Shown here piece by piece: positions 1 through 40,287 of a stretch of 40,287 bases of DNA (the stretch's first letter is position 1; every line of letters begins with the position of its first letter). The notes beneath the pieces are model-generated. The model worked only from the letters and a program-made list of their open reading frames with translations, made no database searches and was not told the DNA's origin. Origin of the DNA: Cirrosporium novae-zelandiae (Eukaryota); NCBI GenBank assembly GCA_026023565.1, contig JAPETS010000065.1, positions 62,001 to 102,287 on the forward strand. The letters are read 5' to 3'. The position numbers and the translations under genes are program-made.

Positions 1-2517
1 AGCATCTTAGAAAATTTCCATTGGTGAATGATAACATTTGCCCTCTACTGTATGCTGCCAAAGTAATGTTAAATTATGGCCTGAGATGTGCTTCGGGAGG
101 CACTCGAGGATCACGAGGTTGAAGAAAATCTTTTTGGTACAAATTGTTATCAGCAAATGTAGCAAAATCTATCTGGTGGCAATAGAGTTCAGACGAATTA
201 TATTCTGTAAAAACTTCCACCGTAGATTTCTTATCTTTCTTGATAGCCCTGACATCAGCGAGTTCGGTAGCCAGGAATTGGATGCCTGAGGAATACATGA
301 GGAATATCATGCCAAAGCCAATAGGACTTTTGTCATGGCGAATGATGTGGTGAACTTGTGATTATCGTCTGAGACTAACAGTGGAGTGGAGTGGGTTTGC
401 TGATATTTTATCAGACCAGCAGAAAACTGTCAGACGATAGCTAATATGGATTTTTCAGGCTGTTCAGGTTCAGGTTGTCTCAACCGTCAACGGCTTGTCC
501 AGGACGAGCTGACTCAACTGGAGTAGGCAAAAAAGTTCAAGAGGCTTGATGACATTGGGGAAGTACCCTATCATGTATAATGATGATATCTGTCCAAAAA
601 TTGATTTCTGCTGGCATCAAAAGTTGGAAGAAATGGGGTAAATGCATGATGCGGATGTATGATGCATATACCCTACCCTGTCGATGACCCGAGATGATGG
701 ATGCCTGAGGAGGGGTGGGTGGGTGCCTGGGTCTCAGTTGCCTGCTCGCGATGGACTGCTGGTGATGGGACTGGAGAATGCCATGAATGCCTGGCGAAGT
801 GAGAGACGCTGAGATTTGGAGTAGCCATGGAGAATAATTACTTATCAAATCCTGGAGTTGTCCCTAGTGACGGGCTAGACTCATGACTGGTTCCTCGGGA
901 TACAGGCGTAGTAACTCCTACTCAAGTCTTGGAACGGATTGCTCATTCGAGAGAAGCGCAGGCGTTAAAATTGATTGTAGTTTGGCAGTCGTAAGCCTAG
1001 TGCTGCTTCTGAATGACTCTGAATGGCTCTAAGAATCATGCTTCTCTTCCTCGGATGATCCGGTGCTGTGTATGGAATGGCCTCGGGTACATTTCGAGGA
1101 GTGTGGGTGGTAAATTACTAAGTAGAAAGTACCTAAGTAGCTACCTTAAGACAGGTGTGTGGCATCCTTTTGTTAGCCGCCTTTTTGGTTCATTTTGATT
1201 TGGCTTTTCTTTCCTTTCCCTCTGGGTGTGTTCTAGGGCCAGTCATGGAAGTTTGCTTGTTTGCAAGGGGGGGTGGATATATTAAGCGAGAGAGGTAATA
1301 TATCATCGATATGGTGTAGATATCGTCATGGGGTGTCATCTTAATTAACCGAAACTAACCTAGAATTGTTCTTCCAATTTGCTTTGTCCATCAGGGTGCA
1401 ATTCCAGGAGTTCCGATACACACAATCAATCAATCAATATCTTAGACATACTCCTACCCCCCCCCCCCCCTGTCATCGCTGTGTCTGGTTAAGAGCCTTA
1501 TCCCACGGCATCACGGTAAGTATTTTGAATCATAGGTTCTCCATCGTCCCATGGCCCCATACACTGACTCTATAGGCCCCATAACCGAAAATACCCCCCC
1601 CCCAGGCAGGCCCCCATGAGTCCATTCAAAGAGACTGCCAGGACCCATCCTTGCTGACTTTCCAATGACTCCCATCTCTTCCTCTCGCCAGCCTTTGGAG
1701 GGTCCGTGAGCAACTGTCCCTTCCTATCAAGCTTCATTTCATGCACAGCTCTTCATTTGTTCTTGCTTCTTCGTCCTTCGAAAAAAAAAATAACCAAGAC
1801 ACTTACTATTCTTCATAGAACTCTCCTCGCCCTTCCTTCGACGTCCTTACCCCCCCCCCCCATATATCACCAAATATCTTATTCTTAGTTTTGTTTGTTG
1901 GATCTACCTTACCAGCTGTAGATCTCTTTGGGTTCTTTAGAAGTCACATGTATGCGTCACCGGGAAGCTTGAGTCTTCGTTTGTCTTAGCTGCATCACGG
2001 CCATCTGCTCTGCATTTTCAAATCGCCATATCCCTCGTTTATGAAGTCTCCCGCCATCAATTTATTCAGATCATAAACGGTCGATAGACATTGACCATAT
2101 CTGATCCCTTCGGTTTCGGTTGCTCGCTTTGTGGGTGTGCTATCATCCGTACCGATCGTTGCCAAGAACCCCAACCCGGATATTGCGCAGAATGATGGCA
2201 CCCGCGTGAATATATAGGAAATTATATTGAAGCAAACAGGAAGGTCGGTGGATGGAATCTGCGCTTGAATCTCTCGGCGGGTTTGTGACAGTTTGCAATA
2301 ATCCTCATCTTCACCGCCATCCTTGAACATTCCAACCTCGATTGTGTGGACATGGATTCGATCCAAGTGTACTGGTTCAATTTCCAACTCCCACCTTTAT
2401 AACAAAATTCGCTCAACTCAATAAGCCAAGTCCAAGCTGTCGGCTTACCTTGAGTGTCACGAGCCTTATTCAACCGCGCTCAGCGCTGAGCGGGCGAAGG
2501 CCTGGATACACATCACC

Positions 2518-5517
2518 ATGCATCAACATCCGCGTGGGCCACTGCCAACCACGGCAGCTCGGGGGAATTCACCTTGGACTAACCCATCAGCACAAACAAA
2601 TAATTCCAGAGACTCCGGACAGGAAAGCCTAGGTTCTAGTCCATCCAGTGTGGATCCTCGCACGCTGGATCAAGGAGAGTTAGAGGGACAGCTAACTTCA
2701 GCTAGCATGAGAGAAGCAGTCGCCAAACTGAATCAAGTTGTTCAGGTATGTCTTGTAGAAGAGCCTGTTGAGGAGAGAGCTAACCAGTCTTTTACAGAAC
2801 TATCATACCAAAGCAGCACTAATCATACTTCAATCCCGAATATTATTGCCTCCTACCTATACCAAAGGAACTGATACGAAACGCATTAATAGATGGGTAA
2901 GTTGAGAAACACATCTGCCATGCACTCATTCATTATTTCTTCTAGAAAATTGATTTTACTTTGCTCTGAATGCTTGTATGTACTAACATGCTCTTGATAG
3001 TTTAATGTCGAAATCGACGAGACAGATGCCTTGAAAGATTATCTCAAGCTTTGGAAGCAATCTGACTATCTTGTCCATCGTCCACCTACTCTGTACATTG
3101 ATATTTACCTCGACACAAGCCAGCTTACATCAAGCGAAAGTCTTGTGATAATAGACGGGCAAGAGAAACGTTGGGACGTCTTGACAAGCCTGAATGCTGC
3201 AGGTGGACATAACATTGAGGGCAAATCGGCGGACCAGAAGCGAGTCATCCTCGAGCGATGGAAGATCGAACTGGGGAATCCAGCAAGTCCTTTACCTGCT
3301 GATCTTGGACTGATATTGCCAACCGTGTACAAGAAAAGCATTGTCCTGTTCAGGTCTCTTTATATGTACTGTCAGTTGATGCCTGCCTGGAAGTTTGGGA
3401 AACGGCTACCGAAACTCAGATCAAACAGCTCCTTAAAGCTGAGTTTCGACGTTTTCCCTGATAATTTACAAACATCTCATTCCGACGGCTTGTATGCACC
3501 TCTTTACGAAGGGAGTGACCCGGTCGTAGACACATTTTCTTTAGGAGGCACAGATTCGCCGGCCGGCCCTCTGTCAATACAAGTAACTTACCGGAAAAAC
3601 TGCGACTTTCGTGTTGATGATTCGGAAGCTCTATTGAGTTCTCATTTCATGGGTATGGACGATGAATTTTTCAGACCATCCCTGGAATCGAATCGAGGCC
3701 AACCCTTGCCTCAACGTGAACCTACAAGAGAAGCTGGCTCTGTTCCCCTTGAACGAATGGGATACCAAAACGAGCCCGATAGAGGACAAGCATACGGAAG
3801 CATGTCTACCTTCCACCAACCAGGGCCAGCAGCTGGTTCAAGTCCAATATCTGCTCTGAGAGCTGCCAGTAATACTGGCCCCCAAAGTCCGGTAGGATCT
3901 GCGCCGCGCCCAAGGCCATCCAGTCTTCGATCCATGCAAAACTCCAAGTCATCATTGAGATCAGTCGAGAATGCTTCTGGTCCACCAAGACGCCCATCCG
4001 TATCTTTTTTTAAAGCTCCAACTTTGTCTTCATCTCCGTCACCAGGAGAACAGTTAGTTCCACCATCCCCAAGAAATTCTCTCAATCGCCCCTCTCCGCT
4101 CTCTGGGCTTGCAGAAGCTAGGAGTAAACAATACCAAGGCCTTGGGCATGCACCCTTGTCTCCAGCGGTCCCCCAACGAAACTTTCCTACCTCTGAAAAT
4201 GCCATTGCTTCATCTACATCAAGCTCTCCGAAGCCTGCACCTATTGCTCGGTACAGCAGTAGCTTTGGACACAGGAAAGCACGGCCATCAACTGGAGGAA
4301 GTAAAACGGAGGAAGACAATAGTAGTGGGAAGACTAGCGCTACATCCTCTGCAGCCCATCCGGGTTCTGGAACTCTTGCTGAAGGGACCGCTGGAAGTGC
4401 AGAGTCAATTCATCAAGATGATGGAAATATTGCTGACTTCTTGAGAATGATCGACTCTAAAAGAGATCTCAAAAGTTTCCGTGCTTCAAATCCAGCTGCT
4501 TTAGAGGCTTCAACCCGTCGTACTAATGCAATACTCAACAAGGCACAACGTATGCGGGATTCCAACGCCCAACTTTCTGACTCGATGTCTTCCTCCGTCC
4601 ATCTTCACCGTTCCTCCAGTTCCTCCAGTCGCCAACTATCCAACGTTCCAGCTATGATAGTTGGTACTTCCATCTCAACATCATCCTCGCCTGGTGGAAA
4701 GCCTATTTCCCCTCATACCCCACATACGCCAGCAATCCCTTCACGTCTAAGCGCAAATAGTGTTCTAGACTATACACAACATGAAGAAGATACAGATTCC
4801 CATTCACAAGATGAGGCTGCCCCGAACTCTGAACACGGTTCAAGTGATGATACCGCTCGAGATGCTGCGAGTAATGCAATTGATATTCCCACTTCACCTC
4901 GCTCCTTCCAGCGACCATATAGGAGATCAAGTTCAGTTGCACACAGATACCGTACCTCAGGGTTCGATGAAGAAATTGGTGACATACTACCATTTGGAAC
5001 CCGTAGCGCAAGCCTTGGTGCAGACGAAAGGCCAGCTCTAAGCTTAAATGCTCTCAGAGGAATTCAGGATACTGCTGGTACTGCAACATCGACACATCAC
5101 CGGGACCAACCTCAATCTAACCCGGATGTGGGAAGTGCTGACGATAAGAAGCAAGACCATTCATCTTCTGTAGAATCACGAGAAGAGGCTCAGTTACCCA
5201 GTCGACCCTCAACAAGCTCACTTAACTCCCCGCTCCGCCCAAGACTCGGTCGTATTGGAGCCCGTGGTGGTCATACAAGCGCCCAAGGCTCTGTTACTAG
5301 TTTTACTGGCGAAGGACAAGGATCAGATCGCCGAAGTGGCCGATATAGTTTCTCCCGTCCCGGAAATAATAACCTTGATGAAGACGAACCACTACTTTTT
5401 GCCATGAGCGATTTTCGTAGTACCGATGATGGCGATCGTAGCAATAGCGGGAAGGATTCTAACTCCTCTGCAAAACGAGGAAGCCGAAGAGGGGGTGCTC
5501 CACACCCTTGGGGGTGA
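2518..5517 (+). CDS. ATG13: Autophagy-related protein 13 (N-terminal HORMA domain plus long Ser/Pro-rich disordered region), ~947 aa
   Basis: Exons 2518-2745, 2798-2896, 3001-5517, with GTATGT..GCTAAC..CAG and GTAAGT..ACTAAC..TAG introns. The spliced protein reads [80 protein letters not shown] and ends [12 protein letters not shown], all typical of Pezizomycotina Atg13. Confidence 0.93.
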
Positions 5518-6950
5518 GCATCTTGACAGTGAATGCACTCCCTTGAAGTCTTGTGTATAAATGACAGTTCGGGACGGTTGGAACACTAGAGGATGTCTAA
5601 GAAGACTCATGCTCATTTCCATCCTCTAGTCTGACGAAGCGAATGAAGCTTCTACCTAGTTTGGGTGCTGAGGTCTACCAAACGGATCAAATCTTAGGAA
5701 GGGGAGCACACCCTATCCCATCGATCTAATCTACCTACTCTAACTTGTATTATTCTATCGGAGAGATGGAATTATATCCTTAAGGGGCATTCTTGGGTAG
5801 ATGTGAGGTCCCTCTGTTCATGTTTTCTTTTTTAACAAGATTTTTACGGTACGTAAAGCGTATACGTACATAACGTTGGTATTAGGACTTGTGGATGGAT
5901 GATATATTCCTCGGGGGTTTGGAAAGACTGTCTCAATTTGATGCCATGAAATGATTTGGTGATTGTGGCGTCGGCATTTGTGATAACCTCTGGGCTTAGG
6001 TATCAAACCTAAGTAGGTGCTACCGTTACGGTTGGTTGGCATTACTCTAAGGGTTGATATGCAGGCGTTTCGGGCGGTTTTCTGACTTTATTACTTATTT
6101 TACTTTTCTTCTCTGGTTTGGTGGTAAGAGGCCTTGGGGAGTTGTCAAACCACAAATACCCCAGCTGCTTGCATCGGTTTGCTCGCTCAATGATTACTGG
6201 ATTGGACCCGGGAAAGGCATTCTAGGAGGGTATTCATAGTTCTTCAAGGCAAACAACCAGGTTGAACAGGACTGGAGAGGAAAACATGGATTCCCTGGCC
6301 TGGAAATAACAAGCTTAACATGGCTTTTAGTATTTCTTAACGATGAATGGAAATGAAATCCAAAAATTTCTTCAACCTTCAATAGATCCAAAGTAGCACT
6401 CACTTTCCTATATCGATAGAACACGGCGAAGGCTGTCGGTAAATTTAATTTTTCCCGTCACTTGCCTTGTCATAATTTGTTCCACTTTCGGCTAGGTATC
6501 CTCAACTTGTTGAGCATCAAGCCTAGTTAATTAAACAATGATACAGCAGCTAGAATATACTAGCTGATTTCTCGGAAACAAATTGTGAATATATTCCAGA
6601 GCCAATTATTTGGCTGAATGACATCTCTAAAATCATGGAATTTTACCCTACATTACTGTACAGCCCGAAAATTGGGCTATGCACATAAAGACGTGATAGT
6701 TAAATGTTTACAGCGACCAATCCTAAAGCTCATCCGTTATATACAAGTGACATTTGCGAAAGTGACGGTGGTGTATGGTATAAGGTAGGATGCAGCTAAA
6801 CTGTTGATCGAGCAAGACTTCTAGCAAGGCTGAGAGATCGCGTCATGGCTGTCCTGTACAGCGATTCAATGTTGGGTGCTCTTCAGACGAGCTGTTCACA
6901 TATATTCAGAGATCGAATGCGGAACCTAACCTCAAAGTAAATTACTTGCA

Positions 6951-9900
6951 ATGATGCCTGCTTTTGGTTTCTCCGTGGGTGATTTCGTCAGTGCTGTCGG
7001 TAAGTGCTGGGACGTGACAGTCGGACTTCAAGAGAACGATAACTGACAGTCAAAAACAACCTAGGCCTAATTACGAAAATCACCAACGCTTTGAAAAAGA
7101 CCGGCGGTGCAAATTCCGAATATCAAGATGCAATCTTGGAGCTAGAGAGCTTAAAGAATGTCCTTCAGCGTTTACAAGCTTTGGAACCGAATGAAAGCAA
7201 CCATCACCATGTCAATGCAATACGGGGAATGGCCTTGGCCTGTCAGCATCCACTGCAGAACTTCTTGGAAAAATTGGAACGATATGAATCCTCAATGGGA
7301 ATTTTCAGCTCGACAAGAACGTTTAGAGGAGCAAAGGACAGAATAGACTGGGCGCTACGTATGGCTACAGAAGTCAAAAACCTACGAGCTCTAGTATCCG
7401 CTAAGATCATTAGCGTGAATCTTCTCCTTGCTATACATGCTTCGTGAGACTTCTATATCCGAGATCTCCCCAGCTGCCATTAACTAGTACCATTAAGTGA
7501 GAGTGTTTCGAGACTGGAGTCAAATACTATTACCTATCGGAATAAACTTCTTTGCAAGATTCAAGAGTATCAAAATGGGCTGGACGTCCTCGCAGATCGG
7601 GTCGAGGAGATTAAAGACGCTGTTAAGGTAGCTGAAGAATCTGCGTCCGGCTCCATGTCAAAACAACTCGAGGGCTCTGTGCTCACCCAGGATAAGCTCG
7701 ATAGTATATTGGAGAGAATGGATGCCAATGCTTCTAATACTAATGATATATTATTAGGCATTGAGACTTTTAAAGGCGCGTTGATGAGCATAAAAAACCT
7801 TGGGAAAGCTTTTCCAGGTTCATTGGTACATTTCCTCAAGAAATTCGAGACCTATTACGCAAGATTCTCCAGACGAATTTCCAAATATACAACATTCTAC
7901 TCATCCTACAGAACCGTGTTTCTTCATCACCTACCTTGCTTCTCCAATCCAATATAACCTTTCAAGATTGTTTAGGTAGAACACAGTCTCTTCCGTATGA
8001 ATGGTTCCGGCATTGGGAGGTATGATGGCTTCTATCACCATAAGGCAATAAAATTAGTCGGCTAATACCACCGAAACAGCTCTTTGAAGGCTTGTTACGC
8101 GCAGAATTCAAAAATGCGCCAGGATTCAATCAAGTGGTTCAAGGCCAATATCATTTACTGAATGTGAAACAGTTAGACTCGATAATCGATAAGGAGGAAT
8201 GGGATAGACGAATTTTTCCAGGATCAGAGATCACAATGTCAATAATCTTGTCGCGCTTGCAATCCCGTCCAGGAGTTTGTCCACGTTCAAGCTGTGGGCA
8301 CAAATTTGAACGTATGGAGAACAACAAAAACCTGCTTTGGTAAATTTCTAGCCTTATAATGTATAGGATATATATGAGCTGATACATTGTTCACGAACAG
8401 TCCCGAGTGCGGACTCAAATACTACCCAGAATCCTTCGATCAAAACATTGGATTCGAGGATTTAGCAATACTTGACGACGAAGAAAGAGTTATGCAACGG
8501 CAAATAGCGGAAGATTTTAAATTGTTTGGAGACTGTTCAAAGTTACGAGATCCCGAAGAAGTTCTAGATGGAAGTTCTGAAGCAGTCTTGAAAGCTCCAA
8601 AGAGAAAGTGGCGCGAGCTTGATAGTGAAATTGAGGATAGGTCATCAGAGACTCACAAGAATCCAAAACTAACTCATGTGGAGGAAAAATCAGGAATTGA
8701 CTGGAGAAATGGCAAGACACCAATTGAAGCCTGGTTAAATCAGGTCGCTCCCCTGAAACAGTTGCCTACTGAAGAAGAAATAAAATATCATCAAAAGCAA
8801 AGGTCTGAAGAGAAGGCGAAAGATGCCGAGAAAGAAGAAATAGAACTCTTTCGCCAAGTACATCTTAAGGCTTTTGATGAAGTGGGCGTTGAGTTCAATA
8901 TTCCTCTTTCAAACCTTGAACTTGGAGTCAGTATCTACCAGAGGAATATATTAGATAAGTTTCCAGATTTACCACTTTTCCTCGCACGTCGACTAGCACT
9001 TGCGAACTTCCATCGGGCTGAGAGGCTCTATGCAAGTCGACAGGCCCTAGGAAAACATGAAAATCCTCACATTTCAGATAGTACAGCCACGCTTCAAATT
9101 TCTGCTAGCTTTTTAGGCCCAGAAAAATCGGGAAATGATCAAAATAATGATCGTTCGCTAAAGCAAATGTTACCAACGGCTAGGGCCACGCATGATTTTT
9201 GGTCAGGGGGAAATCGGTCTTATCGGACACCATCTGCCCGCTCAAGGTCATCAAGTATGAACAGTTCACTGCGTAGAGATAGACATGTTGATCTCGAGGA
9301 GGGTTTAAACTCACGAAAAGGCCAAAATATGGGTTTTAAATATTTTTCCAAATTTATTGAAACCGAGATCTTATCCTGTCCAGTTTTACTCCCTCCAGAT
9401 GAGAGGTCTCGGTCAGCTTTACCCCATCCACCTGTTCCTCTTGGAAAGCAGAAATCGTTTCGGTGTGATATCTGCGGTCAGATGGTAGAGATTATTTCCA
9501 AAAAGGCTTGGCAGTAAGTTTTCAACTGATAGCTAGATGTGTGGATTTCAATTAACCAAACCATAGGAAGCATGTGCTATGGGATGACCTTAAACCATAT
9601 GTGTGTTGTTTTAAAAATTGCCTAGATGCTGATCAGACATTTTCGACACGGAAGGAATTCATAAGGCATCAGGTAAAACATGTTAGAATGACAACAGGTG
9701 GATGGACGGCCTACCAGGTCTGTTATGATCAATGTATGAGCGAATCTGGCCTTGGTAGCAACACCGCAGCCTCGTATCATTATCGTAAATACCCAGCCGA
9801 CCGTCCTTGCCTCTTCTGCGGTGAACCACTGTATTTTGAAGAGGCCTTTGAAACCCATTTCGGGGTACACATGGAAGAAATTTCATATGCTGCGGTTTCT

Positions 9901-9969
9901 CGGGTCTGTGAAGAATGGCTGTTTTATACCGATTCGTCAGAGATAATGAGCGAGCAACAGAAGAGTTGA
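6951..9969 (+). CDS. Fungal multidomain protein: N-terminal helical domain (fungal STAND N-terminal/SesA-like) + ubiquitin-like domain + Cys knuckle + C-terminal C2H2 zinc fingers; one internal frameshift, possibly a pseudogene
   Basis: Exons 6951-6999, 7065-7443, 7498-8019 (frame change near 7790-7813), 8080-8339, 8401-9513, 9567-9969. The MMPAFGFSVGDFVSAVG..GGANSEYQ..ELESL..L N-terminus matches the fungal N-terminal domain family. ITFQDCLGRTQSLPYEWFRHWE|LFEGLLRAEFKNAPG..GQYHL..W..IFPGSEITMSII resembles the fungal ubiquitin-like domain. Zinc-binding motifs: CPRSSC..CPEC, FRCDICG..WQKHV..DLKPYVCCFKNC..F..H..H, CLFC..HF..H. Confidence 0.7.
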
Positions 9970-10435
9970 AACAGCTAGGAAGGTTCAAGTAAAGCTCGCC
10001 TTCTATCCCGTGATCTTTATAAGGATGTAAGGAGAATCACACACGGGGGAGGAGAATCAATTGAATTCTATGTCCAAACAGAACCGATGTAACTAACCAA
10101 CCACGATATAGAAATCTAATCAGTCACCATTGACCAACCACTGAATTTATTATTTTAAGTGTGTGCAGGGACAATGAAGCAGGGAGAAACAAACAACCAA
10201 CCAACCAACTCCTCCCCAATGGACTTTCCAAATTAAAGATATTCAATTATAGAGAAGAACACCAATACCAATATGACCAATCGCTACTGTAGCGCTCTTG
10301 GGAATCGAAATCAGAATCGAAATCGGGATCGAACTCAACCTGGTACAGTACTCTTGGCATCCGAACATATGAAATCTCGAAATCATGTTTAAAAGATTAA
10401 AGATTATAAATAGATATCTTCTTAACCCCAAGAAA

Positions 10436-11128
10436 AGGAATAGACCAGACCGACCAGACCAAGGCCCTCGGTCTGGTCGGTCACATGATGAGACAGGGGT
10501 TTAATTGGTCAGATAATGATTATATAATATATAAATCAGGGTCTTGACCGAGGCTTTGGTGTTGATTTTCCCTTCTTTTTTGTTCCACCAAACAGTATTC
10601 TACTATTTATTGTCTTCAATTCCTAAGCTCTTCCTAATTATAATATAAATCACATACGCAAGGAATCCGAGGCAAAATTTGGGATTTTGGGTACCTAAGA
10701 TTAAAAATTTAATCAAATATTCAATAAAATACTCAGTAAAATACCTAATAGAACACTTAATACGAGCCTGAGAAGAAGCCTCAGTTAGAAACTTAATCAG
10801 AAGCTCAGTAGAAATCTCAGTCAGAAATTCAGTGCAAATCTCATTACAAACCTTAATGGAATGCCCAGTGCGAGCCTCAGTCCATAAGAGAGGCCTCAGT
10901 ACTCGAGTACAGTAATCAGGGGCTCAACGGGCGGGTATTCGGGGTTATCGGGGGCTTTAGGTAATTCCGAACTCTGACGTCCCCCAAAATCTCAACACCA
11001 CAAAAATCTTCCCCCCACCATATAATTCGTATTTATATAGACTGGATAGACTTTGGGCAATCAAGGTCTGGTCGGTCTGGTCGGTCTACGTCAGACCGTC
11101 TATTTGGTCTAGTCTATTCCTAACCCTG
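10436..11128. mobile_element. Degenerate non-autonomous TIR DNA transposon (MITE-like, possibly hAT-derived)
   Basis: AGGAATAGACCAGACC (10436-10451) is a 15/16 inverted match to 11106-11121. Both ends carry tandem GACCAGACC/GGTCTGGTC subterminal repeats, and the right end reads CAGGGTTAGGAATAGAC on the minus strand. The interior is AT-rich with no ORF. No clean TSD was found and the left terminus looks truncated. Confidence 0.55.
10725..10905. repeat. Degenerate ~12-bp tandem minisatellite inside the transposon relic
   Basis: Successive units such as AAGCCTCAGTTA, GAAACTTAATCA, GAAGCTCAGTA, GAAATCTCAGTCA, GAAATTCAGTG, CAAATCTCATTA, CGAGCCTCAGT. Confidence 0.6.
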
Positions 11129-11216
11129 GCAAACAACTCCCTCCGAGTGGAATTTTCCAAATCAAAGATATTCAATTATAGAATCTCAAGGCGACGACAA
11201 ACGGACAATAAAATGA

Positions 11217-11852
11217 ATCATCATCATCATCATCATCATCAGAATCTCAAATCATCTTAAAGGGACATGGTGGTTACCCGCTACCTGTTACAGTAGTTCA
11301 AAGCAAGCGAGAGTATTGTAACCCAACCCCCAACCCTATTTACCTTAAGTATAAAGCTTGCTTGCTCGTAACAAATCAAGACTTCCATCCTTGAAAAAAG
11401 AAAATCAGTAAAGCGTTTTTAAAAATCAAAGCCAAGGCTTCTCATTTTAATTTTGGTTTTTTGTTCGTTCGTTAGGTTGGGTTGGACATTTTAGGAAGGT
11501 AAGAGGAGGAGGATGAGGATGGTGATGATGATAAAAGGGTTTTGGAAAAAAAAAAAAAAAAAAGAAAGTCAGGGGGGAGAAGGGGATTTTTGGTGAGGTA
11601 GATAGTAGGTAGGTGATCGTATAGTACTGAAAGTGTGCTTGCTAGGCTTGGTGAGAAGAAAGAAAAGTGGTTAGGTAGGTAGGTAGGTAGGTAGGTAGGA
11701 GGATAGATGGATGACGGTGAAAGTAGTGGTAGTAGTGGTTATATATATATACTTGTTTTCAAGTGAGGGTTTCTGACTGGTTGGCTATTTGAGGTAACGG
11801 TGTGTAAAGGAAAAGGAAAAGGAAAAGGAAAAGATAAGAGAAGAGAAGAGAA
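11217..11852. repeat. Microsatellite-rich intergenic spacer
   Basis: (ATC)8 at 11217-11240, poly-A at ~11546-11563, (TAGG)7 at 11672-11699, and (GGAAAA)n/(AAGAG)n at ~11809-11852. Confidence 0.85.
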
Positions 11853-12240
11853 GTTATGATGATGATATATATATGTTATGTGTGGTCTGTAAGAGCTCTG
11901 CTATTATTGAATAAATAAGGAGGTTAAGCTGTTTAGCTATTGGGGGGTGGAGGTGATATAACTTATTCCCAAGAATAGACAGTAAAGGTTGTTGTGGCAA
12001 GTATAGATAAAGCAGAGAGAGAAAAAAAAGGGGGAGCGGAGGGGGGGTGGGTAAGTAAAACTAGGCTCTGGCTATATACCTAGGTATGCTTACAAGCTTC
12101 ATAAATAGGGAAGCCCCTTTAGCTATCTTGTCCATACGGTACCGCTTTTCTAAATGCCTAATCTCACCACCACTAGCACTACCACCGCTGCCACTACAAT
12201 TCAGGTTATTCCTTTCTTCGCCAGCTCCATTACCACTATC

Positions 12241-14265
12241 TCAGTCCCTCAAAACCTTATCCTGCATCCTCTCCCAGCAAACCTCGACATCCTCGCACAG
12301 CGTCAAGAACGCGTCATCATGTATGCAGTCTCTGAAAAGGGTTTCAAGCTCCTCTTGGCGGCTTTCAAAGGGCTGGCTGATGTATTTTGCGAGGGTGGGA
12401 GAAGAGCGCGTTTTGGGGGGTTGAGAGGGGAGGAGGAAGGAACCATCTGGTTGATGTGAAGGTGGAAGTGGGGGTAGAGGGTCTGGGAGATGGGAGGAGG
12501 AGGAGGGTGGAAGGGATTGTAGTTTTGGAGAATGGGTCTCTTCTTCCATTTCCTCAGGTGGCATATTGCTGGTGATTCTGTGGTTTTTTGAAGGAGCGGC
12601 CCTTTTTGGGGTTGGCTTTTTGATAGGCGGAGGGGGCTGAATGTCTGTAGCTGGGTCGTCGCTGTCTTCGATAGGATCTTGGGGAAGAGTCTCGTGGAGG
12701 TCTTTTGGTAGCCCCTTTTTGGGTGAAGCTTTGCGTTTTGCTGGGGATGGCTTAGGTTTTTCTGCAGCTTTCTTTGTGGTGGGGGGTTTTGAGGGGGTTT
12801 TGATAGGTGAGCTCTGTGGGGTTGGATTGGTAGTAGTGTTTGTATGCTTTGCGGTGGTCTCTTCGGAGATGTTGGTATCAGCCTCGTTGGCTGCTGTTGG
12901 AAGGTTGGATGCTGACTTCTTCGCGGCGAGAAGCTCATCTACTGTTGGGACAGGAGGGGATTGCATCTTTGCCCTTCCACCGCGGCGGCGGGTTGTAGGT
13001 TGCTTCTTAAGTGGACTCTTACCTTTAGGCTTATTGCCGGTATTGACCTTTTCTGCAGGAGCTGGAGGTTCAGCCTTGTCAAGGTTAGTGACATTCTCGT
13101 CAACGTATGTAGGTTTAGGAAGAGCAGGAAGGTCAGTAGTCGAAATATACATGGGTTGGTCGGTAACACTCATAGACCTTGCAATGGTAGGTGGCCGGTC
13201 GTTGTTTTGAGGCTTGGATAAGTTGAAAGGAAGTTCACGGCGTGGAGGTAGAAATTGACTAAGTGTTCCATGGTCTTGTGGCACGGGTGCCGTTGCCCGC
13301 CGTGCTGAGCTTTGAGAATTCAAGTTCATAGTTGGGGGGGTAGTAGGCTGAGCAAGCCATCCAACTTGAGAATCGTCATTTGGTAGTAGATCAGGGTATA
13401 ATTCATTGGTTGCAGTTAGGGGTTGATTGGTTGAATATTGTAGATGAGTGTGGGCATTCGTGGTAGTATATGCCCCGGTGGCTGTATTTGAGGATGTAGC
13501 ACTTGCAGACCTTTCAGTCCCGTCGAACTTGAGAACGGTGCCAATTGGCCGCATAGGATATATGGAAGATTCTGATTGCTGGTGGAAGAGAGGTACAGGT
13601 GGAGTTGGCGGTTTTTGGGAGCTTCTGGTCGAAGATGGTAGAGAACCTAGTTGAGACGGTGGTAGCTGTAGATAAGAGTTTGAATTGCCGGAAGACCTCA
13701 AAATGAAGCCGGCTCCCTCGAGTATACTTGTAGCTTGAGAGAAATCGGTTTCCAGGGTGAACCGCATTTGAAACCTCCGAGTCTAATTGCTACATATCAG
13801 CTACCGGTAGTGCCAACTAAGCGGAATTCATACAAGCCCAGAAGGCAAAGGATATCTGATTGCTATACGCGGTGACCTAACAACAATAATCACTGGAGGT
13901 TGAACATTCTGTAAGCCAAAGTCTTTAATCTTTTGTTCTGCTACAGCAGTCTCCCGCGAGAGACGATTCAAATCCAGGGTTTCCTGGAGCCAAGGCGATT
14001 AGACAAGAGTTTATATGTTACTAGGAAATAGAAGCTCAGGAAGAACAGGATTTGACGCAAACCCTACCATATTTTCTGTGCCTCGAGAGATCTTTAAGAG
14101 CTTGCGAGTATCCACTCCTCCATTAGCCGAATATACTGTAACCTCATCAAAGACGGCAAATAGATTGTTGAGTTCAGATACATGAGCCCAGTTGACTGTA
14201 GTGGACTGCTCGCTGACATTTGTAGCATATGAAAACCTGACGAGAGAGAAAACTATTGGTGCCAT
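12241..14265 (-). CDS. REC114: Rec114/Rec7-like meiotic double-strand-break formation protein, ~629 aa
   Basis: Exons 14265-14068, 13983-13834, 13782-12241 with GT-AG introns. The N-terminal PH-like region reads FSYATN..WAH..VRSPRIAIRYP..TRRFQMRF..DFSQA..IL, followed by a long low-complexity linker. The C-terminal helical motif LAKY..SRQEELETLFRDCIHDDAFLTLCEDVEVCWER matches the conserved Rec114 C-terminus as I recall it. Confidence 0.72.
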
Positions 14266-14733
14266 TGTATGGAACGTGGCATTAATATAGAGAAAGAGAG
14301 AAACCAGGAGAATGAATGTTAGCAATAGTGCAGTTCAGTAATAAATTATCTCTGGTAGTTTTCAATATACATATTATTCCATCTTCAAAGCTTGGTTAAT
14401 AATGAATGTGAAGGACGAAAGAGAGGTCAAAGTAAGAAATGGAGGTTGAGAAAAGGTTTCGGCTCTTCGGCTCTTCGGCCTGTAAAAGTTTACGCGCCGA
14501 CGAGTCCCGGCGTAAAGAATTTCCTTGGCTGTAATGTTGCTAGGAGCTTAATGTGAATGAATGCGACTGCAGAAGGCAGAAAATAAATCAACACTGAACT
14601 AAGCTAAGACACGCTTCACATCGAAGGAAATCCCAACTCTTCCTGCATCCCTGCATCCCTTCAAGTTAAAACAGACTGATGCAGCAGTGACACCGATTCA
14701 CCTCAGGGACCATCTTCCTTGTCATACCCAAAC

Positions 14734-17700
14734 ATGGAGCTCGACGATGGCCTCACGGACGACCAGTTCCTAGCTGACCTTGCTGAATATCATACTAATC
14801 GAGGGTAAGTTTTAGTCAAGAAGTACGAGAATTTAGATGATACTAATACTTGGTGTATAGCACCACCTTGGATCGCGAACCACGAGTCGCTAATCGGCCA
14901 GTGAACCTCCATAAACTATACCTGAATATCAATCTCAAACACGGTGGATATGATGAGGTATCTCACAAGAGATTGGGCTGGAGAGAGCTTTCTAAAGAGT
15001 TTCGATTGGGTGATAATGCGACTTCTGCATTCAGTCTGAAGACAGTTTATTATAGAAATCTTGCGTACGAACACACCACCTTCAGAGTCCCCCTTCGTTT
15101 TTACCCTCTTTAGTTCAAGTACAAACTCTGACTGAACCATAGCGCATACGAAATACAAAAGTTCCGCCATAAGACACCTCCTCCACCTCAAATCCTCGAA
15201 GAAATATCCGCAAAGGGCGGCGATCTCCTTAACCGTACCATCAAATCCTTCAAACCTCCTGACAAAACAAAGCTCATCAATGGCACAAGTTCTCAAGAAA
15301 TAATGGAACGAGGTCAAAACTCACCAGCTGATAAAATGGACGTTGATGAGAATGGGCTTACAAGACGAAGTAAGCTGATCATAGCATAATTCCTATATCA
15401 GCTATGCTAATATAACCCCAGACCTTCGGCAGAACCCCACTCCCGCACGTCATTATCAACCTGATACCTCTTCCACCCGTCAGACACGTCAGTCCTCTGG
15501 TCATGCTCAATCCCCGCAGCCAACTCCAACATATAACAATGTTGGAAGTTATTCGCCAAACCCCTCTGCAAATCCAAATAGCATGTCGTTTCAAGCTGCG
15601 AACTACGAACCTAGGCCTGAAGCCCCGCTTACGATGCGACCCGTCATCACGCCAGGGTACAACCCAAGCCTTTACGAGGAGAAACGACGGGATAGGAAAC
15701 GACTTTTGAGTGATAGTGCAAGCCTGACGGGGTCTTATCCCACCTATGATTCCGGCGTAATGCTTCCTGGAAGTAAGTCACAATGTCTACATTTTTTAGA
15801 GTCTCAGCAAAAGAAAATTCTCTCTTTTGTACTTCCTTCCAATCTCAATGTACCTTCTTTCCTTGAGCATCGACCAGAAAGGAGCGCAAAAGTTGTCAAA
15901 GTAGCTCAGTAGCTCATTGATGCGGGTGCTACAACATTTCCTGAAAATGGGCCATTCCAATCTACCCTCCACAAAGCTGTCCGCTTGGAAAAGGAGGTGA
16001 TTAGAGAATCGCTTGAAAGCCAGAAATGACCAAATGTTGGGCTACGCTTACCAAGACTTGCCAAACGATTCCCTCTTGAAACCCTGCGAGCCCAAGAGAT
16101 GATTGACACAAATTCTTATACCACCAAAACCCGTTTTGATGAGATCGCTTGTGAATTAGCACAACTTGCCCATTCCACACCAGCCCCACATATCCCTGGA
16201 TTTCATACAGATTCCCCAAGTCATAAAATTTCCTGTAATACAAATATTATTCCTGCGAAAGTTGTCACTGTTTATCCTGATATGGTTCCTAACGCAACTT
16301 GAATGCAGCTGGATTCCCAGGTCCGAATATCTATGTCCGATGCCTTCGGTCCCTTCAATCGGTGATTCCCACAGAACAGGACTTCGCTTTACACCACCTC
16401 GTCAAGGTCTCTTTTGAACGAGGCGACAAATTCAAATTCGACGCATTTCCTGGTCTTGCAGAGGCATTAATCCGGAAAGTATTGGATATCAGCTCTCTTT
16501 ACTTTGACGTAGAGTGGGAGATATCTTATGAAGATGATGGCGCAGCTATGATGGTGACAAAGATTTTAGATGGGGTTAATGGCACACCTAATATCCTAGA
16601 CAAAATCAAGTTCCTTGAGTTGAAACCACTACAAGACGTTGAATGGCAGGATGAGGACTTTCAGTTGCAGTTAACTTTGTGCGTTGAAGCTGCACTTGTG
16701 CTGCGCAATATGGTCTGCCTTGAGGAGAACGCAAAATTTGTTGCTGGAATGCCAATTCTCCAGGACCTCCTTTGCATCACACTCAACCTACCAAAAAATG
16801 GAGTTTTGGATGAACTGCAAAATTACTCTCTGGAAATTGCCGAAGAAGTGACCAGACATTGGTGTCTTGAGGCTGATAGTCCTTTGTACACTTCACTGCT
16901 CTCCCAACTGTACAGTGATGATAGAGGAGTCATATTGTGCTCGCTCAGAGCAATCAGTCGCATTTCTATGTACCGTGAAGAAATGCACTATCTTAGAGGT
17001 GTTCCTGATGTGGCTCTTCAATCTGCAATTGGCTGGTTACTTCTTGAAGATGATGACCTCAAACAAGCCGCGCTCGACTTTTTGTACCAGTTTACTCTCG
17101 TCGATAAAAACGTTGATTCCATGCTTGGCAAAAGAGCCATTAACCTTGCAGGTTTATGTCGAGACCTTGCCCGACATTGTTTCTTTGGGGCTGTAGAAAC
17201 GGAAGAAAAAGAGATGATTAAACCAGAGACTAAAGCCCCAGCCCCAACTGTCATTCCTGATACGCCTCGTGATCGACTGGCAGAAATTATCAGAAAACCA
17301 GAGCCAGAGCGTAGTTCACAGTGGCTAAAAACGTGTTTCAAGGAAGACCCGGATAGCGATATTACCCAGATTGAACTTTGGAAAGCCTACCAAGCCCGCT
17401 TCTCAATCTACAACCCTGCCTTGAACCTTCCTGCAGCGGACTTTATCAAGAATGTGAGCAATACCTTCAACGGTGCCAATGCACAAGTCATCAGCGAACC
17501 GGTTCAGAAATTCATCATCAAGGGGATTCGCCCGCGTCATTACCCAGTCGACGAGCATGGGAAGAAATATCTTCGTTGTCTATGGCAAACCGAACACGGG
17601 GAGTGCGGAGATTACATCAAGGATGCTCGGGGCATGATCGATCATATCATGGAAGTTCATCTCGGCCAAAGGCGGCAATTAGATGGCACATTCGAGAATA

Positions 17701-18218
17701 GCTTATCCTCAAGCCCACTTATTTGTGAATGGAATCATTGCCAAAAATTTGCGGCTCAAAATGGCACCACTCATCTAAAGGACTTTCGTGCGCACATTCT
17801 AGTCCATATGCCCTATCCCGAGGACACTCCCAATATCACACCCGGGCATTTCGCACAAAATCGACCACATAGTCCCGATATCGTTCAAGAGGCAGAATAT
17901 AGAACCATTAAGCTACAGAATACACTAGTCGATGAACATGGAGACCCTTGTGGCATTGCGTATACAAGTACACTTGTGCTTCGTAACATCGGCAAGGCTC
18001 TCCTAAGGAAAGATGGTGAAGGGCGTTTTGAGTGGACGTTGAAAGTGCTGGGACCTATCAAAGACGTTCTACTTAACAGCCTCACATACAATCGGGTTCT
18101 TGCAGCCAATGTCAGTGATGTGATAATGATGATTCAAAGAGCTTCCGCGCATTTGAACGGGGGGCCTGCAGAAGATGTAGCCGGTGTTACCGACTCTCGC
18201 ATATCTGAATCGGTTTAA
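14734..18218 (+). CDS. RSC9: RSC chromatin-remodelling complex subunit Rsc9 (ARID domain, armadillo-like region, RFX-type winged helix, C2H2-like motifs), ~920 aa
   Basis: Exons 14734-14804, 14861-15064, 15143-15369, 15422-15772, 16309-18218. ARID domain: LDREPRV..VNLHKLY..GGYDEVS..W..LKTVYYRNLAAYEI. Other motifs: GVMLPG|TGFPGPNIYVRCL..EQDFALHHLVKVSFERGDKF and PEPERSSQWL..F..ITQIELWKAYQ..F..AADFIKNVS..F..A.AQVI..KFIIKGIRPR. Confidence 0.92.
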
Positions 18219-18874
18219 AGGGATTAGGTAGGATTAAACATGCATACGGATATGCGACTGGCGTTGATGGTGGTCAAAGGGATACTGCTGGTTATATCCT
18301 AATCATGGAAGGAAGGCTCGATTTTTTAATAGTAAGGGTCATTATGATGGCGAACGCGCGGAAAATCTCTACCTTGATACCCACAAAAAGGCTCATTGAT
18401 TTTCTGTCTATTTGTAAGTGGCTGTTCAGGATTGATCCGGCCTCCAGTAAGATGATGTATCGAATATTCAGATTCGGTATATAGGACCGTTCCCATATAA
18501 ATTCAGCTATCTGACTAAAATGAAGAATGCATTTCCATCTAGATATGTAGTAAGAATGTAATAAGTTGGGAGTGAGAGACGTAAGGCTGAATAACTTCTT
18601 AACAGAGTTTGGTTTGGTCTCGGAGATTTCCAAACGAGATGACGTGCAGATTTTCTTACCCGTCGACACGCATGACTCGGATTTCATGATGAATCAACAC
18701 ACTGTCGCAATCACCTTCATTTAACACGTCTAGGGAAACCTTTATTCTTAAGGACCGAAGTGGCATCACATTGTCACGCACTCTTTTCTATTGTTTAAAA
18801 ATTCTATCTGAATATGAGATCTGTTAATAACACCCATCGAGGACTATTATTTATCGGCAAAAAATTTCTTGAAG

Positions 18875-20615
18875 ATGGGTGAACTCGAACAGCTAGAAGT
18901 ATGTTGCTCGTTTTGTTACATTTCCCTGCTTATATCCAGGTGTACGCGCCTTACTGAGACTCACTTCTTAGAAAGATTATTGTCCCCCGATTGACAGCGC
19001 CTTATTCCTGTCCATCATTAGCGATTACGATCTAGCTGTTGTCGCTGAACTTGAGGCAGCGAAGGAAGTTCTTGATCAGATCAAGTTAAGTGCGATCGAA
19101 GAGGATAACTTATTGTTCGATCCTTCAGGAAGCAGTGGTTTCGCAGCGAACAACGGCGCCTCTGAACCAACTGATTCGACCCCAGAAGGGACTACACCAA
19201 GTCATAACACGGATGTGACTGGTACATCACTCTCGCTATCTTCCTGGGGTAATGAGGATTGCGCCTCGCGTCATGGCAAAGGATCGACTTCATCCTCAGA
19301 TGAGGTTCCAAAGGACTATTTCCAACATTGTAATGCGTCGGAGGAACAGAAGATCGTGATCTTGAAGGACATGTTTAGTCGCACAGACATAGATGAATAT
19401 ACAGTGAAATCTACCCTGCGGAAAAATGGATGGGATGTGGACCGTGCCATGGAAGAGCTCCTCAACCATGTCTTTTTCTTGGATGAGGCAGGTGATACCG
19501 AAAACACAGTGACTATTCCAAAGGGAATAGATGGTTTTGGTGAAGACAATGGCTATCACCATGCCAAAGGCAAAGGAAAAGGCAAGAAAAGGAATGGCAG
19601 AAAGCTCTCCAAAACAACTGATCTACCAGGAGGTCCATCATCGTCTTCATCGTCCAGCGATAACATTAGCAGTACCAGTAAATGGGCAACAGCCCATGGG
19701 GATATTGATTTTCTCGCATCGAGAACTAGTCTCACCAAAACCTCTGTTTCTCATCGGTATCACCTTCATGGAGGATCATTATCAGCAACGATCACAAGTC
19801 TAATTACCGATACGATTTCTGACGCAACCAAATACGTAGTTACCGATCCTATGCTGGAAGAAAATACTACAGAACTAAAAAATGACTTTCCGTCTTTGCC
19901 TGTAGCTCATGTCCGCGCTCTCCTTATTCTCACGTCCCCGTCGACTGCATCGGCCCACGAGTTGGCAAAAGCGCTCCTGGCAAATTCCTGTTCTAGTACC
20001 GGCGCACTTGTCCCAAATCCCAGCGGCGGCTTAAAAATCATTCTCAAACCGGCGCCTATAGACCTCTCCTCGTCTCCCCCTACATCTCCGACAGCGAATC
20101 ACACAGGCATCGGTTCGGCACTTTCCCATTCCACAGCTGCGCACCTTGCCAGCACACATTCCCTTGCCGGCACTACTGCTTTCAACCAGGCATCATCCGC
20201 ATACCGGCGCGCAAAATCCGACCACTTATACGGTGCCGTAGCGGCATATTATTCCTCCGTAGGCCGTGAGCACGCCACAAAAGCGTCGGCCCTCCGCTCT
20301 TCCGCCGCCGATGCACTCGTGGCTTCGCAATCCCGGTCCGACCAACTCGATCTCCATGGCGTGAGTGTCAAGGATGGAGTCCGAATAGCAAAGCAGAGGG
20401 TAGAAAGTTGGTGGGATGGTTTGGGGGAAGATAGGGCTCGCGGGTGGGGTGGGAGCGCGGGAAGAGAATTTAGAATTGTTACGGGATTGGGAAGACATAG
20501 CGAGGGGGGGCGTGCGAAGCTGGGACCTGCGGTTGGAAAGATGTTGGTGGGTGAAGGTTGGAGAGTTGAAATAGGGAGTGGGGTTGTTGTTGTGCGTGGC
20601 AAGGCAAGAAGATGA
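18875..20615 (+). CDS. CUE2: CUE + DUF1771 + Smr domain endonuclease (Cue2-like, no-go decay), ~555 aa
   Basis: Exon 1 18875-18898 (MGELEQLE), intron 18899-18971, exon 2 18972-20615 (KDYCPPIDSALF..). CUE-like motif LKDMF..VKSTL..DVDRAMEELLN. DUF1771-like A..AYRRAKSD..YGAVAAYY. Smr domain LDLHGVSVKDGV..IVTGLGRHS..G. Confidence 0.8.
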
Positions 20616-20754
20616 TGATTGATGATGGCCAAAATCCATATCTATCGTCCGTCCCTTGCTAAGACAAAAACTACCTACTACGACATGGAATACGACGACC
20701 GCTATAACTGGTAGCAACCACTCACTTTTGATACGTCCTATGAATAGCCCCGAG

Positions 20755-20781
20755 ACAACAACAACAACAACAACAACAACA
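20755..20781. repeat. (ACA)9 microsatellite
   Basis: ACAACAACA... run directly visible 3' of the Smr gene. Confidence 0.9.
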
Positions 20782-22171
20782 AACAACCAAACGATTTTGG
20801 GGACTTATAATCGGAGCGCGACTCCAATATCTTCTGCCTTGGGCGTTGGATAAAAATATTCAATATTAGAAAGAGTTTTTTATAACCTTTCTTTCGTGAT
20901 TATTTGATACCACTGCTGCGATGAATAGAGATCAATGACAAATAAGTTAATAGTACCCAGATACCAACCACTAAGAAAACTTCCTTTTTCAGTATTGTAT
21001 CGTGACTTTCAATACTTTTAAAACCCGAACCCTCCCTTCCATCAGCAAAAAAATAAAATAAAAAAAATGACAGTAACTAACTTTATACCCCCCCCCCCTC
21101 CCCCCCTTCATTACACCCAATCCCCTTCACTCGTCGACTCATTGAACAACTAGCAAACATCTCATCTCATCCTCTCCCCCCTTCCATTATTAAATTTATT
21201 TTATCTGCAAAATGGAACAAACCATCCACTCATTCCAGCTAGCGACAGGGTAATTAAAAGATAATTAAATCTGACGGGATCAGGAGGAGGACCTCCCGGC
21301 GTACTGTATGTGTATATTCCAACTTACCAAAGCAAGCATGTATGAACGGCTTCCGGGCTTTAGCTTTAGGTCCCCATGAACAGAGTAATTAGAACCGCAC
21401 TCGCCTTACTAATTATCATTGCCCTCGACCGAAATTTCCCACCTACTACCTATCTATTACTTGTACTGTACCTAAAGCTCTACTCCCCTTACCAATGGGA
21501 TGAATATGCCACCGCCACCCCGTTCTTGACGTTCCCCAGTATATATATGTCTGGTGCTCCAATCTTGTTTGAATAAAAACATCACCCTAATCCCAAATCG
21601 CGGAAATATAAAACCTAATAACTCCGTTCCAACTCTCCCCCGAACCCTATTAACTACCACCATCATGGATCGCGTATCCCGTACGTATTTATTACTAAAG
21701 AAGCAGAAAAAGCATCCATATAGGAAATAAACGCATGAGATATGTATATGTATATATTCTTTTTGCACTAGCATTGGCAGTTATAATAATTATAATAGAG
21801 GAGGAAGAAGAAGAAGGAGAAGGGTGGGTTAAATACTACGAGTCTACGAGAGACTAGAGTGGAGTGTTAAGGATATAGTTATTAGGGCTGGGGGGCTTGG
21901 GGGAGGCTATTTAAAGAATAATTTAGAAATGAGAAGTTTGTGTTTGAAATATCCCTTTGTTATTGTGGTTGTTAGGATTTCTGTAGAGTAGAAACCCCTA
22001 AGAAGTGTTATACTTCCTCCCCTGGCTTGCTGAGCTCTAGAGCTCAACTAACTAACTATATATGAATGAATGGATTTTTTTCTTATCCTGGACCCGAGAC
22101 ATTAACTTTATCCTTGTATCTTCGTTGGTTGATAGTTGTGGATATGAGGATGTCTGAAAAAAAGAAGCCAT

Positions 22172-23938
22172 TCAATGAGTTGCAAGAGCTTCGGTAGCAT
22201 CTTGGATTCTCTTTCCTAATCCTGGATTGACTCGGGTGAACATTTCTGTAATGAAGGAGGAAGGGAAGTGTTAGCCTGTTGTGCTTTGTTGTGCCTGTGC
22301 GGGTGATTGATATGATGGGGGGGGAATTCTTACTGTATGTTTCTTTCCTACCCTCGGGGATTGCACCCTTCAAATGGCATGAGATGTTGTATATAAAATT
22401 ATCCTGCTGCCCGTTCTGTTTCCCCAGTACTTCCCAGAACATTCTTGGCTGTTCGAAATCCGCATCTGTGACCTCCGAGGTGAAAATGCAAACCTCGCCG
22501 ACCCACCTATCGTGCTGGCTCTGGCCTTTAGCGCCGATGTTACCTTTGAACGTGACGGGTCGACGTGTGGAGCGGACATAGTTAGGGTCCCCTCCGTAGT
22601 TGGACTTCAAGGTCATGAGGCCGTCACGCTGATAGGGACAGTATACCGGGGAGACTGCGGCGTTGCAAGGGAGCTGTTGATAGTTCACTCCCAGGCGATA
22701 GCGCGCCGCGTCTGGGTATGCGAACATGCGGGCTTGGAGGAGAGGATCTGCGGAGGGTGCGATGCCGGGGACCATGGTGGAGGGGGAGAAGGAGGCTTGC
22801 TCGATGTCTGCGAAGTAGTTTTCTGGGTTTTTGTTTAGGGTTAATTTGCCGACCGGGACGAGGGGGAAGTCGACGTGTGGCCACACTTTTGTCACGTCGA
22901 AGATGTTCCAGCGATAGCTTTCTGCTTCCGATGGGCTCATGACTTGGATGTAGAGGGTCCAGCTTGGGTAATCGCCGCGCTCGATGGCGGTGAAGAGGTC
23001 TTCTGTGTGGTGGTCTGGGTGCTCGCCTGCGAGTTTGACGGCTTCATCTTGGGCGAGGGTTTTGATCCCTTGGTTGGTTTTGAAGTGGAATTTGACGTAG
23101 CTAAAGGTTCCATCGTCCTTGGTTAGTTTGTAGGTGTGGTTACCGTAGCTATTGAGGTTGCGAACAGAGGTGGGGACTCCTCGGTCACTAAAGAGTACCA
23201 TTAGTGCGTGGATTCCTTCTTGGTTGTTGTTGTGGAAATCCCAGAACATGGTGGAGTCAGATAGATTGCTTCGTGGGTTTCGTTTATGTGACCGGTTTAC
23301 GGATGGGAATTTGACCGGATCACGGACGAAGAAGATGGGGATGTCGTTGAAGACAAAGTCCTGGTTGCCTTCTTCGGTGTAGATTTTCATGCCCCATCCT
23401 CGGACATCTCTAACGCTATCTGCAGAACCTCGTTCAGGCCCGACTGTGGATATGCGCAAAAGGACTTTCGACTTTTTGCCAATGCCGTTGAGGAAGGCAG
23501 CGGAGGTGAGAGATGAGATGTCGTGGGTTACCTCGAATTCTCCGAATGCGCCAGCAGCTTTAGCATGGACGACTCTATTATTATAGCTTGTTTCAATTGA
23601 AAATCCTTATACATATGAGCTTAATGATGGTATGGGAAGGGTATACCGTTCTGGAATACGCTCTCGAGAGAAGTGAGCTAGCGTCTCAATAAGCTGTGTA
23701 TCTTGAAGAAGGAGAAGCCCCTCAATGGATTGGCGCCCGAAGTGCTGAACCGTAGTTGGATCCGCATATGGGCATCCTAGAGTAGGTCAATTCATGGTCA
23801 AAAACCTCTTGGTAGATGCGATGGATGAACCTTCAGCCAAGGTATAGGTTGGTGCATCTGTATACTAGCTTATCGTCAGTCTACGTTTTCAACAAAAGCG
23901 ATTCAAGGGAGGATATAAACTTGAGTATTAGAATCCAT
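22172..23938 (-). CDS. Monofunctional small-subunit heme catalase, ~498 aa
   Basis: Exons 23938-23921, 23864-23831, 23776-23647, 23574-22334, 22245-22172. Active-site signature LAHFSRERIPER|VVHAK, then STVGPERGSADSVRDVRG, DFVFNDIPIFFVRDP and the proximal Tyr motif LQARMFAYPDAARYRLG. Spliced C-terminus is ..DATEALATH with no PTS1. Confidence 0.95.
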
Positions 23939-26211
23939 CTCGAGCAAATTTCGAAGCTAGGTCTTTGGTTGAGTTGTGAATTGTATTTGACATTATTGAG
24001 GATAAGATATTCAATATATAGATTTCCAAGTAGAAAGATGGATAACTATTCCATTGCTCTACAATGAGCCATGTTCAAGCTCAGTCATCAGAGCCATTCC
24101 AATAAACATTATCCTATTTGTCAGATGGTAGTAGTGAGCTGGCATCTGAGCCTGCATGTCTTGATAGCCATATGCAGGCTAGAAAAACATGAGGATGCTT
24201 ACTATGGACAAGCATCTAATTCGAAGTTCAATCTCGATCAAGCATAGAGGACTGATAGTCTATGTGTGTATGCTTATGCATCATGGAGACATATAGTGGT
24301 AGTTTATAGCTCAAGGACGTTTTTCAAAGTTATGAAGTTGAGGATGAAATCCCCGAAGATATCTCCGACACAGATTTCCGAGTGTTCTCGCCTTTCGCGC
24401 TTAGGAATTTGACAATACCGCCGAGGTTCTCAAAGTCTAGGATGAGATACTTCTCACCTTTCCTCCAAAAATTTCCTTTCCAGTGAGACCGTTAAGCCTC
24501 GCCCTCGCCGAGATGTTATTGATAAAGTACCTATGTAGTTTATTGATATCATAACGGAGATGGCGGAAATATAATGTGTTACTAAACCTCCCACATCAAA
24601 TCAACCGCCTTCAATTTCCATTCCTCCACACCCACGTCGAAACAATTCCCAGGTATTTGACATCAGAAATAGAAAGAATGATATAAACATATTCGCCACT
24701 GTAATTCTTGTATCTCCGCGGTGAGAGTAATGTCTGTTATTACTAAATTCAGCCAGTCTAGAGAAATCTCTGGGGTACTGGAGCAGATGTCTGAGCGGCC
24801 GTTGAAGGCGTCCCTCTGTTACACCAAGGGCTTGACTGCAGTCTAAGCTAAGAGAAGTTGATCATGGAACCAACTCTGCGATATTGTACAGGATATTTTG
24901 TGCTGACGCCTTGTGATAGGAGTAAGAGACGTATGTCTTTCTCTGAACCTAATGATTAGCCCCCTGCCGTTTCTGCAAAGAATATTGGAATGCGGAATAC
25001 ACAAACAGTATCGAGATTTGGTTGACTTGAGTCCTTGAGAAGCGAAACGCCCATTTCAAAAGATGACTGCAGATGGCTTGAGAATGTATAGAGGAGGACG
25101 ACCATAGAAGTCAGGGTTTACGTCCGTCATCACCAACTAGGTTCTTGCCACTTTCTTAATTGTTAAAAGAGTAAAGCTTAAATAGGACGAGTTGTTATCA
25201 TATGCTTCCAAACATCACGATCCATCTAATGATGTTTAGACGGGATAATCCACGGAGTCATAGGTCATGGGTATCTGATCTTTTGAATGGCCAACATGGA
25301 AAAAAGGAGTGACAGACACTACTATCTGTATTACTCATTGCATGGATATTGCTGACCTCCCTGAAAGTATGAAACATAATAGAGTGAAGGCAGGCAAGAT
25401 ACCAGCGTGCCAACTCATGAGAGACACTTAACACTCCTTCGTCTATCCGGCCTCCTATGCCGATGATCACCCATAAGCCATGAAAAATTGCCTGCACATA
25501 GCTACCGCACTTCAATATTCGCTGATAACCATCTAGCTCCACCATCAAATCCAACTCAGATTTTAACAAAGTTCTAGAATACATACTGATTAGACTGATA
25601 GACGAATTTCAGAACCTTGACGCTTTTTCCTAACATAGCCAACTACTAGGCGTACAGGTTGGTCAAGACAAGCATCTAGTTTCACTTGACTATAACCCAT
25701 TAATCCTAGATTATCAAACTATGTCTAGCGCCATATGCCGCTACGGATGTAGAGATAGTGTTCTACAAGGAATAGTTCCTTTGAAGGGTATTAATATTGC
25801 TAATGTTAAACAGTCATGACGTGTAATATTATGCTACACTTTGGAGCAACAGAATGAGAACCATATCCAGTTTTGGAAGTATGAACTACCAATGATACTT
25901 CAGTACGGAGAGGATGAATTGAACCGGTCCAGCAGTCTATTCAACAAAACCCCCTTGGGGAAGAGATTTGCTTCTGGGGGTTTGGACGGCTAAGACGATA
26001 CTCCGAGGGTGGGGTTAGTTCGTATTTTCCGTGTTACCCTTTATTCCTTACTCTGACTGATATCTTCAAGATGCGGAGATTTCAATTATTCACCTTCTTG
26101 CATATGCACAGAAATATTAGGAAACATACCTTTCCCCGCTCTGATAAGGAAATTCTAATATAATTCCTAGGTGATGTTTTCTAAGAGACGGGAAGTATTA
26201 TGAAGCGTGAG

Positions 26212-26219
26212 TATATAAA
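26212..26219 (+). promoter_or_regulatory. Putative TATA box of the GMC oxidoreductase gene
   Basis: TATATAAA about 120 bp upstream of the ATG at 26340. Confidence 0.5.
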
Positions 26220-26339
26220 GAGGATGCAGTTCCTCTGGAGAATATACCCATCAAGTTAATTTCTATCATCTCCACTCACTTGGATATCCGTGCTATTCTT
26301 TTAAATTCTCCTATGCTTTGAACTCCTATTAGGTCGAAA

Positions 26340-28406
26340 ATGGCAACTTCTATCTCCAAAGAGTATGATTTCATTGTTGTTGGGGGTAAAGGACTTGAAT
26401 GATTTCTCACGAAAGTCGTAGCTAATTTGTGAATTAGGTGGCACGGCTGGTAATGTTGTTGCTGGTCGCCTAGCAGAGAACCAAAAGGTTTCAATTCTTG
26501 TAATTGAAGCTGGCAAAGGGTTTATTTCTCCTTAATACTCTTATAATGCATATTCTACTGACACCAAGTCCACAACACCAGGAACCCCAGCGAAATTCCC
26601 GAAATCACCACACCAGCCCGTGCTTTCTCCCTCAGGGGTAGCGAGTATGACTGGGCTTACAAAACAACCATGATAGATCGGCCCGATTACGAGCGTGTCG
26701 AGAAACCGAATACCAGAGGCAAAGTTCTTGGTGGCAGCAGTTGTCTCAATTACTATACGTGGGTGAGGGGAAGTAAGCCCACTTTCGATGACTGGGCTGA
26801 ATTTGGAGGAGACACTTGGAATTGGGAGAACTGCAAGGAGTATTTTAACGCGGTGAGTATGCTTTATAGTGCATGAAGACTTTTTGCCAATGCTCAGACC
26901 ATAGGACTGACGATTACATTCAATAGCCTGCCTCATACCATGACGATAGCACCCTCTACAACCCGTCCCTCAGTAAAGTGGGCCACAAAGGACCTCTTGA
27001 CATTGCTATCTCTGACATGGTCCCTGAACTGGAGCCATTTCGTCAAGCTCTAACGAAAGCCTGGGTTAGCAAAGGACAGAAGCTCACTGAGGATATCTAC
27101 TCAGGCACAGTGAACGGGCTAGTCAAATGCATGAACACAATCTACAAAGGAGTTCGCTCATCTAGTGGAATTTTCATCAAGGGGAAGCCGAACGTGACAT
27201 TGTTGAGCCAGACTTTTTCCAAGAAGCTTGTTATTGAATCTAGAAAGGTTGTTGGAGTTACAGTCATTGGACCTGATGGGGAAGACGTCACATTCAAAGC
27301 GAAAAACGAAGTCATCGTTTCGCAGGGCGTCTTCGAGACACCTAAACTCCTTATGCTATCCGGAATTGGACCGGAAGAAGCCTTATCCGCTCACAATATC
27401 CAACCCGTCGTCATATCGCCCCACGTCGGTCAAAATCTCCTCGACCATCCCCTTATGCCATATGTTCGCCGTCTAAAGGATGGATATGGACTTGACGGTC
27501 ACCTGTTACGTGCAGGTCCAATGAACTCTGCAGCCATTTCTGCCTATCGAAAGAACCACACCGGTCCTCTCAGCAGCGGTCTCCTAGAACTCGTCGGATT
27601 CCCACGCATCGACAAGTACCTACAGACAAGCAAGGAATACGTTGCATACAAGAAAGCCCATGGAGATATCGATCCCTTCGGACCCTCAGGCCAACCGCAC
27701 TTCGAGATCGACTTCGTAGTAAGCTTAGCCCACTTCCCCACCCCCCCTTCTCCCTCAAACCTAACCCATACTAACCCTACCAACCAAGCCCATGTTCTCA
27801 GACGCCTTCCAATGGCACATCCCGACCCCACCCACCGGGGACTACCTAACTATCCTCGTCGACCTAGTACGCCCCCTATCCCGCAACGGGACCGTCACCC
27901 TCAACAGCACCAACCCCTTAGATCAACCGCACATAAACCTCAACTTCTTCTCCAACGACCTAGACCTCGTCGCCCTGCGCGAGGGCGTCCGCTTCGTTGA
28001 TGAAATCTTAACCCAGGGAGAAGGCATGAAGGATCTAATCGGCGAAGATTATCCTTGGCCAATGCCCCGCCATTCGGATGAGGCGATGAAGACGGCGATT
28101 TTGGAGAGGAGTCAGACTGGATTCCGTAAGTCCAAGCCTTATTTTCTCTCCCCCTCCTCTTTTTATACCCTATTCACTTTCCAAAAACCTAACAAACCAG
28201 ATCCATGCGGAACATGTCGTCTCTCCCCAAACATCGAAACAGGAGTCGTCGATCACGCGCTCAAAGTCCATGGAGTAAAAGATCTGCGTGTCGTTGATGC
28301 GTCTGTCATCCCTGTGATTCCGGATTGTCGGATCCAGAATTCGGTTTATATGATTGCGGAGAAGGTGGCGGATATGATTAAGAAGGAGTATGATGAACTT
28401 TATTAG
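26340..28406 (+). CDS. GMC oxidoreductase of the formate oxidase (FOD) type, ~577 aa
   Basis: Exons 26340-26385, 26438-26519, 26582-26852, 26927-27718, 27789-28125, 28201-28406. FAD motif DFIVVGGGTAG. The segments EKPNTRGKVLGGSS.LNY.TW, SGLLELVGFPRID, GQPHFE.DFV, AFQWH.PTP, QTGFHPCG and IPDCRIQNSVY closely match Aspergillus oryzae formate oxidase as I recall it, including its His/Arg active-site pair. No signal peptide. Confidence 0.88.
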
Positions 28407-29330
28407 GGGGTGGGAGTGGTAGTGGTGGTGGGGGAAACAAAATAGGTAGTATTGTATTAGGTTTAGGTAGGTGTTAATATGCAATATGCAATAGTCCTAG
28501 CCTAGCCTAGCCATGATGAACACGATGTACCATTCATTTCCCTTCCACACGCTGAATGTATATGTGTGATTTATTGATGCTTTTTGGGGTCTTTGGATCT
28601 TTGGCTCTTACGGGGGTGAGGAGAGAGAGAGAGAAAGGTATGATGATTGGTTACATTAAGTTATACATTAGACTCGTAGATATCGTAGATAGTATAGTAC
28701 TGACGGGGTTCTATATATCCATCCCATCTTATCCTGTTTTTGACACATTGCAGTCCCCCCCCCTGGCTGACACGGACACTCATGAATCCTTGGCTAATGT
28801 TAATAAACATATGTACGTAAGTAGTATTATATGTCGTCACGTGTGTCTCAAGCTAATGGATATATATGTATATGCTTTCCTTTCAGGTCGTCTCGAAGAA
28901 TATGTATGGCGTGTATATGTTCCTAGTGTACATATATTCAGGTTGTGATATTGGAATTAAGGTTGAGGTTTCTTGGGAAAGGGGTAGGGTTTTAGCGAAG
29001 GAGGTTGTTCTTGAGTAGGCTGGGTGGAGGGTCGTTGTGGGCCTTGGTGATATATCGGCTCTCTGGTGATAGCGTATTGAGGAAATGAGGGTGCGGTACG
29101 GTACTCGTAGCAACAGAGGAGGGCCTTTTACCATATCAAATTCAGGATTCTGAAAGATCTTGCAAGGGAGGTCGAAATTGCCCATTCTCAACGCGTGTGT
29201 CCAATAAGAGGAGCTTTAGGGCTGTTGGTCCCGTCGAGGTTCCAGTGTTCGTCGTGGAAACTTGTTTAATATCCGTGGAGACTAATATCCATCTCGAGGA
29301 GACAATGATGTATATCCAGAAACTCGGGGT

Positions 29331-30449
29331 TTAATCTTTATAATCTGTTTCAGTGCATGGACGGATGTTTTCGGCGAGTTTTTCAAATTCCACTAATTGA
29401 TCCTTCGGAATGGGATAGGAGTATTCAGGGCCAGGGTACTCGCGAGTTTTGACCTCTTCTATGATCCCGTATATGTTAGCCGTACGTTGCATGTACACTA
29501 TTGAAAGGAAGGAGTATATACCCTTATATTGTGTGATAGCCTTCATACTCTCTCCCCATACATCTCCGTACTTCTTCACGAACTTGGGAAGGAAACGACC
29601 CGGTGGAAAATGCCCAGTCATGTCAACCTGTACCAATACTTGTCCTGAGCAGCCATTTCCAGCTCCAATACCAATAGTCGGGATCTTTAGTTTTGATGTA
29701 ACTATTTGTGCCACCTCTGCTGGTACTGCTTCCAGAACCATGCCAAAGCATCCCGCGTCTTGTAGAGCATAGGCGTCACGCAGGAGGTTCAACGCAGAGG
29801 CTGTAGTCTTGCCTTGGACGCGGAAGCCACCAAGGAAATGTTGCCGTTGGGGAGTAAGGCCGATATGACCGAGAACAGGTATCCCAGCACGAGTGATTGT
29901 GCGAATTGTTGAGGCCATGCAAGCCCCTCCTTCTAGCTTGATAGAGGACATTCGACCTTCTTTGATGACACGGATAGCACTCATCAAAGCTTGAGAGGGA
30001 GAAATTTCGTATGTTCCCATGGGTAGATCACCAACGGTAAAGGCCCCTTTAGTTGCACGTGCAACGCTCCTACAGTGTAGAATCATGTCGTCGAGGACCA
30101 CTTCGCTAGTATCTTCCATCCCAAGCGCAACCATAGCAAGGCTGTCCCCGACCAGAATCATGTCCATACCGGCAGCGTCGGCAACATGAGCGCTAGGGAA
30201 ATCATGGGCAGTGAGCATTGTGATGGGTTCTTTTTTTGAATACATCGAGTGCAAGGTATGGATGGTGACTTTCTTGCGCTGGTTGATGGCAGGATCACCC
30301 ATCGGCGAGTGGGAGCTATGTCGAACCTGAGGCTGAGACGACATAATAAGCCATGGCGAAAGGTAACAACGGTTCGTGGAGTTGTTTTTTGATATTGATA
30401 TAGCCCTGTTGAGAATGTTCCTCGAGGGTAGTAGTGGTCGCAAAGCCAT
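29331..30449 (-). CDS. ECM31: 3-methyl-2-oxobutanoate (ketopantoate) hydroxymethyltransferase, PanB family, with mitochondrial-like presequence, ~351 aa
   Basis: Motifs ITMLTAHD, ILVGDSL.MV.LG, GDLPMG, KLEGG, GHIGLTPQ, IPTIGIGAG, PKFVK. One in-frame 63-nt intron at 29521-29459 (GTATAT..GCTAAC..TAG). Confidence 0.95.
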   Translation of the reverse strand: MALRPLLPSRNILNRAISISKNNSTNRCYLSPWLIMSSQPQVRHSSHSPMGDPAINQRKKVTIHTLHSMYSKKEPITMLTAHDFPSAHVADAAGMDMILVGDSLAMVALGMEDTSEVVLDDMILHCRSVARATKGAFTVGDLPMGTYEISPSQALMSAIRVIKEGRMSSIKLEGGACMASTIRTITRAGIPVLGHIGLTPQRQHFLGGFRVQGKTTASALNLLRDAYALQDAGCFGMVLEAVPAEVAQIVTSKLKIPTIGIGAGNGCSGQVLVQVDMTGHFPPGRFLPKFVKKYGDVWGESMKAITQYKGIYSFLSIVYMQRTANIYGIIEEVKTREYPGPEYSYPIPKDQLVEFEKLAENIRPCTETDYKD

Positions 30450-31471
30450 CGTTTCAAGGGGGATTTTTTAATTTTGAGTTCTCAGAGTGATCGCAAAGTG
30501 GCGGAGATGAAGAATAAGAAAGAGAAGAATCCATTGCGGCTAGTTAATGTGGTCTTTTATTCACAAATATCGTGATGGTACCTGCAGCGTACAGAAGAGA
30601 ATCTTACATTTTGAAGTTGAGAAATAAGATAAGCTTGTCGGTGATGCGGTAATGAGATGAGACGGATGGTCAAACCCGGAACCCTAGACAGCCGAGGCTT
30701 AAGTGGTAGACTTTAGTAACATGATCACGTGATGCCATTTGTATGATCGACAGGCAAAGACGTGGTATCCTAGCGAGAATAATATTTAGATGTACCAAGG
30801 GAGGTCGAGAAATGAATACAAATCCTCAAATCCTCAAATAATCCTATAATAGGACAATGTTTTCCTCACTATCACCGTTGAGTCAAGTACTGCATCTGCA
30901 TGAATGATGAAATCAGTGAGCATTATATGCAATGATTGGCATATGACCAAACTGCCTAGGCAATTAAATGACTCTGAATGACTTGACCTGGACTAACCCA
31001 ATAATCCTGCCCCACGCCTCCGTCCTCCGTCCTCCGCTTATTGCCCGCCTTTGATAGAGAGTACAATCAACTCGATTCCAGACACTTCCTACACAGAACA
31101 CCCCTTCATCTATCAACTCGCGCCTTCCACTGGCTAATTATATTATTTATTCAACCACTGATTACATTGCTTTGGCCCTTCACGTCAACCCTCCGTTTGT
31201 TAAGCGTCCAAAGATATCTCCTTTGCCAACAAAGCTTGTCCCAGATTTCTTTATCACTAGGACTACCCGAACGAGCAAAGTTGTTTGCTTTCCCACTTTC
31301 TATTTTCCAGGATTCTTCTTAGCAGACTCTATTCTCCATATATTAGTGGTCTTTTCCGGGATCTTTTCAGCAACCATTTCGTGATCCTTTTGTGACCTTC
31401 TCACCATCGATACCGCCATTCTCTACCAGTCTCCTTTGCTGTAAAAGCAATTATATCATCAAACTCTCAAA

Positions 31472-32483
31472 ATGAGTAGTCCTAAGAGAAGAATCGAGAC
31501 GGATGTGAGTATGGCTTGGCTACACAAGAAAGAAACTGGATACTGTTAGGAGATTGGTGCTGATAATAGCTTTCTGGGGTTCTTATAGGTGATGAAGTAA
31601 GTATCGAAGGATTTCATACAATATCCTCAATATACTAATCGTTTAATAGGATGTATGTTATCTATAACAAACCCTCAATCAGGGGGTTGCTATCATCATC
31701 AATCGTGATGGCTCTCGCTAACTTGATGACCAAAGGTTGATGAGTGACTATGAAGTGACACTCGTAAATGATAACAGTTAGTCTACGCCTTCATTATACT
31801 ACAGTAATCTCTAACATAAAAACAGTGTTTGTCTTAATCACATCCCTTGGCCTGGAGGGCTATATAATGTCAGGATGCTTATTGTCTTAATAGGCAAGAA
31901 TTTTACGTCCGCTTCAAAGGGCCAAGTGAGAGTACGTCATGACCACATTTGCACATTATTAGAATATCATTGACTTAATATACTTGTAGCACCTTTTGAG
32001 GGTGGTGTCTGGAAAGTTCACGTCGAGCTACCAGATCAATACCCCTATAAGAGCCCCAGCATCGGGTTCGTGAACCGCATATTCCACCCAAACATCGATG
32101 AACTATCTGGCTCCGTCTGTCTTGATGTGATCAATCAGACTTGGTCTCCAATGTTTGATATGATCAACATTTTCGAAGTTTTTCTCCCACAGCTTCTCCG
32201 ATACCCTAATCCTACCGACCCGCTCAACGGCGAAGCAGCAGCTATGTTAATGAGGGAACCAAACATTTATAATGCCAAAGTGAAAGGTATGTTTTTCATG
32301 CGCGGCAGGAAACGTTTTATATCTAGTGGCTGGTTACTGATAGGCACAGAATATGTTGCAAAGTATGCTTCGAAAGATGCTGCAGACGAGGCAGGTGAAG
32401 ATACAGAGGAAGATGACGAGATGAGTTCTGTAGGCAGCTTTAAATCAGAAGATGAGCCTGCTGGCACTATGGATGAGGTATGA
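31472..32483 (+). CDS. UBC8: Ubiquitin-conjugating enzyme E2 (Ubc8/UBE2H family), 184 aa, 8 exons including microexons
   Basis: Exons 31472-31504, 31589-31596, 31650-31652, 31736-31776, 31826, 31894-31931, 31990-32286, 32350-32483 give [95 protein letters not shown].. and an acidic tail. Confidence 0.93.
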
Positions 32484-33084
32484 AGTTGTTACTCAATAGA
32501 CCTCATTGGATGTCGGCATACTAAGGGACAATTTTCGGTTTGGTGGGCTGTCTTGTCTTCCCGCTGGTGACTGTCACATAATGCGCTGGTTGCATACTTG
32601 GAGACCAGGAGTAAATTGAATGTGTGGGTAGCTTTAACAGCTGGATGGCGCTCCTCGTCTTGGGAATGAAGCCTTATTACATGGGAGATGGTTTATTATG
32701 GTTTAGCATTGACATGGATCTCTTGTTTTTATTTGTTAGATGAACACGATTTTATGTTCAATCAGGATTAAGGAACTCCTCTCTGTTGCCAGCTAAAATG
32801 GGGATGAATTGTTTAATTATCATAAAGTTCAAATTCCCGAATGCTCTGGTCCGGAAACGGGTAAAGTTGATGGTCTCGGCTAATAGTAATGTATGAGTGT
32901 GAAACAACAGCAGCTGAACAACGTTTCCGCGCATGATTGCCTAGAATGCCGTAAACATATGACCTACATTATACAAATGCCTCTAAATATATCTAATAAA
33001 TATCACAACTACCCTCTATTAGTTTCATAATCATGAACAAACAATCTAAGTATCTACTCGGCGTACTGGTCGCATTTCTGCATC

Positions 33085-33899
33085 ATGGCTCAACCTATCG
33101 AGCTTCCAAACCTGCTAGTGCTATGCGATGAGCTCTTGCTTCAAGTCTTTGACCTGCTTGATCTTCCAGACTTGCTTGCGTGTTCGAGGGTATGCTCTTG
33201 CTGACGAGTTGAAGCCGTTGAAGCTGTAGATGGCATTATAGAGCTTGCTGTTAATATAAATCCCAGACATGTCATCGTCTCCGAGCCCTCGCATGTGATC
33301 CTATTCTCCATGCCCATCGACTTCAATTTGCTTCCCTCCGTCTATCACATTCGCTCACCCAAAGACCTCCTCTTTCCTCTCTACGGCCGCCTAGAGGAAC
33401 AATATACATATCTCCCACTCATGCCGTCGCACGAAAGATATCCCGTTCTCTCGTGAGCATTAAACTGAGTCGATCGCTTTCTCACCGCCCTTCGGCTTCG
33501 AGCCTTGTGAATAGTAATATTTTGCCCGAAGAATGCTTCAAGCGTGATTTATCCTCTGGACAAGTTATTTGGGGTGGTGTAATATCACCTTCAATAATTA
33601 GTGTAAAGCGCCAAGTGGAAAAAGAGAAGTTAAAAGATGGGTTGAGAGCATGGCTTGTTGGGAAAGCCGAGTTAGTAGAAAAGAAAGCAGCAGCCCAGAA
33701 TGAAATTGTGGAAGAAGAGAAGCCTAGTGTTAGGATGCTTGTAAGGAGATTTGGAAGAAGAGCTGTGGGGAGTGATAACAAAGAAACAAGATGGGGACGT
33801 GCGGCTAAGGACCGGAAGGCTGGTGCCCCTACAAGGGCCCACGTATTAGGACTAAGAAGATTTTGGGAGGCAGTTGCAAGACAGAGTTCTGCCGTGTGA
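33085..33899 (+). CDS. F-box domain protein with RPEL-like repeats, ~245 aa
   Basis: Exon 1 33085-33189, intron 33190-33266 (GTATGC..CAG), exon 2 33267-33899. F-box motif LLVLCDELLLQVFDLLDLPDLLACSR|TCHRLRALACDP. RPEL-like motifs LSHSLTQRPPLSSL and LSRSLSHRPSASSLVNSNIL. Confidence 0.78.
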
Positions 33900-36800
33900 A
33901 TCGATCAGAGTGTATTGAAGGCTTGACCCTGCTCTTCATTGTCCATGAATGGTTATGGTTATTTGGCTAATTGCATCTGAAAACCCGCAAAGATGTCTCG
34001 AGGATATAAGGACACATTCTCTTCCTGAAGTTCGCTTAGAATTCCGCCATATGCTATTCTCTAAATAGCGTTACTTTGCTACGGAGATTTACGGGCAGAC
34101 TTGCGAGGGGAAAAACATATAATATAGTCCGTAGGAGACTTCTGGATTCCCCGACTCATCGACCGTCCATCCGCAATGCGAGGACGACCTAACATGTCAG
34201 ATACGAAAATATCCCCTAGTGTCGATGAGTTAGCTTGCATGGTACCATTCAACGACTTAGCAAGGGAAGAAACACTCAATCTCAGGACCAAGGCATCTGT
34301 GATGGGATCGAGGAGGTGAATTGCAATTTTCTACAACATCGAGGTTAGCAAAGCTAGATTATCACTCCTCTCTTGGTTAGCATTGACCGACCTCTCCTTC
34401 ATGGGTTGTTCTAAGAATTTGTGTCTATTGTTATAAGCGCGATTTTATGAAACAAGGAATCGTTGAGCTGCCACTTAACAAAGTATTGAGCACCCATCAT
34501 GTTAATCACCTCATCACTTCAAGTATGTAGAGCATCTATCCAAGGTCAATAACATGACGTGGTTCTTCTACCCGTATTTTTGCTCATATGTTCTCACCTT
34601 GAACGTTTTTTCTCATTTCACAAAGTCCCCTGAAAGTCTGTTGCATGAATGGTATCTCGATGGCTCCCCGCAGGTGAAACCCGTCTCTACTTGCTCCTCA
34701 GCCCCTTTCCGCTACTTGAAATAATCCGATTAATTCAAAGTCTCCTAGGTAGGAGTCCGAGGTGCAGTAGTAGATGTGAAACTATACTGTATACACTCTC
34801 CTCTAAACTATGTTCTATATACCTGTTTGTTTTTCTGACTTGTCTTCCTTCTTTTTTTTCTCTTCTCCTAGGTCAGTTGTCTTTTTCAACGATTAGGACA
34901 ATACATTGCCTAACTTTTGAACTACTTTCGACGTATAGAAATGAAAAAGACCAGACCCAAAGATGGAACTAGAATAGTGACCTTAGGGGGAGGCTTTCTT
35001 CAGCTGAATTTGTTATTGAAAATTGAAGGCCTTCCCAAAGGCCTCCTTATCTTTGAGTCTATCTAGTCGCTTTTCATTTTTAATTACCTATTCAAAAGTA
35101 TTCCCGAAAAAATGAAATATAGGATACACAGAAAGATAGATAGCAGACAGACAAACAACTAGCAACTAGCTCCTCCGACTTCGATGATGAAAAAATGCAA
35201 GGATTTAGATAATCAAAACACACACACACAACACACACACACGCACCGTTGCCGAAAAACAAGGGTTCCTTCCCAAAGGCACAATTAACGACACTTACAA
35301 GAGATGATGATCGATAGATACCAATGGTTGTGGGTACTTGCTTGCTACTAAGTACATGTACATGTACATCGAACCACTCAAATTAAAAATTAAACGCTTA
35401 CTTGCTTACTTACAAAAGAACGCCCGATTTCAATTCAATTCAATTTAGAAACAGAACAAAAGACGAATCGAAGTCTCGAAGGAATTGCCACCAAAAACTC
35501 TCAAAAGGAAGGTTGTACATGTACAGCTAAGCAGCTAAGCCCTTAGGCTACCTGGTGGCAGTACCAAGAAGCGCCTTTACTGCATGTGTGCCACTCATTT
35601 ATTGCTTGCTTATAAGCATGGATTTAAATTTAAAAGAAGATTTTAATTTTATGTGGTGGTATGGATCTATATATATCTACTTCCTAGGAAGGATGACTTA
35701 CTTGTGAGGTGTGGTGTGGTGTGGCGGTGTTTGCAAAATTTGGGAATTTGTAATTACAAGACTCCGAGTCCTTAAAAGAACGAAAAAATGTGGCGCTGGT
35801 TCTTTCTATGTCTGTCTATATCTTATGGACACCAGGCCTAGTATCCCTTAATGTTATGGTTCCGCAGCGATATCTCCAAATAATAAAACCCCCCTCCCTC
35901 TCTTCCTCTATCATTATCGGACAATCAATCAAATCCAAATCCAAATCCAAATCTTTCATATGAGGGGCTAGCTAACAAGCTGGCTATGTTAAAACACTCC
36001 TATTCTTATCCCTATTCCTATAAATTATAAATAGAAGAAAAAAATTAAAGAAATACATAATAATATATATATAAGGTAGTTAGTTCGAGTTTGAGGATCG
36101 CGAGTTGGGATAATAGTGTACATGTACATAGAAAAAACGTATTAAGTATATATATATACTTGAAGGTTTAAGTAGTCCCAGGATATGGATATGGGACATA
36201 TGCGTGTGATGGTGGGGGTGGGATGGGGGGTGTTTAACAACCATCACATCCATAAAAAAAACCCCCCCATCAAATCTCTCCCCCCCTCCCCTCCATATCT
36301 CCTTATCTCCTCCCCTCCTTAACGTCCTCATGCATCTAATTATCTTTCTTTACTGATGAGTTTGTTTTCCAAGAAAAGAAAGGAAAGGAATCAACCTTCG
36401 TTCCTACCACATACACACACACACACACCCCTAGGTTATCCAATACATCAATTCATTATCTTATCTTCCACCAGTTCGGGAGGACAAAGACAGGGTAGGA
36501 CAGGACAGGACAGGACAGCAGCACCTCGAATCAAATTAATTACCTACCTAATTACCTTAACCACCTTAACTACCACTAGCTAGCTAGCTAGCTTATTCTC
36601 TCAACATAACCCGATAAACAATATCGTTAATTAGTGACAGTGACTGATAATTATCCCAAAACTTTCTCAAAGTCTTCCGAAGGGGAGGGAGGGAGGGAGG
36701 GAATCGGTTATTAGATTACGGTAATTAGATTATATAACCTGAAAGCCGATAAACTTCCCATCACATTGCTTTTAGCACACCCTTACAAAGTGCAAGTTTC

Positions 36801-37562
36801 AGGAATAATTAAGGACTAGTTTGTCTGTCCGCCTCGGAGGGGGGGTTGTGGCGTAAAGAAGCAATGATGGGATGTGATATAAGATAAGATGCGATGCGAT
36901 AGGATGACCAAAACCTATTCTAATTTAATGTAAATGATGGGACTCTGATACATGATTACGTACAGTAGTACATACGGCGGAGATGTACTGTACATGCATA
37001 TATCTATATCTAATTGTTCAACCTTCAAAGAAAGTGTAGAGGGAACTCATAGTCCCAACAGTCCGATTTTTTTTAAAAAAAAACCATAATTTCCAATTTT
37101 CTAAAAAGCCTCAATTAATTACTCATAAGTTCGTTATGTTTAATACCAATAATAACCCTCCCCCCCAAATCCCTAAAAAAAAGGACACTATGCTTTGGAA
37201 AATAAAATCATTCTAGTTTGAATTATGCTGTATATAAAAAAAAAAAAGATTTTCTCAAATACCCTCCAGATTGCAAATAGGTTGATTGTAAAATTTTTGG
37301 AAAAAGGGAAAAAGGAGAAAAAAAAAGAGAAGGGCATTTTTGATCTTCTTGCCTTTTTGTGATAAACTGGCTCGCCATGCCACGCCACGTCACGTAGCAA
37401 TTATAATAGGAGAGACTTGAAGAGAATGCTTAACCAGATTATGATGATGAATGAAATATACACCACCAATGAGTAACAAATTGAAGAAGTAATCCAGTAT
37501 TCCCCTTTCGTTCCTCCATCTATTAATCAACACCTATCCAATTTTTTACCAAATGATTAGTT

Positions 37563-40287
37563 TCAAGGTGGTCCCATGTGACTTCCTGGATTACCTCCCG
37601 GGCCTCCCCAAGCACCCCCCCCTGGGCTGTCTCCCGGATTTCCCCATGGACCCCCCCCTGGGCTACCCCAGTCGCCCCAGGGATTACCCCAGTCCCCTGG
37701 GGGCGTGACATCGCAATCAGTTTGGCCTACTGAGTCTGGATTTAGTAATGCACTGTATACCCCTTCATGTCCGGTACTGGCGTCGGGGTCTGGGACTGAG
37801 GACTTGAGGAAGCAGTTATGTTCCTCGAAGTTATCGTGGAAAGTAATTCCTTGGCATGGAATAGTCCAATCTTGGTTGGCATCAGTACAGACATCAAGGC
37901 AGGTATCAAAGTTTGGAACGTGAAAGGAGGTGAAATCGTAACCGGGGAATTCATGTCCATGGTGGATAGAGAATTCTTGGCAACCTGGCTTGGTGACGAC
38001 GGAACCATCTGGATATGGATAATTAGTGTTAACAGGGGGTTTTGGCGCCTTGCTGGAGGATTCCGGCGGTGACGGTATCTGGCTAGCAGAGGATGGCAAC
38101 TTTACCCAACTTGTTCGGAAAGATGGTCCAACCCAACTAGACTCAGAGGGTTCAATCCAAATAGTTTTTATAGATGGTCCAGCCCAATTAGATTCAGAAG
38201 GTTCAATCCGGATAGTAGTTGGTGGTGGTTCTACCCAACTAGATTCAGAGGGTTCAATCCAAATAGTTTTTATAGATGGTCCAGCCCAACTGAATTTAGA
38301 AGATTCAGTCCAGATAGTTTTTGTAGATGGTCCAACCCAACTAGGTTCATAGGATTCGGTCCAAATAGTTCTCGTAGATGGTCCAGCCCAACTAGACTGG
38401 GAGGGTTCAATCTGGGTAGTAGTTGGAAGTGGTTCTACCCAACTAGATTCAGAGGGTTCAATCCAAATAGTTTTTATAGATGGTCCAGCCCAACTAGATT
38501 CATAGGATTCGGTCCAAATAGTTCTCGTAGATGGTCCAGCCCAACTAGACTGGGAGGGTTCAATCTGGGTAGTAGTTGGAAGTGGTTCTACCCAACTAGA
38601 TTCATAGGATTCGGTCCAAATAGTTCTCGTAGATGGCCCGACCCAATTAGACTCAGAAGATTCAGTCCAGATAGTTTTTGTAGATGGTCCAACCCAATTA
38701 GACTCAGAAGATTCAATCTGGGTAGTAGTTGGAAGTAGTACTACCCAACTAGATTCAGAAGGCTCAGTCCAGATAGTTTTTGTAGATGGCCCAGCCCAGT
38801 TAGACTGGGATGGCTCAGTCCAAATAGTTCTCGTAGATAGCCCGACCCAATTAGATTGGGAGGACTCAGTCCAGATAGTTTTTGTAGATGGTCCAGCCCA
38901 ACTAGGTTCATAGGATTCGGTCCAAATAGTTCTCGTAGATGGCCCGACCCAATTAGATTGGGAGGACTCAGTCCAGATAGTTTTTGTAGATGGTCCAGCC
39001 CAACTAGGTTCATAGGATTCGGTCCAAATAGTTCTCGTAGATGGCCCGACCCAATTAGATTGGGAGGACTCAGTCCAAATAGTTTTTGTAGATGGCCCAA
39101 CCCAGTTAGACTGGGATGATTCAGTCCAAATGGTTTTTGTAGATGGTCCGACCCATGTTGAAAACGATGATATCCAGCTGGAAGAATATGGAGATTGCCA
39201 ACTTGAGAATGATTGTGCCCAACTAGAGGATGTTATACTAGAGCTTGACCATATATTTGAGGTTGATACTAAGTAGGTCGTCGTTGTAGTAGAATATATA
39301 GCGCTTGTTGGAGTTGTAATTGTGGTTGTGGCCGTAGTAGTTGAAGTTGGGCTTGCAGTAATGGTTACAGTTGTGATTATAGTGTTGATCGATGTAATTG
39401 CTGTTGTATATGCGCTCGTCCAGGTTGGGGAAATAGTTATAGAATTTGACGTGCTTGCAGTTGGGGTTGTAGTGATGGTTACGGTTGTGATTATCGTATT
39501 GAACGATGTAATTGCTGTTGTATATGTGCTCGGCAAGGTTGGAGTCTTGACTGTAGATGTGGCCGTAGTTGTGGCTGTAGTTATGGCTGTAGTTGCCGTT
39601 GTATACGTGCTTGTCAAAGTCGGGGAAATAGTTATAGACTTTGACGTGCTTGTAGTTGTATTTGCATATGTAGTTATAGTCGTCGTTACAGTATTGATTG
39701 ATGTAATCGCTGTTGTAGACGTGTTCGTAAAAGTCGGAGAGATAACTAAAGAACTTGACGTTCTTACAGTCGTGTTTGGAGTTGTAACTGTAGTTGCATT
39801 CGCAGTTGTGGTTACAGTCGTGGTTACAGTATTGATCGATGTAATCGCTGTTGTAGACGTGTTCGTAAAAGTCGGAGAGATAACTAAAGAACTTGACCTG
39901 TTGGTAGTCGTGTTTGTAGTTTTAGTTGTAGTTGAAATTGTGCTTGCAGTCGTGCTTGGAATTGTAGCTGTAGTTGAAATTGTACTTGCAGTCGTGCTTG
40001 GAGTTGTAGCTGTAGTTGGGCTTACAGTAATGGTTACAGTCGTGGTTGCAGTATTGATCGATGTAATCGCTGTTGTAGACGTGTTCGTGAAAGTCGGAGA
40101 AATAATTATAGAACTTGACCTGTTGGTAGTCGTGTTTGTAGTTTTAGTTGTAGTTGAAACTGTACTTGCAGTCGTGCTTGGAGTTGTAGCTGTAGTTGGG
40201 CTTACAGTAATGGTTACAGTCGTGGTTGCAGTATTGATCGATGTAATCGCTGTTGTAGACGTGTTCGTGAAAGTCGGAGAAATAATT
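37563..40287 (-). CDS. 5'-truncated mucin/adhesin-like Ser/Thr-rich tandem-repeat protein with a C-terminal PAN/Apple-like domain and Gly/Pro/Trp tail
   Basis: The window-edge sequence (IISPTFTNTSTTAITSINT..) is in the same frame as the tracked ORF, which stops at 37563, so the ORF-track start at 39617 is not the true start. PAN/Apple-like Cys pattern: CQEF..GYDF..FDTCLDVC..CQGITF..CFLKS. Confidence 0.8.
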   Translation of the reverse strand, partial: IISPTFTNTSTTAITSINTATTTVTITVSPTTATTPSTTASTVSTTTKTTNTTTNRSSSIIISPTFTNTSTTAITSINTATTTVTITVSPTTATTPSTTASTISTTATIPSTTASTISTTTKTTNTTTNRSSSLVISPTFTNTSTTAITSINTVTTTVTTTANATTVTTPNTTVRTSSSLVISPTFTNTSTTAITSINTVTTTITTYANTTTSTSKSITISPTLTSTYTTATTAITTATTTATSTVKTPTLPSTYTTAITSFNTIITTVTITTTPTASTSNSITISPTWTSAYTTAITSINTIITTVTITASPTSTTTATTTITTPTSAIYSTTTTTYLVSTSNIWSSSSITSSSWAQSFSSWQSPYSSSWISSFSTWVGPSTKTIWTESSQSNWVGPSTKTIWTESSQSNWVGPSTRTIWTESYEPSWAGPSTKTIWTESSQSNWVGPSTRTIWTESYEPSWAGPSTKTIWTESSQSNWVGLSTRTIWTEPSQSNWAGPSTKTIWTEPSESSWVVLLPTTTQIESSESNWVGPSTKTIWTESSESNWVGPSTRTIWTESYESSWVEPLPTTTQIEPSQSSWAGPSTRTIWTESYESSWAGPSIKTIWIEPSESSWVEPLPTTTQIEPSQSSWAGPSTRTIWTESYEPSWVGPSTKTIWTESSKFSWAGPSIKTIWIEPSESSWVEPPPTTIRIEPSESNWAGPSIKTIWIEPSESSWVGPSFRTSWVKLPSSASQIPSPPESSSKAPKPPVNTNYPYPDGSVVTKPGCQEFSIHHGHEFPGYDFTSFHVPNFDTCLDVCTDANQDWTIPCQGITFHDNFEEHNCFLKSSVPDPDASTGHEGVYSALLNPDSVGQTDCDVTPPGDWGNPWGDWGSPGGGPWGNPGDSPGGGAWGGPGGNPGSHMGPP
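38085..39155 (-). repeat. Coding tandem repeat: ~21 copies of a 51-bp (17-aa) unit
   Basis: Units W[VA]GPST[KR]TIWTESSQSN and the variant WVEPLPTTTQIEPSQSS. The first Trp codon is at 39155 and the 21st at 38135, exactly 20 x 51 bp apart. Confidence 0.93.
39340..40287 (-). repeat. Coding Thr-rich long-period repeats (core ISPTFTNTSTTAITSINT..TVTIT), period up to ~180-220 bp
   Basis: The block GTATTGAT[C/T]GATGTAATCGCTGTTGTAGACGTGTTCGT recurs at about 39691, 39828, 40051 and 40231, with more degenerate copies toward 39380-39630. Confidence 0.88.

Follow-up and report, generated by a model that had tools for sequence, protein, structure and literature searches.

A predicted one-nucleotide exon in the UBC8 gene of Cirrosporium novae-zelandiae and its layout in related fungal loci

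The UBC8 locus of Cirrosporium novae-zelandiae raises the question of whether a single T can be an exon of its own. In the window, that is, the whole 40,287-nt stretch of contig JAPETS010000065.1 that was analysed, a lone T at position 31826 was confirmed to lie between two GT..AG introns, with an AG directly before it and a GT directly after it (AACAG-T-GTTTGT, 31821-31832). All coordinates and strings given in an earlier note on this DNA, made from the letters alone, were present exactly in the window. We consider it very probable that UBC8 is a gene of eight exons in which exon 5 is this T, placed between two ordinary short introns of the U2 type (introns A and B) that would be removed stepwise. 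The mature mRNA of C. novae-zelandiae would then contain the T of exon 5.

Gene structure and reading of the Met29 junction

As shown in Table 1, a UBC8/UBE2H-type E2 gene with eight exons and seven introns was modelled in the window, and this model was the only one with GT..AG introns throughout and an open frame. Exon 7 matched PF00179 in Pfam with an E value of 1e-31, and the HPN motif and the catalytic Cys stretch were present in the translation. The first match overall in the PDB was 2onu, an unnamed 'putative' E2 (E 6e-49). Among the named classes, UBE2H was on top, with 2z5d and 8pjn matching at E values of 4e-48 and 2.5e-46, respectively, and the other E2 classes (A/B, N and D) matched at 3e-21 or weaker. 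The named database relatives of the protein carried the labels 'E2 8' or 'E2 H'. An acidic C-terminal extension is a feature of the UBC8/UBE2H class, and an acidic C-terminal tail was present in the 184-aa model. From its predicted protein, the gene was assigned to the UBC8/UBE2H class of E2 enzymes. Yeast Ubc8 and human UBE2H act with the GID/CTLH E3 ligase.

Six other long open frames with protein matches were found in the window and are listed in Table 1. The best named relatives of the ketopantoate hydroxymethyltransferase were 64-73% identical, and several of them were lichen-associated ascomycetes; this level of identity indicates an organism without a close sequenced relative in that database.

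Table 1. Features of the UBC8 gene and other protein matches in the window (positions are those of the window).
Feature	Position	Strand	Length	Remarks
ATG13 match	3031-5517	+		long open frame
CUE/DUF1771 match, weak	19113-20615	+		long open frame
Catalase match	22083-23459	-		long open frame
GMC oxidoreductase match	26978-28000	+		long open frame
Ketopantoate hydroxymethyltransferase match	29331-30449	-		long open frame
UBC8/UBE2H-type E2 gene	31472-32483	+		8 exons, 184 aa, no internal stops
UBC8 exon 1	31472..31504	+	33 nt	
UBC8 intron 1	31505..31588	+	84 nt	GTGAGT..TTATAG
UBC8 exon 2, micro-exon	31589..31596	+	8 nt	GTGATGAA; same 8-nt exon in related loci
UBC8 intron 2	31597..31649	+	53 nt	GTAAGT..TAATAG
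UBC8 exon 3, micro-exon	31650..31652	+	3 nt	GAT; completes Lys and begins Met of VMK-M-LMSDY
UBC8 intron 3	31653..31735	+	83 nt	GTATGT..CCAAAG
UBC8 exon 4	31736..31776	+	41 nt	ends ..GAT AAC A, with A as base 1 of the Met codon
UBC8 intron A	31777..31825	+	49 nt	GTTAGT..CTCTAAC..AACAG; branch-like CTCTAAC 10 nt ahead of acceptor
UBC8 exon 5, predicted one-nucleotide exon	31826..31826	+	1 nt	T, base 2 of Met29
UBC8 intron B	31827..31893	+	67 nt	GTTTGT..GCTTAT (weak, branch-like)..TAATAG
UBC8 exon 6	31894..31931	+	38 nt	starts G (base 3 of the Met codon) CAA GAA TTT
UBC8 intron 6	31932..31989	+	58 nt	GTACGT..TTGTAG
UBC8 exon 7	31990..32286	+	297 nt	UBC core, HPN..C active-site stretch; PF00179
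UBC8 intron 7	32287..32349	+	63 nt	GTATGT..GCACAG; in-frame TAG acceptor 6 nt upstream
UBC8 exon 8	32350..32483	+	134 nt	includes TGA 32481-32483; acidic C-terminal tail
PAN-domain protein match	37563-40286	-		long open frame

With the T included, the mRNA would read ...GAT AAC A-T-G CAA GAA..., which places Met29 in the family sequence VNDN-M-QEFYV. Introns A and B were each complete, with their own donor, branch-like motif (read from the sequence), acceptor and a viable length; as a caveat, the donor GTTTGT of intron B in the window is weak, and a CTRAY branch motif is absent from this intron. All GT donors between 31745 and 31899 were combined with all AG acceptors between 31790 and 31924, for introns of at least 40 nt. 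Four single-intron solutions were in frame and free of stops, and none of the four gave the family sequence. When two introns were allowed around an internal exon of 1-12 nt, eight solutions resulted, and VNDNMQEFYV was obtained from 31777-31825 / T / 31827-31893 only. This enumeration of GT..AG combinations agrees with the claim of the earlier note that the family sequence needs the lone T. Skipping the T, with 31777-31893 removed as a single intron, shifted the frame and led to a stop in exon 7, and use of the CAG ending at 31873 ran into a TAA; the frame shift and the TAA had both been claimed in the earlier note. One solution had been overlooked: an intron at 31777-31898, with an AAG acceptor, was also in frame and gave NDN-K-FYV.

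By our own arithmetic, about 0.1 occurrences of AGTGT would be expected by chance within the ~117 nt of this interval. This is not improbable, so the window by itself cannot decide. The significance of AG-T-GT comes instead from the unique parse that yields the family sequence, together with the AGTGT by which this interval is divided not only in the window but also in each of the nine distinct interrupted loci described below.

Related loci and deposited gene models

A metagenome scan with exon 7 gave 399 confirmed relatives, and the best 80 of the 399 were analysed. Twelve of these 80 loci were interrupted at the Met codon, and 11 of the 12 had exactly the layout A-GT..AG-T-GT..AG-G: L010, L020, L026, L025, L038, L060, L068, L065, L072, L071 and L080. 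The twelfth was L049, which is described further below. L020 and L026 were 99% identical and L060 and L068 overlapped identically, so the 11 loci represent nine distinct ones. A contiguous AAY-ATG-CAR/TCG was found in 64 loci. Forty of them were intron-free in the assessed segments and transcript-like, mostly 1.0-1.6 kb long with four longer, and 24 had introns elsewhere in the gene and were genomic. The remaining four of the best 80 loci stood outside this classification, as they either lacked an N-terminal part or were too divergent. The T was missing from the Met codon in none of the best 80 loci.

The two introns separated by AGTGT measured 48-82 and 52-73 nt, respectively, in the window and the nine distinct interrupted loci, a count that omits L026, L060 and L049. 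L071 had a second AGTGT, the use of which would leave an 'intron' of 13 nt, and L038 had one further AGNGT. When inspected by eye, CTRAY-like motifs preceded the acceptors in most of the loci with this layout; intron B lacked them in the window and in a Helotiales-like group. In blastn comparisons among most of these loci, the exons matched and the introns did not align. The conserved AG-T-GT that the earlier note had proposed to look for in relatives was thus present in nine distinct loci with an invariant T. Its central proposal, a Met codon assembled from three exons as A, T and G, is backed by the unique parse, by these nine loci and by the contiguous ATG of the 64 others.

Lineages were placed by the best blastx match to named proteins, which is a rough guide and not an identification. 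On this basis, L020 and L080 were Pezizomycetes-like, L065, L072, L068 and L049 were Helotiales-like, L010 was Hypocreales- or Colletotrichum-like, and L025 was Dothideomycetes-like. The closest named proteins of the loci with the layout spanned Pezizomycetes, Leotiomycetes, Sordariomycetes and Dothideomycetes. We infer that the AG-T-GT layout is old, and the one-nucleotide exon of UBC8 is apparently widely conserved across filamentous ascomycetes. For the 24 uninterrupted genomic loci, blastx against the named proteins gave ambiguous lineage hits, and these are not used. Introns A and B were absent jointly from these 24 loci, with no clear loss of a single intron among the best 80 of 399, and this joint absence is consistent with the route of loss put forward for APC11 in plants, by way of copies of the mRNA. 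No genomic and cDNA pair from the same species was found among the best 80 of 399, the closest cross-matches being ~80% identical in nucleotides. The intron-free contigs may therefore stem in part from lineages without both introns, like the 24 genomic loci.

An error in the assembly or in sequencing at 31826, or decay of the gene into a pseudogene, could be imagined as a source of the lone T, and an indel error would also give a frame problem at the junction. Nothing specific spoke for this origin. All eight exons were open, the protein was 90-95% identical to its orthologues, and the identical layout was found in nine independent loci. We regard the chance of an artefact or a pseudogene as negligible.

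Further small exons were observed in the same gene. The 8-nt and the 3-nt exon lie just upstream of the one-nucleotide exon (Table 1). The 3-nt exon was kept as GAT or GCT in L010, L020/L026, L038, L065, L068, L072 and L080, and it was fused with the 8-nt exon in L025. The spacing from RRIETD to VNDN included the codon of the 3-nt exon in 39 of 39 measurable contigs out of the 40 intron-free ones; L062 had no RRIETD and was outside this count. The frame is preserved when the 3-nt exon is left out (VMK-LMSDY), an omission seen in many named models. An extra phase 2 intron of 45-51 nt was observed in DEL-SGSVC of exon 7 in L060, L065, L068, L071, L072, L080 and L049, and it was absent from the window.

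The deposited protein of the window gene, P0241, had 171 aa and was 100% identical on exon 7. P0241 joined exon 2 to 31894 (VMK-QEFYV), leaving out exons 3, 4 and 5 and with them 15 conserved residues of the UBC fold. For its last intron the acceptor was a TAG that lies 6 nt ahead of the CAG at 32347-32349, which added Gly-Thr (KVKGTEYV); the spacing KVKEYV was found in all intron-free relatives where it was measurable. To see how other models treat the junction, 120 longer relatives among the matches listed were surveyed, with two plant-named proteins and one from Mortierellomycota set aside. VNDNM[QS]EF was present in five of the 100 named ascomycete models listed, and a sixth, P0063, read KDDNMQEF by eye. 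It was present in 14 of the 17 unnamed proteins listed, which came from jgi, lgn or ena sources and mostly from short contigs. The faulty named models showed retained intron text, NDN-K-FYV (6), NDN-T-PF (5), VMK-QEF (1) or lost flanks, and the list of shorter relatives showed the same error types again. The expectation that gene predictors would miss such an exon was borne out by P0241 and by 95 of the 100 named ascomycete models listed. The pattern of errors is indirect evidence that the interruption may be widespread in named Pezizomycotina. It amounts to a concrete annotation error with wide reach across ascomycete UBC8 models, and studies that use such protein sets inherit a broken E2.

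The annotations could themselves be right, in that exon 2 is joined to 31894 as in P0241, or that the main form skips the T and exon 6 to give VNDN-T-PFEGG. Both joins are in frame, and VMK-QEF and NDN-T-PF were annotated in other named species as well. However, the 13-15 residues deleted by these skip forms were present in all 40 intron-free contigs among the best 80 of 399 and in 14 of the 17 unnamed jgi, lgn or ena proteins. Furthermore, exon 4, which would be skipped, has good splice sites, and its open frame is intact and conserved. It is hardly credible that one of these skip forms is the main product.

The intron at 31777-31898 was weighed in the same way. Its AAG acceptor lies 5 nt into exon 6, so that the T would remain unused, the protein would read VNDN-K-FYVRF and be two residues shorter, and the dominant cDNA junction would be other than ..AACATGCAAGAA... 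This form is in frame and free of stops in the window, and predictors chose it in the six named models counted above. Nevertheless, NDN-K-F was read in none of the best 80 of 399 loci, whether among the 64 uninterrupted loci or among the 40 intron-free contigs. The codon after Met was TCG in L020, L026 and L080, where the AAG acceptor does not exist, and CAG in L060, L065, L068 and L072, where it is out of frame. Use of this acceptor would delete the conserved MQE residues and would leave the retention of AGTGT in nine distinct loci unexplained. We judge it very unlikely, and the reading with the T as exon 5 is retained in what follows.

Order of intron removal and possible regulation

It is implausible that two spliceosomes could be accommodated at a distance of 1 nt, and for this reason introns A and B would most likely be removed stepwise; sequential removal is a reasonable inference from the layout. 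The two introns would be recognised by intron definition and excised one after another. The first AG downstream of the CTCTAAC motif was at 31824-31825. Removal of intron A in the first step would produce ..AACAT-GTTTGT, which could serve intron B as an ordinary 5' splice site, and the A at -2 and the C at -3 of this new junction would be closer to the usual donor context than the AGT of the pre-mRNA. The order B then A is also possible.

The earlier note had suggested a search for intermediates from which only one of the two introns is gone. One candidate was found, L049, and it comes from a relative only. L049 is a transcript-like contig of 1062 nt with a leader of ~137 nt and a trailer of ~260 nt, and its exon 7 was 90-93% identical to those of L065 and L072. 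Six of the eight introns of L065 and L072 were absent from it. It read ..GAC AAT A-T-GTACGT.., with the A joined to the T and intron B (57 nt) kept. The two introns that it retained were intron B, which brings a stop, and a 45-nt in-frame intron ahead of the catalytic Cys stretch in exon 7. L066, which has the same sample prefix as L049, was intron-free. In principle, L049 might represent the genome of a lineage from which six introns have disappeared, but such a loss is unlikely at so small a distance, and the contig is best read as partly spliced RNA. It is a probable splicing intermediate in which the removal of intron A preceded that of intron B; as there is only one such contig, and it belongs to a relative, we give it moderate weight. 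As a side observation, three introns were compared in the Helotiales-like group, namely A, B and the one of 45 nt, and the two kept in L049 rank among the more conserved.

The earlier note had suggested that skipping of the T could act as an on/off NMD switch for this E2. In a wider form of this idea, the cell would control whether the T is included or intron B is removed, T-skipped or B-retained transcripts would be degraded, and the dosage of Ubc8 would be set in this way. With the T skipped, a stop would arise in exon 7, ahead of the last exon-exon junction, and retention of intron B would bring a stop both in the window and in L049, which keeps this intron. In the Helotiales-like group, intron B was 78-93% identical, compared with 83-95% for the exon and 59-71% for intron A (positions of intron B compared: L049, 224-280; L068, 1175-1232; L065, 1774-1831; L072, 680-736). 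On the other hand, T-skipped sequences were found in 0 of the 40 intron-free, transcript-like contigs among the best 80 of 399, and intron B was retained in one contig only. We regard regulation of this kind as unlikely.

RNA folding was considered for the same introns. A hairpin of 8-9 bp over donor positions +3 to +6 of intron B, of about -12 kcal/mol, was predicted in L068 and L072; it was shorter in L049 and differed from the minimum-energy fold of L065. The hairpin of L068 and L072 showed no compensatory changes, which, like its absence from the predicted fold of L065, speaks against a regulatory role. Compared with shuffled sequences, the folds of the window were no more stable, with z values of +1.18 for 31765-31905, +0.93 for intron B and -1.43 for intron A; this too speaks against regulation, and no structural element is claimed.

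A broader and equally tentative idea, to which we give a low probability, is that the run of micro-exons of 8, 3 and 1 nt, far from being a frozen accident, is an ancient, selected splicing checkpoint across Pezizomycotina, in which the efficiency of splicing would set the dose of the E2 for GID/CTLH. If this were true, the one-nucleotide exon would force an order, with intron A followed by a slow intron B, and any transcript without the T or with intron B still in place would gain a stop and be destroyed. Intron B would then, in some lineages, be conserved at the level of an exon and lie in a hairpin over its own donor.

Comparison with known systems

No description of a one-nucleotide exon in UBC8 was found in full-text searches of the literature, and the supplements of the papers cited below may name further genes. 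The exon of UBC8 is apparently undescribed and new, and one-nucleotide exons as such have already been published. It would be an exon of the smallest size possible, located in a housekeeping gene and apparently retained in several classes of filamentous ascomycetes. Since many of these fungi are genetically tractable, it would become possible to test in them how a spliceosome deals with such an exon: in which order the introns are removed, whether steric exclusion operates and what part the exon nucleotide plays.

At the ratchet points of Drosophila and vertebrates, a 3' splice site directly abuts a 5' splice site, and very long introns are removed stepwise with no nucleotide left. A 5' splice site right behind a 3' splice site, and stepwise removal, would be shared by introns A and B of UBC8. 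Unlike at ratchet points, these introns have only 49 and 67 nt and the coding T is kept. A zero-nucleotide recursive splice site was rejected for UBC8, the T between AG and GT being needed in the coding sequence; since a coding nucleotide is retained, the junction is not a ratchet point.

Stwintrons consist of an external intron whose donor, branch point or acceptor is split by an internal one (PMC5587772). Like stwintrons, introns A and B are two short fungal introns in direct contact that would be excised consecutively. However, a stwintron leaves nothing between its introns, whereas UBC8 keeps one nucleotide in the predicted mRNA. The stwintron reading was rejected because intact GT and AG ends were found in introns A and B alike in the genomic sequence; each is complete in the primary transcript, and the pair is therefore not a stwintron. 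The resemblance that the earlier note had drawn is a loose one, holding for the abutting short introns and failing at the splice signals, neither intron having one interrupted.

One-nucleotide exons have been reported from other fungi. The long-read annotation of Coprinopsis cinerea contained thirteen 1-nt exons in 13 genes (PMC12230235). As in UBC8, these are 1-nt exons in nuclear genes of a fungus, and models break if they are omitted; C. cinerea is a basidiomycete, the report is a genome-wide count, and its passages on these exons give no gene names. A 1-nt exon of Fusarium CYP621A was called the first for a fungal gene; it was found via an intronless homologue and is supported by SRA reads (Nelson & Syed 2026, PMC12940212). 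Like that of UBC8, it belongs to Pezizomycotina, a phase-1 exon end meets a phase-2 start through one base, and it was missed by annotation. The two differ in that the base of CYP621A is a G in AGGGT and is described there from Fusarium orthologues only, whereas the base of UBC8 is a T in AGTGT and is found in loci whose closest named relatives belong to several classes of Pezizomycotina.

In plants, a 1-nt exon was described in Arabidopsis APC11 (Guo & Liu 2015, PMC4674806), and 1-nt exons of APC11 and VPS55 were found across land plants, where annotation had missed them (Yu et al. 2022, PMC8831610). The steric argument for intron-defined, stepwise removal was also made for Arabidopsis APC11 (PMC4674806), and intronless homologues in plants were attributed to the loss of both introns at once, mediated by reverse transcripts (PMC8831610). 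APC11, VPS55 and UBC8 share a single nucleotide between GT..AG introns within a conserved codon, deep phylogenetic conservation, and absence from annotation. The plant exons were proven by RT-PCR, mutagenesis or RNA-seq, whereas that of UBC8 is predicted by sequence comparison. UBC8 further differs from APC11 and VPS55 in that it is a fungal gene and in that exons of 3 and 8 nt lie just upstream of the predicted one-nucleotide exon in the same gene.
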